Part shown: positions 1 to 64,000 of the stretch, one piece after another | Numbering within the stretch: position 1 is the stretch's first letter | Layout: each line of letters starts with the position of its first letter | Assembly (NCBI GenBank): GCA_024405635.1 | Contig: JAKSOL010000009.1 | Span: 32,001-96,000, forward strand | Direction of reading: 5' to 3' | DNA: 64,000 bases | From: Salinivirgaceae bacterium | Lineage (GTDB): Bacteria; Bacteroidota; Bacteroidia; Bacteroidales; SZUA-534 | Translations under genes and position numbers: made by a program | The notes under the pieces: model-generated | The model's database searches: none | Seen by the model: the letters and a program-made list of their open reading frames with translations, nothing else | Told to the model about the DNA's origin: nothing

Positions 1-774
1 TTTTCAAACAACATTACAGCTCAAACTTTCCACACATCGCACCCAAACCGAGTTGAAGTATTTGATGATGGATCGGATATAATAATGTACGATGCCGACT
101 TTCACGAAATCTTTACATCTCCGCTACTCAAACAAGCTAACGTTTACGAAACCTTTCCAGCCTTTTCGCCCGATGGCAAGTGGCTATATTTTTGTAGCGC
201 ACCAGCAGTTGAGCAAGTTGAGCTAAACTTTGCCAATGTACACTACTCGCTTTGCCGCATTGCTTTTGATGCCGATAGCCGAAGTTTTGGAACCACAGTT
301 GACACAATATATAATGCCCGCATAATGGGCGGCAGCGTTTCGTTTCCTCGCATTTCGCCCGACGGACGAATGCTTGTCTTCACCTTGAGCCAATTTGGCA
401 ACTTTAGCATTTGGCACCGCGATGCCGATTTATATGCCATCGACTTTACAAAACGCACATTACATCGAATTGACGAAATAAACTCACCCGACGTTGAAAG
501 TTATCACTCATGGAGCAGCAACAGCCGTTGGTTAGTGTTCAGTTCGCGCCGCGACGATGGCCTATACACTCGACTCTATTTTGCATATTTCGATGCTAAT
601 GGTCGAGCTCATAAACCATTTATGCTACCTCAACAAAATCCAGCCAAGCATTATTTGCAACTCGATTTTAGCTACAACATTCCTGAATTTATGACAGGAC
701 CAGCCATTGTTAAAACAAAACAACTATACAAAGCATCGCAAGCTGAAATGATTGAAGCTAAATACATTTATTAA
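1..774 (+). CDS. TolB-like PD40/WD40-repeat beta-propeller protein, 5' truncated by the window edge
   Basis: Frame is open from base 1. Repeated PD40 motifs: PAFSPDGKWLYF, PRISPDGRMLVF, HSWSSNSRWLVFSS. Confidence 0.8.
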   Translation, partial: FSNNITAQTFHTSHPNRVEVFDDGSDIIMYDADFHEIFTSPLLKQANVYETFPAFSPDGKWLYFCSAPAVEQVELNFANVHYSLCRIAFDADSRSFGTTVDTIYNARIMGGSVSFPRISPDGRMLVFTLSQFGNFSIWHRDADLYAIDFTKRTLHRIDEINSPDVESYHSWSSNSRWLVFSSRRDDGLYTRLYFAYFDANGRAHKPFMLPQQNPAKHYLQLDFSYNIPEFMTGPAIVKTKQLYKASQAEMIEAKYIY

Positions 775-792
775 GCCCTTCCCCCAACCAAC

Positions 793-834
793 AAAAAAAC
801 GCTCGTAAACTTTTCTGTTTACGAGCGTTTTTTT
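793..834. terminator. Bidirectional intrinsic terminator
   Basis: AAAAAAACGCTCGTAAAC-ttttct-GTTTACGAGCGTTTTTTT between convergent genes. Confidence 0.85.
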
Positions 835-853
835 ACTTAACACACACTTTGTT

Positions 854-2083
854 TTAATTCTTGCAACAACAATGTTCGTGCTGCTCATGATCGTGATTAT
901 GTTCTTGTGCTTGATTATGGTTTTTGCAACAGCACGACTCCTTTTCACTTTCGTGAACATGCTCATGTTCATGTTCATGTTCATGCTCACCGGCACAGCA
1001 ACAATGCTCGTGCTGATGGTTATGATCCGCTCCTTCATGATTGTGAGGGTGGGTGTGATGGTGCCACAACGCATTAACCAGTAGAAGTGCTAAAACTATT
1101 GTACAAATTGTACAGAACAAACTAAACGACTCGTGGCATGTATCCACCGAACTTACTGTTGGCATAAACCACTCTGCTGGCAACAAATAATCAATTCCTA
1201 TTCCAAACAAAATACTTCCACTAATGATTGACGCCAAATAGGTTATTAATGTGCGACGACCTAATATTTTGTTTATCACCAAAATAGAAGCAACATTGCA
1301 TGCAGGCCCAGCCATAAGCAACACTAACGCTGCCCCAGGTGTTAATCCTTTTAACATTAGCGCCACTGCAATTGGAATGCTACCTGTTGCACATATATAC
1401 ATTGGTATTGCAATACAAAGCACAAGCAACATGCTCAAAAAAGTATTGTCTTTAAATACCTCAAAAAAACTATCAGGAACAAGCACTGTTATTAAGCCTG
1501 CCACTATCAAACCTACTACAAGCCATTTGCCTATATCTTCCATCATTTCAACAAAAGCATAACTCAAAGCTTCTTTCATTCTTCCAGCAAAACCATTAGC
1601 AGGTTTTGTTTTTCCACAGCCACAACCACCTACTTCAACATTCAAGTCGCCATCATCTTTTCTATTACGATTAGCAACATTCACCATTTGTCCTCCAAAA
1701 ACTGCAGTTATCAATGCGGCAAATGGTCTAATAATGGCAAAAGGCAACCCCATAAGCGAATAAGTAGCTATTATCGAATCAACTCCCGTTTGTGGCGTAG
1801 CAATCAAAAACGAAACAGCCGAGCCTTTTGAAGCTCCTTCTTTTCGCAACGACATTGCCGTTGGAATAACTCCGCACGAACACAATGGCAAAGGAATGCC
1901 AAACAATGCCGCGTAAATAACCGAACTTAAACTATTGCCCGACAAATACTTACTATAAAGATTCCCGGGGATAAAAGCATGCATCAATCCTGCAAGCAAA
2001 AAACCTAAAAGAAGATACGGAGACATTTCGTTTACTATCTCCAAAATTTCAGATAAAACATTAATTAAACTTTCCATATACAT
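854..2083 (-). CDS. DUF318/SO_0444-type metal (Cu/Zn) permease with a His/Cys-rich C-terminal tail
   Basis: GIPLPLCSCGVIP and PMYICATGSIP motifs, multiple TM segments, and a tail with HEHEHE and three CCC motifs. Confidence 0.85.
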   Translation of the reverse strand: MYMESLINVLSEILEIVNEMSPYLLLGFLLAGLMHAFIPGNLYSKYLSGNSLSSVIYAALFGIPLPLCSCGVIPTAMSLRKEGASKGSAVSFLIATPQTGVDSIIATYSLMGLPFAIIRPFAALITAVFGGQMVNVANRNRKDDGDLNVEVGGCGCGKTKPANGFAGRMKEALSYAFVEMMEDIGKWLVVGLIVAGLITVLVPDSFFEVFKDNTFLSMLLVLCIAIPMYICATGSIPIAVALMLKGLTPGAALVLLMAGPACNVASILVINKILGRRTLITYLASIISGSILFGIGIDYLLPAEWFMPTVSSVDTCHESFSLFCTICTIVLALLLVNALWHHHTHPHNHEGADHNHQHEHCCCAGEHEHEHEHEHVHESEKESCCCKNHNQAQEHNHDHEQHEHCCCKN

Positions 2084-2133
2084 ATTATTTTAAGTGTGTC
2101 AATCAAAAACCGACGCAAAGAAACACTCCAATT

Positions 2134-2152
2134 TTTGCAACTCAGTTGCAAA
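2134..2152. promoter_or_regulatory. Perfect 9-1-9 palindrome, candidate Fur/Zur-family operator
   Basis: TTTGCAACT-C-AGTTGCAAA between the divergent permease and Fur-family genes. Confidence 0.65.
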
Positions 2153-2218
2153 GTGAACCCTCACTCATATTTTAACCACACTATATATAATAGCACACTA
2201 AACCTTTATCTTTGCCAC

Positions 2219-2626
2219 ATGAACAACAAACAAATAGAAAACATTTTATCAGGAAACGGCATACATCCTACAGCAGTGCGCGTAGTAGTATGGAACGCCA
2301 TAGCCGACAAGCACGAGCCGTTTACCCTAAAAGATGCCGAACAATGGCTACCCTACACCGACCGCAGTAGCATATTTAGAACCCTAAAACTCTTTGCCGA
2401 CCAACATTTGCTACACGAACTTGACGACGGCTCGGGCATACGCAAGTATTGTTTATGCAGATGCGAGTCGAAGCAACATATAGGCCATGTTCACTTTACT
2501 TGCACTAGTTGTGGGAAAACATTTTGCCTTGACAATTGCCACATACCAAGCGTTATATTACCCAAAGGATATACACAACACGAAGCCGAGTACTTAATAA
2601 AAGGTATATGCAGCAATTGCCAATAA
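2219..2626 (+). CDS. Fur-family (Zur-like) transcriptional regulator
   Basis: T..R helix, DRSSIFRTL, HVHFTCTSCG and a C-terminal CSNC. The ATG at 2219 is preferred over the ORF-track start at 2096. Confidence 0.85.
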   Translation: MNNKQIENILSGNGIHPTAVRVVVWNAIADKHEPFTLKDAEQWLPYTDRSSIFRTLKLFADQHLLHELDDGSGIRKYCLCRCESKQHIGHVHFTCTSCGKTFCLDNCHIPSVILPKGYTQHEAEYLIKGICSNCQ

Positions 2627-2872
2627 ATATTTTAAGGCAGAAATCATAAAATTCAAAAACCATTATCAATAAATAGGCAAACAACCGTAAATGGTCAAAC
2701 GCATTATAAATTAATAGATTACGCAAACAACATAAAAAGCAACAAAATACTCCACCCAAAAAAACGCTCTATTGGTCCAAAAAAAGCAAATATTTCTTGC
2801 ATAAGAGAACAAATAGTAGTTATTTCGACCCGTTAAAAATTTATTTATTAAACCTTTTAAAAACTTTAAACA

Positions 2873-3859
2873 ATGAAGAAATTCGTTTTTGGTGCTTTGG
2901 CACTATGCGCATTGGCATTCGTTTCTTGTAAAGACGACGATGACAAAAAAAAAGAAGAAGTAAAAGTAACCATTAAAGAGGCTACTCTTTCTTTGAAAGT
3001 TGGTGAAACAGCAACTTTGACTGTAACCCCAGCTGACGCAGCTTTGACATCAAACAATGCTGAAGTTGCAACTGTTGACGCTAAGGGCGTTGTAACTGCT
3101 GTCGCTGCTGGTGAGGCTGTAATCACAGCTACCAAAGGTGACAAAAAAGCAGAATGCAAAGTAACCGTTACTGCTAAAGGTGAAGAAACTCCAGAAGATC
3201 CAAAAGATCCAAATGGAGCTAAAAGTAGCATCGGTAATGTTGATGGTGTAGTTCCTGGCGGTGAAGTAAAAGAGCAAGAGGTTTACATGTCAGTATCTGG
3301 TAACCCAGAGCCAACTGCTCAAAAAATCAACATCGAGGCTGGTTCTTTCGATGCAAAAGGTATCGTTAAAGTTGTTTTGACTTCAACTGCTGACGGTTCA
3401 TACTGGAAAGAAGACGGTAGCGCATTCGCAGGTCGTGAGGAAGACGTTCCAACATTTGAGAACGTATATGTTTGCCCAACAACCGATATGGCTGCTAACC
3501 CATGGGATAACCAATTCTTCATCCAATGCACTGAAGATGGTTGGGCTGCTGGTGAGACCCACAAAGTATCTTACTTCATCGGTACACTACAAGCAACTCC
3601 ATTTGTAACAGAAGCTTCTGATGGTTCAGACTCTACCTACTACAAATCAATCGGTGCACAATGCCACACTAACGTAGGTGATTACAAACACTGGAAGGGT
3701 GCTGGTAACGGCCAATGCATCGTTGACGGTAAATGGCACAAAATCGACGTAGATTACACTGTTGATGCTGACGCTGATGGTATGAAAACATTCGCATTCA
3801 ACTTGAATGATCCAGCTCCAGCTAACATCTTCTTCTTCACTGAGATCTCTGTTGAGTAA
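2873..3859 (+). CDS. Surface lipoprotein with a bacterial Ig-like (Big_2) domain and a probable carbohydrate-binding C-terminal domain
   Basis: Lipobox FVSC followed by KDDDD. Big_2 pattern LKVGETATL...VATVD..G.VTA...GEAVITAT, then a Pro-rich linker and a WDNQFFI motif. Confidence 0.7.
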   Translation: MKKFVFGALALCALAFVSCKDDDDKKKEEVKVTIKEATLSLKVGETATLTVTPADAALTSNNAEVATVDAKGVVTAVAAGEAVITATKGDKKAECKVTVTAKGEETPEDPKDPNGAKSSIGNVDGVVPGGEVKEQEVYMSVSGNPEPTAQKINIEAGSFDAKGIVKVVLTSTADGSYWKEDGSAFAGREEDVPTFENVYVCPTTDMAANPWDNQFFIQCTEDGWAAGETHKVSYFIGTLQATPFVTEASDGSDSTYYKSIGAQCHTNVGDYKHWKGAGNGQCIVDGKWHKIDVDYTVDADADGMKTFAFNLNDPAPANIFFFTEISVE

Positions 3860-3889
3860 TCTCTATCTTTAGAAGATTAAGTAATACGG

Positions 3890-3926
3890 CTCGCCCTTCG
3901 TTTTGCAACGAAGGGCGAGTTTTTTT
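3890..3926 (+). terminator. Intrinsic terminator
   Basis: CTCGCCCTTCGTT-ttgc-AACGAAGGGCGAG followed by a T7 tract. Confidence 0.9.
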
Positions 3927-4066
3927 ATGCACATTTTTGAAATATGCCACGTTCTCAATGTGTTATTGCCAAACTATTAAAAGCAGACCAAGCGATATGT
4001 ATTTGGCAAAATTTTAACACCTTTGACACACTTATAAAAACATTATCTTTATTAAACTAAAACACA

Positions 4067-5605
4067 ATGACACTAACAAAGTATCTGGCAATAGCAACGG
4101 CTGCGTTGCTCGTTTCGTGCACAGCAAACAACATCACACCTATTACTACAATTAGCACCGGAGCAATTGAAGGAGTTTACTCCGAAGGTGTATATGCATT
4201 CAAAGGCATACCGTATGCAAAAGCTAAACGTTTTCAACCTGCTGAGGTGGCCGACTCGTGGACAGATACTTTAAAATGCACAGAATATGGGCCATGGGCT
4301 AAACAAGCCGAAAACGATGGTCGCTCAGTTGAAGGCAAAGGCGACTTTATGGTAAATGTTTGGACTACAGGACTAAACGATGGAGGCAAACGCCCAATTA
4401 TGTTTTGGATTCATGGTGGAGGTTTTTCATTTGGTTCTGCCAACGCCGACCCTACCGATGGCGTTCATCTTGCTCAAAAAAATGTTGTTGTGGTAAGCAT
4501 CAACCACCGTTTAGATGTTATGGGATTTTTAGACCTTTCGGCTTTTGGAGGAAAATGGGAAAACTCGGTGAATGTTGGCATGACCGACATTATTGCTGCA
4601 TTAAAATGGACCCAAACAAATGCCGAAACATTTGGTGGCGACGCTAACAACATTACAATTTTTGGAGAATCGGGCGGTGGCGGCAAGGTTGGCACTTTGC
4701 TATGCATGCCCGAAGCTAAAGGGCTATTTAGCAAAGCTATTATTCAAAGTGGCGCAAAAATCAACATAACAAATAGCGAAATATCAAAACAACTTGGCAA
4801 AAACGTAGTAGCAGAATTGGGGTTGTCGGCCGAAACCTTAGACCAAATACAAACCATTAGCTACGACACTCTGCTAAAAGTAAGCCGAAAATGCCAAGCC
4901 GAAATACTTGGACCACGAGCACCTGGCAGTGTTAAAATGTGGGGATTTTGCCCTACTGCCGATGGCAAAACTCTTTTGCAGCAACCTTACACACCAGGAT
5001 TTGCTAATCTTGCCAACAATGTTCCAATTATGATAGGCACAACGTTTAACGAACTTGAACGTAAATACTATACCGACACAACACTAACCCAAGCAAAAGC
5101 CGACTCAATTCTAGAAAAACGATATGGAGACCAAAAAGAAGAGTTTGTTGCAGCATTTAAACAAGCATACCCTACTCGTAACTTAGCCGATATGCTTGGC
5201 ATTGATGGCAATATACGCGCATTTACTTTAAATACCGCTGATGCAAAATCGGCAGTTGAGGGTGGCGCCCCTGTTTACGTTTACTTGCTTACTTGGGTGA
5301 GCGACATTGACGAGGGCGGCAGCGGTTGCTATCACTCACTCGACATTCCACTTTGCTTTAACAACCCATACGACGAACGTTACCAAGTAAAAGCAGGCGA
5401 CGAAAAGGCCCGCATTGTAGCCGACCGAATGAGCAACCTTTGGGTAAGTTTTGCAAAAAACGGCACCCCAACTTCTAATGGAGTTCCAACATGGACTCCA
5501 TACACAAAAGAAAACGGAGCAACCTTGATTATTGACAATCAGTTTGAAATGAAAAACAACTTTGACCGCGAATTACAAAACATTCTCTTTTCAAAGTTGA
5601 AATAA
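4067..5605 (+). CDS. Type-B carboxylesterase/lipase family lipoprotein
   Basis: FKGIPYA, WIHGGGF oxyanion loop, GESGG nucleophile elbow, lipobox LVSC. Confidence 0.9.
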   Translation: MTLTKYLAIATAALLVSCTANNITPITTISTGAIEGVYSEGVYAFKGIPYAKAKRFQPAEVADSWTDTLKCTEYGPWAKQAENDGRSVEGKGDFMVNVWTTGLNDGGKRPIMFWIHGGGFSFGSANADPTDGVHLAQKNVVVVSINHRLDVMGFLDLSAFGGKWENSVNVGMTDIIAALKWTQTNAETFGGDANNITIFGESGGGGKVGTLLCMPEAKGLFSKAIIQSGAKINITNSEISKQLGKNVVAELGLSAETLDQIQTISYDTLLKVSRKCQAEILGPRAPGSVKMWGFCPTADGKTLLQQPYTPGFANLANNVPIMIGTTFNELERKYYTDTTLTQAKADSILEKRYGDQKEEFVAAFKQAYPTRNLADMLGIDGNIRAFTLNTADAKSAVEGGAPVYVYLLTWVSDIDEGGSGCYHSLDIPLCFNNPYDERYQVKAGDEKARIVADRMSNLWVSFAKNGTPTSNGVPTWTPYTKENGATLIIDNQFEMKNNFDRELQNILFSKLK

Positions 5606-5630
5606 CCAAAACTCAACACTTTGCTCAACA

Positions 5631-6296
5631 ATGTTCAAATACATTCTTTTTGACCTTGATGGTACACTAACCGACCCTAAAATAGGTATTACAACTTGTG
5701 TACAATATGCTCTTGCGTCATTTGGAATACACGAACCTTGTCTTGATAAACTTGAACCGTTTATTGGTCCGCCACTAAAAGATAGTTTCATGCAGTTTTA
5801 CGGCATGAACGAACAAGATGCGTGGCTTGCATGCGAAAAATACCACGAACGTTTTGATGTTTTAGGAATTTTTGAAAACGAAATATATCCCGGCATTGCA
5901 ACAATGCTAGAACATCTTTGTGCATCGGGCAAAAAGTTAGCCATAGCATCAAGTAAACCCACCGACTTGGTTGAGCGAATATTACAACACTTTAACATTG
6001 CCCAATATTTTACGCATGTTGTTGGAAGCGAGAATAGAGGAAAAATACGCGGCACAAAACAAGAAGTGGTGAAAGAAGCCCTATGCCGATTACTTGGCAA
6101 TGAATTTAACAACATCAGCAAAAACAACATTGCCATGGTTGGCGACCGCAAATTTGATATTGAAGGAGCAAAAGCCTTTGGGTTAACAAGCATTGGTGTA
6201 TCGTTTGGATACGCCGCACCATGTGAACTTGAAACCGCCGGGGCCGATTTTATAGTTAACTCAGTTAACCAACTACAACATATTTTAAATCAGTAA
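5631..6296 (+). CDS. HAD-superfamily phosphatase (5'-nucleotidase/phosphoglycolate phosphatase-like)
   Basis: FDLDGTL, ASSK and MVGDR..D motifs. Confidence 0.9.
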   Translation: MFKYILFDLDGTLTDPKIGITTCVQYALASFGIHEPCLDKLEPFIGPPLKDSFMQFYGMNEQDAWLACEKYHERFDVLGIFENEIYPGIATMLEHLCASGKKLAIASSKPTDLVERILQHFNIAQYFTHVVGSENRGKIRGTKQEVVKEALCRLLGNEFNNISKNNIAMVGDRKFDIEGAKAFGLTSIGVSFGYAAPCELETAGADFIVNSVNQLQHILNQ

Positions 6297-6299
6297 TAT

Positions 6300-7700
6300 A
6301 TGTATTTCGAACTTTCGGACGATATTATATTTCCCGATCCTAGGCTTATTTTAGGCGAACACCAGTCCGAAACTCTTTATGCACTTGGCGGCGACTATCA
6401 ACCCAAACGAGTTCTTGAAGCTGCACGATGGGGAATTTTCCCTTGGAGTCCATTCCGTTCGCCCATAAAATCGTGGCATTGCCCAGCCGAGCGATTCGTA
6501 ATTTTTCCTAACGAGATACACATCTCGCACTCAATGCGCCAATTAATAAAAAAAGGCACTTACCGACTATCGGTTGATGAAGATTTTGAAGGAGTGATAA
6601 ATGGTTGTGCCGAATTTCGCATCGATAGCGATGGAGCTTGGCTTGGAGGTGATTTGATTGATGCGGTTATTGAACTACACAAACAAGGGCATGCACATAG
6701 CGTAGAAGTTTGGGACGGCGAAAAACTAGTTGGAGGTTTATACGGAGAACTAGTTGACGGCATTTTTTTTGGCGAGAGCATGTTTTCGCGGGTACCAAGC
6801 GGTAGCAAACTGGCTCTCATACATTTAGCCAAATTGATGCAAGAAAAAGGGTATCTTTTTATCGATTGCCAAATGCCAACCGACCACCTAAAAAGCATGG
6901 GAGGACGAACAATCAGTTACGATGAATACTTGCAACTAAAAGGCATAAGCGAAGGGCCTTCAGCTTTACGACCACAACAACTTAGTTGGCTTAATCCAAA
7001 AGTTCAAGCTTTTGATACTCAATTAAATCCGATTAAAAGCAGTCAATCGTTCATCAATTTTCTAACATACTGCGAGTTTGACGTACGACTACTTGATATC
7101 AACTACATAATTAGTCTTGATGACCACAACCGCGAGTTTGCCACGTACATACGAAACAACATGGTTGCATTTATCAGCGATAAAATGAAAAAACAAACAC
7201 CAGTAGAGTTTGTTGAAATTGAAAAAGCTGAAAATGAAAAAGATACCTTGATTTGGATATCTAAGTCGTGGGACGAACTAACCACATACGACTTGTACGA
7301 CATACTTAAACTCCGATCGGAAGTATTTGTAAACGAGCAAAACTGCACATATCAAGACATGGACGACAAAGATCAAAAAAGCCTGCATCTTATGTGCATG
7401 ACCACCGAAGGCGAATTAGCAGCCTATCTGCGCATCATTCCCAATGGTATTGAAAGCAAAACCGAAGGTAGCTTGGGAAGAGTTATTGTAAGCAAATCAT
7501 TTAGAGGCAACGGAATTGGCCACAAACTAATAAACCGAGGCATTGAGTTATACAAACACGAAGTTGGTCGCAAATACCCAATAACAATTCACGCACAATC
7601 GCATCTCGAAAAATTTTACGCTAAACACAACTTTGTAGCCACAAGCGACCCGTTTATGTACGAAGGACTAATGCACACCTTAATGAAACTCGAATTTTAA
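6300..7700 (+). CDS. aat: Leucyl/phenylalanyl-tRNA--protein transferase fused to a C-terminal ElaA-type GNAT domain
   Basis: N-terminal half: GIFPW, AHSVEVW..LVGGLYG..FFGESMFS, IDCQ..T.HL.SMG. C-terminal half: LYDILKLRSEVFV.EQ.C.YQD.D, GRV.V..RG.G.G, HAQ.HL.KFY. Confidence 0.85.
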   Translation: MYFELSDDIIFPDPRLILGEHQSETLYALGGDYQPKRVLEAARWGIFPWSPFRSPIKSWHCPAERFVIFPNEIHISHSMRQLIKKGTYRLSVDEDFEGVINGCAEFRIDSDGAWLGGDLIDAVIELHKQGHAHSVEVWDGEKLVGGLYGELVDGIFFGESMFSRVPSGSKLALIHLAKLMQEKGYLFIDCQMPTDHLKSMGGRTISYDEYLQLKGISEGPSALRPQQLSWLNPKVQAFDTQLNPIKSSQSFINFLTYCEFDVRLLDINYIISLDDHNREFATYIRNNMVAFISDKMKKQTPVEFVEIEKAENEKDTLIWISKSWDELTTYDLYDILKLRSEVFVNEQNCTYQDMDDKDQKSLHLMCMTTEGELAAYLRIIPNGIESKTEGSLGRVIVSKSFRGNGIGHKLINRGIELYKHEVGRKYPITIHAQSHLEKFYAKHNFVATSDPFMYEGLMHTLMKLEF

Positions 7701-7750
7701 ACTCCGAATTGAGTATCAAACAACACTATCATAAAAACACGCAACCATCT

Positions 7751-8332
7751 ATGGCTCAACTAATTTTCCCCACAAAAGAAACAAAAGAGCAAAACTGGGA
7801 AATACTTTCATCGCAATATGTTATTCAACGGCCATGGCTAACAGCCAGACTCGACCAACTTCAAATGCCAAACGGCCATATATGCGACGAATGGTACGTA
7901 CTTGAATACCCACATTGGGTTAATGTAATTGCAATAACCACTGACGGCCAACTAATTATGGAACGGCAATATCGCCACGGATTGCAACGCTTTGCTTGGG
8001 AAATACCAGCAGGAGTAGTTGAACAAAACGAAACACCTGAACAAGCAGCAAAACGCGAACTGCTTGAAGAAACAGGATTTGGTGGTGGCATTTGGACTGA
8101 AATGATGCAACTTTCGGCCAACCCAACAGCAATGAACAACATTAACCACACTTTTCTTGCTACTAATGTTGAGCAAGTTTCGCAACCAAACCAAGAAAGT
8201 ACCGAAGACATAAGCGTATGGCTTATGAAACCTAACGAAGTTTTAGCCATTCTTAAAAATGGCGGCATCGACCAATCGTTGATGGCCGCTCCACTTTGGA
8301 AATACTTTGCAGAATCAAAAACTACGCTTTAA
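7751..8332 (+). CDS. NUDIX hydrolase (ADP-ribose pyrophosphatase-like)
   Basis: Nudix box GVVEQNETPEQAAKRELLEETG and a QYRH motif. Confidence 0.9.
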   Translation: MAQLIFPTKETKEQNWEILSSQYVIQRPWLTARLDQLQMPNGHICDEWYVLEYPHWVNVIAITTDGQLIMERQYRHGLQRFAWEIPAGVVEQNETPEQAAKRELLEETGFGGGIWTEMMQLSANPTAMNNINHTFLATNVEQVSQPNQESTEDISVWLMKPNEVLAILKNGGIDQSLMAAPLWKYFAESKTTL

Positions 8333-8383
8333 CCATTTATGTAAAAAGACGTATTAATTATATATTTAGGCATTGAAACATTT

Positions 8384-10711
8384 ATGAACATGAAAAAAAC
8401 TATTCTATCGGCAATGACTATTGTTGGAACTATGGTAGCCTGCACAACTAGCGAGCCTAAACTGGGCAAATCGTCGATTGACGACATTATTGCCGCAATG
8501 ACAATTGAAGAAAAAGCACACATTATTATTGGCACTGGAATGGACAATCAAGGCGACACTGCCGTGGTTGGAAACACAAAACACATCATTCCCGGAGCAG
8601 CAGGAACAACTTCATTAATTGAGCGTTTAGGCATTACTTCAATGGTACTTGCCGATGGTCCAGCAGGTTTACGCATCAACCCTCAGCGCGAAGGAGTTGA
8701 CCGCACATTTTTCTGCACCCATTTCCCTATTGGCACATTGCTAGCCTCAACATGGAACCAAGAATTAGTTGAACAAGTTGGTCAAGCAATAGGCAACGAA
8801 GTACTTGAATATGGTGTTGATGTTTTGCTTGCACCTGGATTGAACATTCACCGCAACCCTCTTTGTGGCCGAAACTTTGAATATTACAGCGAAGACCCTC
8901 TTGTTACTGGTAAAATTGCATCGGCCTACGTTCGCGGAGTTCAAAGTAACGGAGTTGGTGTTTCGCTAAAGCATTTTGCTGCCAACAATCAAGAGAGCAA
9001 CCGCATGGCAAACGATGCGCGAATGTCAACACGTGCATTGCGCGAGATATACCTTAAAGGTTTTGAAATAGCTGTAAAAGAAGCTAAACCTTGGACTATT
9101 ATGACATCGTACAACCATATAAACGGCACATACACTTCGGAAAACAAAGACCTGCTACTCACCATTTTACGCAACGAATGGGGATTTGATGGCACTGTTA
9201 TGACCGACTGGTATAGCGGTAACAATGTTGTTGCACAAACCGAGGCTTGCAACGACATGATACAACCAGGAACCGACCGCCAATTTAACATTCTTGTTGA
9301 CGCCATAAAAAACGGCAATATATCAGAAGATGCTGTTAATCAAAATGTTAAACGCATTTTGCAACTAGTAACAAAAACACCGCGATTCAAAGGATACCAA
9401 TTCAGCAACAACCCCGATTTAAAAGCTCATGCTCAAGTAACTCGCCAATCGGCAACCGAAGGCATGGTATTGCTTAAAAACAACAACACTTTGCCGCTAT
9501 CAAAAGAGGTGAAAAATGTTGCACTTTTTGGATGCACCTCATACCTGTTTATTGCAGGCGGAACGGGCTCAGGCAATGTTAACCGAGCATACACAGTGTC
9601 GCTACTCGATGGCCTGACAAATAATGGTTACAATGTTGATAGCACATTTACCAACACATACCAAACCCACATTGACGCAGAAAACGAGCGCAACCATTTT
9701 AATAGTCCAAACGCTGTTTTGTACACAGCAAAACGTCCGGTTGAATTGATTCCAGATGCACAAAAAATGAAAGTTCAGGCCGAAAAAACTGACATTGCTA
9801 TAGTAACAATAGGCCGCAATTCGGGAGAATTCTTAGACCGCACAGTTGCCGATTTTTCACTATCGTCAGAAGAACAACAACTTGTAAGCAACGTTTGCAA
9901 AACCTTTCATGCTGCAGGCAAAAAAGTAATTGTTATTCTAAATGTTGGTGGCGTTATTGAAACCGCATCGTGGAAAGACCAACCAGACGCAATATTATTG
10001 GCATGGCAACCTGGACAAGAAGGCGGAAACTCAATTGTTGACGTACTTAACGGAACTATATCGCCAAGCGGAAAACTTCCAATGACATTCCCAATAAACT
10101 TTACCGACCATGCTTCATCGGCAAATTTCCCAATTGAGGCTCGCCCTACTCACTACGAAACCGTTGGCGCCGCAAAAACAGAAGTTAAGAATTGGGACTA
10201 CACCAATTACGAAGAAGATATTTATGTTGGCTATCGTTACTTCGATAGTTTTGAAAAAGAAGTATCGTTCCCATTTGGCTACGGTTTAAGCTACTCTACT
10301 TTTGAGTATTCAAACATTGCGGTTAAATCAAATGCAAACGAAGTATCAGTTTCGTTCTCAATAAAAAACACGGGCACGGTTGCTGCTAAAGAAGTTGCAC
10401 AACTTTACATTTCGGCTCCTAATGCTAAGAGCAACAACAAACCCGAAAAAGAGTTGAAAGCCTTTGCCAAAACCACAGAACTAAAGCCTGGCGAATCGCA
10501 AACCATAACCTTAACAGTTAAAACTGCCGACTTGGCTTCGTTCAATTCAGAGGCAAGCGCTTGGCAAACCGATGCTGGAACCTACAAAATTCTTGTAGGC
10601 GCTTCGTCGCGCGACATTCGCCTTACTTCCGAAGTTGAAGTTGATGCTCTTGAAGCAAAAGTTAACAACGTGCTAAATCCACAAGTTGAGCTCAACTTGC
10701 TTAAACGATAA
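8384..10711 (+). CDS. GH3 beta-glucosidase, lipoprotein, with a C-terminal Fn3-like domain
   Basis: DGPAG, GRNFEYYSEDP, KHFAANNQE, MTDW nucleophile, FPFGYGLSY. Confidence 0.93.
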   Translation: MNMKKTILSAMTIVGTMVACTTSEPKLGKSSIDDIIAAMTIEEKAHIIIGTGMDNQGDTAVVGNTKHIIPGAAGTTSLIERLGITSMVLADGPAGLRINPQREGVDRTFFCTHFPIGTLLASTWNQELVEQVGQAIGNEVLEYGVDVLLAPGLNIHRNPLCGRNFEYYSEDPLVTGKIASAYVRGVQSNGVGVSLKHFAANNQESNRMANDARMSTRALREIYLKGFEIAVKEAKPWTIMTSYNHINGTYTSENKDLLLTILRNEWGFDGTVMTDWYSGNNVVAQTEACNDMIQPGTDRQFNILVDAIKNGNISEDAVNQNVKRILQLVTKTPRFKGYQFSNNPDLKAHAQVTRQSATEGMVLLKNNNTLPLSKEVKNVALFGCTSYLFIAGGTGSGNVNRAYTVSLLDGLTNNGYNVDSTFTNTYQTHIDAENERNHFNSPNAVLYTAKRPVELIPDAQKMKVQAEKTDIAIVTIGRNSGEFLDRTVADFSLSSEEQQLVSNVCKTFHAAGKKVIVILNVGGVIETASWKDQPDAILLAWQPGQEGGNSIVDVLNGTISPSGKLPMTFPINFTDHASSANFPIEARPTHYETVGAAKTEVKNWDYTNYEEDIYVGYRYFDSFEKEVSFPFGYGLSYSTFEYSNIAVKSNANEVSVSFSIKNTGTVAAKEVAQLYISAPNAKSNNKPEKELKAFAKTTELKPGESQTITLTVKTADLASFNSEASAWQTDAGTYKILVGASSRDIRLTSEVEVDALEAKVNNVLNPQVELNLLKR

Positions 10712-10725
10712 AGCACTTTTATCAT

Positions 10726-10767
10726 AACAAAAAGGCGCGTGCAAAATCTGTACGCGCCTTTTGTTTT
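10726..10767. terminator. Intrinsic terminator, probably bidirectional
   Basis: AAAAGGCGCGTGCA-aaatc-TGTACGCGCCTTTT between convergent genes. Confidence 0.8.
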
Positions 10768-10810
10768 ATATATTCCACTATGTTTCTGCGTTTTATCTCC
10801 TATAAAAGCA

Positions 10811-11941
10811 CTAAATACGAACATCGATATTCTCTATTGCATTCAATAGTTTTTTAGCATTAGCATTATTGTCATAATAATTCAATGCCACCCTACGCTT
10901 GTCCACATCATTTTCAGTAAAAGCTACATTTTGCAACTTGTGGCACAATAAACGCAACTCCTCTTCGGTTTCAAATTTCATCACCAAATCATCCAAATCA
11001 GTACCGTCAAGCATCATGTTGTTAGCAATGCAATGACGACCTTTATATAAGGAATCGATTAATTTCAGTTTTACCCCAGATTTGTGGAAAGTTGGCAATA
11101 CTATTATATGCGCATTAGCAACTATTTCGTCCATTGCTTCAGCATCAGGATTAACAATCAACCGCACGTTTTTGGTTGCCTCAACAAGTTCTTGCAAATT
11201 TTTGCTTGGCAATCGACCGGCTATTACAACGTTCACTGCAGTTTCTCGTAACGATTCAACAACAAACTTTGCAGCCAATTCGTTAGACAACAACGATAAA
11301 TCGGCATGAAACAAAACGTATTTTCCTATTCCAGTTAATGACGTTACATTATTATTTGAGTGAGCAGGCGGCAACCACACCGATTTTCCATACTTATCGT
11401 TAAAATACCGATTCTCGCTTTTAGAAATAGATGCTATTAATTGTGCATTATGCAGAACCTTTTCATAACTGCGCAACCTTTTACTTTCAGTATAGAAGTA
11501 TATTTTTTTTAGCCAATTTCGTTCGTTATTAAAAAGCTGACGATAATATTCGTGTTCACAATTATGAGCACGAACAATCTTAACCCTATTTCGCAATTCT
11601 GGTCTATTAAGCAACAATGTTGTGTGTAGTCCCTCAAACAAAATAGGATAATCGTCTTTTAATAAGTTTTGTAATAACGCATTGCTCTCGCGCGATTTCA
11701 CTATATACGGGATAGAAGAGAATGCACTCAATATGCTAGTATTCCGGTTATAATAGTTTACAGAGAAACAAAAATCTTCAAGAAGATGGTGCGGTGCCCT
11801 ATTATATACAAAACAATGCAGATGAACTTTTACTCCAGCCTCAGCCAAAGCCTTTGCCCGATAGTAAATATCAATCACACCACCATAGTTGGCAGGGAAA
11901 GGAACATTAAGGCTAATTATGTGAAGATGCTCAACCACCAT
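10811..11941 (-). CDS. GT4-like glycosyltransferase
   Basis: P.P.NYGG N-terminus, HN.E motif, SGVKLKL motif. Confidence 0.8.
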   Translation of the reverse strand: MVVEHLHIISLNVPFPANYGGVIDIYYRAKALAEAGVKVHLHCFVYNRAPHHLLEDFCFSVNYYNRNTSILSAFSSIPYIVKSRESNALLQNLLKDDYPILFEGLHTTLLLNRPELRNRVKIVRAHNCEHEYYRQLFNNERNWLKKIYFYTESKRLRSYEKVLHNAQLIASISKSENRYFNDKYGKSVWLPPAHSNNNVTSLTGIGKYVLFHADLSLLSNELAAKFVVESLRETAVNVVIAGRLPSKNLQELVEATKNVRLIVNPDAEAMDEIVANAHIIVLPTFHKSGVKLKLIDSLYKGRHCIANNMMLDGTDLDDLVMKFETEEELRLLCHKLQNVAFTENDVDKRRVALNYYDNNANAKKLLNAIENIDVRI

Positions 11942-11976
11942 TATTATTCAAGAATAAAAGAATAAACCAACAGCAT

Positions 11977-13119
11977 TTATGGGTTCCACCTCCGAATTTT
12001 CAACTTCATTGCATTTGGCACAGGTTTTTCCGACACCAAAACCAAATAACCGCCAGCCCCAGCTCCAGGCAATTTATATCCCAAAACCGAATCTTTATAT
12101 TGGTCAATCACCTCTTGAATACGCTCGTAAACCATGTTTGGAAACATTGTAATTTGAACTTTAAACGATTCGGTAACAGCCTTGCCAAACGCAACAATGT
12201 CCATATTCATAATCGCATCCCAGCAATGGTCGGCGGCTGTAGTTAACGCCACAATATTATCGGGTGTTACGTTGGTGTTACAAAGCAAATCGGTGCCAGC
12301 AGGACGAGGCCACAGCGTAACCATATAAATGTGATTCTCAAGCCACGACAAAATGCGTTCATCGTTTACGCGCTCAATTTTTTCAGGCCAATATTTGCCA
12401 TTATAATAATGCCGGCACAAACCAGGTACACATATTCCTATTGAATCTTGCGCCCCTGAAATAATGTCACGTCCCGGCTCATTTTCGTAACGAAAAAGCA
12501 TTTCAGCAAGCGTTTCGGGCTTTTCAAGTGGAAGTTGATAAGGCCACAGTTTACGAGCCGCGTTTCGTGTTGATGTGGACATTCCGCTTCGCTCGTTATA
12601 CTCCACAATAGGCTCAAGCGACATTGTGATAGCCCAACCTGGATGAATTTTTGAAAGAAAAGGTTGATCAATCCACGTTCCAGCCAAATCGAGTCTATAA
12701 GGGAGTTGACAAGTAGTGTTTCCACGCAACGACGTGGTAGAGCGTTGTGGCAACCCAGCATCTGGAATGCGTTTAAGAACAATGTACTCAATGCCAAGTT
12801 GCTTGCAAAGTTGCTCTTTTGCCGGCGAGTGCCCGTCCTCATTAACAACATACCTATCAGGAGCAAGTTGTTTCAATTCGTCAACAAAGTCAAGCATTCC
12901 GCTACCACTATTAACCCAAGCATCTTTAACATACTTAATCGACTTAACCATATAAAGCCTTTCTTGCTCTGAATTGATAGTTTCGCGACCTTTTAATTCC
13001 CTAATTGTTGCATCAGAACCAATTCCAACATACAAATCGCCATAGGTAGCAGCCTCCTTAAAAAAAGCCACATGACCACTATGCAACATATCGTAACAAC
13101 CAGAAACAAATACTTTCAT
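11977..13119 (-). CDS. Cytidylyltransferase-like domain fused to a GHMP-kinase-like domain
   Basis: SGCYDMLHSGH (HIGH-type) at the N-terminus. R.DLAG.W.D, SGMSTS, G.QD and GYKLPGAGAGG in the C-terminal part. Confidence 0.8.
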   Translation of the reverse strand: MKVFVSGCYDMLHSGHVAFFKEAATYGDLYVGIGSDATIRELKGRETINSEQERLYMVKSIKYVKDAWVNSGSGMLDFVDELKQLAPDRYVVNEDGHSPAKEQLCKQLGIEYIVLKRIPDAGLPQRSTTSLRGNTTCQLPYRLDLAGTWIDQPFLSKIHPGWAITMSLEPIVEYNERSGMSTSTRNAARKLWPYQLPLEKPETLAEMLFRYENEPGRDIISGAQDSIGICVPGLCRHYYNGKYWPEKIERVNDERILSWLENHIYMVTLWPRPAGTDLLCNTNVTPDNIVALTTAADHCWDAIMNMDIVAFGKAVTESFKVQITMFPNMVYERIQEVIDQYKDSVLGYKLPGAGAGGYLVLVSEKPVPNAMKLKIRRWNP

Positions 13120-13340
13120 ACTTATGATTTTGAATTGAACTGCCAAATTTGACAATTTTTCGCAGTAAAGCGTAGCAAACCGAAAAACAAATACACCAAA
13201 TTGTAAAGATGAACCACATTGAAAAAAAACGGAACTCTAATCGTATAATGCGGTTGGCTATGTTGATTAATTACTATTTTAGGGCTTTGTTTTGCGGCAA
13301 ACTCAACAACGGTTTGTCGCCACTAAAAATTGATTGACTT

Positions 13341-15632
13341 ATGAGTAATGAACAGAAAAATGGAGTGAAAAAGAACATCACAAACAGTGTTTTCCAATTC
13401 TCTGTTATTGGATTCTTTTCAGGACTAGTAATAACCGTAATTGGCTATGCTATTGCACTTAGCGAAAACGATTTAGTGTTCACATTCCAAAACTTGGCAA
13501 AGTTACATAGTACAAACGAGCACTTGTTTATTTTAACATTGCTACCATTTTTAATATTGCTAGCAGGTGTTTTTGCAGGTCGCGTTACATACAAAGTTTC
13601 AGAAAAGTTTTATGACCTTCAGCACTTGAAGAATAACAATCTTCACGAATTAGAGAACTTTGCCGAGGAGCTATCGAAAGGCAATTTGGAGATTGAATAC
13701 ACCCCAGAAAAAGGCAATCAGTTGGGCAATATAATGATAGAGTTGCGCAACAACCTTCAAAAGAACAAAGAAGAAGATGCCCGCCGCAAAAAAGAAGACG
13801 AGCAACGCAACTGGACAGCAACTGGTCTTGCTCAATTTGGCGAGACATTGCGCAACAACAACTCCGACATGAACCTTTTGGCAAATGAGGTAATAAGTCA
13901 ACTTTGCGCTTACATCAACGCAGTGCAAGGCGGTTTGTTCCTTATTGATGACCAAATTGAAAACGATGTTCACTTTGAATTGATGGCGCACTTTGCCTAC
14001 AACCGTAAAAAATACTGCCAACACCGAGTTGGACTTTCAGAAGGTTTGATAGGACGTGCTGCTTACGAAAAAAGTTCAATTTATATTGATGAAGTTCCCG
14101 ACGATTACATTGAGGTAACCTCAGGATTGGGTGAAGCAAACCCAAAAGTGCTACTTATTGTTCCTATCAAAACCGAAGATGCAGTACTTGGTGTTCTTGA
14201 AATATCATCGTTCACTCCTTTTGAGCAATACGTTATTGAGTTTGTTGAAAAAGTGGCAGGTAGCATTGCAACCACAATTGCTGCTGTAAAAACAAACTTG
14301 AACAACCAAAAGATGCTTGAAGATTCGAAAATTCAAGAGGAATTAAGAAAACAACAAGAAGAAGAAATGCGTCAAAACATTGAAGAGATGACTGCTACAC
14401 AAGAAGACTTTAACCAACGTAGCGCCATTTTTGAAAGTTTTGAAAACGCCATTGACAACTCGTTCTACCGCGCCGAATTTGATTTAAACGGCAACCTTGT
14501 TTTGGCAAACAACACATTTATATCGCAACTTGGCTACGCAACAATTGACGATATTAAAGGCCACCACGTATCAATGTTTGTTTCGCCAACCGAACACGAA
14601 GATTTTAATCACATTTGGGACGAACTAACACACAAAAAGAACTACGAAAAATATTTGCGCTTTGCTACTAAAAGCGGAAAAGACGTATGGATGCTATCTA
14701 CTTTCAGTGGTCAAAAAAGCACATACGGAACTATGCAAAGCGTGCTATTTATTGGTATTGAAAGCACAAAACAAAAAGAAACTGAAATTGCCATTAAAAA
14801 CCAAATTAGCGCAGTTAACGATAGCTGCATTATGTTTGACTACGCTACTAGCGGCAGAATGACCAGTTACAACCAAAAATTTGCTACCACACTTGGCTTT
14901 ACCGACGACCAACTAAAGGACTACAACGTATTCAACTTAATGAGTAGCGTTGACCAAGATAGTTTTGAGGCAACTTGGAACGAAATAATTAACGGTAAAC
15001 CATACTCATGCGAAGTAAAAGTTAAAGCAGCCTCAACCGACATCTGGTTGGCTATCAACTTTACTCCTATTCAAAACGACCGCGGAGAGTACACTCAAAT
15101 TGTTGCTATTGCTAGCGACATTACCACTTTAAAATTGGCCGAAGAAACAATTAAGAAACAAGACAATGAGTTAAAAACTCAAGCTGAACAACTTGAAGCC
15201 GCAGCAACAAATCTTGAAGAGGCTGTTGCTAATGCAAAACAAGAAGTTAAAGCTCAGTCGCTTGAAATTGAACGCATCAAAATGCGCAACGAAAAAACAC
15301 TTGAAGGTTTGCGCGACGCCGTTGTTACCATATCTCGCGAAGGCAACATTGAGTTCTTTAACCGCGCAGCTGAGTCGCTTTGGGGCTACTCTCGCATGGA
15401 AGTGTTGGGACAAAACATTAAAAAATTGTTCCGCAAATACACCGAAGAAGACAACGAATTTATGGCGAACTTGCTTCACCCCGATAAACGCAAAACAGTG
15501 GGAATGCGCGAAAACGTTGAAATTTTAGCAAAAGACGGAACCGAAAAACCTGTGGTTATTTTACTATCGGGTGCAAAAGTTCAGAACGAATACACCTACA
15601 CTGCTTTCATTCAGTTTAACGAGGCCGAATAA
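13341..15632 (+). CDS. Membrane-anchored HAMP-like/GAF/multi-PAS sensor protein with no recognisable output domain
   Basis: Two N-terminal TM helices, a GAF domain (GLIGRAA...LIVPIK...LGVLEI), coiled coils (QQEEEMRQNIEEM) and three PAS-like repeats (e.g. FNRAAESLWGYSRMEVLGQN). Confidence 0.75.
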   Translation: MSNEQKNGVKKNITNSVFQFSVIGFFSGLVITVIGYAIALSENDLVFTFQNLAKLHSTNEHLFILTLLPFLILLAGVFAGRVTYKVSEKFYDLQHLKNNNLHELENFAEELSKGNLEIEYTPEKGNQLGNIMIELRNNLQKNKEEDARRKKEDEQRNWTATGLAQFGETLRNNNSDMNLLANEVISQLCAYINAVQGGLFLIDDQIENDVHFELMAHFAYNRKKYCQHRVGLSEGLIGRAAYEKSSIYIDEVPDDYIEVTSGLGEANPKVLLIVPIKTEDAVLGVLEISSFTPFEQYVIEFVEKVAGSIATTIAAVKTNLNNQKMLEDSKIQEELRKQQEEEMRQNIEEMTATQEDFNQRSAIFESFENAIDNSFYRAEFDLNGNLVLANNTFISQLGYATIDDIKGHHVSMFVSPTEHEDFNHIWDELTHKKNYEKYLRFATKSGKDVWMLSTFSGQKSTYGTMQSVLFIGIESTKQKETEIAIKNQISAVNDSCIMFDYATSGRMTSYNQKFATTLGFTDDQLKDYNVFNLMSSVDQDSFEATWNEIINGKPYSCEVKVKAASTDIWLAINFTPIQNDRGEYTQIVAIASDITTLKLAEETIKKQDNELKTQAEQLEAAATNLEEAVANAKQEVKAQSLEIERIKMRNEKTLEGLRDAVVTISREGNIEFFNRAAESLWGYSRMEVLGQNIKKLFRKYTEEDNEFMANLLHPDKRKTVGMRENVEILAKDGTEKPVVILLSGAKVQNEYTYTAFIQFNEAE

Positions 15633-15641
15633 TTTGTTTGA

Positions 15642-17114
15642 ATGAGCAAACATATAAGCCGATTGTTCATCATATTGATTGGGTTGTTGCTACTTGCAGC
15701 AGCCCAATCGTGTATTGAGGAGGATGGAAATAAATTCACCAACAATCCCAATGCTTATCTTGCTTTTTCAACCGACACACTAAAATTCGACACTGTTTTT
15801 ACATCTATCGGCTCTGCCTCAAAGCAAATTATAGTTTACAACAAAAACAAAAACGCGGTGCGAACCAATGTTTCGGTTCAAAGCAACTTTTACCATATTA
15901 TTGTTGACGGAACAAAAGGTAATTCGCTCAATAACATTGTAATACGAGGTGGTGATAGCATTTATATATTTGTTGATGTTACTATCGACCCACAAAACAG
16001 CAACTCTCCCGTTGTTATACTTGACTCAATAACTTTCGCCACCAATGGCAATTGTCAAAGTGTAAAACTAATGGCGTATGGGCAAGACATTCACATGATT
16101 ACCGATACCGTTATTAAAACACAAACGTGGAAAGCCGACAAACCTTACCTTATTTGCAACTCTTTACTCATTGATTCGCTTGAAACTCTTACCATCGAAG
16201 AGGGCACTCACCTTCATTTTCGACCAAATACGAGCTTACTGGTAAAAGGAACACTAAAGGTTAATGGAACAAATGAAAATCCTGTAGTATTTGAAGGCGA
16301 CCGCTTGGAAGAATATTACAAAAACAAGCCAGGACAATGGGGCAAGGTTTCTGAAGTTGAAGGCACCAAGCAGTATTTGGGCAACATTAATTTCTTTACC
16401 AGTAGCAGCAACAACGAAATAAACTACGCTGTAATAAGAAATGGTGTTAAGGGAGTTCAAATTAACAGTAACTCCGACAGTACCACTACTCTAAAAATCG
16501 CCAACACCATTATTGAAAACATGTCAATAGCTGGAATATACGCGCAATCGACTAACATTTTGGTTTACAACACAATAGTTACAAATTGCGGTTATTACGC
16601 CGTTTTTTTAACCATGGGCGGAAACTACGAATTTTTCCACACCACCATTGCCAATTACACAACTACACGCAACACACCTTCGCTTGTATTCAGCAATTAT
16701 TCCACGTCAGGTAGCAATACCAAATTATTCAACTTTAACGCAACATTTGCCAACAGCATCATTTGCGGCTCACGGTCTGCGGAGTTTATTGCCGACATGC
16801 AAAGTTCTGATTCTTTGAACTTTAATTACTCTTTTGAAAATTGCTTGATTAACTTACCCCGAAACACCAACATTTCTGACACAAACACATTCCGCAATGT
16901 GATACTTGCAATTGACTCGTTGCCACGTTTTGTCGATGTTGAGAAACATAATTTCAGGCTCGACACTCTATCGGCAGCCAAAGACAAAGGCAAGTTGCAA
17001 TATGGCAAACTATTTCCAACCGATTTTGACGGCAATAGCCGCATCGACGACAAACTGCCCGACCTTGGTGCGTTTGAACGAATTGAAAACCAACCTATTA
17101 CTAAGAAACCATGA
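15642..17114 (+). CDS. Lipoprotein with a right-handed beta-helix region and a choice-of-anchor-Q-like C-terminus
   Basis: Lipobox AQSC, beta-helix-like repeats, and C-terminal NFRL...S.A.DKG...TD.DG..R...PDLGAFE. Confidence 0.6.
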   Translation: MSKHISRLFIILIGLLLLAAAQSCIEEDGNKFTNNPNAYLAFSTDTLKFDTVFTSIGSASKQIIVYNKNKNAVRTNVSVQSNFYHIIVDGTKGNSLNNIVIRGGDSIYIFVDVTIDPQNSNSPVVILDSITFATNGNCQSVKLMAYGQDIHMITDTVIKTQTWKADKPYLICNSLLIDSLETLTIEEGTHLHFRPNTSLLVKGTLKVNGTNENPVVFEGDRLEEYYKNKPGQWGKVSEVEGTKQYLGNINFFTSSSNNEINYAVIRNGVKGVQINSNSDSTTTLKIANTIIENMSIAGIYAQSTNILVYNTIVTNCGYYAVFLTMGGNYEFFHTTIANYTTTRNTPSLVFSNYSTSGSNTKLFNFNATFANSIICGSRSAEFIADMQSSDSLNFNYSFENCLINLPRNTNISDTNTFRNVILAIDSLPRFVDVEKHNFRLDTLSAAKDKGKLQYGKLFPTDFDGNSRIDDKLPDLGAFERIENQPITKKP

Positions 17115-18172
17115 ATCGCATATACGCAACAATTATTGGACTTATTGTAGCAGTTTCATCTTGGGCGCAAAGTTCAGGATTAACTCCCGAACTTGAAAAA
17201 GCGGTAGAGCAACAGCGTTACTTACGGTTAATGTTCTACAATTGCGAAAACTTTTTCGACACCGACGATGACCCTTTGACTCGCGACGAAGAATTTACTC
17301 CTGAAGGCGAACGCCATTGGAACAAAAAACGTTACAACGAAAAGCAAGACCATGTTAGCCAAGTAGTTGCAGCCATTGGCGGTTGGCAAGCGCCTGACAT
17401 TATAGGATTGTGCGAAATTGAGTCGCGAAAGGTGATACTCGATTTAACTTTAGACTCTAAACTATATGTTTTTGAGTACAAATTTCTTCACAAAGAATCG
17501 CCCGACTCTCGCGGCATTGACGTGGCTCTACTCTACCAACCCAAAAGCTACACGCCAATAAAAACCGAATTCATACCAGTTCACTATCCAAATAGTAGCC
17601 GTTCAACTCGCGACATTTTGTTTAGTACAGGAACAACACGCAACGGCGACACATTGCACATTTTTGTAAACCACTGGCCATCGCGATGGGGCGGACAATC
17701 CGAAACCGACGAATTGCGCTGCTACGTCGCCTCAATAGTTCGGCATAAAGTTGATTCTCTTGTAACCGCAAACTCGCGCTCAAACATCATTATTATGGGC
17801 GACTTAAACGATTATCCTAACAACAACAGCGTTTGCAGCGTACTTAAAGCAAAAACCGAGTTTAGCAATTTTGAGCAAACCGAATTGTACAACTTAGCTT
17901 ATTATCAGCAATTTGTAAAAATGCAAGGCACGCACAAATACGACGGAATGTGGGGAGTGCTTGACCAAATGATTATATCGGGCTCTCTGCTCGATGGCAA
18001 TGGTCCACTTTATACATCGAAAGACGATGCACACATTTTTAATGCCCCTTTTCTTCTCGAAAACGATGACACTCACATTGGTTACAAGCCTTTTAGAACC
18101 TATAATGGATACCAATATAATGGAGGCTTTAGCGATCATTTACCTGTTTTTATCAATATTTACAGAAAATAA
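17111..18172 (+). CDS. Secreted endonuclease/exonuclease/phosphatase (EEP) family protein
   Basis: FYNCENFFD, NHWPSR, MGDLND and SDHLP motifs, plus a signal peptide. Confidence 0.9.
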   Translation: MNRIYATIIGLIVAVSSWAQSSGLTPELEKAVEQQRYLRLMFYNCENFFDTDDDPLTRDEEFTPEGERHWNKKRYNEKQDHVSQVVAAIGGWQAPDIIGLCEIESRKVILDLTLDSKLYVFEYKFLHKESPDSRGIDVALLYQPKSYTPIKTEFIPVHYPNSSRSTRDILFSTGTTRNGDTLHIFVNHWPSRWGGQSETDELRCYVASIVRHKVDSLVTANSRSNIIIMGDLNDYPNNNSVCSVLKAKTEFSNFEQTELYNLAYYQQFVKMQGTHKYDGMWGVLDQMIISGSLLDGNGPLYTSKDDAHIFNAPFLLENDDTHIGYKPFRTYNGYQYNGGFSDHLPVFINIYRK

Positions 18173-18178
18173 CCTACA

Positions 18179-19249
18179 ATGAAACTATTCAACACAATCA
18201 TAGCCACATTGTTGACTATCAGCACAATGGCGCAAACCGAAGAAATAAACCTTCTGTTTGCTGGCGACATAATGGGACACGACTCACAAATTGCTGCAGC
18301 TTATATCGACAGCACCAAAACTTATAGCTATGCCGAATGTTTTGAGCATGTGAAACCTTTTGTTGAGCATGCCGATTTGGCAATTGCCAATCTTGAAGTA
18401 ACCTTGGCAGGCGAACCTTTCAAAGGTTATCCACAATTTTCGTCGCCCGACCAGCTTGCCATTGACGTGCAAAATTGCGGATTTGATGTGCTGGTTACTG
18501 CCAACAATCACTCGTGCGACCGCGGCAGCAAAGGAATTGCTCGCACTGTGAAAATTCTCGATTCGCTTAACATTGCCCACACTGGCACTTTTTGCGATTC
18601 GGCTGAATACAAAAGCAACTACCCTCTTGTGGTTGAAGTAAAAGGCATGCGCTTTGCTATTTTAAACTACACCTACGGAACAAATGGCATTACTGTGTCG
18701 AATGGCCGCATTGTAAATATGATTGACACAAAACAAATTACTGCCGATGTTGCTGCGGCTCGTTCAAAAAGCGATATGATTATTGCCTGCATGCACTGGG
18801 GAGACGAATATGTTACAACGCCCACAAATAGCGAAATTCAACTTGCTTCGATGCTGAAAAAGTTAGGTGTAGAACTGATTATTGGGTCGCACCCACACGT
18901 TCTGCAACCAATTGAATTAGACACTGTTAGCAATCAACTTACCGTTTATTCGTTAGGCAATTTTGTAAGCGGACAACGCACTGCTCCTCGCGATGGCGCC
19001 ATGATGGTTAATGTAAAACTAACTCCACAACCAAATGGAAAACCTCGAATCAGCGCTAGCTACCGCCTTACTTATGTTCACTACCCAATGGTAAATGGTA
19101 AACGCCACTTTATTGTGGTTCCTGTTGCTGCAGCCGAATCGGGATTGCTACAACCTATTAACTCAACTGATTGGGGACGACTAAACAAATTTGCTACCGA
19201 AGCTCGCTCAATAATGAGCAACAATGTGTGCGTTGACGAAGTAAAGTAA
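18179..19249 (+). CDS. CapA/PGA_cap family metallophosphatase
   Basis: GDIM, NLE, ANNHS.D.G, HWG.EY, G.HPHV.Q and YSLGNF motifs. Confidence 0.9.
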   Translation: MKLFNTIIATLLTISTMAQTEEINLLFAGDIMGHDSQIAAAYIDSTKTYSYAECFEHVKPFVEHADLAIANLEVTLAGEPFKGYPQFSSPDQLAIDVQNCGFDVLVTANNHSCDRGSKGIARTVKILDSLNIAHTGTFCDSAEYKSNYPLVVEVKGMRFAILNYTYGTNGITVSNGRIVNMIDTKQITADVAAARSKSDMIIACMHWGDEYVTTPTNSEIQLASMLKKLGVELIIGSHPHVLQPIELDTVSNQLTVYSLGNFVSGQRTAPRDGAMMVNVKLTPQPNGKPRISASYRLTYVHYPMVNGKRHFIVVPVAAAESGLLQPINSTDWGRLNKFATEARSIMSNNVCVDEVK

Positions 19250-19272
19250 CTCCCTGCGTTTCAGCAAGTAAC

Positions 19273-22200
19273 TTAATCCATTCGTGCCGAAACCACACAT
19301 GGTTTCTTTATTTGTTTGCTTTCGCCATCGGTGCTAAACAATTCGCAATAAACAACATACACGCCAATTGGCACCCTATTGCCATTGTCGTCAAGTCCAT
19401 CCCAACTCCAAAAGCCCGAAGTGCCTAGTTGCTCGTTGCTCACTAACTTGCGCACACGAACTCCTTTTGCATTAAAAATGCTAACAGAAGCAACATTGCC
19501 CGGATTTTCAAACTGATAACAAATATTCAGTTGGTCGTCAAAGCCATCGTTATCGGGCGAAAATGCCTCATTTTCAATGCTTAACGTAGAATTACCGCTA
19601 ACAATTGGCGCAAAACACGAATTTTGATAACCCGGAGTTGCTCCACCTGTGTATTCTGCAGCCGAGTGCCAGTTGGCAGCATTATCTGTCGGTTTATTTG
19701 GATCGATGCGCTCAAGGCTAACTCCTTCAACACTGCTCAACAACGCAAAGTGCATCTTTTTATCGTATTCAAATTCGTCGTAAACTACCCCAGCCGTATC
19801 AGCTAATACAACTACACCATGATCGTTGGCATAAGTTGGCAATGCTGCAAGGTTGAAAAATGCAAGCGAATCGGTTGTAGCATATTGGCTCATAACCAAT
19901 TGCGAGTTGGTTGAAAGTACAACATAACCTCCTGCGGGCAAAACATAACCGGGTTGTTCAATATGCTTTGGTGTTTTTATTGCTCCTGCCGAACGCGTTG
20001 CTAGACAGAAAGTTGCAATATTCACTGCATGATCAGAGCGATTGTATAATTCAACAAAATCGCAACCTCCAGCTTTTGTATTAAACAGAACTTCGTTTAT
20101 CACCACATCTCCCACCTCGGCTACCATCGGCATAAATAGGGACAGGGTGTCGGTTGCAATGGTATTTCCGAAAACATCGGTAATCTGTTTGCTGAAAATT
20201 ATTGAATAATCGGTGTTTGGATTTATAGCCACAGGCAAGGTTGCATCAATTGCATAATAATTATCGGGAGCCATAACCACTGACAACATATTTCCAATAG
20301 TTGGTTGTATTTCAATTAGCGACGCATCGTTAGCTATTACCATTTTATTGAACACAATTCGGACTTTTCGCTCCGACAAAGGCACAGCGTACAATGCAAT
20401 TGGAGCAATGGTATCGGCTACATCAATAGCAACTGAATTAGGGTGGCATGGTGTTCCGCCTTTAACATCAATTGTTTCGGCCCAATTGTTTCCTGTTTCG
20501 TCGGCCGAAAGCAAACTAATTCGTTCAAGACTAAATCCGCCTTCTTTCTTCAACTCATCGGCATACCATGAACTTGAGTAATTAGTATAGCAAACCAAAT
20601 TGCCTTGACAAAGCACAGAAATGGAACCAGTAGCTGGCAATGCTGGCATTTTTTGCGAACCTATTACGTTGCCAAATTGAGCCAAGCTATCAACTGCCGA
20701 CAATTTTGCAACCAACGCATATTGATGAGCGCCAATAACTCCATGCTCAAGTTTTGCCTCAGTTTTTCCAACTTTAATAGAAAGGCTATCGGTTTCAATA
20801 TCAAAGTTGCTGCGGTTGTATAGCTCAACATACTCGCAGGCTGGCAAACCCGCCGTTGGTTCGGGGGTTGCCATTATTTCGGTTATCACCAAATCGTACA
20901 GCGCAACTTTATGATATACAAGCGTTAACGTTGTGTCGTCAATTACATTACCGCATTGGTCCGAAATGTCTTTAACTGAAAGATGCAACTGTGTATCAAC
21001 TGCAAAAGATTGAGCAAACGTTAAAGTCAACTGCAATCCGTTGAGCGAAACGCTTGTTGGACTTTTACCGTCTAACTGATAGTTTGCAACAAACGTAACT
21101 GATTGTTCATCTGGTAGTTCGCTCAAAAAAAGCACTATTTGTTTGTCGTTTGCAATATGAGTTGACGATATAACAATCTGTTCGTTATCAATATTTTTCG
21201 CCTTTACAGAATTTTGTTTTCCAGGTGTGCCGCCTGCATCAGCAACACTAACTGCCCAATTATTTGCGCCACCGCACAAATTATTTGCATCAATTCGCTC
21301 AAGCGACCAACCGCCAGCTTGCTTTTCGGTATCGGCAATCATGCTTTGCGTGTAACTAACCGAATCGATTACCGCGCCCTTGTCCGACAAAAGTTTAATT
21401 GCACGACCTGTGTTGGTAAGCGATGTTGTACTAATGCCAACAACCGTTGTTCCATATTTTGCAAACTCTTTTGTAGCCGCACTTGATGTTACAATAACAT
21501 AACCATTTGCATCAATCACAACATCGGCCAATTCTTTTTGCGTTCCAGCCACATCAACTTTCCATCCGTTGAGCGAAATGGCATAGTTTCTATTATTATA
21601 AATCTCGAAGAAGTCATACTCGGGAAGAGCAACCACTGGTGTTGGGTCAAAAAATATCTCATTTACAACAACATCGCCAGGTTGCGGTGCAATCCAATAC
21701 TCAAAATCGAACTGCTCAGCTGCGGTCATTTCAACTCCATTAACATCGGCCACTCCGCTAACTGTTAGATTATTTGAACCTACTTGCAATTCATCAACAG
21801 TCAATACAACTTGCTTGGGTTGCGAACTATTGTAGCCAACCGAAATAACCTCACCTGCTTGCAACATATAATTATTGGTATTGCAAACTGATGCAGAATC
21901 AACTTCGGCCGAAAACGAAACAGTAATCTTATCAGTTCCATTAAAACTAAAATCGGCAACTGAAATAGGGTTAGGTTGATAAACAACGCTAATGCTATCG
22001 GCCCAAAGTTTTCCAACATTTCCTTTTATGAATGTAAACAACAGCCCAACGCTATCGGAACTGCTATATGTAACATCGGTAGTTGACGAGGCGAATGTGG
22101 TAAGATTATTAAATGAATTACCATAACTAATTGACCACAAACCAGTTGCAGCGCGAATAACCTCAACACAAATCAAGGCGTCTTGGGTCCATACATAATC

Positions 22201-22674
22201 GGTTTTTAGCAAAGTTGATTTTTTACCACCCGCTTCTAACTTATTCAATGTCAATACTTTTGGATTTGAAGTGGTGGTTGAAACATAATAACCACTGTTT
22301 TGACTATTGGTTAAATCAGCCTTTTCAGTCATTAAGAAAAATTGAAAGTAGTTGGCTGTGGTTGGAGTAAAACCTGCAGTTTTCAAAGCAAAGCGCCAAA
22401 TTGTTGTTCCTGCCGAAAAGTCGCAATTTGCCACACTTGCCGCAATAGTACTAGTTGCTGCAACATTTGGAGTAGAACTATGATGCAGCAAACCGCCGTC
22501 AGCCAACCAGTCGGAAGTATTTGTCCACTGGTCAAGATTTTCAAATTCGTCGGCAAACAATAAAGTCTGCTCCGAAGACTTGCTATTACTCAAATTAGGC
22601 GAAAAGGTCTGCGCGTGGGCAAAAGCCAAAAATAATGCGAGACAAACTAAACACAATGCCGTTTTTTTATTCAT
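19273..22674 (-). CDS. Lamin-tail-domain repeat protein with a T9SS type-B (gliding-motility) C-terminal domain
   Basis: Three repeats of (V/I)NE...(E)..ELYN...SLER...NW...GTP..NS. C-terminal FSPDNDG.DD...WDG...G.Y. Signal peptide from MNKK at 22674. Confidence 0.8.
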   Translation of the reverse strand: MNKKTALCLVCLALFLAFAHAQTFSPNLSNSKSSEQTLLFADEFENLDQWTNTSDWLADGGLLHHSSTPNVAATSTIAASVANCDFSAGTTIWRFALKTAGFTPTTANYFQFFLMTEKADLTNSQNSGYYVSTTTSNPKVLTLNKLEAGGKKSTLLKTDYVWTQDALICVEVIRAATGLWSISYGNSFNNLTTFASSTTDVTYSSSDSVGLLFTFIKGNVGKLWADSISVVYQPNPISVADFSFNGTDKITVSFSAEVDSASVCNTNNYMLQAGEVISVGYNSSQPKQVVLTVDELQVGSNNLTVSGVADVNGVEMTAAEQFDFEYWIAPQPGDVVVNEIFFDPTPVVALPEYDFFEIYNNRNYAISLNGWKVDVAGTQKELADVVIDANGYVIVTSSAATKEFAKYGTTVVGISTTSLTNTGRAIKLLSDKGAVIDSVSYTQSMIADTEKQAGGWSLERIDANNLCGGANNWAVSVADAGGTPGKQNSVKAKNIDNEQIVISSTHIANDKQIVLFLSELPDEQSVTFVANYQLDGKSPTSVSLNGLQLTLTFAQSFAVDTQLHLSVKDISDQCGNVIDDTTLTLVYHKVALYDLVITEIMATPEPTAGLPACEYVELYNRSNFDIETDSLSIKVGKTEAKLEHGVIGAHQYALVAKLSAVDSLAQFGNVIGSQKMPALPATGSISVLCQGNLVCYTNYSSSWYADELKKEGGFSLERISLLSADETGNNWAETIDVKGGTPCHPNSVAIDVADTIAPIALYAVPLSERKVRIVFNKMVIANDASLIEIQPTIGNMLSVVMAPDNYYAIDATLPVAINPNTDYSIIFSKQITDVFGNTIATDTLSLFMPMVAEVGDVVINEVLFNTKAGGCDFVELYNRSDHAVNIATFCLATRSAGAIKTPKHIEQPGYVLPAGGYVVLSTNSQLVMSQYATTDSLAFFNLAALPTYANDHGVVVLADTAGVVYDEFEYDKKMHFALLSSVEGVSLERIDPNKPTDNAANWHSAAEYTGGATPGYQNSCFAPIVSGNSTLSIENEAFSPDNDGFDDQLNICYQFENPGNVASVSIFNAKGVRVRKLVSNEQLGTSGFWSWDGLDDNGNRVPIGVYVVYCELFSTDGESKQIKKPCVVSARMD

Positions 22675-22799
22675 CTTTGTAGCGCTTTTGAAAATTGATT
22701 TTTCAAACGCAATCAACTGATTATTAGATGATTAAAAATCAGTTTGATTACATTAGAAAATGTTGTAAGTAACTAAATATAATTCAAAATAAAAAGACT

Positions 22800-23807
22800 A
22801 TGAAGATAGCCGTAGTAGGAGCCAGCGGTGCAGTTGGCCAAGAATTCTTGAAGATCCTAAACGAGAGAGATCTTCCAATTGATGAGTTAGTCCTTTTTGG
22901 ATCGGCTCGTAGTGCAGGAACCGCATACGATTTCAAGGGAAAGAAAATCGTGGTAAAAGAGTTGAAACACAACGACGATTTTAAAGACATTGACATTGTA
23001 TTGGCATCAGCAGGCGCAAGCACATCAAAAGAATATGCCGAAACAATGACCAAATACGGCGCCATTATGATTGACAACTCAAGCGCATTCCGTATGGACA
23101 ACGATGTTCCATTGGTTGTACCTGAAGTTAACCCAGAGGACGCGCTAACCACTCCACGCAACATTATTGCAAACCCAAACTGCACTACCATTATTATGGT
23201 TGTAGTGCTTAAGGCTCTTGAGGAGTTGTCGCACATTAAACGCATTCACGTAGCAAGCTACCAAAGTGCTAGCGGTGCTGGTGCAATGGGTATGGCAGAG
23301 CTTGAACAACAAGTAAAAGATTTTGCTGCAGGCAAAGACCTTACAGTAAACAAATTCTCGTCACAAATTTTGTTCAACGTTATTCCTCACATCGATGTAT
23401 TCACCGATAACGACTACACCAAAGAGGAGATGAAGATGTATAACGAGACCAAAAAGATTATGCACTCTGACATTGAGGTAAGTTCAACTTGCGTGCGCGT
23501 GCCTGTAATGCGTGCTCACTCTGAAGCAATTTGGGCAGAAACAGCAGAGCCAGTTTCTCCTGAGGCTTTCCGCGCTGCTTGTGCAAAAGCCGCTGGTGTA
23601 ACTGTAGTTGACAATCCTGCTAACAAAGAGTACCCAATGCCTTTGTTTGTTGCAGGACAAGACAACGTATCGGTTGGCCGTATCCGCAAAGACATTGCTA
23701 ATCCAAACGGAATCACTTTCTGGTGCGTTGGCGACCAAATTCGCAAAGGTGCAGCTCTTAACGCTGTTCAAATTGCAGAATACCTTATCGCTAAAAAGTT
23801 CAAATAG
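22800..23807 (+). CDS. asd: Aspartate-semialdehyde dehydrogenase
   Basis: [22 protein letters not shown] and [10 protein letters not shown] motifs. Confidence 0.97.
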
Positions 23808-23829
23808 AACAATTTACAACACAATAAAT

Positions 23830-23866
23830 AAACGGGAATTGCCAAAAGGTGATTCCCGTTTTTTTT
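23830..23866 (+). terminator. asd intrinsic terminator
   Basis: AAACGGGAATTGCC-aaaa-GGTGATTCCCGTTT followed by a T tract. Confidence 0.85.
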
Positions 23867-23893
23867 GTTGGTTAGTTTGAAATAAGCGACCAC

Positions 23894-23936
23894 AAAAAAC
23901 CGCCAACAACCTCATTTTGCTTGGTTACTGGCGGTT
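23894..23936 (-). terminator. Intrinsic terminator of the minus-strand lipoprotein gene
   Basis: Minus strand reads AACCGCCAGTAACC...GGTTGTTGGCGG-TTTTTT. Confidence 0.75.
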
Positions 23937-23962
23937 AAAGTTTTAATGCGATGTTGGGTGGG

Positions 23963-24469
23963 TTATTCTATTAGTGTCCAAGTTTCGCCATTATCCAAAA
24001 TCACCCTTATGATACCATAGTTTTTTGCAACAACAATACTATTCTTATTATCATTTAGTATCACACATTGGTCGTATATTCCATATTGATCTTTATAAGG
24101 AATAGTATCTATTATATTAGATGCGTTTATGCCACTTTTAACTCCAAAAGACAAATAAAAATTAATTTCTTTCCAATAATCGCTAGAATTTATACGGTAA
24201 AATAATAACGTATCTTGATACGAGGCTTCTATTTCAATATAAGTTCCACAATCACAATCACAATTGCGTGATATTATTTCTTTGTCATACTTTCTATAGT
24301 TAAAAATGATAAATTCAATAGTATCATAACCTGTATCAAATCTAATAGTGTCGTTCAATTCATATGGAATAAAAGACTCTAATTCTTCTGGAAAATTTGG
24401 ACAATGGCGTTCTTTACTACAAGAAAACAAGCACATACCTAAAATTAGGATAGATAAAAGATTCTTCAT
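23963..24469 (-). CDS. Hypothetical lipoprotein, AT-rich
   Basis: Lipobox LFSC and a CDCDC motif. Visibly lower GC than its neighbours. Confidence 0.7.
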   Translation of the reverse strand: MKNLLSILILGMCLFSCSKERHCPNFPEELESFIPYELNDTIRFDTGYDTIEFIIFNYRKYDKEIISRNCDCDCGTYIEIEASYQDTLLFYRINSSDYWKEINFYLSFGVKSGINASNIIDTIPYKDQYGIYDQCVILNDNKNSIVVAKNYGIIRVILDNGETWTLIE

Positions 24470-24618
24470 CGCATTAAGTTTTTAATTACGGCTTTAAACT
24501 TTACTCCTTTTTCAACTTTAAAACCAGAAGTTTGCATTACTTTTTCTTTTACTTCAAGTTCAACTTGTTTTTAGACAAAAAATCTAAAACTCTGAAAATT
24601 CCAAACAAATAGGTAATC

Positions 24619-25377
24619 CTACCCCACAAGTTTTACCAGCCATTTAGGCCAAACAGCAAAGGTTGCTACAGCTACAAACTCACCTGCAGCATCGCAAAGC
24701 AAATCAACCACATCGCCCGACCGACCAGTAATCCAAAGTTGCTGAATTACCTCAATTGCCGCAGCATATACCAAGGTTGCTAACAAAATAGCCACATATT
24801 GTCGGCGAACTATTCCTTGCTTTACATACAGCGAATGGGTTAAAAATCCACAACCAAAAAACATACAGAAGTGCATCACTTTGTCTAAATGAGGAATATT
24901 GAGCCATCCTATTTCGGGCAGTTTGGTTGCTGGCGATAGGCACAAATACGACACAAACATTGTCCACAAAACCATTTTAACTTTGGTTATGGTTGCTGCA
25001 TTTCTAATGTTTTTAATTAGTGATTTAAAGTTTGTCAGACCCAAAACCAAGCCGCATACATTGCAGTACCAATCAACATAGTCGCCCGATCGGCCTGGAA
25101 TGAAAAAATGTTGAGCCACCTCGGTTGCAACGGAAAACAACAATTCGAGTATCACAACCACGCTCAAAACCCAATGCGAAAATGCTTTTTCGGTCCAAAG
25201 TCGGTTGGTAAGTTGGCCTAATACAAAAAACAAAAACAGATGAAAAGCCTTATCGATATAGCACTCTACTATCCATGGGTGCTGCCCCATAAATGAACCT
25301 GGTAGCATGCAAATGCCGGTTACCAAAATCACCCATGCGGCCAGCAGAAAGTAGGTTATGTTGTTTTGTCTTTTCAT
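24619..25377 (-). CDS. VanZ-family membrane protein with two tandem VanZ domains
   Basis: Two copies of DK..H..(F)...E..Q...GRSGD..D...N/D..G. Confidence 0.8.
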   Translation of the reverse strand: MKRQNNITYFLLAAWVILVTGICMLPGSFMGQHPWIVECYIDKAFHLFLFFVLGQLTNRLWTEKAFSHWVLSVVVILELLFSVATEVAQHFFIPGRSGDYVDWYCNVCGLVLGLTNFKSLIKNIRNAATITKVKMVLWTMFVSYLCLSPATKLPEIGWLNIPHLDKVMHFCMFFGCGFLTHSLYVKQGIVRRQYVAILLATLVYAAAIEVIQQLWITGRSGDVVDLLCDAAGEFVAVATFAVWPKWLVKLVG

Positions 25378-27287
25378 TTGTTCAAAAATAGCAAGTTATC
25401 GGCATTTTGCGAAAGTTGCTTGTTATCCATCATCCACCTAATAACTCGCAATAAAGTGTCGGGATTGTGGTTCAAACCATCAACTAAATCGGTTATCGTT
25501 TTTTTGCTATCGGCAAGACTTTGGCGAATATCCATTAGCATGGTTTCGAATTGCGCATTGCTGATGTCCAGAAAATTTTTGCGCAAACAATGGTCGCATG
25601 TTCCGCACGGACGCACGTTGCTCATACCAAAATACTCAAGCAACATTTGCACACGGCATCGGTCGGCTGTGGCATACTTAACCACAGCGTTTATTTTTTC
25701 AACAAACAGTTTCTTTCTATCGAGATAAATGGACGGAGGGAAATACAGCGCCTCGGTTGCCAAACGCTCTTCGGTGAAATAAATTTGCGGTAGTTTTTTC
25801 TGCGGTATGTAGTCAATTATACGGTCGTGAGCAAGTTTTTTCAAGAACTCGTAAATCTGTTGTCGACCTATATTTTCCTTTTTCATGTTTTTGGCAAGTT
25901 GAGCCTCGTCAATAGGCCTATACTCGCTAAACAAACCTGTATAAGACCTCAACAACACGCGAATAAAATCTTCTTCGTCGGCATTAACTGATTGATAGTT
26001 GTACAAATCGTCGCGATCAACAATAAACATAATTCGCGAGCTGTTTTTTGGATCGGCATCAAACTCCAAATAGCCAGCTTGTTGCAAAATGCTAAGACTG
26101 CCCAAAGCAATGTTTGGTTCAACGTGAAATTTTTGAACAAAATCGGCCAAATTGAAATCGAACGAGCGGTCTTTTCCCCACTCGATTGGTACTTGCAAAT
26201 AGTCGCAAACTTTGTTGTAAACCTCGCGAACGGTTTGCAAATCGGGATAATTGTGGTCAACTCTTTGCGAAAGTTTTGACGAGTCGCGATTTTGGTACAA
26301 CATAACGGCATAGGCACGTTTTTCGTCGCGGCCACCACGTCCAGCCTCTTGAAAATAAGCCTCAAGCGAGTCGGGCAAATCAACATGAATAACAAATCGC
26401 ACATCGGGTTTGTCGATGCCCATGCCAAAAGCGTTGGTTGCAACAATAACTCGCGTGTTGCCCAATTTCCACTGAGTTTGTTTCAAATCGCGTTCTTCTG
26501 GCGACAATCCAGCATGATAAAAGTCGGCGCTTATTCCATTTTGGCAAAGAAAATCGGCATACTCTTTAGTGCGATTGCGGCTGCGAGCATACACTATTCC
26601 TGTACCGGGAATGGAGTTAATAATTTTAAGTACATACTGAGGTTTGTCTTCGGTTTGACGAACCATGTAAGTAAGGTTTGGACGCTCAAAACTCTTGCGA
26701 AAAACATTTTTCTGCTTAAAATCTAATTGTTTTTGAATATCGTCAACCACTAGCGGAGTTGCTGTTGCAGTAACTGCTAGCACTGGAGCGTCGGGTATAA
26801 GTTTGCGTATTTGAGCAATTTGCAAATAATGTGGGCGGAAATCGTATCCCCATTGCGAGATGCAGTGAGCTTCGTCAATAGCCAAAAGATTGACTTGCAT
26901 GCGTTTCAAATGGTCGCGAAAAGCCGATGAGCTAAGACGCTCGGGCGAGCAATAGAGGAATTTGGTATCGGGGTCGTTGGCACAATTCTCGAGTGCAATT
27001 TTTATTTCCCACGACGACATTCCTGTGTAAATGGCGTAAGCTTTTATTCCGTGTGAGCGCAGATTTTCAACCTGATCTTTCATAAGCGCAATAAGCGGCG
27101 TAACAACCACACACACACCACTTAAGGCCAATGCCGGCACCTGAAAAGTTATGGATTTGCCGCCACCCGTAGGCATTAGCGCAAGAGTATCGCGCCCCTC
27201 GCCAACCGAAGTGATTATTTCTTCTTGTAGCGGGCGAAATGATTTATAACCCCAATATTTTTCAAGTATGTCGGTGTATTTACTCAA
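25374..27287 (-). CDS. recQ: RecQ-family ATP-dependent DNA helicase
   Basis: MPTGGGKS, DEAHCISQWG.DFRP, AFGMGIDK and QEAGRGGRD motifs, plus Zn-binding cysteines. Confidence 0.93.
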   Translation of the reverse strand: MSKYTDILEKYWGYKSFRPLQEEIITSVGEGRDTLALMPTGGGKSITFQVPALALSGVCVVVTPLIALMKDQVENLRSHGIKAYAIYTGMSSWEIKIALENCANDPDTKFLYCSPERLSSSAFRDHLKRMQVNLLAIDEAHCISQWGYDFRPHYLQIAQIRKLIPDAPVLAVTATATPLVVDDIQKQLDFKQKNVFRKSFERPNLTYMVRQTEDKPQYVLKIINSIPGTGIVYARSRNRTKEYADFLCQNGISADFYHAGLSPEERDLKQTQWKLGNTRVIVATNAFGMGIDKPDVRFVIHVDLPDSLEAYFQEAGRGGRDEKRAYAVMLYQNRDSSKLSQRVDHNYPDLQTVREVYNKVCDYLQVPIEWGKDRSFDFNLADFVQKFHVEPNIALGSLSILQQAGYLEFDADPKNSSRIMFIVDRDDLYNYQSVNADEEDFIRVLLRSYTGLFSEYRPIDEAQLAKNMKKENIGRQQIYEFLKKLAHDRIIDYIPQKKLPQIYFTEERLATEALYFPPSIYLDRKKLFVEKINAVVKYATADRCRVQMLLEYFGMSNVRPCGTCDHCLRKNFLDISNAQFETMLMDIRQSLADSKKTITDLVDGLNHNPDTLLRVIRWMMDNKQLSQNADNLLFLNK

Positions 27288-27364
27288 CTTTGCTTTCTAT
27301 TTCTGATTCGCGATTAACCAATTAGCAAACGGTTATTATTCTGCCAATTGCGCTCGTCAAATTA

Positions 27365-28090
27365 TTACTTGCGACCAATATAAATGGCAGCAATGCCCAT
27401 TGAAAGTACTTTGTAAGTAACGTTGCTGAAACCACAACGCAGCATTATATCGGCAAAATTGTCGTATTGCGGAAAAGCCTGAACCGACTCGGGCAAGTAT
27501 GTGTATGCACGGTCGTCGTTTGACACCATACGGCCAATTACAGGCAAAATGTACTTAAAGTAAAACTTGTATAATTGTTTAACAGGGAAACGGCGCGGCA
27601 TTGTAAATTCAAGCACCACACAAACGCCATCTTTGGCCAAAATTCGGTGCATTTGTTTCAAACCAGCCTCAAGATTCTCAAAGTTACGAGCGCCAAACGA
27701 AACTGTTGTTGCATCAAACTCGCCATCGGCAAACGGCAGATTTTCGGCATCGCCTTTTTGTAAACCAATAATATTTTGCAATCCGCGTTTTGCAACCTTT
27801 TCGCGACCAATAGCCAACATGTTTTCCGACAAATCGATGCCAACAATTTGTTTAGCCTGAGTTTTGGTAAGGGCAATGGCAAGATCGGCGGTGCCGGTTG
27901 CCACATCAAGAACACGTGTTGGTGCGTATTTGCCCACAATTTTCACCACTTTGCGACGCCAAATTTTATCGATGTTGAGCGATAGTGTATGGTTTAGCAA
28001 ATCGTAGTGAGTGGCAATGCTATCAAACATTCCCTCAACCTGAACTTTTTTCGAATCGCTATTATTGCTATTTGGTAGGACTGTTGCCAT
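27365..28090 (-). CDS. menG: Demethylmenaquinone methyltransferase (UbiE/MenG)
   Basis: MFD.IA..YD..N..LS, LDVATGTAD and AY.YLPES motifs. Confidence 0.93.
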   Translation of the reverse strand: MATVLPNSNNSDSKKVQVEGMFDSIATHYDLLNHTLSLNIDKIWRRKVVKIVGKYAPTRVLDVATGTADLAIALTKTQAKQIVGIDLSENMLAIGREKVAKRGLQNIIGLQKGDAENLPFADGEFDATTVSFGARNFENLEAGLKQMHRILAKDGVCVVLEFTMPRRFPVKQLYKFYFKYILPVIGRMVSNDDRAYTYLPESVQAFPQYDNFADIMLRCGFSNVTYKVLSMGIAAIYIGRK

Positions 28091-28109
28091 TTGTATAAAT
28101 TATTTATAA

Positions 28110-28514
28110 TCAATACATTTCGTATTGATATGTTTTTCGTTTCTTAATTTTTCCTTTTGCACCAAATTCCGATTTTTCAATTCTCAATCGGCCATTGTAT
28201 TTATATTCAACCTTATCGTCAATGGTACCGTCGGGATTGTAAATAATGTCTGAAATGTGGTTGCCTTCAGCGTCGTAAGAACTCACTGTGCGGCTTTTAA
28301 CTTTGCCATTATCTTCAAACTCAATTTCTTCAACGGCATTGCCATTTTGGTCGAATGTTGTTACCGATTTTTTAATCTTTTTGGGCTCTTTGCCGTCTTT
28401 TTCAAAAACCTCTTCGTACTCGGTAACTGTTTTTACATTGGCATAACGTTTTTGCGCGTTTGCCGCACCCGAAACAACCAAAAAGAAGAAGAGTAATGCA
28501 AATAGTTTTTTCAT
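28110..28514 (-). CDS. Hypothetical secreted protein with YD-like beta repeats
   Basis: Signal peptide MKK...ANA, and repeats FDQNGN and YDAEGN. Confidence 0.65.
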   Translation of the reverse strand: MKKLFALLFFFLVVSGAANAQKRYANVKTVTEYEEVFEKDGKEPKKIKKSVTTFDQNGNAVEEIEFEDNGKVKSRTVSSYDAEGNHISDIIYNPDGTIDDKVEYKYNGRLRIEKSEFGAKGKIKKRKTYQYEMY

Positions 28515-28517
28515 AAA

Positions 28518-29348
28518 TTATTTATTTTCCAGGCTTTTAGCCTCGTTCCAATACTTATCCATTTCGGCTAAATCGCAATCGCGCAATTGTTTGCCTTGCT
28601 CTTTAATTTTTTGTTCAACGTAGTTAAACCGGCGCAAGAACTTTTGGTTTGTTCGCTCAAGTGCATCTTCGGGATTGATTTTGTATAAACGGCCAGCGTT
28701 TACAAGGCTGAACAAAAGGTCGCCAAACTCGTTTTTTGCAGCCTCCGACTTTGGATTGGCTTGCATTTCAGCACTAAACTCAGCAAGTTCTTCGTTTACC
28801 TTATCCCACACTTGCTCAGGTTTTTCCCAATCGAAACCGCTGCTGCTGGTTTTTTCTTGCATGCGATAGGCTTTAACCAATGCAGGCAAACTGGCGGGCA
28901 CACCCTCAAGAACATTGCTTTTACGGCCTTTTTCTTTCAGTTTCAATTGTTCCCAATTACGCGACACGTCGTCGGCTGTGGGCGCATTTACACCGCCAAA
29001 CACATGCGGATGCCTGTATATCATTTTTTGATTAAGCGCATCAATCACATCGGCAATGTCAAACTCGCTTTGTTCGTCGGCAATTTTTGCGTAAAAAATA
29101 ATGTGCAACAACACATCGCCCAGTTCTTTTTTAATATCGGGCATGTTTTTCGATATAATAGCATCGGCAAGTTCGTATGTTTCCTCAATAGTAAGCGTGC
29201 GCAGTGAGTCGAAAGTTTGACTGCCGTCCCAAGGACATTTTGCACGCAATTCGTCCATTATGTCAAGCAGTTTATTAAATTCTTGTAGCTGATGCGCTCT
29301 TTTTTGGGGAACATTCATCACCAACTCTGTAGTTTCGGTATTATTCAT
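28518..29348 (-). CDS. mazG: Nucleoside triphosphate pyrophosphohydrolase MazG
   Basis: CPWD..QT..SL, EE.YEL, ELGD.L and RHPHVF motifs, and a second domain with EFGDLLF. Confidence 0.95.
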   Translation of the reverse strand: MNNTETTELVMNVPQKRAHQLQEFNKLLDIMDELRAKCPWDGSQTFDSLRTLTIEETYELADAIISKNMPDIKKELGDVLLHIIFYAKIADEQSEFDIADVIDALNQKMIYRHPHVFGGVNAPTADDVSRNWEQLKLKEKGRKSNVLEGVPASLPALVKAYRMQEKTSSSGFDWEKPEQVWDKVNEELAEFSAEMQANPKSEAAKNEFGDLLFSLVNAGRLYKINPEDALERTNQKFLRRFNYVEQKIKEQGKQLRDCDLAEMDKYWNEAKSLENK

Positions 29349-30171
29349 TTGTCATAAAAATATAATCGTTCAACCTATCGGGGCAAACAACTGTAACTGA
29401 GTCGTTTATGTCAACGTTTATCAGTCGGGCCAAGTTGTCGTGTTTTATGCCAATTTCAATCAAGCCAAGCTTATTTACAAGAGCAAACATTTCGCCCGAC
29501 TTGACGTTGCTATAGAGTTTTGACACATGGTTAACGTCAAAACCAACGGCTTTATTAATCATCAATTTGCAATTTTCAATCACAAAACCACAATTGACGA
29601 GTGTTTCGCAAGTAATGTTTGTAAAAATATTGCCATACGAGTCAATATGAATGATGCTTGCCGATATGCGTTCGCCATCAAAAGCTGGCATAAATCCGCG
29701 CCAATCAATTTCGGAGGTTATGTCGGTTCCAAGTTCTTCAATGTTGTAACCATTTGACAGCATAATGGCTGTGCTAGCAATAACATCAAAATCAGGAAAA
29801 GTTGAATTCATCATGTCGTCGTCAAAAACCTCAATACGCACAATGCGTTCGGGCCGACTACTGAAAATTGCGCGAATGGCAGCCATGCCGCAGGCGATAA
29901 AAAACTGACCTTTTTCCATAACGCACAAAGGCTGTTTGTCGGCAGTTATTTCGGTATTGACGCAAATAAGATGAATGGTTCCCTCTTGGTAGTATTTATA
30001 GCAGCCACGCAAAACCAATCCGGCTGTGCTATCGTGAAAACTTTTAATGCTGTTTGTTATTTCAACAACCTGAATATCTGAGCAATACGAATACAATTGA
30101 CCTTTTATGGCTCCTGCATAATAGTCGCCACCGTTCCAGTCTGATGTAAGCGTAATTGTTCTCATTTGCAC
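29341..30171 (-). CDS. SAM hydrolase/halogenase-fold (DUF62) protein, divergent
   Basis: ITLTSDW, G..KG, ID.YGN..TNI and N..G.IEI motifs. Confidence 0.75.
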   Translation of the reverse strand: MQMRTITLTSDWNGGDYYAGAIKGQLYSYCSDIQVVEITNSIKSFHDSTAGLVLRGCYKYYQEGTIHLICVNTEITADKQPLCVMEKGQFFIACGMAAIRAIFSSRPERIVRIEVFDDDMMNSTFPDFDVIASTAIMLSNGYNIEELGTDITSEIDWRGFMPAFDGERISASIIHIDSYGNIFTNITCETLVNCGFVIENCKLMINKAVGFDVNHVSKLYSNVKSGEMFALVNKLGLIEIGIKHDNLARLINVDINDSVTVVCPDRLNDYIFMTNE

Positions 30172-30226
30172 ATTATAGTAGTGGCAAATATACTACTTAC
30201 AAACTAGCAAAACCAAAGCAAAATAC

Positions 30227-31024
30227 TCAAACGGATTTCTTGGCAGCCAACTCTCTTTTTGCAAACCGATATTGATACATGATTTTTGCCGAACCCAATG
30301 TTACAAAGTATTGCAGTACAGCCAATAGCAAGCCAACCACAATGAATCCCCAAAACAAGAAATTTGGTTTCAACATTATGCCCGAAATTGAGAAAAGATA
30401 ATCGGATATATTAGCTAAATCGCTAAACATCAACAATATGCCTATAGCCTGAATTACCAACAACGTAACCGAGGTAAAAATAGCTACTTGGGTTGATGCA
30501 GCATAAGCCCGTTTTTTTGTTAATCCAGGACTTAAATACCTAAACGACACATAGTTACCAGCTACTATACCAAGAAAAACATTGGCAAAAGGCAAACCCA
30601 TAGCCAATCCCATAAGAAACACCGAAACGTAAACGTAAATGATGCCTAAAATCCATTTGTTTACTGTAAAAAACGGGCTTCCTGCAAGCAACGACCAATC
30701 TATTAATACTCCAACTACAAAACCTGCAGTACCTATAAGCAATACTCCAATTGGAGGAAAAAAAAGCGAAGCTATAGCAACTGTTATAAAAGTTGTGAAA
30801 AATGGAGCAAGAGCCCAATAGAAGAAAATTGAGAATAGTTTAGGAAAATAGCAAACCACGTCGAGTAACACACCTAGAGCAACACCCATTGCTGCCACTC
30901 GCCACGATGGCACATCGTTTCCGTTATACAAACGCAAATTCCACACAGCAACCCCACAAACCACTGGCAACACAAGTGCCAACAGCAGTACTTTAAGCCT
31001 CAACTTCCATCCTATTGTTTGCAT
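30227..31024 (-). CDS. Hypothetical multi-pass membrane protein
   Basis: About 7-8 hydrophobic segments, no recognised motif. Start codon uncertain. Confidence 0.6.
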   Translation of the reverse strand: MQTIGWKLRLKVLLLALVLPVVCGVAVWNLRLYNGNDVPSWRVAAMGVALGVLLDVVCYFPKLFSIFFYWALAPFFTTFITVAIASLFFPPIGVLLIGTAGFVVGVLIDWSLLAGSPFFTVNKWILGIIYVYVSVFLMGLAMGLPFANVFLGIVAGNYVSFRYLSPGLTKKRAYAASTQVAIFTSVTLLVIQAIGILLMFSDLANISDYLFSISGIMLKPNFLFWGFIVVGLLLAVLQYFVTLGSAKIMYQYRFAKRELAAKKSV

Positions 31025-31108
31025 TTTTTAACAATCTAACGAGCCACAAAAATAAAAGCATTTGCACCATTTTTAATACTTTCGCAACTCACTTAACACA
31101 AAAGAAAT

Positions 31109-31480
31109 ATGACAATTGGAACTTTTATCGGACTAATACTTATTGGTATTGTAACTGGTGCATTATCAGGCATTTTAGGAATTGGAGGCGGGATTGTAAT
31201 GATTCCCGCAATGGTTTATTTTCTTGGATTTTCGCAACAAGAATCGGCCGCCACTAGTTTGGCCATTATGCTTCCTCCTATCAGTATTTTTGCAGTAATG
31301 AACTATTGGAAAGCTGGCATGGTTAACATTAAAGTTGCTTTGATAATGATGACCGCCTTTATGATTGGTAGTTATTACTCATCAAAATTGGCCATTATAC
31401 TTCCCGAGCATTACATTAAGAAAGGCTTTGCCATTTTATTGGCTTTCACCGCAGTACGAATGTTTCTTGATAATAAATAG
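31109..31480 (+). CDS. TauE/SafE (TSUP) family transporter, single-repeat form
   Basis: G.LSG.LGIGGG...IP and A.ATSL motifs in 123 aa. Confidence 0.85.
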   Translation: MTIGTFIGLILIGIVTGALSGILGIGGGIVMIPAMVYFLGFSQQESAATSLAIMLPPISIFAVMNYWKAGMVNIKVALIMMTAFMIGSYYSSKLAIILPEHYIKKGFAILLAFTAVRMFLDNK

Positions 31481-31517
31481 TGCGTTTACACCGCATTATT
31501 TGTTTTGATATGAAAAT

Positions 31518-31632
31518 AAAAAAAGCGAGACGGAAAACCGTCACGCCCCAAACCATTTATATGAAAAAAAACTATCTCCGAAGAAACTCTTTAGGGAACC
31601 TTAACTTTACGTTTCGTATCCCCTTGTTTTCT
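31518..31632 (-). ncRNA. Candidate small regulatory RNA of about 115 nt
   Basis: TATATTTG -7 box at 31637-31644, a 5' hairpin, a C(UUCG)G tetraloop hairpin, a single-stranded U8-CAU segment and an intrinsic terminator GCG.GACGG-tttt-CCGTC.CGC-T7. Confidence 0.65.
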
Positions 31633-31806
31633 GAGACAAATATACGGCGACATTAAACACCCACCTATAAAAGATTTATACGCTAACGTTTGCATAAATT
31701 CTATTTAACAATAATCTTTTAGCAAAACCCACTGATTTGCAAGTAGTTGCACTAATGCAAACGTGCGCATAAAAAGTTGCATAAACCAAAACGAAAAACA
31801 TACAAA

Positions 31807-32208
31807 ATGAGCACACCATTTGAATTAACCATGAAAGTACGCGACTACGAGTGCGATATGGAAGGCATTGTGAACAACGCAGTGTACCAAAACTACCTTG
31901 AGCATACACGTCACGAAATGATTTTGTCGCGTGGCATAAGTTTTGCCGAACTTGTTGAACAACAAATACATGTTGTAGTTGCACGCGCCGACATTCGCTA
32001 CAAATCGCCTTTGCGTAGCCGCGACGAATTTGTTGTTACTTGCAGCGCCAGAGTTGAAGGTTTGAAAATATTTTTTGATCAAGAAGTGCGACAACTACCC
32101 GACCGCAAACTTTGCGTTCAAGCAACTTTCACTTGCGCAGCTTTGGTAAATGGTCGGTTGGCAGCAATTCCTGAGCTAACCAACAAACTAATTGATGTCG
32201 CTGATTGA
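31807..32208 (+). CDS. Acyl-CoA thioesterase (YbgC/4HBT family)
   Basis: VRDYECD..GIVNNA.Y..YLE..R motif. Confidence 0.9.
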   Translation: MSTPFELTMKVRDYECDMEGIVNNAVYQNYLEHTRHEMILSRGISFAELVEQQIHVVVARADIRYKSPLRSRDEFVVTCSARVEGLKIFFDQEVRQLPDRKLCVQATFTCAALVNGRLAAIPELTNKLIDVAD

Positions 32209-32848
32209 CATACATACACACTCGCCCAAGGACTGTATTTGTTTGGTTAACCACAACAATTGGGAAACCGAGCCTGCACTTCCGTTTTGTTCGGCTGGAA
32301 TTCATCCGTGGGACATTGATAAAACCGACATTGACCTTGCCTTAAAACAACTTGACCTTTGGGCAAAAAAAGGAACCATTGCCGCCATTGGCGAAATTGG
32401 CATTGACCACTGCATAAAAACATCAACACAGTTGCAACTTGATGTCTTTTTACGTCAAGCTGAAATTGCTAATCAATACAAATTGCCTTGCATAATTCAT
32501 TGTGTTAAAGCTTATTCCGATTTTGAATCGATACTAAAACAAAATCCAGCACACACACCTTGGATTTTTCACGGATTTGCATCATCGACGCAAATGGCAA
32601 GCAGCATTACTCAAAAAGGATGTTACATTTCAATTGGACATAAAGTTCTAAAAAACACCAACTTACAAAACGTAATTAAACACATACAACACAACAAATT
32701 GTTTTTTGAAACCGACGAAAGCGCAACAAACATCAAAGAGATTTACAACCTTTGCGCTCAGTTGCTCGAAATTAGCATTGACCAACTTGAAGAAATAATT
32801 TACAACAACCTACAAACTGTATTCGGCAATGGAAAGAAATTGGCTTGA
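32195..32848 (+). CDS. TatD-family hydrolase
   Basis: D.HTH, GIHPW, GEIG.D, HCV, HGF and ETD motifs. Confidence 0.9.
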   Translation: MSLIDIHTHSPKDCICLVNHNNWETEPALPFCSAGIHPWDIDKTDIDLALKQLDLWAKKGTIAAIGEIGIDHCIKTSTQLQLDVFLRQAEIANQYKLPCIIHCVKAYSDFESILKQNPAHTPWIFHGFASSTQMASSITQKGCYISIGHKVLKNTNLQNVIKHIQHNKLFFETDESATNIKEIYNLCAQLLEISIDQLEEIIYNNLQTVFGNGKKLA

Positions 32849-33554
32849 ACGCACCGAATTGTTAATTGGCAAAGAAAAACTGCAAGCGTTAACAACTAAG
32901 CACGTTTTAATTGTAGGTCTTGGCGGTGTTGGTGCCTATGCAGCCGAAAGCATTACACGCGCTGGCATTGGCGAACTTACCATTGTTGACGGCGACAGCC
33001 TTAACATCAGCAATATAAACCGACAATTGCCCGCACTGCATAGCACCATTGGTATGCCCAAAGCCGAAGTTATGGCAAACCGATTGCGTGATATTAATCC
33101 CGAATTGAAACTCCACGTAATAAACTCGTATATAAAAGACGACGAAATGATTGACCTGCTCAACAACAAATACGACTATGTTGTTGATGCAATTGACACA
33201 ATTTCGCCAAAACTTTTCCTAATAATACACTGTGTAAACCGCAACCTACCCATTGTAAGTTGCATGGGCGCAGGCGGTCGCCTAAATCCCGCTTTGGTTC
33301 AAGTGGCCGACATAAGCAAAAGCTACAACTGCACACTTGCCCGCGCCATTCGCAAGCGATTGCATCAACACGGAATAAACAAAGGCATAAGAGTTGTATT
33401 CTCGTCGGAAAAGGTTGACAAAGCCGTTGTGCAAGAGGTTGAAAACGAACAAAACAAGAAAACAACCGTTGGCACCATTTCGTACATGACGGCAATATTT
33501 GGATTGTATTGCGCAGCCGAGGTAATTCAGAATTTGCTTGCCTCTGAAAATTAG
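32829..33554 (+). CDS. tcdA: tRNA threonylcarbamoyladenosine dehydratase (ThiF family)
   Basis: GLGGVG, D.D....SN.NRQ, DAID and MGAG motifs. Confidence 0.88.
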   Translation: MERNWLERTELLIGKEKLQALTTKHVLIVGLGGVGAYAAESITRAGIGELTIVDGDSLNISNINRQLPALHSTIGMPKAEVMANRLRDINPELKLHVINSYIKDDEMIDLLNNKYDYVVDAIDTISPKLFLIIHCVNRNLPIVSCMGAGGRLNPALVQVADISKSYNCTLARAIRKRLHQHGINKGIRVVFSSEKVDKAVVQEVENEQNKKTTVGTISYMTAIFGLYCAAEVIQNLLASEN

Positions 33555-33559
33555 CAGCA

Positions 33560-34588
33560 CTATCCTTTTTTCTTCTCAAGCAACTCTTTTGTCGATAACA
33601 AACCGCACGCAGCTTGAATATCTTGTCCGCGCGATGCTCGTATTGTTGTAAGCAGTCCACGTGCATTAAGCGCATCTTTAAACTCTTGCATTCGTTGGTC
33701 AGAACTGCCACGGAAAGGGCTGTTTGGAATGTCGTGAAAATGAATAAGATTTACTCTGCAATCAATTCCATTTAGCAATCGCACAAGCTCAGCAACATGC
33801 TTTGGAGTATCGTTTAATCCATCAAACATAATGTACTCAAACGACACGCGGCGCTGAGGTTCAAATTTGTAACCACGAATTTTCTCAATCACTTGCTCAA
33901 TGCCGTATGCTTTTTCAACAGGCATCATCTGGCTTCGTTGCGCAGCAATAGGATTGTGCAAGCTAACAGCCAAGTGGCACTTGCTTTTTTGCAAAAACTC
34001 CATCATTCCCGGAATAACGCCAACAGTTGATACTGTAATACGTTTGGAACTCATTGCATAACCCCAATCCGAAGTTAGCACCTCAAGAGCCGACATTACT
34101 TCAGCTAGATTATCGAATGGTTCGCCCATGCCCATAAAAACAAGGTTCGATACTTGCTCAAACTCATCGATGCTACGAATTTGGTTCAATATTTCGGTGG
34201 CTGTAAGGCTAGCTTGAAAACCTTGCTTGGCTGTCATACAAAAATGGCAACCCATTTTGCATCCAACTTGCGACGACACACAAACCGTGCGGCGATCGTC
34301 GTCGGGAATCATTGCCGTTTCAATAAAATTGTTGTTAAGCGCTGCAAACAAATACTTGCGAGTACCATCAACACTTTGCTGAACTTTCAAATACGGCTGC
34401 AATCCAACTTCGTAATTCAACTTTAGTTTTTCGCGACCTTGTTTTGAAATATTACTGAAATCGTCAATTGAAGTTGCATGTTTTTTATAAAGCCAATCGG
34501 CCATTTGTTTTGCAGCAAACGATGGCAGTCCAACTTGCACTGCCACTTCCTTCAGTTGATTAAGAGTAAAGCCAAAAAGCGATTGCAT
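33560..34588 (-). CDS. rlmN: 23S rRNA (A2503-C2)/tRNA methyltransferase RlmN
   Basis: CVSSQVGCKMGCHFC, FMGMGEP and G.DI.AACG.L motifs. Confidence 0.95.
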   Translation of the reverse strand: MQSLFGFTLNQLKEVAVQVGLPSFAAKQMADWLYKKHATSIDDFSNISKQGREKLKLNYEVGLQPYLKVQQSVDGTRKYLFAALNNNFIETAMIPDDDRRTVCVSSQVGCKMGCHFCMTAKQGFQASLTATEILNQIRSIDEFEQVSNLVFMGMGEPFDNLAEVMSALEVLTSDWGYAMSSKRITVSTVGVIPGMMEFLQKSKCHLAVSLHNPIAAQRSQMMPVEKAYGIEQVIEKIRGYKFEPQRRVSFEYIMFDGLNDTPKHVAELVRLLNGIDCRVNLIHFHDIPNSPFRGSSDQRMQEFKDALNARGLLTTIRASRGQDIQAACGLLSTKELLEKKKG

Positions 34589-34769
34589 AATGCCATTTTT
34601 AGTGTGGCACAAAAGTAAACTTTATTTTGCCTTTGCACATGCATTACTAAGTTGGTGTTTTAGTTTGCTTTATCGGCAGCATCTGAGTGGTTGTGTGGGC
34701 ATTTTTTCTATTTTAGGCGAAAAAACTCCACATTGAGTTTTGTTGTTGAAAACGATGTTTTACCAACTT

Positions 34770-37700
34770 ATGAAAAAATTATTGCTGATAGCGGCCACTC
34801 TACTTGCAATTGCTTGTCATGGCCAGACATATAAATTATTTACTGCCAATAACGAACTGACAAACAGCATAGTAAATTGCATACTGCAAGACAGTTTTGG
34901 CAAGATATGGATAGCAACCGAAAGCGGACTAAACTGCTACGATGGAAATAAATTTATCCATTTTACCCACTCAGAAGATAGTAATTCGCTATGCAACAAC
35001 AATGTTCAAGTGGTTTACGAGGATCAATACGGGCGTTTGCTTATTGGCACACAACGCGGTTTGCAAATTCTTGACCGCAAAACAAACAAGTTCACAAATG
35101 TTGGAACCCGACAGGTTTACAACAACTCAAACAACACAAATCCAAGCATACACGTAACTAGCATCATTGAACGCAAAAACGGCGAGATTTTAGTTGCCAC
35201 TTCGGGCTATGGTTTGTTTGTACTAACCAACGACAACGGTACACCTATAAACCGCAGTTACGCTCCGCAACAAACCCCAACAATGTTTTTAAGCAAACTA
35301 TTTGAAGACCGCCATAAAAACATTTGGATAGCAACCGAAGGAAAAGGTCTTTTTAGATTTGGAGCAAACGGCGGACAAAAAGCATTTTTTACCGACAACG
35401 AAAATGTTTGGCAATCAATAACCAACATTATAGAAGATAAAAATGGGAATCTTTATGTAGGAGCAAACGGATTGTATAGGCTCAACTCAAAAACCGATGA
35501 ATTTGACGAAGTTACAGGCGACAAAAAAACTCCTATTAAATCCATATTCCTATCGGATAGCTTAATATACTTGGGCACTATAGGTCACGGACTAAAGATT
35601 TTTAACATAAACACACAAAAGCTACTGCGCGATAAAATAAACGTTACCGCCTTTGACTTTTACAAATCGGAAATAAGTTGCATAACCCGCGACCGCAACG
35701 GCAGCATTTGGCTAGGCATTGATACAAAAGGCGCCATGGTTTTGCCTGAAGAAACTTCGGGATTTGGTTACATTGGATATCAGTCAAGATCTCGTAACAT
35801 TATTGGATCAAACAGCGTGATGTCGGTTCTTAAATCAACCGATGGCACGCTTTGGGTTGGAACAGCCAACGATGGGTTATACAGAATTTCTGTCAACCGA
35901 AAAGTTACACACTACGAACCTTCAGCAACTATGCCATCAACCATTTTGGCAATATTTGAAGATAGCCGGCACAGGCTTTGGCTTGGCTCGTTGCAAGATG
36001 GTGCCGTTAGGTTTGATACTAACACTGGACTCACAAAACGCATCAATCTGCGCGACAACAAGAACAATAACGTACGCCACGTGCCTCATTTTGCCGAGTA
36101 CAACAACCAAATATTCATTAACGTTGTTGGCGGTGGTTTGTATTCTGTTAATATGCTAACTGACGAAATTTACTGCTATCCAACCGTTAAAAATGGCTAC
36201 GAGTTTCGTCGAAACCTCAACATTTTACCAAACCGATGGATTCAAACCACTATGGTTTCAAGCAGCGGAAAACTATACATTGGTACTTTTGACGGGCTTG
36301 GCTGCCTCGACATCAATTCAAACAATTTTGTTTCAACTTATGGTGTAAATAGCTTGTTTGCTGAAAACATAGTAAACTCTCTTTACGAGGACAAGAGCGG
36401 AATAATTTGGGTAGGCACCAACAACGGCATTATTCGTTTGAACGAAAAAAACGGTGAGTATCATCGATTTACAACTGCCGACGGGTTGCCAAACGACAAA
36501 ATATGCGCCATTACGGGCGATGCCAACAACAACCTATGGATTAGTACCGCAAACGGATTATCGTGCTTTTCAATTGAAAACGAAACATTTGTAAACTACT
36601 TTGCTGGCGACGGCTTGCAAGGCAACGAATTTAGCACTGGAGCTGTAACCACATGGGGCAACCAAATTCTATTTGGCGGCACAAACGGCATTTCGTTTTT
36701 TGAACCCAAACAAATTACCGAATACGAGAAAAAGCCTGACGTAACAATTGTTGATTTTTACATTAACAATCAGCCTGTTATGATTGGAACCAAATCGGGC
36801 CGACACAATGTGATAAATACTTACGTTCAGCAAGCCGACACTTTTATGCTCAACTACCAAGACAATAGTTTTAGCATCGAATTTTCGGCTATGGATTTTT
36901 GCCACCCCGACCGCATCTTGTACCAATACTCGCTAAACAATGGCGATTGGATTAAACTACGTCAAGGCGAAAGCCGCGCACAATTTACTGGCATGGCGCC
37001 TGGAGTTTACTCTTTCAAAGTCAAAGCTGTTGATTACGGAAACGAGTCCGATGTTCGCCAAATAACCGTCATCATATCGCCAGCTTGGTACAAGTCAACT
37101 CTTGCTATTTTGCTTTACTGCTTAGCATTTATTGCAATTGTAATATTCACCATCAAAGGAATAAACCAAAGACACAAAGTGCAATTGCAAATACAAGAGC
37201 ACATTCACACCAAGCAAATTGACGAGGCTAAGTTGCAGTTCTTTATAAACATTTCGCACGAAATACGCACACCAATGTCGTTGGTTATGAGCCCATTGCA
37301 AACGCTTATGAGTTCCGACACATCGCCCGAGCATCAACGTTTGTACAAAGTTATTTACCGCAACTCGCAACGCATTTTACGACTCATAAACCAACTTATG
37401 GACTTGCGCAAAATTGACAAGGGACAAATGGCCTTAATTTTTCGCGAAACGGAAATGGTTGGCTTTTTGCAAGACCTTTGCGACATTTTTGAACAACAAG
37501 CCGAAGACAAAAACATTGACTTTAGCTTTCAACACAGCATGCCCGAACTCAATACTTGGGTCGATAGCGGAAACTTTGACAAAATTGTGCTGAACCTTAT
37601 TAGCAACGCGCTAAAATACACGCCCGACAATGGCAAAATAACTATTACCCTTAGACAAGGCGAAGACAAAACGGTAAATACACCGTTGAAAAATTACTTT

Positions 37701-38846
37701 GAAATTGAAGTGGCCGACAATGGCATCGGCATAAAAGAAGAAGAACGCGAACACATTTTTGAACGCTTTTACCAGATTAACAACGGCAACAATAGCCACA
37801 TTGGCACTGGCGTTGGTTTACATCTTACACGCTCGCTTGTTGAACTTCACTATGGTACCATATCGGTAGCAGCTGGCGAAAACGGCTGCGGCAGCATTTT
37901 TACTGTGCGCTTGCCACTTGGCAATGCTCACCTACCACAATCGGCCATCGATGCCAACGAGTATGAAAACTCATGGGCTCAAACCGAACAACCTAAATTA
38001 GAACTATCAGCCAACGACAATGATGATACTCAAGAAAACAACTCAACCCGCAAACCTCGTGTGCTGATTGCTGAAGATGACGAAGAAATTCGCAAATACA
38101 TTAGCCACGAATTCGCAAAATTCTACAATGTAATTGAGTGCGAAAACGGTAAAGACGCATTGTCTAGCATTCTTCTCAAAACCCCCGATTTGGTAATAAG
38201 CGACATAATGATGCCTGAAATGGACGGAATTAGCCTATGTCAAAAAATAAAACAAAACATTAACGTTAACCACACTCCTGTTGTTTTGCTTACCGCCAAA
38301 GTTCGCGACGAAGACCGCATGGAAGCAATGGACGCCGACGCCGATGCTTATATAACCAAGCCTTTTAATATTGAAATACTGAAAAAGACAGTTGACAACC
38401 TAATTAGAAACCGCAGGCAGCTGCGCAACGTGTACAGTGGACAACAAACTCAATCCGACAATCAGCAAAATGCTGGAGTTCAAACACCTGACGAAAAATT
38501 GCTTGAACGAGTTTTGAAAGTGATTAACGAAAATTTGAGCAACCCACGACTCAACATTGAAATGATATCGCAACAAGTTGGAATAAGCCGAGTTCACCTA
38601 TACCGAAAAATGAAAGAACTCACCAACCAGTCAACTAGCGACTACATTCGCAATGCTCGCCTTAAAATGGCAGCACAGATGCTTCGACAAAAGAACTACC
38701 CTATTGCCGAAATTGCCGCACTTACTGGATTTAACAACCCAAACAACTTTTCAACCATTTTCAAAGAAATGTACGGAGTTCCACCATCAGTTTACGCCAA
38801 TTCAACCGATACCGACAACTCCAACACAGACGACAAAACAATCTGA
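34770..38846 (+). CDS. Hybrid two-component system sensor-regulator (beta-propeller/Y_Y_Y, HisKA, HATPase, REC, AraC HTH)
   Basis: Reg_prop repeats (D..G.IW..T), NISHEIRTP, NL.SNA.KY, DNG.GI, SDIMMPEMDG and an AraC C-terminus. Confidence 0.95.
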   Translation: MKKLLLIAATLLAIACHGQTYKLFTANNELTNSIVNCILQDSFGKIWIATESGLNCYDGNKFIHFTHSEDSNSLCNNNVQVVYEDQYGRLLIGTQRGLQILDRKTNKFTNVGTRQVYNNSNNTNPSIHVTSIIERKNGEILVATSGYGLFVLTNDNGTPINRSYAPQQTPTMFLSKLFEDRHKNIWIATEGKGLFRFGANGGQKAFFTDNENVWQSITNIIEDKNGNLYVGANGLYRLNSKTDEFDEVTGDKKTPIKSIFLSDSLIYLGTIGHGLKIFNINTQKLLRDKINVTAFDFYKSEISCITRDRNGSIWLGIDTKGAMVLPEETSGFGYIGYQSRSRNIIGSNSVMSVLKSTDGTLWVGTANDGLYRISVNRKVTHYEPSATMPSTILAIFEDSRHRLWLGSLQDGAVRFDTNTGLTKRINLRDNKNNNVRHVPHFAEYNNQIFINVVGGGLYSVNMLTDEIYCYPTVKNGYEFRRNLNILPNRWIQTTMVSSSGKLYIGTFDGLGCLDINSNNFVSTYGVNSLFAENIVNSLYEDKSGIIWVGTNNGIIRLNEKNGEYHRFTTADGLPNDKICAITGDANNNLWISTANGLSCFSIENETFVNYFAGDGLQGNEFSTGAVTTWGNQILFGGTNGISFFEPKQITEYEKKPDVTIVDFYINNQPVMIGTKSGRHNVINTYVQQADTFMLNYQDNSFSIEFSAMDFCHPDRILYQYSLNNGDWIKLRQGESRAQFTGMAPGVYSFKVKAVDYGNESDVRQITVIISPAWYKSTLAILLYCLAFIAIVIFTIKGINQRHKVQLQIQEHIHTKQIDEAKLQFFINISHEIRTPMSLVMSPLQTLMSSDTSPEHQRLYKVIYRNSQRILRLINQLMDLRKIDKGQMALIFRETEMVGFLQDLCDIFEQQAEDKNIDFSFQHSMPELNTWVDSGNFDKIVLNLISNALKYTPDNGKITITLRQGEDKTVNTPLKNYFEIEVADNGIGIKEEEREHIFERFYQINNGNNSHIGTGVGLHLTRSLVELHYGTISVAAGENGCGSIFTVRLPLGNAHLPQSAIDANEYENSWAQTEQPKLELSANDNDDTQENNSTRKPRVLIAEDDEEIRKYISHEFAKFYNVIECENGKDALSSILLKTPDLVISDIMMPEMDGISLCQKIKQNINVNHTPVVLLTAKVRDEDRMEAMDADADAYITKPFNIEILKKTVDNLIRNRRQLRNVYSGQQTQSDNQQNAGVQTPDEKLLERVLKVINENLSNPRLNIEMISQQVGISRVHLYRKMKELTNQSTSDYIRNARLKMAAQMLRQKNYPIAEIAALTGFNNPNNFSTIFKEMYGVPPSVYANSTDTDNSNTDDKTI

Positions 38847-38848
38847 TT

Positions 38849-40981
38849 ATGAAACAACTAATAACAATTCTTTTTGCTTGCATAACACTCAACGCATCGG
38901 CAAAAGAAGGTATGTGGCTACCTTTTTTGCTCGAAAACAACATAGCCGACATGCAAGACTTTGGTTTGCGCCTTTCGGCCGACGACATATACAATATAAA
39001 CCAAGCTTGCATTAAAGACGCCATTGTGGGATTTGTACACAACGACTCGCCCTTTTGGCATTTCTGCTCCGGATCTGTTATTTCGGCACAAGGTTTAGTT
39101 GTAACAAACCACCACTGCGGGCTCGATGCAATACGCGCAAACAGCACTCAACACCACAACTATTTAGCCGATGGATTTTGGGCCTCAAACTACGACGAAG
39201 AACTACCAGCCGAAGGAATAGGCATTTGTTTTTTGCGCCGGATGGAAGACGTTACCTCACGCGCACTAAAAGGTGTAACCAAACAAATGGACAGCCAAAC
39301 ACGCAAAAGCATCATCAGCGAAAACATAAACCAAATAGTTGCCGAGGCTGAACGCGGCACCACCTACAAAGCAAACGTTGACGGATTTTACGAAGACACC
39401 GAATTCTATCTTTCGGTTTACGAAATATTTACCGACGTTAGAATTGTTGCTGCTCCGCCTATGTCGATAGGCAATTTTGGCGGCGAAACCGACAACTGGA
39501 TGTGGCCACGCCACACTGGCGATTTTTGCATGTTTCGCATCTATGCAAACACCCAAAACCAACCTGCCAAATACTCGCCTAACAACAAACCATACAAACC
39601 AATCACTCACCTTAAAATAAGCACCAAAGGTGTTTCCGAAAACGATTTTGCTATGGTGATGGGATATCCAGCTGTAACAAACGAATACTTGCCAGCTTTT
39701 CAACTACAAGCAATTGAACAAAAAATTGACCCACTTGTTATTGATGCTCGCACACAACTGCTAAACATTATGCGCAGCGAAATGGAAGCCGATGAAACAG
39801 TGTTTTTGAAATACGCAAGCAAAAGGTCGCACATGTCAAATGGCTGGAAAAAGAAAATTGGCGAACGCCGCGGACTGCAAACCCTTAACATTGTTAACCA
39901 ACGCGCCCACTCCGATAGTTTACTAAACGCATGGATTTTAAGCACCGATAGTTTAAAACCATACAAAAACTTAATGGCAACATACCAAAGGCTATACAAC
40001 ATTAGACTTGACTACCAACTTGCACTGACTTTAATTTCAGAAAGTTTGCTTGCCGCCGAACCTATATACTTAGCCGAAAAGTTTTTAGCGCTAGACGCTT
40101 TTGACAAACAATCAGATGCAAAAAAAATTGCACGCACAATAAATAGTTTGAAAAACGATGCCGACGAAATGTTTGCCGACTACGACCAATCGCTTGACCA
40201 ACAACTTACACTAACAGCCCTACGATTCTACCTTCAGCACACAAACAGCATTTCGCAAGAACTAAAAAAGTTTGACGCAAAGCAACTTGACAAAATGTAT
40301 GCATCAAGCATTTTTACCGACAGCTACCGAATGGCTTCATTTTTAAATTCGTACACTCCAAAAATGAACAAAAAGCTAGAAAAAGACCCTTTCTACGCCA
40401 TTGCTAAGGAGTGTAACTCTATGGTTCAACAACTCAAAATATATCATCAAACCGACAATGCCATCGACTCGCTACAGCAACTTTACTTGATGCTACAAAG
40501 GCAATTCGATACTACTCGTGTCTTTTTCCCCGATGCAAACTCTACATTTCGCGTAAGTTACGGCAAAGTATTAGGCTACACACCAAACGATGGCGTTAGT
40601 TACTCTTACGTTACCACACTCGATGGTGTTATGGAAAAAGTTGGGCAAGGTTCTCACGATTACATGGTGCCTCAAAAACTTCGCTCACTTTACAACTCGC
40701 GCAACTACGGACAATATGCCATGTCAGATGGGCGTTTGCCAGTCTGCTTCATATCAACTAACCACACTTCAGGCGGCAACTCTGGTAGCGCATCGCTAAA
40801 TGCCAACGGAGAACTAATAGGTTTGAACTTTGACCGCGCATGGGACGGCATTGTTAGCGATATGCAATATAATCCAAACATTTGCCGAAATATTACTGTT
40901 GACATTCGCTACGTTCTTTTTCTTATCGAAAAACTTGGAGAAGCAACTTGGTTGATAGACGAAATGGACTTTGCCAAATAA
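38849..40981 (+). CDS. S46-family dipeptidyl peptidase, DPP11-like (Asp/Glu-specific by inference)
   Basis: EGMWLP, TNHHC, NW.WPRHTGDF and GGNSGS motifs. FDR at the S1 position, where Arg marks DPP11 and Gly marks DPP7. Confidence 0.9.
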   Translation: MKQLITILFACITLNASAKEGMWLPFLLENNIADMQDFGLRLSADDIYNINQACIKDAIVGFVHNDSPFWHFCSGSVISAQGLVVTNHHCGLDAIRANSTQHHNYLADGFWASNYDEELPAEGIGICFLRRMEDVTSRALKGVTKQMDSQTRKSIISENINQIVAEAERGTTYKANVDGFYEDTEFYLSVYEIFTDVRIVAAPPMSIGNFGGETDNWMWPRHTGDFCMFRIYANTQNQPAKYSPNNKPYKPITHLKISTKGVSENDFAMVMGYPAVTNEYLPAFQLQAIEQKIDPLVIDARTQLLNIMRSEMEADETVFLKYASKRSHMSNGWKKKIGERRGLQTLNIVNQRAHSDSLLNAWILSTDSLKPYKNLMATYQRLYNIRLDYQLALTLISESLLAAEPIYLAEKFLALDAFDKQSDAKKIARTINSLKNDADEMFADYDQSLDQQLTLTALRFYLQHTNSISQELKKFDAKQLDKMYASSIFTDSYRMASFLNSYTPKMNKKLEKDPFYAIAKECNSMVQQLKIYHQTDNAIDSLQQLYLMLQRQFDTTRVFFPDANSTFRVSYGKVLGYTPNDGVSYSYVTTLDGVMEKVGQGSHDYMVPQKLRSLYNSRNYGQYAMSDGRLPVCFISTNHTSGGNSGSASLNANGELIGLNFDRAWDGIVSDMQYNPNICRNITVDIRYVLFLIEKLGEATWLIDEMDFAK

Positions 40982-41045
40982 AACCGCACCTAAACAAATA
41001 AGGCCCACCCAATTGGTGAGCCTTTATTTATATTAAGCCAACTAC

Positions 41046-41699
41046 TTAGTTTCTGCGTTGTTGGTTGTTTTTCTTTTTCCTGTTTTTTTGATTTTTGCGC
41101 TGATTATTCTGCGATGAAAAATTCATAGACTGAAGTTCACGAGTGTCGCGCAACTTAACGCCCTCTGGCAATTCAAATCTACCACGCGCCATTTCCATCA
41201 TATCGTGAAAAATCACATCATCGTCAACGGTGTCGCGATTCCACTGCAAATACGAGCGCTTCATAATATTGCCCACAGCCTCAACTCGTTCTTTAAAATG
41301 TTCTTCATTGGCTGTAAGCGCCAATTTTCCAACCAAATCCTGAATAACTCTACCATAGTGTTTAAAACGAATTTCGTCTCCATAACGGTATGTCAAACGC
41401 TCAGGAACAGCAACCTCTTCGGCACTTGTTGGCAATGTGTATGGAGAATCAACATCGAGTTGGTAGTTTGCAATAACAGCCAAATGGTCCCACAACTTAT
41501 GTCGAAAATCGCCCAAATCTCTTTGCTGCGGATGCATAGTGCTCATTAAGTGAACTGTAGCCTGCGCCATACGATTACGCTTTTCACGATCGGGCTGAGA
41601 CTTTATCATCTCCACCATTTTTTGCACGTTTCGTCCATACTCTGGTAAATTCAGTTTTGGACGAGTAGTATTGTAATCAAACTTCAAGTTGTTGTCCAT
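41046..41699 (-). CDS. DUF4290 family protein
   Basis: YNT.R..L.LPEYGRN.Q.M and HKLWDHL motifs, and a basic C-terminal tail. Confidence 0.85.
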   Translation of the reverse strand: MDNNLKFDYNTTRPKLNLPEYGRNVQKMVEMIKSQPDREKRNRMAQATVHLMSTMHPQQRDLGDFRHKLWDHLAVIANYQLDVDSPYTLPTSAEEVAVPERLTYRYGDEIRFKHYGRVIQDLVGKLALTANEEHFKERVEAVGNIMKRSYLQWNRDTVDDDVIFHDMMEMARGRFELPEGVKLRDTRELQSMNFSSQNNQRKNQKNRKKKNNQQRRN

Positions 41700-41738
41700 A
41701 TTCCAATTATTATTGATGCAATATGCTCATTTTCAATA

Positions 41739-42671
41739 TTAAAACAAATTACGTTTTCGCAAAATGCAGAACAAAACCAAACTCAACACTATTGAAGTTC
41801 CAATAATATACACAAATGCCAAATTATTGTTTTCCATATAGTTAGGAACATTCATTCCGTACAAACTTGCAATAAGTGTAGGGAACATAATAATTAGAGT
41901 GATGCTGGTAAGCCTTTTCATAGTGGCATTAATGTTGTTTGAGATAACCGACGAGTAGCTCGATGACATTGAGCGAGCCACGTTTCGGTAAATAGACGTG
42001 GTTTCCTCGGCTTGTTTCAACTCAATTTCAACATCTTCAGTCAATTCTTCGTCACACACTTCGTTAATTTTTTTAGTGTGCATCATTCGATAAAACAACA
42101 CATCGTTGCCTTTTAACGATGTTTCAAAATACACAAGGCTATTGCCCAATCGTTGCAGTTGAATAATCTCGTCGTTACGAACAAAGCGCTGCAGTTCTGC
42201 CTCTAGTGCAGTAATCTGCATATTTATAAACTTCAAGTACTTAAGAAACCAAACTGACGACGAAAGCATAAGCCTCATAATAAGTTCATAATAGTTTGCA
42301 ACGGTTATTTGTTTACGCACCGAATAGGTAACAAAGTCGTGCAACATATCAATTTTAAAGTTGCAAACCGATACAAACACATCGCCACGAAAAACAAAGC
42401 CTAGCGGAACTGTTGAGTAATCGTTCAAACTATCCTCACGGCGATATGGCGCACGAATCACAATCATTTGCCAATCATCATCTTCAACTTCACGACGTGG
42501 GCGTTCGTCATTATCGTCAATATCGTTCAAAAAAGCTTCAGGAACACCTAATTTATCAATCAAGTATTTTCGCTCTTCACCCGATGGGCACTCTAGGCAC
42601 ACCCAGCATTTGGGAGTCCATGTTTGGGCAAGTTCAAAACCCTTGCCGTTGTTTTGGTAAAAATTAATCAT
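41739..42671 (-). CDS. corA: CorA-family Mg2+ transporter
   Basis: D.DERPR and SNN.N..MK.LT motifs, and the YGMN signature between two C-terminal TM helices. Confidence 0.92.
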   Translation of the reverse strand: MINFYQNNGKGFELAQTWTPKCWVCLECPSGEERKYLIDKLGVPEAFLNDIDDNDERPRREVEDDDWQMIVIRAPYRREDSLNDYSTVPLGFVFRGDVFVSVCNFKIDMLHDFVTYSVRKQITVANYYELIMRLMLSSSVWFLKYLKFINMQITALEAELQRFVRNDEIIQLQRLGNSLVYFETSLKGNDVLFYRMMHTKKINEVCDEELTEDVEIELKQAEETTSIYRNVARSMSSSYSSVISNNINATMKRLTSITLIIMFPTLIASLYGMNVPNYMENNNLAFVYIIGTSIVLSLVLFCILRKRNLF

Positions 42672-42727
42672 AACCTTCTAATCTCCATTTCTTTATGCGG
42701 AGCCTCAGGTTATGTAAGCTCCGCTGA

Positions 42728-42754
42728 TTAACGTTCGGGAGGATAATCGTCCAT
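42728..42754 (-). CDS. Putative corA leader peptide MDDYPPER
   Basis: ATG GAC GAT TAT CCT CCC GAA CGT TAA lies between a TACTTTTG -7 box (42787-42794) and a GC-rich hairpin (42697-42724). Confidence 0.55.
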   Translation of the reverse strand: MDDYPPER

Positions 42755-42833
42755 ATATATATTCTGCGTTTGTGTAGAAAGTGGCACAAAAGTAAAATAC
42801 AAATTAGGAAAACGGTGCTTTACAAAGTTTTTT

Positions 42834-44195
42834 TTACGGTAAATTCATGCGTATTTTCCAATTTTGTGGATATAGGTTGTTCCATCGTGTTCCCAAGTTC
42901 TTTACCCAACCTAACGGAGTGTTTTTGTATGTTACAAGATTAATTCCCTGTTTTGCTCCTTCAACAAAAATTGCATCGCGATGTAAATACTTTAGTGCAT
43001 CGTTCAAATTAAGGTCTATTGTATTAAAATACTGGCGATTAATATTGTTTGACATTGCCAATTCGTGCTGAGGTTGCAGTTTATTACCAAATACTTTTGC
43101 CGTTTCAATACCCGCTCCTACTACATGAAGTTTGTCGCATAGGTATTGATATTGTTTGTCTATTGATGCTGGTATTGCTCGAATTTCGTCGTTGTTCAAA
43201 TAGAACTCAAAGTTGCCTATAAGCATTGGTGTTGTTTGCTTTATCAAGGCTTGTGGGGCATGTTGCAAATGCTTTTTCACTTTGCCTTTCTGCCAGTTTG
43301 CTACATCACCGTCTTTTTTTCTAAATACACACAAGAAGAATCCTTCGCCTTTGGTTTTGTAATGAATAAACCTATAACCTTGCAAGCCGTTGTATTCAAT
43401 TTTGCAAATACCCCATTTCTCATTAATTGGCAATTGCACATTTTCCGCATCGTAGTTTTGTGCAATCCAATCCATATTCAGTTCATCTTCGTTTGGATTA
43501 AACGTACATGTGCTGTAAACCAAATAGCCGCCCGGTTTAATGCAATTCCATGCATCGGCTATAATACGGCGCTGACGTTGAGCACACAATTCAGCATTTT
43601 CAACCGACCATTCGTCCATAGCCGAATAATCGCGACGAAACAAGCCTTCTCCGGAGCAAGGTGCATCAATTGCCACCACATCAAAAAAACCTCCTAACTT
43701 TCCAAATTCCGAAGGATCGCTTTTGGTGATAATTACATTAGGCCTTCCCCATTTTGCCAAATTTTCTTGCAAAATAGGCACTCTGCTACCAATAACCTCG
43801 TTGCAAACTAGTAGCCCATTATCTCCTATCATTGATGCATAGTGTGTGCTTTTGCCTCCAGGAGCTGCGCACAAATCAAGAATTGCGGAGTTTGAAACAT
43901 TATCGCCTAATAATGTCTTTATTGCATAACCAGCAAACATTGAGCAGGCTTCTTGTACATAATACATTCCTGCATGGAAAAGAGGATCGAGTGTAAAAAC
44001 TGGTCTTTCTGACAAATAGAATCCATCATTTTCCCAACCAACAACATCGGCACTTGCTGCATCTGCATTTTTTGCCCGATTAATTCGCACACTAACAGGG
44101 GCTGGCTCTTTCAGCGATTCTAGATACAAATCGAACTCTGTACCAAGTTGTTGGCGCATGCGTTGTTCAAATGGTTTAGGCAGGTAAAATTCCAT
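42834..44195 (-). CDS. RsmF/NOL1/NOP2/Sun family rRNA m5C methyltransferase
   Basis: YYVQE, LDLCAAPGGKS, DAPCSGEG and YSTCT motifs. Confidence 0.9.
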   Translation of the reverse strand: MEFYLPKPFEQRMRQQLGTEFDLYLESLKEPAPVSVRINRAKNADAASADVVGWENDGFYLSERPVFTLDPLFHAGMYYVQEACSMFAGYAIKTLLGDNVSNSAILDLCAAPGGKSTHYASMIGDNGLLVCNEVIGSRVPILQENLAKWGRPNVIITKSDPSEFGKLGGFFDVVAIDAPCSGEGLFRRDYSAMDEWSVENAELCAQRQRRIIADAWNCIKPGGYLVYSTCTFNPNEDELNMDWIAQNYDAENVQLPINEKWGICKIEYNGLQGYRFIHYKTKGEGFFLCVFRKKDGDVANWQKGKVKKHLQHAPQALIKQTTPMLIGNFEFYLNNDEIRAIPASIDKQYQYLCDKLHVVGAGIETAKVFGNKLQPQHELAMSNNINRQYFNTIDLNLNDALKYLHRDAIFVEGAKQGINLVTYKNTPLGWVKNLGTRWNNLYPQNWKIRMNLP

Positions 44196-44254
44196 ATTGT
44201 GTTTTTTGAATGTTAAGCGAATATACAACAGCAAAACAACAAATGCCAACAAAC

Positions 44255-44285
44255 AAAAAAGGGCGGCCTAAAGGCCGCCCTTTTT
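44255..44285 (-). terminator. rpoC intrinsic terminator
   Basis: AAAAAA-GGGCGGCC-taaa-GGCCGCCC-TTTTT. Confidence 0.9.
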
Positions 44286-44304
44286 ATAGTATTAAAACAA
44301 AGTT

Positions 44305-47300
44305 TTACTCTTCGTCGTTAAGTGCAATTGTTTCAAAGTCCTCTTTAGGAGTTACAATAACATCGTTAAAGCGGCGAACACCAGTACCAGCAGGAATCAA
44401 GTGTCCAACAATAACGTTTTCTTTCAATCCCTCAAGGCTATCTGACTTACCTTCAATTGCAGCCTCGTTAAGCACCTTAGTTGTCTCTTGGAATGACGCA
44501 GCAGAAATGAAACTACGTGTTTTAAGAGCAGCTTTGGTAATACCTTGAAGAACCTGTGTTGAAGTTGCAGGAACAGCATCGCGTGCCTCAATTTGTCTCA
44601 AGTCCTTACGTTTCAAGATAGAGTTCTCGTCACGTAGTTTGCGAGCTGAAATGATGCTTCCAACATGCAAGTCTGAATCACCTTTGTCAACAATAACTTT
44701 CTTGTCCCAAATCCAATCGTTTTCTTCAAGGAAGTCGTTTTTGTCAACCAATTGTTTTTCAAGGAATTTGGTATCACCTGGCTCTGCAATTTCAACTTTA
44801 CGCATCATTTGGCGAACAATCACCTCAAAGTGCTTATCGTTGATTTTCACACCTTGCAAACGGTAAACCTCTTGAACCTCATTAACAATGTATTCTTGAA
44901 CTTTGGTAGGTCCTTTAATTTTCAAGATATCAGATGGAGTAATCACACCGTCAGACAATGGGATACCTGCTCTTACATAGTCGCCTTCTTGTACAAGGAT
45001 TTGTTTTGAAAGCGAAATCAAGTATTTTGCCTCCTCGCCTGTACGCGATGTGATAACAATCTCGCGGCTACCACGTTTAATCTTGCCGTAAGAAACTGTA
45101 CCATCAATCTCAGCTACAATTGCTGGGTTAGATGGGTTACGAGCCTCAAACAACTCAGTAACACGTGGAAGACCACCAGTAATATCGCCCGCTTTACTAT
45201 TAGCACGAGGTATCTTAACAATTACTTGGCCACACTTAATTTTTTCTCCCTCTGAAACTACTACGTGAGCACCTACTGGAGTGTTGTAAGTCTTTATAAC
45301 ATCGCCTGCTTTGTCTTTAATAACAATTGCAGGGTTTTTGGTTTTGTCACGAGACTCAATAACCACTTTTTCACCGAAACCTGTTGTTTCGTCAGTCTCA
45401 CTACGATATGTTACATTTTCTTGGAAGTTATCCAATGTACACTCACCGCTGGCCTCTGAAATAATAACAGCGTTGTATGGGTCCCATTCGCAAATCAAGT
45501 CACCTTTCTTAACCTCTGCACCATCTTTTACATACAATTTAGAACCGTATGAAATATCGTGATGTGCAAGTTCAATTCCAGTTTCTTTTGCTACCAAGCG
45601 CATTTCTGCCAAACGACCAACAACTACATCTACACCTTTATCTTCCTCGCTAGCAATTGAGCGAAGTTCTTCAAAGTGAACAATACCATCGTTGTTTGCT
45701 ACAATGCTCGAATCGGTTGCAACGTTACCTGCTGTACCACCCACGTGGAAAGTACGAAGTGTCAACTGTGTACCAGGCTCACCAATTGATTGAGCAGCAA
45801 TAACACCTACTGCTTCACCAATTTGAACCATTCGGCTATTTGACAAGTTACGTCCATAACATTTTGCACAAACGCCATTCTTTGACTCGCATGTCAATAC
45901 CGAACGCATCTCAACTTGCTCAATTGGAGACTCATCAATAACTTTGGCAATCTCCTCGGTAAATTCCTCACCAGCCTTGATAATTAATTCACCTGTAATT
46001 GGGTGATAAATATCATGAACTGAAGTACGGCCAAGAATACGTTCGTACAACGACTCAACTATATCCTCGTTCTTCTTAAGAGCTGTAGCAACCAAACCTC
46101 TTAATGTACCGCAATCTTCTTCATTAATAATAACATCATTTGAAACGTCAACCAAACGACGAGTCAAGTAACCAGCATCGGCTGTTTTCAAAGCAGTATC
46201 GGCCAAACCCTTACGAGCACCGTGCGATGAAATAAAGAACTCGTGACCAGACAAACCTTCTTTAAAGTTCGATAGAATTGGTGTCTCAATAATCTGTCCA
46301 CCCTCTGCGCCTGCTTTTTGTGGTTTTGCCATCAAACCACGCATTCCACAAAGCTGACGAATCTGCTCCTTTGAACCACGGGCTCCAGAGTCAAGCATCA
46401 TGTATACTGAGTTGAATCCTTGACGGTCGCTACTCAATTGTTTCATCAATTTATCAGTTAATTGAGCATTAACACGTGTCCAAATATCAATAACCTGATT
46501 GTAACGTTCGTTGTTTGTGATGAAACCCATATTATAGTTACCCATAACCTCGGCAATCTCATCATAACCTTTATTTACCAATTCAGCTTTGTCGGCTGGA
46601 ATAATAACGTCGCCCAAATTAAACGACAATCCACCTTCAAATGCCATGCGGTATCCTAAGTTCTTGATATCGTCAAGGAATTGTGCAGTAACTGCAGTTC
46701 CACAAACTTTATATACTTTACCAATTATATCACGAAGCGATTTTTTGGTCAAGATAGTATTCAAATAACCTACTTCAGTAGGTACAAATTCGTTAACAAT
46801 TACGCGACCAACTGTTGTTTCAATAATACGGTCAACAATGTTTCCGTTTTCATCAACATCTTTGGTTTTAACTTTAATGTTAGCGTGAAGGTCAACTCTC
46901 TTTTCGTTGTATGCAATTTGCACCTCCTCTGGAGAATAGAAGGTAATGCCCTCACCCAACGCACCTTTTAGTCCTTTTGTAATGTAATACAAACCAAGAA
47001 CCATGTCTTGAGAAGGCACTGTAATAGGAGCTCCATTAGCAGGGTTTAGAATGTTATGTGAACCTAGCATCAACATTTGAGCCTCAAGTACTGCTGCATT
47101 ACCTAGTGGCAAGTGAACAGCCATTTGGTCACCATCAAAGTCGGCGTTGAACGCTGTACATGCCAATGGATGAAGTTGAATAGCTTTTCCCTCAATAAGT
47201 TTAGGTTGGAAAGCTTGGATACCCAAACGGTGCAAGGTAGGAGCACGGTTTAATAATACTGGGTGTCCTTTAATAACGTTCTCCAAAATATCCCAAACTA

Positions 47301-48555
47301 CAGGATCTTTTCTATCTACAATCTTTTTAGCTGATTTTACGGTTTTTACAATACCACGCTCAATCAACTTTCTAATAACAAATGGCTTATATAGTTCGGC
47401 AGCCATATCTTTTGGCAAACCGCACTCATGCATTTTCAATTCAGGACCAACGACAATTACTGAACGAGCTGAATAGTCAACACGTTTACCAAGCAAGTTT
47501 TGACGGAAACGACCTTGTTTTCCTTTCAAACTATCACTCAACGATTTAAGCGAGCGATTGCTATCTGCTCTAACTGTTGACGACTTACGTGAGTTGTCAA
47601 ACAACGAGTCAACAGCCTCTTGCAACATACGTTTCTCATTGCGAAGGATTACTTCTGGAGCCTTAATGTTGATAAGACGTTTCAAACGGTTATTACGAAT
47701 AATAACACGACGATATAAGTCATTCAAGTCAGAAGTAGCAAATCGACCACCATCAAGTGGTACCAAAGGACGCAACTCTGGAGGAGTTACAGGAACAACT
47801 TTGATAATCATCCACTCTGGACGGTTTTTGCCTTTTGATGCACGGAATGACTCAACTATTTGCAAACGTTTTAATGCTTCTGCCTTACGTTGTTGCGAAG
47901 TTTCGGTTGATGCCGAAGCTCTCAAGCTAGCTGCAAGTTCGTCCAAGTCAATGTTTTGTAGCAATTCGTAAATTGCTTCGGCACCCATTTTTGCAACAAA
48001 CTTGTTTGGATCTTTATCGTCAAGATATTGGTTTTCTTTTGGCAGTCTATCGCACAAATCCAAATACTCTTCTTCTGAAAGAAGGTCAAGTTTCTTAACT
48101 CCTTCCTCCTCTAGAATACCAGGATTGATAACCGCATATTTCTCGTAATAAATGATCGAGTCCAACTTTTTGGCAGGAATACCCAACAAGTAACCAATTT
48201 TGTTAGGCATTGATTTAAAGTACCAAATATGAGCTACTGGAACCTCCAATTGAATGTGTCCCATACGCTCGCGACGTACTTTTTTCTCTGTCACTTCAAC
48301 ACCGCATCGGTCACAAACAATGCCTTTATATCTAATACGTTTGTACTTACCGCAATGGCACTCATAGTCTTTTACTGGACCAAAGATGCGCTCGCAGAAC
48401 AAACCATCTCTTTCTGGTTTGTATGTACGATAGTTGATAGTTTCTGGCTTCAAAACCTCACCGGCTGATCGTTCCAAAATCTCTTCTGGTGATGCCAACC
48501 CAATTGTGATATGAGTGAACTCGCTCTTTGTTTTATTTTCCTTTCTAAAAGCCAT
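44305..48555 (-). CDS. rpoC: RNA polymerase beta' subunit
   Basis: NADFDGD, the zinc-finger cysteines and QLTLRTFH. Confidence 0.99.
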
Positions 48556-48620
48556 AGATGGATTTATTTAAAAAGTTTATAAAGAGAGTAGGTGTTACCC
48601 CACTCTCCTATTTTTTTTGA

Positions 48621-51600
48621 TTATTCAAGATTAATGCTCAAACCTAAGCCACGCAATTCGTGTAGCAATACGTTAAGTGATTCAGGAATGCCAGGTGTTG
48701 GCATTGGTTCGCCCTTAACAATAGCCTCGTATGCTTTTGCACGTCCAACTACATCATCTGACTTAACTGTCAAAATCTCTTGCAAGACGTTTGATGCACC
48801 GAATGCCTCAAGAGCCCAAACCTCCATCTCACCAAAACGTTGACCACCAAATTGTGCTTTACCGCCCAAAGGTTGTTGTGTAATAAGTGAGTAAGGTCCA
48901 ATAGACCTTGCATGCATCTTATCATCAACCATGTGACCTAGTTTCAACATATAAATCACACCTACAGTAGCAGGTTGGTGGAATTTCTCGCCTGTACCTC
49001 CATCATACAAATATGTACGACCGAATTCTGGCACTCCAGCTTTGTTTGTCAATTCAGTAATCTCATCTAGAGTTGCACCATCGAAAATTGGAGTTGCAAA
49101 TTTAACACCCAACTCACGACCAGCCCAACCAAGCACGGTTTCGTAAATCTGACCTAGGTTCATACGAGAAGGCACACCCAATGGGTTCAATACGATATCA
49201 ACTGGGGTTCCATCCTCCAAGAATGGCATATCCTCATCACGTACTACGCGAGCAACAATACCCTTATTACCGTGACGACCCGCCATCTTATCACCTACTC
49301 TAATTTTACGTTTTTTAGCAATGTATACTTTTGCCATTTGGATAATTCCATTTGGAAGTTCATCGCCAACCGAGATGTTGTATTTTTTGCGGCTGTACTC
49401 TCCTTGAATCTCACGAACTTTTATTGTGAAATTATGGAGAAGTTCTGCTATCATTTCATTTTTATCCTTGTCTGTTGTCCACTTATTTGGATTAACATTC
49501 AAGTAATCAATCTCCTTTAAAGCTGTTTGGGTAAATTTGGTTCCTTTGCTAATAATATCAGCGCCCAAGTAATCCTTAACACCTTGAGAAACCTTACCAT
49601 TAATTAACGAGAACAATTTCTCAACCAACTTAGCCTTAAATTCATCAACCTCTTTTTGGCAATCCTCGTCTAGTTTCTGAGTAATAGCTTTCTCTGCTGT
49701 TTTCCCTTTTTTGTCTTTCACCAAACGAGAGAACAAACGCTTGTCAATAACAACTCCCGAAAGTGAGTTGGTTGCTTTTAAAGAAGCATCTTTCACGTCA
49801 CCAGCTTTATCACCAAAGATTGCACGAAGCAATTTTTCCTCTGGAGAAGGATCAGACTCACCTTTTGGTGTAATCTTACCTATAAGAATATCTCCAGGTT
49901 TTACGTGAGCACCTATTCTAATTAAACCATTTTCATCTAGGTTCTTAGTAGCATCCTCACTTACATTTGGAATATCTGGAGTCAATTCCTCCATGCCTCG
50001 TTTTGTGTCACGAACCTCAAGAATATGCTCATCAATATGCAATGATGTGAATAAATCTTCGCGAACTACACGCTCAGAAAGAACAATAGCATCCTCAAAG
50101 TTATAACCTTTCCAAGGCATAAATGCAACCTTCAAGTTTCTTCCCAAAGCTAGCTCTCCACCTTCTGTTGCATATCCTTCAGTTAAAACAGTGCCTTTTA
50201 CAACACGCTGACCTTTCATTACAATTGGACGTTGGTTGTTGCACATGCTTTGGTTAGTTTTTTGGAACTTGCATAGATTATAAGTAACGTCATCGCCCTC
50301 AAAACTTACAAAACGTTGTTCATCAGTACGATCATAACGCACAACAATCTTATCAGCATCTACATATTCTATAACACCATCACCTTCAGCACGAACCATA
50401 GTACGAGAGTCTTCTGCAACTTTCTTCTCAATACCAGTTCCAACAATAGGCGATTCTGGATGAAGCAAAGGAACTGCTTGGCGCATCATGTTAGAACCCA
50501 TCAACGCACGGTTAGCATCATCATGCTCCAAGAATGGAATCAATGAAGCAGCAATTGAAGTCATTTGGTTTGGCGCCACATCCATCAAGTTAATATCCTC
50601 AGGATTTGACTCTGGGAAATCTGCTTGCAAACGAGCTTTAACCTTTGAACCTGCAAATGCACCATCCTCATTTAAAGGAACATTAGCTGGTGCAATAATT
50701 TTGCCTTCTTCATCCTCTGCTGTAAAGTAAACAACATTGTTATTATCCATATCAACCTTGCCATTAACAACGCTACGATATGGAGTTTCAATAAAGCCCA
50801 AACGGTTAATCTTTGCAAACACACACAATGAAGAAATCAAACCAATGTTTGGTCCCTCAGGTGTCTCAATTGGGCAAAGACGACCATAATGAGTATAGTG
50901 AACGTCACGAACCTCAAAACCTGCACGATCACGAGACAAACCACCAGGACCCAATGCAGACAAACGACGTTTATGGGTCATTTCTGACAATGGGTTTGTT
51001 TGGTCCATAAATTGTGACAAGGCATTTGTTCCAAAGAACGAGTTGATAACGCTTGAAATTGTTTTAGCATTAATCAAATCGGCAGGGGTAAATACCTCAT
51101 TGTCACGAACATTCATACGTTCACGAATAGTACGAGCCATACGTGCCAAACCAACACTAAATTGGTTTTGCAACTGTTCACCAACAGTGCGAACACGACG
51201 GTTACTCAAGTGGTCAATATCATCAACATCTGTCTTGCTATTAATAAGCTCAATTAGATATTCAATGATTTTGATAATATCTTCTTTTGTAAGAACTCTC
51301 TCTTCACTAGAGTTCAAATTCAATTTACGATTAATGCGGAAACGTCCTACTTCACCCAAATCATAACGTTTGTCAGAGAAGAACAACTTATCAAACGTAT
51401 CTCTAGCAGTAGTCTCATCAGGAGCGTCAGCATTACGCAATTGTTTATAAATATAAAGAACCGCCTCTTTTTCTGAGTTACAAGGGTCCTTTTGCAATGT
51501 ATTATAAATGATGTTGTATTCCGAGTTAGCATCTTCTTTATGCAACAAGATGTTTTTAGCTCCAGATTCTACAATAGCATCAATATCTTCGTTTTTAAGT

Positions 51601-52427
51601 TCGGTGTTTCGGTCAACCACAACTTCATTACGTTCAACAGAAACAACCTCACCGGTATCCTCATCAACAAAGTCTTCGGTCCAAGTTTTAAGAACACGAG
51701 CAGCCAAAGTACGGCCAACAACTTTTTTCAAACCGGTTTTAGAAACCTTCACCTCATCTGCAAGTTTGAAGATTTCAAGGATATCCCTATCAGTTTGATA
51801 TCCAATGGCTCTCAACAAAGTGGTAACAGGCAATTTCTTTTTACGGTCAATGTATGCATACATAACGTTATTAATGTCAGTAGCAAATTCAATCCATGAA
51901 CCTTTGAAAGGAATAATTCTTGCCGAATACAATTTTGTTCCATTAGCATGCATTGATTGTCCAAAGAATACACCAGGAGAACGATGCAATTGAGAAACAA
52001 TAACACGCTCAGCACCATTAATAACAAATGTACCTTTAGGTGTCATGTAAGGAACAGTACCCAAATACACATCTTGAACTACAGTAGCAAAATCCTCATG
52101 ATCAGGATCTGTACAATATAGTTTAAGTTTGGCCTTTAGTGGAATACTATAAGTCAAACCACGCTCAATGCACTCTTCAATAGTATATCGAGGAGTATCA
52201 ATTGAATAATCTAAAAACTCCAATACATACAAGTTACGGGCATCAGTTATTGGAAAATTTTCCTCAAAAACCTTATAAAGGCCCTCTTGCTTTCTTTGCT
52301 CTGGAGTGGTATTTGTATTGAAAAAATTATTGAATGAAGCTAACTGAATTTCCAGAAAATCCGGATACTCAAGCTGTTTTTTATTTGAAGCAAAGCTTAT
52401 TCTTTCTTTGTAACCAGTTGAAGCCAT
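48621..52427 (-). CDS. rpoB: RNA polymerase beta subunit
   Basis: [22 protein letters not shown] and GQRFGEME motifs. Confidence 0.99.
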
Positions 52428-52465
52428 AATTCTTTAAAATAAAGAGAACTTAAAAATAAAACGAC

Positions 52466-52500
52466 AAAAAGGCTTAGTGTTATTACTAACACTAAACCTT
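52466..52500 (-). terminator. Terminator/attenuator between rplL and rpoB
   Basis: Minus strand reads AAGGTTTAGTGTTA-gtaa-TAACACTAAGCC-TTTTT. Confidence 0.75.
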
Positions 52501-52521
52501 ATACTTTATCCTAAATGAGTC

Positions 52522-52899
52522 TTATTTAAGCTCAACTGCAGCTCCAGCTTCTTCCAATTGTGCTTTTAGAGATTCAGCTTCTTCTTTAGAAACACCTGTT
52601 TTCAACTCTTTTGGTGCACCATCAACAAGCTCTTTAGCCTCTTTTAGACCAAGACCAGTAAGTTCTTTTACCAATTTAACTACTTGAAGTTTTTGAGCAC
52701 CAGCATCTTTAAGGATTACATCAAACTCGCTTTTCTCAGCAGCTGCACCTTCACCAGCACCAGCAGCAGGAGCTGCAACAGCTACAGCAGCAGCAGCAGG
52801 TTCAATACCGTATTCATCTTTAAGAATTGCAGCCAACTCATTTACCTCTTTAACAGTCAAGTTAACCAACTCTTCTGCAAACTTTTTCAAATCTGCCAT
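52522..52899 (-). CDS. rplL: 50S ribosomal protein L7/L12
   Basis: Ala-rich hinge, EFDVIL and [14 protein letters not shown]. Confidence 0.98.
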
Positions 52900-52936
52900 T
52901 TTAAATCTATTTTAATAATTTGTTTACAATAAAATA

Positions 52937-53452
52937 CTACTTCTCTGATAATGTTTTCAAAACGCCTGTCAATGTTTGACCACCCGATTGAAGAGCAGAA
53001 ATAACATTCTTGGCAGGTGATTGGAGCAAGGCCACAACATCTGCGATAAGATCTTTCTTAGACTTAACATTAGCCAAAGCATCGATTTGGTTATCGCCAA
53101 TATAGAAGGACTCTTCAACATAAGCAGCTTTCAAAATTGGTCTATCACAACCTTTTCTAAACTCCTTAATCAATTTACCTGGAACATTAGCTGTCTCGGT
53201 AAACATAATTGAAGTATTGCCTTTCAATGAGCCAAATAGTTCTGAGTAATCAGTACCTGATAACTCCATTGCTTTTTTAAGCAAGGTATTCTTTACTACA
53301 ACTAATTCAACGTTTTGATTAAAGCAAGTTCTTCTCAACTTCGATGTTTGCTCTGCATTCAAATTTGAAATGTCAGTCAAATAGAAGTGATTAGCGGCTT
53401 TCAAACGTTCAACTAGGCTGTCAATAATAGCAGTTTTATCTTCGCGCTTCAT
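52937..53452 (-). CDS. rplJ: 50S ribosomal protein L10
   Basis: LRR.C....V...VVKNTL motif and operon position. Confidence 0.97.
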   Translation of the reverse strand: MKREDKTAIIDSLVERLKAANHFYLTDISNLNAEQTSKLRRTCFNQNVELVVVKNTLLKKAMELSGTDYSELFGSLKGNTSIMFTETANVPGKLIKEFRKGCDRPILKAAYVEESFYIGDNQIDALANVKSKKDLIADVVALLQSPAKNVISALQSGGQTLTGVLKTLSEK

Positions 53453-53464
53453 AATTCTTCGTTT

Positions 53465-54157
53465 TTACGCAATTGTTTTAACATCAACTGGTATACCAGG
53501 ACTCATAGTGCTAGATAAGCTGATACTCTTAACATAAGTACCTTTAGCTGACGAAGGTTTTAGCTTCAAAACAGTATTAATCATTTCTTGAGCATTCTCT
53601 GAAATCTTTTCAGCATCAAACGATACTTTACCAATTCCTGCATGAATAATACCGTATTTATCAACTTTAAAGTCAATCTTACCTTGTTTAACCTCTTTTA
53701 CTGCTGTACCAATTTCCATGGTAACTGTACCACTCTTTGGATTAGGCATCAAACCACGAGGTCCTAAAACACGACCTAGAGCACCAACTTTAGCCATTAT
53801 CGAAGGCATTGTAATGATAACATCAATATCAGTCCATCCTCCTTTAATTTTTTCAATGTACTCGTCTAGGCCAACATAGTCTGCACCAGCCTCTTTAGCT
53901 TCAGCTTCTTTGTCTGGTGTACATAGAACTAGAACTCTAGTTTGCTTACCCGTACCGTTAGGTAAAGAAACAACACCACGAACCATTTGATTTGCTTTAC
54001 GTGGATCAACACCCAAACGAATGTCAATATCTACAGAAGCATCAAATTTAGTTGTTGTTACCTCTTTTACCAAATGGGCAGCTTCAGACAATGTATAAAG
54101 CTTTGAAGGCTCAATCATGCCTGCTACTTTCTTTTGATTTTTAGTTAGCTTTGCCAT
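53465..54157 (-). CDS. rplA: 50S ribosomal protein L1
   Basis: [13 protein letters not shown] and [11 protein letters not shown] motifs. ATG at 54157. Confidence 0.98.
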
Positions 54158-54176
54158 TTTCAATACGAGGTATTAA

Positions 54177-54620
54177 TTAGTTATTACTTGGGAACTCACC
54201 AGTAACTGTTACTCCCATACTGCGTGCTGTACCTGCTACAAGACGCATAGCTGATTCCAATGTAAATGCATTCAAATCAGGCATTTTATCTTGTGCAATC
54301 TCTTTAACTTGATCCCAAGTAAGAGATGCAACTTTTTTACGATTAGGTTCTGCTGAACCGCTTTTAATTTTAGCGGCCTCAAGAATCTGTACAGCAACAG
54401 GAGGACGTTTAACTACAAAGTCAAACGACTTATCGGAATAAACAGTAATCACTACAGGTAGCACTTTGCCAGCACTATCTTGAGTTCTTGCATTAAATTG
54501 TTTGCAAAAATCCATGATGTTCACACCCTTAGAACCTAAGGCTGGTCCAACCGGAGGGGAAGGGTTGGCAGCTCCTCCCTTAATTTGCAACTTAATCAGT
54601 CCTGCAACTTCTTTTGCCAT
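54177..54620 (-). CDS. rplK: 50S ribosomal protein L11
   Basis: [12 protein letters not shown] and GTARSMG motifs. Confidence 0.98.
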
Positions 54621-54630
54621 GATTTTTGTT

Positions 54631-55206
54631 TTATTCTTTAATTACCTGCATAAAACTCAACTCAACTGGAGTTTTTCTGCCAAAAATTTTGACACTAACC
54701 TTAAGTTTTTTCTTGTCAAGATTCACCTCTTCAATCACTCCACTGAAGTTATTGAAAGGCCCATCTACAACTTTAACAGCTTCACCAACTGCAAATGTAT
54801 CAAGGAGTTCTTCGTCTTGATTTGACTTTTCATCCTCAATGCCTAGCAATTTGTCAACCTCTGACTTACGGATTGGTGTCGGAATGCCATTATTGGCTGT
54901 ACTAAGAAAGCCAATAACTTCTGGTACATTACTTAAAGTATACTGAACTTCATTAATGAGCTCTGCCTCAACTAGTACGTAACCAGGAAAAGCGCACCTT
55001 TCCTTACTAATCTTCTTTTTATTTCGAACTTGATAAACTTTCTCTGTTGGAACCAAGACTTGGGAAACATATTCCGACAAAGGACGTCCACCAATTTTCA
55101 AAATTTGAGACTCTTTAATGATGTGTTCTTTTACTTTATTTTCCTTGCCACTAATAGCACGGAGAACATACCACTTTTTCTCTACAATTTTCTCTTCCGC
55201 TGCCAT
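54631..55206 (-). CDS. nusG: Transcription termination/antitermination factor NusG
   Basis: KWYV...SG.E, FPGYVLV and the KOW motif DGPF..F.G...IFGR.TPVEL. Confidence 0.97.
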
Positions 55207-55217
55207 AACAATAGAAT

Positions 55218-55412
55218 TTACTTAAATAAACCGTAAACAAATTCCATTATTTGTGCAAACGAAAAATCCATTATGTAAATAATGAGGGCTATAATAAAGG
55301 AAGCAACCATTACAACAATTGCACTATTTTGAAGTTCAGACCACGATGGCCAAGTTACCTTATGAAATAACTCATTAGAAACTTCACGAAAATATCCTAT
55401 AATCTTTTGCAT
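55218..55412 (-). CDS. secE: Preprotein translocase subunit SecE
   Basis: EL..KVTWPS motif, a single TM helix and position between tRNA-Trp and nusG. Confidence 0.95.
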   Translation of the reverse strand: MQKIIGYFREVSNELFHKVTWPSWSELQNSAIVVMVASFIIALIIYIMDFSFAQIMEFVYGLFK

Positions 55413-55428
55413 CGTCTTATAGATTTTG

Positions 55429-55501
55429 CACGGGAGGAGCGACTCGAACGCCCGACACCTAGTTTTGGAGACTAGTGCTCTACCAACTGAACTACTCCCG
55501 T
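55429..55501 (-). tRNA. tRNA-Trp(CCA)
   Basis: Cloverleaf ACGGGAG...CTCCCGT-G with anticodon loop CT-CCA-AA. Confidence 0.96.
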
Positions 55502-55554
55502 AAATAAAGGATTCTAAACCAAGTTAGAATCCTTTAGGGTTATCTGATTAATTA

Positions 55555-56742
55555 TTAATCAAGGATTTCGGTGATTTGACCAGCACCTACGGTACGACCA
55601 CCCTCGCGGATAGCGAAACGAAGACCTACACTGCAAGCTACTGGAGTAATCAACTCAACAGTAATTGTCAAGTTATCACCTGGCATTACCATCTCAGTTC
55701 CTTCTGGCAATTTAATCTCACCAGTAACATCCAAAGTACGGATGTAGAATTGAGGACGATATTTATCGTGGAATGGAGTATGACGACCACCCTCTTCTTT
55801 TTTCAAGATATAAACCTCAGCTTTAAATTTCTTGTGAGGAGTTACAGTACCTGGTTTGCAGATAACCATACCTCTCTTGATTTGGTTTTTGTCGATACCA
55901 CGAAGAAGAAGACCTACGTTATCACCAGCTTCACCTTGATCCAACAATTTGCGGAACATCTCAACACCAGTTACAGTAGAGGTCAATTTATCCTCTTCCA
56001 AACCGATAATCTCTACAGCATCGTTTACGTGGATAACACCTGTCTCAATACGACCAGTTGCTACAGTACCACGACCTGTAATTGAGAAAATATCCTCAAC
56101 AGGCATCAAGAAATCTTTATCAACCTCACGTGGAGGAAGTGGGATATATGTATCAACAGCATCCATCAACTCCATAATTTTCTCAACCCATTTTGGTTCA
56201 GCATTCAAACCACCAAGTGCAGAACCTTTGATGATTGGAGTTGAATCACCATCATATCCATAGAATGAAAGCAACTCACGAACTTCCATCTCAACAAGTT
56301 CAAGAAGCTCTGGGTCGTCAACCATATCAACTTTATTCAAGAAAACAACGATTTTTGGAACGTTTACTTGACGTGCCAAAAGAATGTGCTCGCGAGTTTG
56401 AGGCATTGGACCATCAGTAGCAGCCACAACCAAGATAGCACCATCCATTTGAGCAGCACCAGTAACCATGTTTTTTACATAGTCAGCGTGTCCAGGGCAG
56501 TCAACGTGTGCATAGTGGCGTGATTCTGTTTGATACTCAACGTGAGCAGTATTAATGGTAATACCACGCTCTTTCTCCTCTGGAGCATTATCAATAGAGT
56601 CGAATGAACGCAACTCTGAAAGACCCTTTTCTGCCAATACTTTAGTAATAGCAGCGGTCAAAGTAGTTTTACCATGGTCAACGTGACCAATAGTACCAAT
56701 ATTAACATGAGGTTTGGTCCTCTGAAATTGTTCTTTAGCCAT
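55555..56742 (-). CDS. tuf: Elongation factor Tu
   Basis: [16 protein letters not shown] and NKVD motifs. Confidence 0.99.
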
Positions 56743-56783
56743 AAATACCTATTATTTACAAATTTGACAATTGATCCAAGTCT

Positions 56784-56858
<75 letters not shown>

Positions 56859-56868
56859 TGATTTCTTG

Positions 56869-56941
56869 AGCGGGAAACGGGGCTCAAACCCGCGACCCTT
56901 AGCTTGGAAGGCTAATGCTCTATCAACTGAGCTACTCCCGC
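56869..56941 (-). tRNA. tRNA-Gly(TCC)
   Basis: GCGGGAG...TTCCCGC-T with anticodon loop CT-TCC-AA. Carries an A19/U56 variant. Confidence 0.93.
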
Positions 56942-56951
56942 AATACAGTTG

Positions 56952-57034
56952 TGGGGAGAGCAGGATTCGAACCTACGAAGCTGTAAAGCAGCAGATTTAC
57001 AGTCTGCCCCAGTTGGCCACTTTGGTATCTCCCC
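56952..57034 (-). tRNA. tRNA-Tyr(GTA)
   Basis: GGGGAGA...TCTCCCC-A with a long variable arm and anticodon loop CT-GTA-AA. Confidence 0.96.
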
Positions 57035-57058
57035 AAAAAAGTTTCAACATTATAAATG

Positions 57059-57132
57059 AGCCGATAGAGGGATTCGAACCCACGACCCGCTGATTACAAA
57101 TCAGCTGCTCTGGCCAACTGAGCTATATCGGC
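57059..57132 (-). tRNA. tRNA-Thr(TGT)
   Basis: GCCGATA...TATCGGC-T with anticodon loop TT-TGT-AA. Confidence 0.96.
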
Positions 57133-57175
57133 AACATTATTTAGAACCTGTGTTTTCGTCCCCGAAAACGGTTGG

Positions 57176-57183
57176 CAAATGTA
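57176..57183 (-). promoter_or_regulatory. Bacteroidota -7 promoter box for the tRNA-tuf operon
   Basis: TACATTTG matches TAnnTTTG, about 45 nt upstream of tRNA-Thr. Confidence 0.7.
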
Positions 57184-57230
57184 GAAACTTTCTGTAATAA
57201 AAAAACGTTTGACCTATTTTTTTTCAAAAA

Positions 57231-57530
57231 TTATAGTCCTTTTTGTTTCTCCTTAGCTTTTTTAAGCTGTCCTTTTAATGCGTCAACTGTCAGATCTACA
57301 GCTTCTTCGAAGGTCTTTGCGCGGTTGCTAGCAAAGGCATCATTACCTGGTATTGAAACCTTAATTTCTGCTACTTTATTCTCCGTTTTATCCGATTTTT
57401 CCAATTTTAAGGTCACGTCTGCAGCAACTATTCCATCATAAAACGTCTCCAACTTGCCAACTTTAACATTAATAAAGTCCAAAAGTTTAGAATCTGCATT
57501 AAAGTGCAATGAATGTACATTGATTTCCAT
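57231..57530 (-). CDS. hpf: Ribosome hibernation factor (RaiA/HPF)
   Basis: HF.AD.KL..F...K..KL and FEEAVD motifs, and conserved synteny. Confidence 0.9.
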   Translation of the reverse strand: MEINVHSLHFNADSKLLDFINVKVGKLETFYDGIVAADVTLKLEKSDKTENKVAEIKVSIPGNDAFASNRAKTFEEAVDLTVDALKGQLKKAKEKQKGL

Positions 57531-57548
57531 AATTAAACTCCTTTCTTT

Positions 57549-58430
57549 TTACGCTCTAGGATGAGCTTGGTTATACACTTGTTTTAATCGTTCAAAAGTC
57601 GTATGCGTATAAACTTGCGTTGCCGACAAAGTTGCATGACCTAATAATTCTTTTATTGAACTAAGATCTGCTCCATTGTTCAACATATGTGTAGCAAACG
57701 TATGCCGTAACACATGTGGACTTTTTTTATCTAACGTTGTAACCTCTCCTAAATATTTATTTACCAACCGATAAACCATTTTTACATAAATAGGTTCACC
57801 TTTATCTGTTATAAACAAAACGTTTTCAGACGAAGTAACATTGTTACGAGCTACAAGATAGTTTTTTATTGCATACTTTAACTCGTCAACAAAAGGAATT
57901 ATTCGTTCTTTTTTTCTTTTTCCTAAAACTTTTAGTTGATTGTATGAAAAATCAACATCTGACACTTTTAAATTTACTAATTCACTAACACGCATGCCTG
58001 TGCAATAGAAAGTTAAAAGTATGGTTTTATCACGAACACCCGAAAAATCTTCTGAGAATTCAAGTTCGTCAAACAGTGCTTGCATAGCTTTACTATCGAC
58101 GAAATAAGGGAGCACCTTCTCTGTTTTAGGCAACACGACACCGTCAACTGGCGACTTAGTCAATTGTCCGTTACGCATTAAAAAGCGATAGAAAGTTTTA
58201 AGGGTTGTTATTTTTCTCTTTACTGACCTTGGATTTTGGCCTTGCTCCATTAAAAAAACAATCCACTTGCGGACGTCTTCTCGACTAACCACAAGTGGAT
58301 TAAATTCTTTTTTTGATGCGTCTTGCTCAAAACTAATGAACTGGCGCAAATCTGTCTCGTACGATCTTACAGTATGCTCTGAATAACGTTTTTCGTTAGC
58401 AAGATAATCGATAAAATTATCTTCAAACAT
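57549..58430 (-). CDS. xerC: Tyrosine recombinase XerC
   Basis: R-K-H-R-H-Y catalytic set: G.RVSEL, VLGK..K.R, PHVLRHTFATH, LLGH, TQVY. Confidence 0.9.
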   Translation of the reverse strand: MFEDNFIDYLANEKRYSEHTVRSYETDLRQFISFEQDASKKEFNPLVVSREDVRKWIVFLMEQGQNPRSVKRKITTLKTFYRFLMRNGQLTKSPVDGVVLPKTEKVLPYFVDSKAMQALFDELEFSEDFSGVRDKTILLTFYCTGMRVSELVNLKVSDVDFSYNQLKVLGKRKKERIIPFVDELKYAIKNYLVARNNVTSSENVLFITDKGEPIYVKMVYRLVNKYLGEVTTLDKKSPHVLRHTFATHMLNNGADLSSIKELLGHATLSATQVYTHTTFERLKQVYNQAHPRA

Positions 58431-58466
58431 ATTGCAAGGCCCTCTTGGGCGTACAAAAGCCAAATA

Positions 58467-58664
58467 CTATTGTTCTTGGCTTTGATCGCGCAATTGTTGA
58501 ACGTATGCAGCTTTTATTAGCTTTTTGCGTTTTTCAACTGAAGGTTTAGTGAAAACTTGACGAGCGCGCAACTCTTTCACAACACCTGTTTTTTCAAATT
58601 TTCTTTTGAATTTTTTTAAGGCTCTATCAATATTCTCGCCTTCTTTTACTGGAACAATAATCAT
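58467..58664 (-). CDS. rpsU: 30S ribosomal protein S21
   Basis: VKEGENIDRALKKFKRK...R.RQ.F.KPS. TAAATTTG promoter box at 58703-58710. Confidence 0.97.
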   Translation of the reverse strand: MIIVPVKEGENIDRALKKFKRKFEKTGVVKELRARQVFTKPSVEKRKKLIKAAYVQQLRDQSQEQ

Positions 58665-58798
58665 AATAAAAATAAAAATTAAATGCGTCTTAAATAGGGT
58701 CGCAAATTTAGAATTTGGTAGTTAATTCACAAAAACTAAACCCAAATATTTTTAGGGTTTAAAATTATATTTCAATTCGCTCTTAATCAATCAGTTAT

Positions 58799-60268
58799 TT
58801 AACCACCACCTTTCTCAATTCTTTTATTTGAACTATTATAATATATGTCCACTGCCACTATCAAGGCTGTGTATCCCCAAAAGGGAACCGAGGCCTTGTC
58901 CGTATCTAGGAAATCATTCAACACTCCATGAAAATAGTATGTAAATAATCCTATCAATACAGCGAGTGCAATATTAGTAAGTTTATTTATTTCCACATCT
59001 TCTTTTTTTCGTCGATATATTTTTACTGCAGTTATAACTGTAGTTATAATTATTGCCATTAATGTTAATGGGCCCAAGATGCCCGATTCGCACAAGGGGC
59101 CTAGATATTCGCTATGAGCGTTACCCATGTCGCCTTCGTTTGTGCTAATTATTGTTTTTTCGTAAGATATTTGATATGGTGCATAATAGAACATATATGT
59201 TCCTGGCCCCCAACCAAATATAGGTTTCTCTGAAAACATTCGCAATGCACATTTCCAGCGATTGATTCGCTCAACGTTTGACGCATCAGTTGACACGTTA
59301 CTTATTGATTTAACATGTTCAACAATATTGGTTGTTGATGAATCTTGATTGTTGGATTGAAGTATGCGAGTTATGTTTTCTCCAAAAGAAAAGGCAATAA
59401 TTGCGGCAATAACAAGTACTGATGCAATAAAAGAAAACTTGATGCGAAGTTTTATGCAACACCACACACCAAAGGCGCCAATTAAACTCAGCCAAGCAGC
59501 TCGTGAATATGAAAAAATTAAGCCTACACTAATAACTACCAAAACTAATAAGTACACGAGCCTAATGCCTCGACTATTTCTTTTTTCAAACAATAGAGCA
59601 GCTATTGGCGGTATATTCATTGCCAATAACGCTCCGTATGATGTATGGTCTTTATAAAATGGATTTGATGCCCAATGCGCAATTTTCTGATCAAATATTC
59701 CATATGTAACATGTCTTGTTAAAGCATATAAAACTACTACACATAGAGATATTGCATAAAACAACACGTATCGTCTTACATTGTTTGGATTTCGAAACAC
59801 TTGTGTCATCAAGAAGTATAATGGTAGGATAAACCACAAATGGGAAATAAAGAACTTAAACGACACCAATGGTTCAACACTTGTGATACTTGTTACCAAT
59901 ATCCACGCCATATATATATATATGGTTATTGACACAGGATGTGTAAGTACCCTTTTATCAAATTGTTTTTCGTATAGCAGTTTAAAAAGAAATATTATTG
60001 CAATGCCTGCTAACAAAGGTTCTGTTGGTAAGGATAGATCAACAGATAATCCTTTTGATATTTCACTTAATGGAATTGATAGCGGAGTAAGAAACGATAT
60101 ACATAGCATCAATTTATCAAGCGACAAAAAGGCCATTGCAGCAAGTAATAATGCAATTGGCAGTAAGCTTAGCAAGAAAAAGTCATTATATATGCACACT
60201 GCATTAAGCGCCACAAATAGTAGCGCAATAGCATATACTCCCCACTTATTTATATGGTTGAGTTGCAA
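58799..60268 (-). CDS. O-antigen ligase/Wzy_C family membrane protein
   Basis: SYSRAAW, ER..RW, P.FG.GPG and AHSEYL..L.E.G motifs. Confidence 0.85.
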   Translation of the reverse strand: MQLNHINKWGVYAIALLFVALNAVCIYNDFFLLSLLPIALLLAAMAFLSLDKLMLCISFLTPLSIPLSEISKGLSVDLSLPTEPLLAGIAIIFLFKLLYEKQFDKRVLTHPVSITIYIYMAWILVTSITSVEPLVSFKFFISHLWFILPLYFLMTQVFRNPNNVRRYVLFYAISLCVVVLYALTRHVTYGIFDQKIAHWASNPFYKDHTSYGALLAMNIPPIAALLFEKRNSRGIRLVYLLVLVVISVGLIFSYSRAAWLSLIGAFGVWCCIKLRIKFSFIASVLVIAAIIAFSFGENITRILQSNNQDSSTTNIVEHVKSISNVSTDASNVERINRWKCALRMFSEKPIFGWGPGTYMFYYAPYQISYEKTIISTNEGDMGNAHSEYLGPLCESGILGPLTLMAIIITTVITAVKIYRRKKEDVEINKLTNIALAVLIGLFTYYFHGVLNDFLDTDKASVPFWGYTALIVAVDIYYNSSNKRIEKGGG

Positions 60269-60269
60269 C

Positions 60270-61298
60270 TTACTCTTTTTTGGTTTTCAAACGGAATGCA
60301 TTTGCTGTAACCGAATCGCATACCACCAAAAGTAAAAGCGAAAGCACAAAAGCAGATGCTGTTGACATTGTTACAATAAGCCAACGAATTGGATAAGATT
60401 TCTTTTCAGCCTTCACTGCTGCATTTACCACGTATTTATGTGGCAGTTTTTGTTTTGCATCAAGTTGAGCCTCTGCGTATTTAGCTCTAAGATCAACTAG
60501 TTGTGTGTTAATCTTTGTAAGGTAAGCAGTAATTTGAGTTGAGGAGCCTCCAACTCTAGCTAAGTCATTTAGCCGAATTTGTATTTTATCAGCAGACTTT
60601 ACATCACCTTTTGCTAAAGCTTTTGCCATAGCATTATTAAGTGCTTCAACTTGTGTTTTATAATCAGAAACACCTTGCTGCCGCATGTGGTTCAATGAAT
60701 CTTGAAGTTCTGCTATTTCCGATTTCAAGGAATTATAAGCTTCTTCAACTAGCGCCAAGGCTTGCAATGCTTTTTCGTGCTGCATATTATTCATTACCGT
60801 ATCGACAAGATTTGAAATCTCGTTAGCTATATCTGCAGCCATTTGAGGATCTTTATCAAGCACAGTTATTCGCACCGATAAAAATTTTGTAGGCGTAATG
60901 GTAATGTTTTTGTCATACTTGCGCTGTAATGCTGTTTGTGGATAACGCGTGGTAGGCGATATTCCATAATGTTCACGCAAGTTAAACTTGCTAATCACTC
61001 TATTTCGTATTTCATTTGATTGCAACACCTGCATAAGTTGCTCTAGTTCTTCGTCTTCTCCTAAACGAAGAACAGCTTTAGTTGTTACACCAACCGACAA
61101 CAAGTCTTGCGATATAGAACCCGATGCTGAAGGAAAGAGAATAACCTCCGATTTATATTTTTCTTGTATAAGCAAAGAGACAACTATTGAAACAATGGCT
61201 GCTACTACTGTTACCACAATAATTGGAACTCGACGTTTCCAAAAATAGAGTATGATGTCAATTGAATCGAACTTGTACTGATTTTCTGATTCAGTCAT
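60270..61298 (-). CDS. Wzz/FepE-like polysaccharide chain-length determinant
   Basis: N- and C-terminal TM helices, a periplasmic coiled coil, DP..AA.IAN, and A..AEKKS.P.R before TM2. Confidence 0.8.
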   Translation of the reverse strand: MTESENQYKFDSIDIILYFWKRRVPIIVVTVVAAIVSIVVSLLIQEKYKSEVILFPSASGSISQDLLSVGVTTKAVLRLGEDEELEQLMQVLQSNEIRNRVISKFNLREHYGISPTTRYPQTALQRKYDKNITITPTKFLSVRITVLDKDPQMAADIANEISNLVDTVMNNMQHEKALQALALVEEAYNSLKSEIAELQDSLNHMRQQGVSDYKTQVEALNNAMAKALAKGDVKSADKIQIRLNDLARVGGSSTQITAYLTKINTQLVDLRAKYAEAQLDAKQKLPHKYVVNAAVKAEKKSYPIRWLIVTMSTASAFVLSLLLLVVCDSVTANAFRLKTKKE

Positions 61299-61454
61299 AA
61301 TTAAAAGATTTGTATAATGATGCAAATGTAACACAATGAACAACAAAACGGTTTTTAGTGTTAATTATTGCACCATCATGCTTTTTATTATTGGTTGCAT
61401 TAAACGCGAAAAAAAATAATTTTGCCACTCCCAAATTCATAATCAACTGTAAGA

Positions 61455-61964
61455 ATGAAAATAAAACATGCTATAACAGCTATTTGTGTCGCAATGTTTT
61501 CTTTTTGCGCAACTGCACAAAATTGCCAATACGAAAAAGAATTTACTGACGACAACACTGGTAAAAAGGTAAAAATTACGGTTCAAGTTGTTTTAGCCCG
61601 ACTAAATAACAACCCGTTGTACTTTAAAGCACAAAGTATTGGCGATGACCGCCGTTTTTTAAAAATGCGTTATTATAAATACAACGATTTTTATTTCCGC
61701 GACGACCGAGAGGTTATTCTTTTTCTTACTAATGGCGAACAAGTAGTGCTTAACCCTAGAGTAAATCCTAACGAAAGTAAAGAATCGAAACTTCAGACTA
61801 TTTCCTCAATGGTTATTTACCCTTTAACCGAAGAACAATTCAGCAAACTACGCAATCACCCTGTAAAAAATTTCCGTTATTACGTTGCAACCGGTTTTGT
61901 TGACTTACCTGTAAAAGATAACAAACAAGACCAACTTATGAAAATATTGAAGTGTATTGACTAG
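61455..61964 (+). CDS. Hypothetical secreted protein
   Basis: Signal peptide ending ATA-Q. One Cys near each end of the mature chain, a possible disulfide. Confidence 0.65.
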   Translation: MKIKHAITAICVAMFSFCATAQNCQYEKEFTDDNTGKKVKITVQVVLARLNNNPLYFKAQSIGDDRRFLKMRYYKYNDFYFRDDREVILFLTNGEQVVLNPRVNPNESKESKLQTISSMVIYPLTEEQFSKLRNHPVKNFRYYVATGFVDLPVKDNKQDQLMKILKCID

Positions 61965-61983
61965 CAATTCCTTTTATAGCAAT

Positions 61984-62018
61984 AAAAAAGCAGGACTCTT
62001 TTGAATCCTGCTTTTTTT
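61984..62018. terminator. Bidirectional intrinsic terminator
   Basis: AAAAAAGCAGGA...TCCTGCTTTTTTT between convergent genes. Confidence 0.85.
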
Positions 62019-62039
62019 ATTTGGCATTAAATAAACACT

Positions 62040-63539
62040 CTATACAATTTTGTTGATTGCGTCAACAAATGCCTCAGCACTAGCATTCACAATATTTACA
62101 TTAGCACCAAAGCCATAGTAAATTTTGTCGTTGTATGAAACTTTAACATGAACTTTACCATTGTCGTTGCTGCCGCGAGTAATTGCTTGAACTAAAAATT
62201 CCTCAAGACGCATATCTTCTTTCTCAACTACTTCGCGAATAGCATTGAAAGCTGCATCAACTGGACCATTACCCGATGCTGTTGCTGTTTTTTGTTTACC
62301 TCCAATATTCAAACGCACTGCAGCCATCGACTCTGGGAATGAACCTGTTGAAACGTGCAAGTACTCTAACTTAATAGCATTTGAACTCTTAACGTTATCG
62401 TTAATCAGCAAACGAAGGTCGTTGTCGTTTATCTCCTTTTTGGCATCGGCCATATTTAAAAATCGTGCATAAAGTTCATCAAGTTCTTCAGTTGTGGCTT
62501 TATAACCAATTACCTCTAGGCGATGTTTTAGCGCTGCACGACCACTGCGAGCTGTCAAAATAATTTCTGACTCTTTGATGCCCACATCTTTTGGATCGAT
62601 AATTTCGTAGGTAGTAACATTTTTAAGTACACCATCTTGATGAATACCTGAAGAATGAGCAAAGGCATTTCGTCCTACTATGGCTTTATTTGCTTGAACT
62701 GGCATATTCATCAAACTTGAAACCATGCGCGATGCTGGATATATCATTGGAGTATTAATGTCAGAATAAAGATCGATATCGTTATGACATTTTAGAATCA
62801 TTGCAATCTCTTCAAGTGAAGTGTTTCCTGCCCGTTCGCCAATACCGTTGATTGTAACCTCGCATTGGCGAGCTCCATTTATCAATCCCGACATTGTGTT
62901 AGCAGTTGCCATTCCTAAGTCGTTGTGGCAGTGAGTTGATAAGATTGCATTTTCAACTCCATCAACATGATCAATTAGATATTTGATTTTTGCTCCGTAT
63001 TCTGCAGGAAGGCAATATCCTGTTGTATCAGGAATATTTACTACTGTAGCTCCAGCTTTAATCACAGCTTCAACCACACGTGCAAGATACTCGTTGTCGG
63101 TTCTACCTGCATCTTCAGCATAAAACTCAACATCGTCAACAAAACGACGAGCAAATTTAACGGCTTTAACCGCTCGTTCAATTATCTCTTCTCGGTTCGA
63201 TTTGAATTTGTATTTAATATGCGAATCTGAAGTCCCAATACCAGTATGAATGCGTTTGTGTTTTGCATATTTTAAAGCCTCGGCTGCTACTTCAATATCT
63301 TTTTCAACTGCTCGGGTTAATGCGCAAATTGTAGGATTTGTAACGGCTTTTGATATTTCAACTACCGAATTAAAGTCGCCTGGGCTTGAAACTGGAAAAC
63401 CTGCTTCAATCACATCAACGCCTAATTGCTCAAGCATTTTTGCCACTTCAATCTTTTCTATAGTATTTAATTGGCAACCTGGCACTTGTTCGCCATCGCG
63501 TAGTGTTGTGTCGAAAACATAAATTTTATTATCGGCCAT
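62040..63539 (-). CDS. leuA: 2-isopropylmalate synthase
   Basis: [31 protein letters not shown] and the regulatory-domain motif GNGPVDA. Confidence 0.95.
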
Positions 63540-63604
63540 AGTATCTTGTATTTATTTGTTTACTTTTTTGAAAATGAGAATGTTGCAACTAAAAAAACTA
63601 AGAA

Positions 63605-63664
63605 CTACAAGCGGCACAATCGGGTTAAATTGGCGCTACATAGCAAGTATAACAAAGTGTGCAT
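63605..63664 (-). CDS. Putative leucine-attenuator leader peptide MHTLLYLLCSANLTRLCRL
   Basis: Short Leu-rich ORF (7 of 19 codons) upstream of leuA, with an in-frame upstream ATG at 63739. Followed by an imperfect hairpin and a T tract. Confidence 0.6.
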   Translation of the reverse strand: MHTLLYLLCSANLTRLCRL

Positions 63665-63886
63665 AGAATTAGCACAACCGCACAATTTACTGTACGACAG
63701 GCTCTTATTAGTTATATTAACACAAGTTGCTGATAACATTCTGCTTCTAATTTGTGAGTGGCGAAATTAACAAACTATTTGCAAAAACCGAATAGGCACA
63801 AGTTTTTGGTGTTTGAATCATTTAAGCATCAAACAAATACGGCTATTTGTTTACTTTTGAACTCTCAAACAAAAAGACATCAAACA

Positions 63887-64000
63887 TTGGATATTAGCGA
63901 GTTAGTTGCTGTTTTCACCCAATCGGCACAAGTAAAAAAAATTGTTGATTTACTAAATTCCGACACCTGTCATAGTATTAAATTAAAAGGGCTAAAAGGG
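63887..64000 (+). CDS. 5' end of a CDS running off the window, possibly transcription-repair coupling factor Mfd
   Basis: TACTTTTG box at 63852-63859, a TTG start and an open frame MDISELVAVF...IKLKGLKG that loosely resembles Bacteroidota Mfd N-termini. Confidence 0.35.
   Translation, partial: MDISELVAVFTQSAQVKKIVDLLNSDTCHSIKLKGLKG

Follow-up and report, generated by a model that had tools for sequence, protein, structure and literature searches.

The window, by which we mean the whole stretch of 64,000 nucleotides analysed here, carries on its minus strand a small RNA (sRNA) gene that is very probably genuine and that appears to be orthologous by position, though diverged, to an sRNA present as a single copy in a sister genus, g5. 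The best explanation overall, which in our judgement stands about evenly between acceptance and doubt, is that the locus specifies an independent intergenic sRNA of about 110–115 nt, orthologous to that of g5, which would act on a sugar operon. The features of the locus and its two neighbours are as follows.

31109-31480, plus strand: TauE-family gene of 123 aa, matching only the C-terminal half of the Pfam model
31644-31637, minus strand: -7 box TATATTTG (direct reading), matching the Bacteroidota primary-sigma consensus TAnnTTTG
31632-31518, minus strand: predicted sRNA transcript of about 110–115 nt, its limits given by the -7 box and the terminator
31624-31593, minus strand: 5′ hairpin with a GGGGA/UCCCU stem (direct reading and fold)
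31624-31619 paired with 31598-31593, minus strand: AGGGGA/TTCCCT stem arms (direct reading)
31586-31575, minus strand: UUUC(UUCG)GAGA mini-hairpin (direct reading and fold)
31576-31553, minus strand: open segment GAUAGUUUUUUUUCAUAUAAAUGG (direct reading), predicted to be unpaired
31549-31525, minus strand: G+C-rich hairpin of an intrinsic terminator, followed by T7 (U7 in the RNA) at 31524-31518 (direct reading and terminator scan)
ATG at 31807, plus strand: 4HBT thioesterase gene, after which come TatD and ThiF-family genes

The sRNA occupies a 326-nt gap flanked by the two plus-strand genes, and within it AAAGAG stands between the 5′ hairpin and the mini-hairpin. Sequence reading, folding and the terminator scan recovered every anatomical element that the initial annotation had named, at the same minus-strand coordinates. 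The consensus TAnnTTTG is quoted for the primary sigma factor of Bacteroidota in the work on Bacteroides sRNAs (PMC7366714), and the start of transcription is predicted at about 31630-31632. Taken singly, some of these elements are of little weight: TAnnTTTG alone is common, with 69 occurrences on the two strands of the 64-kb window, and the terminator scan, which picks up the sRNA hairpin, yields 2 terminator-like sites in 1.4 kb as against 1.2 expected. The 131-nt stretch 31510-31640 has a minimum free energy (MFE) of -35.4 kcal/mol (z = -2.83; equalled by 2 of 200 shuffles), and the 5′ hairpin one of -11.3 kcal/mol (z = -4.53), which none of 300 shuffles matched. The arrangement is placed beyond chance by its recurrence, since box, 5′ hairpin, AAAGAGUUU, open segment and terminator are found again at the same place in all 16 g5 genomes. 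The proposal of a self-contained minus-strand sRNA gene with its own predicted promoter and terminator is accordingly supported both by its anatomy and by its recurrence in g5. A Rho-independent terminator at the 3′ end, which the hairpin and U7 provide here, is among the marks by which the published account recognizes high-confidence intergenic sRNAs of Bacteroides (PMC7366714), together with a transcription start or promoter of their own and read coverage.

Genus g5 is a related genus of 16 species, known from ruminant-gut MAGs. The lead to it came from a BLAST search with the wider region, which revealed a conserved intergenic block (window 31675-31718), the sole such intergenic stretch. 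On the same strand of the syntenic g5 gaps, a TAnnTTTG box is followed by a 5′ hairpin, then by A(A/G)AGUUU and an open segment, and last by a terminator; exactly one copy of the sRNA is found per genome, in 16/16 genomes by BLAST as well as by covariance model. The divergent neighbour is the thioesterase gene in all 16 g5 genomes, as it is in the window (17/17), and a perfect TAnnTTTG box is held in place in the 17 genomes. A 5′ hairpin folds in 15/15 distinct sequences (the window and 14 from g5; z from -1.84 to -5.01), with at least five different stem sequences among them, and compensatory double changes occur in 2 of 11 pairs of the g5 terminator. A core of 30 nt, AGUUUAGUGGUUAUUA(C)GUGGUAU(A)UAGUUGU, shows no variation among the 15 distinct g5 sequences, while the 5′ part varies freely. 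In the alignment, the window and g5 have in common AAAGAGUUU and the terminator arm ending in CUCGC with its T-run. The g5 sRNA thus resembles that of the window in place, strand, thioesterase neighbour, upstream module, order of elements and single copy; it differs in having the 30-nt core and in lacking the UUCG mini-hairpin, which in the window is an insertion relative to the g5 orthologues.

Where g5 has its core, the central segment of the window's sRNA reads U8-CAU-AUAAAUGG. The invariant core was looked for in the window's RNA and is absent, only AGUUU and scattered letters being common to both. When g5 sequences alone were used to build a covariance model, the window's RNA scored 11.6 bits, with an E-value of about 1 and in fourth place within the window; the same model has no match at E ≤ 0.01 anywhere in the genome. 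This weak score means that the central segment is not the g5 core and that the case for homology is made by location and strand, by the promoter module and the 5′ hairpin, and by AAAGAGUUU and the terminator arm; on these sequence features, the window's sRNA is to be regarded as a diverged positional orthologue of the single-copy g5 sRNA. Conservation, which the initial annotation had named as a check of its proposal, therefore holds for the architecture (16/16 g5 genomes) but not for the seed, since U8-CAU is not kept and the g5 core contains no CAU.

Further copies and closer relatives were sought at several levels. At the gathering threshold, Rfam 15 returned only five tRNAs from the whole window; a local search by E-value added 10 sub-threshold rows, the best being L20_leader (24.9 bits, threshold 58.7), and the g5 orthologue gave three sub-threshold rows, led by atoC (27 bits, threshold 50). 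Neither RNA thus belongs at threshold to any Rfam family. The likeness to paralogous sRNA families that had been suggested does not extend to copy number, the only match of the sRNA in its own genome being to itself and each g5 genome holding a single copy; besides this self-match, the search of the 2.66-Mb genome (36 contigs) produced 22 rows of 14-32 nt with E ≥ 0.37. BLAST of the window's sRNA against 33 genomes of the family gave short chance matches only, and with the g5 sRNA as the query against 301 genomes of the order, all BLAST matches were short and fell to promoter, terminator or low-complexity sequence. The g5-type sRNA was found in 0 of 16 genomes from the other seven genera of the family. 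The genus of the window's organism is represented by one genome in the collection, and in a metagenome scan with the thioesterase protein the best of the 80 loci kept was 65% identical, so that a closer relative in which to follow conservation of the seed was not found. Upstream of the thioesterase gene in seven loci of other genera, no comparable unit was found by eye. Of 14 sequencing runs, four were compared with the locus. A second strain (DNA run X2) spans it at 99.5% identity; its sole change inside the sRNA is the loss of one nucleotide, 31593, which removes the A-U pair that closes the 5′ hairpin at its base. In the assembled contigs of two metatranscriptome runs (X9 and X12), the flanking genes are covered and 31053-31817 is not.

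The region upstream of the -7 box contains the following elements.

31770-31755, minus strand: operator-like site ATGCGCACGTTTGCAT (distal), imperfectly palindromic with ACGT at its centre
31715-31701, minus strand: block ATTATTGTTAAATAG, conserved, located some 54 nt ahead of the -7 box
31695-31685, minus strand: operator-like site ATGCAAACGTT (proximal), located some 45 nt ahead of the -7 box

These elements are found together at a second place in the genome. Over 87 nt, the region upstream of the sRNA shares 74% identity with a part of contig C7 that lies at the same distance from a TACTTTTG box, ahead of a gene for a 218-aa protein with a DUF3244 domain and a weak match to the T9SS sorting tail (Por_Secre_tail). 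Block ATTATTGTTAAATAG has two exact copies genome-wide, one in the sRNA promoter and one upstream of this DUF3244 gene, and a near-identical counterpart of the distal site ATGCGCACGTTTGCAT stands in the same relative place before the C7 gene, the g5 sRNAs and the g5 DUF3244 genes. In the five promoters that were aligned, ATTATTGTTAAATA is invariant and TA..TTTG is likewise aligned (5/5). At the position of the proximal site, GCAAACGTT is present in 16/16 g5 sRNA promoters, and ATGCAAACGTTGC in 16/16 g5 DUF3244 promoters, equally far from the -7 box; an upstream ATTATTGTTAA block and a GCAAACGTT site at fixed spacing, by which the g5 family is defined, are found in the window too. Because the upstream neighbour of the C7 gene (tilS-like) runs in the same direction, the module must serve the downstream transcript. 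A looser scan for additional members gave 15 matches, two of them exact, versus nine for the reversed control. We infer from the common module that the sRNA and the DUF3244 gene may have a common regulator. The palindromic sites are reminiscent of LacI-type operators; the genome has three LacI-family genes, none of them adjacent. The complementarity of each sRNA to the DUF3244 mRNA is no better than that of shuffles, 85/100 and 36/100 of which were as good.

The lead to possible targets was a single row in a BLAST search of the g5 core against five g5 genomes, most rows being chance matches to terminators. In genome G009, this row falls in the 34-nt spacer ahead of a gene for a 419-aa MFS permease, where CCGCAUAAUAACCACUAAAAC forms 14 perfect base pairs with UUUAGUGGUUAUUA and 4 more with GUGG of the sRNA core. 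The predicted pairing energy, -26.1 kcal/mol, was reached by none of 1000 shuffled cores and by 0.05% of 2007 null start regions, which for the g5 pairings were those of the window's genome, not of g5. The permease gene is the last of an operon that runs tagaturonate reductase, altronate-dehydratase family, Amidohydro_2, Zn-dependent dehydrogenase (ADH), aldo-keto reductase (AKR), FucP-type permease. Its families presumably match, one by one, those of an L-galactose-type route through D-tagaturonate, and from this composition, together with the course of the pathway, the operon would be of the L-galactose/L-fucose kind. Such a route is described in Phocaeicola vulgatus (PMC12632266). Of the 13 g5 permease orthologues that could be assessed, 11 have the 9-mer AACCACUAA no more than 30 nt from the ATG, the exceptions being G022 and G048. 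The 9-mer also stands directly upstream of the AKR ATG in 6 of 14 g5 genomes, with one more off by a single letter; seven of the 14 AKR starts are without the site, and in six of these seven the AKR start abuts the upstream gene and leaves no spacer. Genome-wide, the 9-mer occurs 17-25 times per g5 genome, one occurrence being the sRNA gene itself, as against 67-88 times for the reversed control. Since G022 and G048 keep the invariant core while lacking both sites, the operon cannot be the sole constraint on the core.

The best matches in the window's genome to the AKR, Zn-dehydrogenase and Amidohydro_2 proteins of G009 (63%, 57% and 51% identical) lie together on contig C11, in the minus-strand order AKR-ADH-Amidohydro_2-MFS. 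Judged by these similarities, the C11 operon is the orthologue of the g5 sugar operon, apparently rearranged and with its permease replaced: the C11 MFS protein and the g5 permease share only 33% identity, although both pass the TIGR00885 fucP cut-off, and the best match to the g5-type permease (43-46% identical) is located elsewhere in the genome. Two overlapping segments of the sRNA are predicted to pair with start regions of this operon.

31572-31560, minus strand: GUUUUUUUUCAUA, predicted permease pairing segment, 13 bp (one G-U)
31565-31552, minus strand: UUCAUAUAAAUGGU, predicted AKR pairing segment, 14 bp (one G-U)

The first pairs with UAUGAAAGAAAAC at -1 to +12 of the FucP-type permease gene (start C11:1147, minus strand), and UGGUUU of the sRNA (31555-31550) adds 6 bp with AAACCA at -18 to -13 of the same gene; the second pairs with ACUAUUUAUAUGAA at -9 to +5 of the AKR gene (start C11:4116, minus strand), across the AUG. 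The window's sRNA thus resembles that of g5 in that an orthologous operon offers it predicted sites at the starts of the AKR and permease genes, and differs from it in that its pairing extends across the AUG, whereas that of the g5 sRNA lies upstream. With the 24-nt seed, the AKR start region ranks 9 of 2007; the annotated genes among the eight above it include an esterase, an FKBP isomerase and an aldose 1-epimerase, and the GH3 gene of the window comes just below, at rank 11. When the 41-nt central segment is used, null fractions of 0.030 and 0.053 result for the AKR and the permease site, respectively, while the start regions of the ADH and Amidohydro_2 (lactonase-like) genes on C11 are unmatched (0.96 and 0.87). 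Shuffles of the 24-nt seed did as well on the AKR site in 3 of 1000 cases, on the permease site in 13 of 1000 and on both in none of 1000. When the sRNAs were exchanged, the g5 sRNA gave null fractions of 0.83-0.87 on the sites of the window's genome; for the window's sRNA in G009, the value was 0.85 at the permease gene and 0.09 at the AKR gene; each sRNA therefore fits the two sites of its own genome and not those of the other, except for the G009 AKR site. No GCAAACGTT site was found upstream of the C11 operon. The seed of the window's sRNA is of low complexity, and the link to the operon was made post hoc. That the sugar operon is the true target is a conclusion we hold tentatively, a shade below the midpoint of confidence.

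From the anatomy, synteny, promoter module and complementarities we infer an RNA that would be transcribed under a regulator, act in trans and repress a sugar operon. A DNA-binding protein would probably govern transcription of the sRNA through the candidate ATGCAAACGTT sites and the upstream ATTATTGTTAAATA block, and the same module would act at the gene for the predicted secreted DUF3244 protein with its T9SS-type sorting tail, which it precedes. The unpaired central segment would most likely act in trans by damping the translation of one sugar-breakdown operon. In g5, UUUAGUGGUU would pair with AACCACUAAA, just upstream of the start codons; in the window's genome, the seed would have been rewritten to U8-CAU-AUAAAUGGU, so as to cover both start codons themselves. 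It is conceivable, though we lean somewhat against it, that the partnership of sRNA and operon outlived a complete turnover of the seed, promoter, regulator sites and scaffold having remained fixed while the operon was rearranged and its permease replaced. The new seed would then still reach the start regions of the AKR, as the aldose dehydrogenase, and of the permease.

A broader role had been proposed in the initial annotation, in which a trans-acting sRNA would use its U8-CAU segment to cover the start codons of MKK signal-peptide mRNAs as an entire class. The segment is indeed predicted to be unpaired, and the three near-matches cited for it exist, at 8390 (plus strand), 28517 (minus strand) and 34768 (plus strand). 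Among 2007 crude gene starts, 412 begin with ATGAAA and 91 with ATGAAAAAA, while 33 have A7 and none has A8 after the AUG. Duplex energies were computed for the 24-nt seed against start regions from -30 to +24, with 60 shuffled seeds as the null: 90 start regions lie at or below -12 kcal/mol, compared with 62 ± 27 in shuffles, 10 of 60 of which reach 90, and 32 lie at or below -14 kcal/mol, compared with 13.8 ± 8.4, a count reached by 2 of 60. The enrichment over shuffles is marginal; the first cut-off, at which 10 of the composition-matched shuffles do as well, speaks against class-wide masking and the second for it. Coding controls gave 16 and 0 matches at the two cut-offs, and the excess of start regions over them (90 versus 16 at the first) is a composition effect, as any A/U-rich seed would give. 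The best-ranked matches include cytoplasmic enzymes. The seed is not supported as a conserved repressor of the AUG AAA AAA class, given the marginal enrichment and the different, invariant core of the g5 orthologue, which has no CAU. The AKR and permease start regions share CAU, so that both halves of the so-called MKK seed are accounted for by them; on the predicted pairings, these two genes of one sugar operon fit better as targets than the whole MKK class, and masking of the entire class appears improbable.

Alternatively, the locus may be a transcribed but decaying orthologue that has lost the ancestral core, its U-rich segment drifting neutrally and with no specific target. This would agree with a central segment wholly unlike the 30-nt invariant core of g5, with a reduced genome (2.66 Mb versus 2.6-3.7 Mb in g5) and with the absence of an orthologue of the g5-type permease. 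Decay would hardly be expected, however, to leave promoter box, upstream module, 5′ hairpin and terminator all intact, or to produce a segment that fits, at their start codons, both types of gene with which the g5 core pairs, as none of 1000 shuffled seeds did, and we consider it unlikely. A further possibility is that the tandem GUGGU(U)AUUA of the g5 core titrates an RNA-binding protein, base-pairing being secondary. Both copies of the motif are inside the invariant core, G022 and G048 retain the core without the operon sites, and sRNAs of Bacteroides are described as associating with the RRM protein RbpB. The tandem motif is nevertheless absent from the window's orthologue, and both genera show specific complementarity to two start regions; such a protein sponge has little probability in our view.

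The position of the sRNA between two plus-strand genes also raises the question of an effect in cis, whereby transcription of the minus strand, as antisense or through collision, would interfere with transcripts running on from the TauE-like gene into the operon of the thioesterase, or would exist only as one side of a promoter that it shares divergently with the thioesterase gene. Linkage to the thioesterase gene in 17/17 genomes is consistent with such a role, and on the plus strand the hairpin lacks a T-run, which makes read-through conceivable. On the other hand, the TauE-like gene is downstream of the sRNA in only 9 of 16 g5 genomes, the same module serves the C7 gene, which has no divergent partner, and an invariant, unpaired core of 30 nt would not be expected of mere interference, so that a purely cis-acting element seems a poor prospect. 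The remaining reading, that the translated feature is the plus-strand open reading frame (ORF) of 31 codons (48 from an upstream ATG), had been put forward at the outset as what would overturn the sRNA. Such an ORF is indeed present, preceded by an A/U-rich leader and beginning with MKK, but its longer form crosses the terminator hairpin and no TAnnTTTG box was found directly upstream on the plus strand. A search for ORF conservation on either strand found a related ORF at none of the 15 distinct g5 orthologous loci, and the 31-codon ORF was for this reason dropped as the feature; we regard its translation as the explanation of the locus as most improbable. The reading we favour, an independent sRNA acting in trans on the sugar operon, can be compared with systems already described.

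Spot 42 is an sRNA under a sugar-responsive transcription factor and represses genes for secondary sugars. In E. coli, it is reported to repress the fucose permease gene fucP by pairing (PMC10729762); it is unrelated in sequence and phylum and, in the same account, depends on Hfq and CsrA, so that the analogy is functional only. Closer in phylogeny, GibS and FopS of Bacteroides are described as pairing with translation-initiation regions (PMC7366714, PMC11697453). As reported for B. thetaiotaomicron, GibS is intergenic and A/U-rich and ends in an intrinsic terminator, as the window's sRNA does; it has a transcription start of its own, to which the predicted start in the window would correspond, and a single-stranded seed that pairs with metabolic mRNAs where their translation begins, in a phylum that lacks Hfq and ProQ (PMC7366714). 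By the same description, on which the comparison is made, GibS has the promoter motif PM2 and a seed in its 5′ part, its conservation being within the genus Bacteroides, whereas the window's sRNA has a canonical -7 box and a central seed and belongs to another family. The FopS family of B. thetaiotaomicron is reported to have canonical primary-sigma promoters and to repress the translation of glycan-uptake genes by binding near their start codons (PMC11697453). Its members, at least 12 per genome with a shared R1 seed according to that report, target SusC-like transporters, unlike the predicted targets of the window's sRNA, a cytoplasmic dehydrogenase and an inner-membrane permease. The window's sRNA is single-copy and, judged by copy number, is not a member of the FopS family. 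It is an undescribed sRNA of a known type.

To our knowledge, very few sRNA–target pairs are known in Bacteroidota and none in the uncultured Salinivirgaceae of rumen and gut. A full-text literature search for 'Salinivirgaceae' together with 'sRNA' found no paper. The locus offers a testable sRNA–target pair in two genera with different seeds, each predicted to act on two start regions, as well as a recognizable candidate module for regulator binding that is common to the sRNA and to a gene for a secreted protein. If only the sRNA were confirmed, it would represent one further lineage-restricted sRNA. If the proposed partnership is true, an sRNA would have kept its regulatory job while its seed was replaced, and the locus would illustrate co-evolution of seed and target at a conserved sRNA locus in Bacteroidota. 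It would also point to a layer of sugar hierarchy similar to that of Spot 42 in a phylum without Hfq, in which gut Bacteroidales would exercise sugar choice post-transcriptionally.

The promoters of the predicted minus-strand sRNA (31518-31632) and of the gene for a DUF3244 protein, which has a weak match to a T9SS sorting tail, have operator-like ATGCAAACGTT sites in common, placed at equal spacing from the -7 box:

window 31685-31770, operator-like ATGCAAACGTT sites
C7:35438-35590, a contig of the same genome, operator-like ATGCAAACGTT sites
L232-L247, loci of the sister genus g5, operator-like ATGCAAACGTT sites

This sharing is seen in both genera, the sites being present in g5 at 16 of 16 DUF3244 promoters and 16 of 16 sRNA promoters. 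The sRNA and the DUF3244 gene look like a small regulon under one putative regulator, possibly of the LacI type. In a second strain, covered by DNA sequencing run X2, seven substitutions were found within 1.5 kb, five of which are clustered in the 25 nt (31729-31753) that separate the conserved block from the distal operator-like site. This strain has no change in the operator-like sites themselves, and in the sRNA its one difference is a base deleted at 31593.

The leader of the DUF3244 mRNA (GAAAAGAGAATAAAAGAAC) is also similar to the g5 sRNA over the latter's initial ~30 nt (CAAAAGGGAACAAAACAAC). At least eight g5 genomes have the sRNA and the DUF3244 gene on one contig, ~3-6 kb apart. In another genus, g7 (loci L254, L255 and L250), the DUF3244 gene immediately precedes the thioesterase gene, near the position that the sRNA occupies in g5 and in the genome studied here. 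The sRNA may have originated by duplication of a promoter and its leader.

Within the invariant core of the g5 sRNAs, alignment A2 reveals a tandem motif, GUGGUUAUUA followed by GUGGUAU(A)UA, which could provide a pair of sites for base-pairing or serve as a repeat bound by a protein. Among the start regions of the sRNA's own genome, AUUUAUAUGAA is found at the start codon of at least four genes:

C34:117445, esterase gene
C33:36629, FKBP gene
C11:4116, aldo-keto reductase gene, a predicted target
C12, a further gene

AUUUAUAUGAA is a recurrent start context, which CAUAUAAAU of the sRNA would cover.

A gene and an ORF lie next to each other at lower coordinates than the sRNA:

31109-31480, plus strand, TauE/SafE-family gene, 123 aa
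30227-31024, minus strand, 265-aa ORF, divergent from the TauE-like gene

The former is half-size, matching only profile positions 126-237 of 237, and its N-terminal half is not evident upstream; the short form is also present in 9 of the 16 g5 loci. The 265-aa ORF matches no Pfam family at E <= 0.001.

When the window is searched with the model of the g5 sRNA, the top-scoring match (44250-44348, minus strand; 20.8 bits, E ~0.009) is A/U-rich, includes AAGAGU and has a strong terminator at its end. This stretch could be a further small transcript, or simply a 3′ end.

At locus L121 of the flavobacterium Algibacter sp., the sequence ATGCAAACGTTTGCAT, a perfect palindrome that follows ATTATTGTTAAAATA, lies upstream of an MKK-start gene. 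Operators of this type may be widespread in Bacteroidota.
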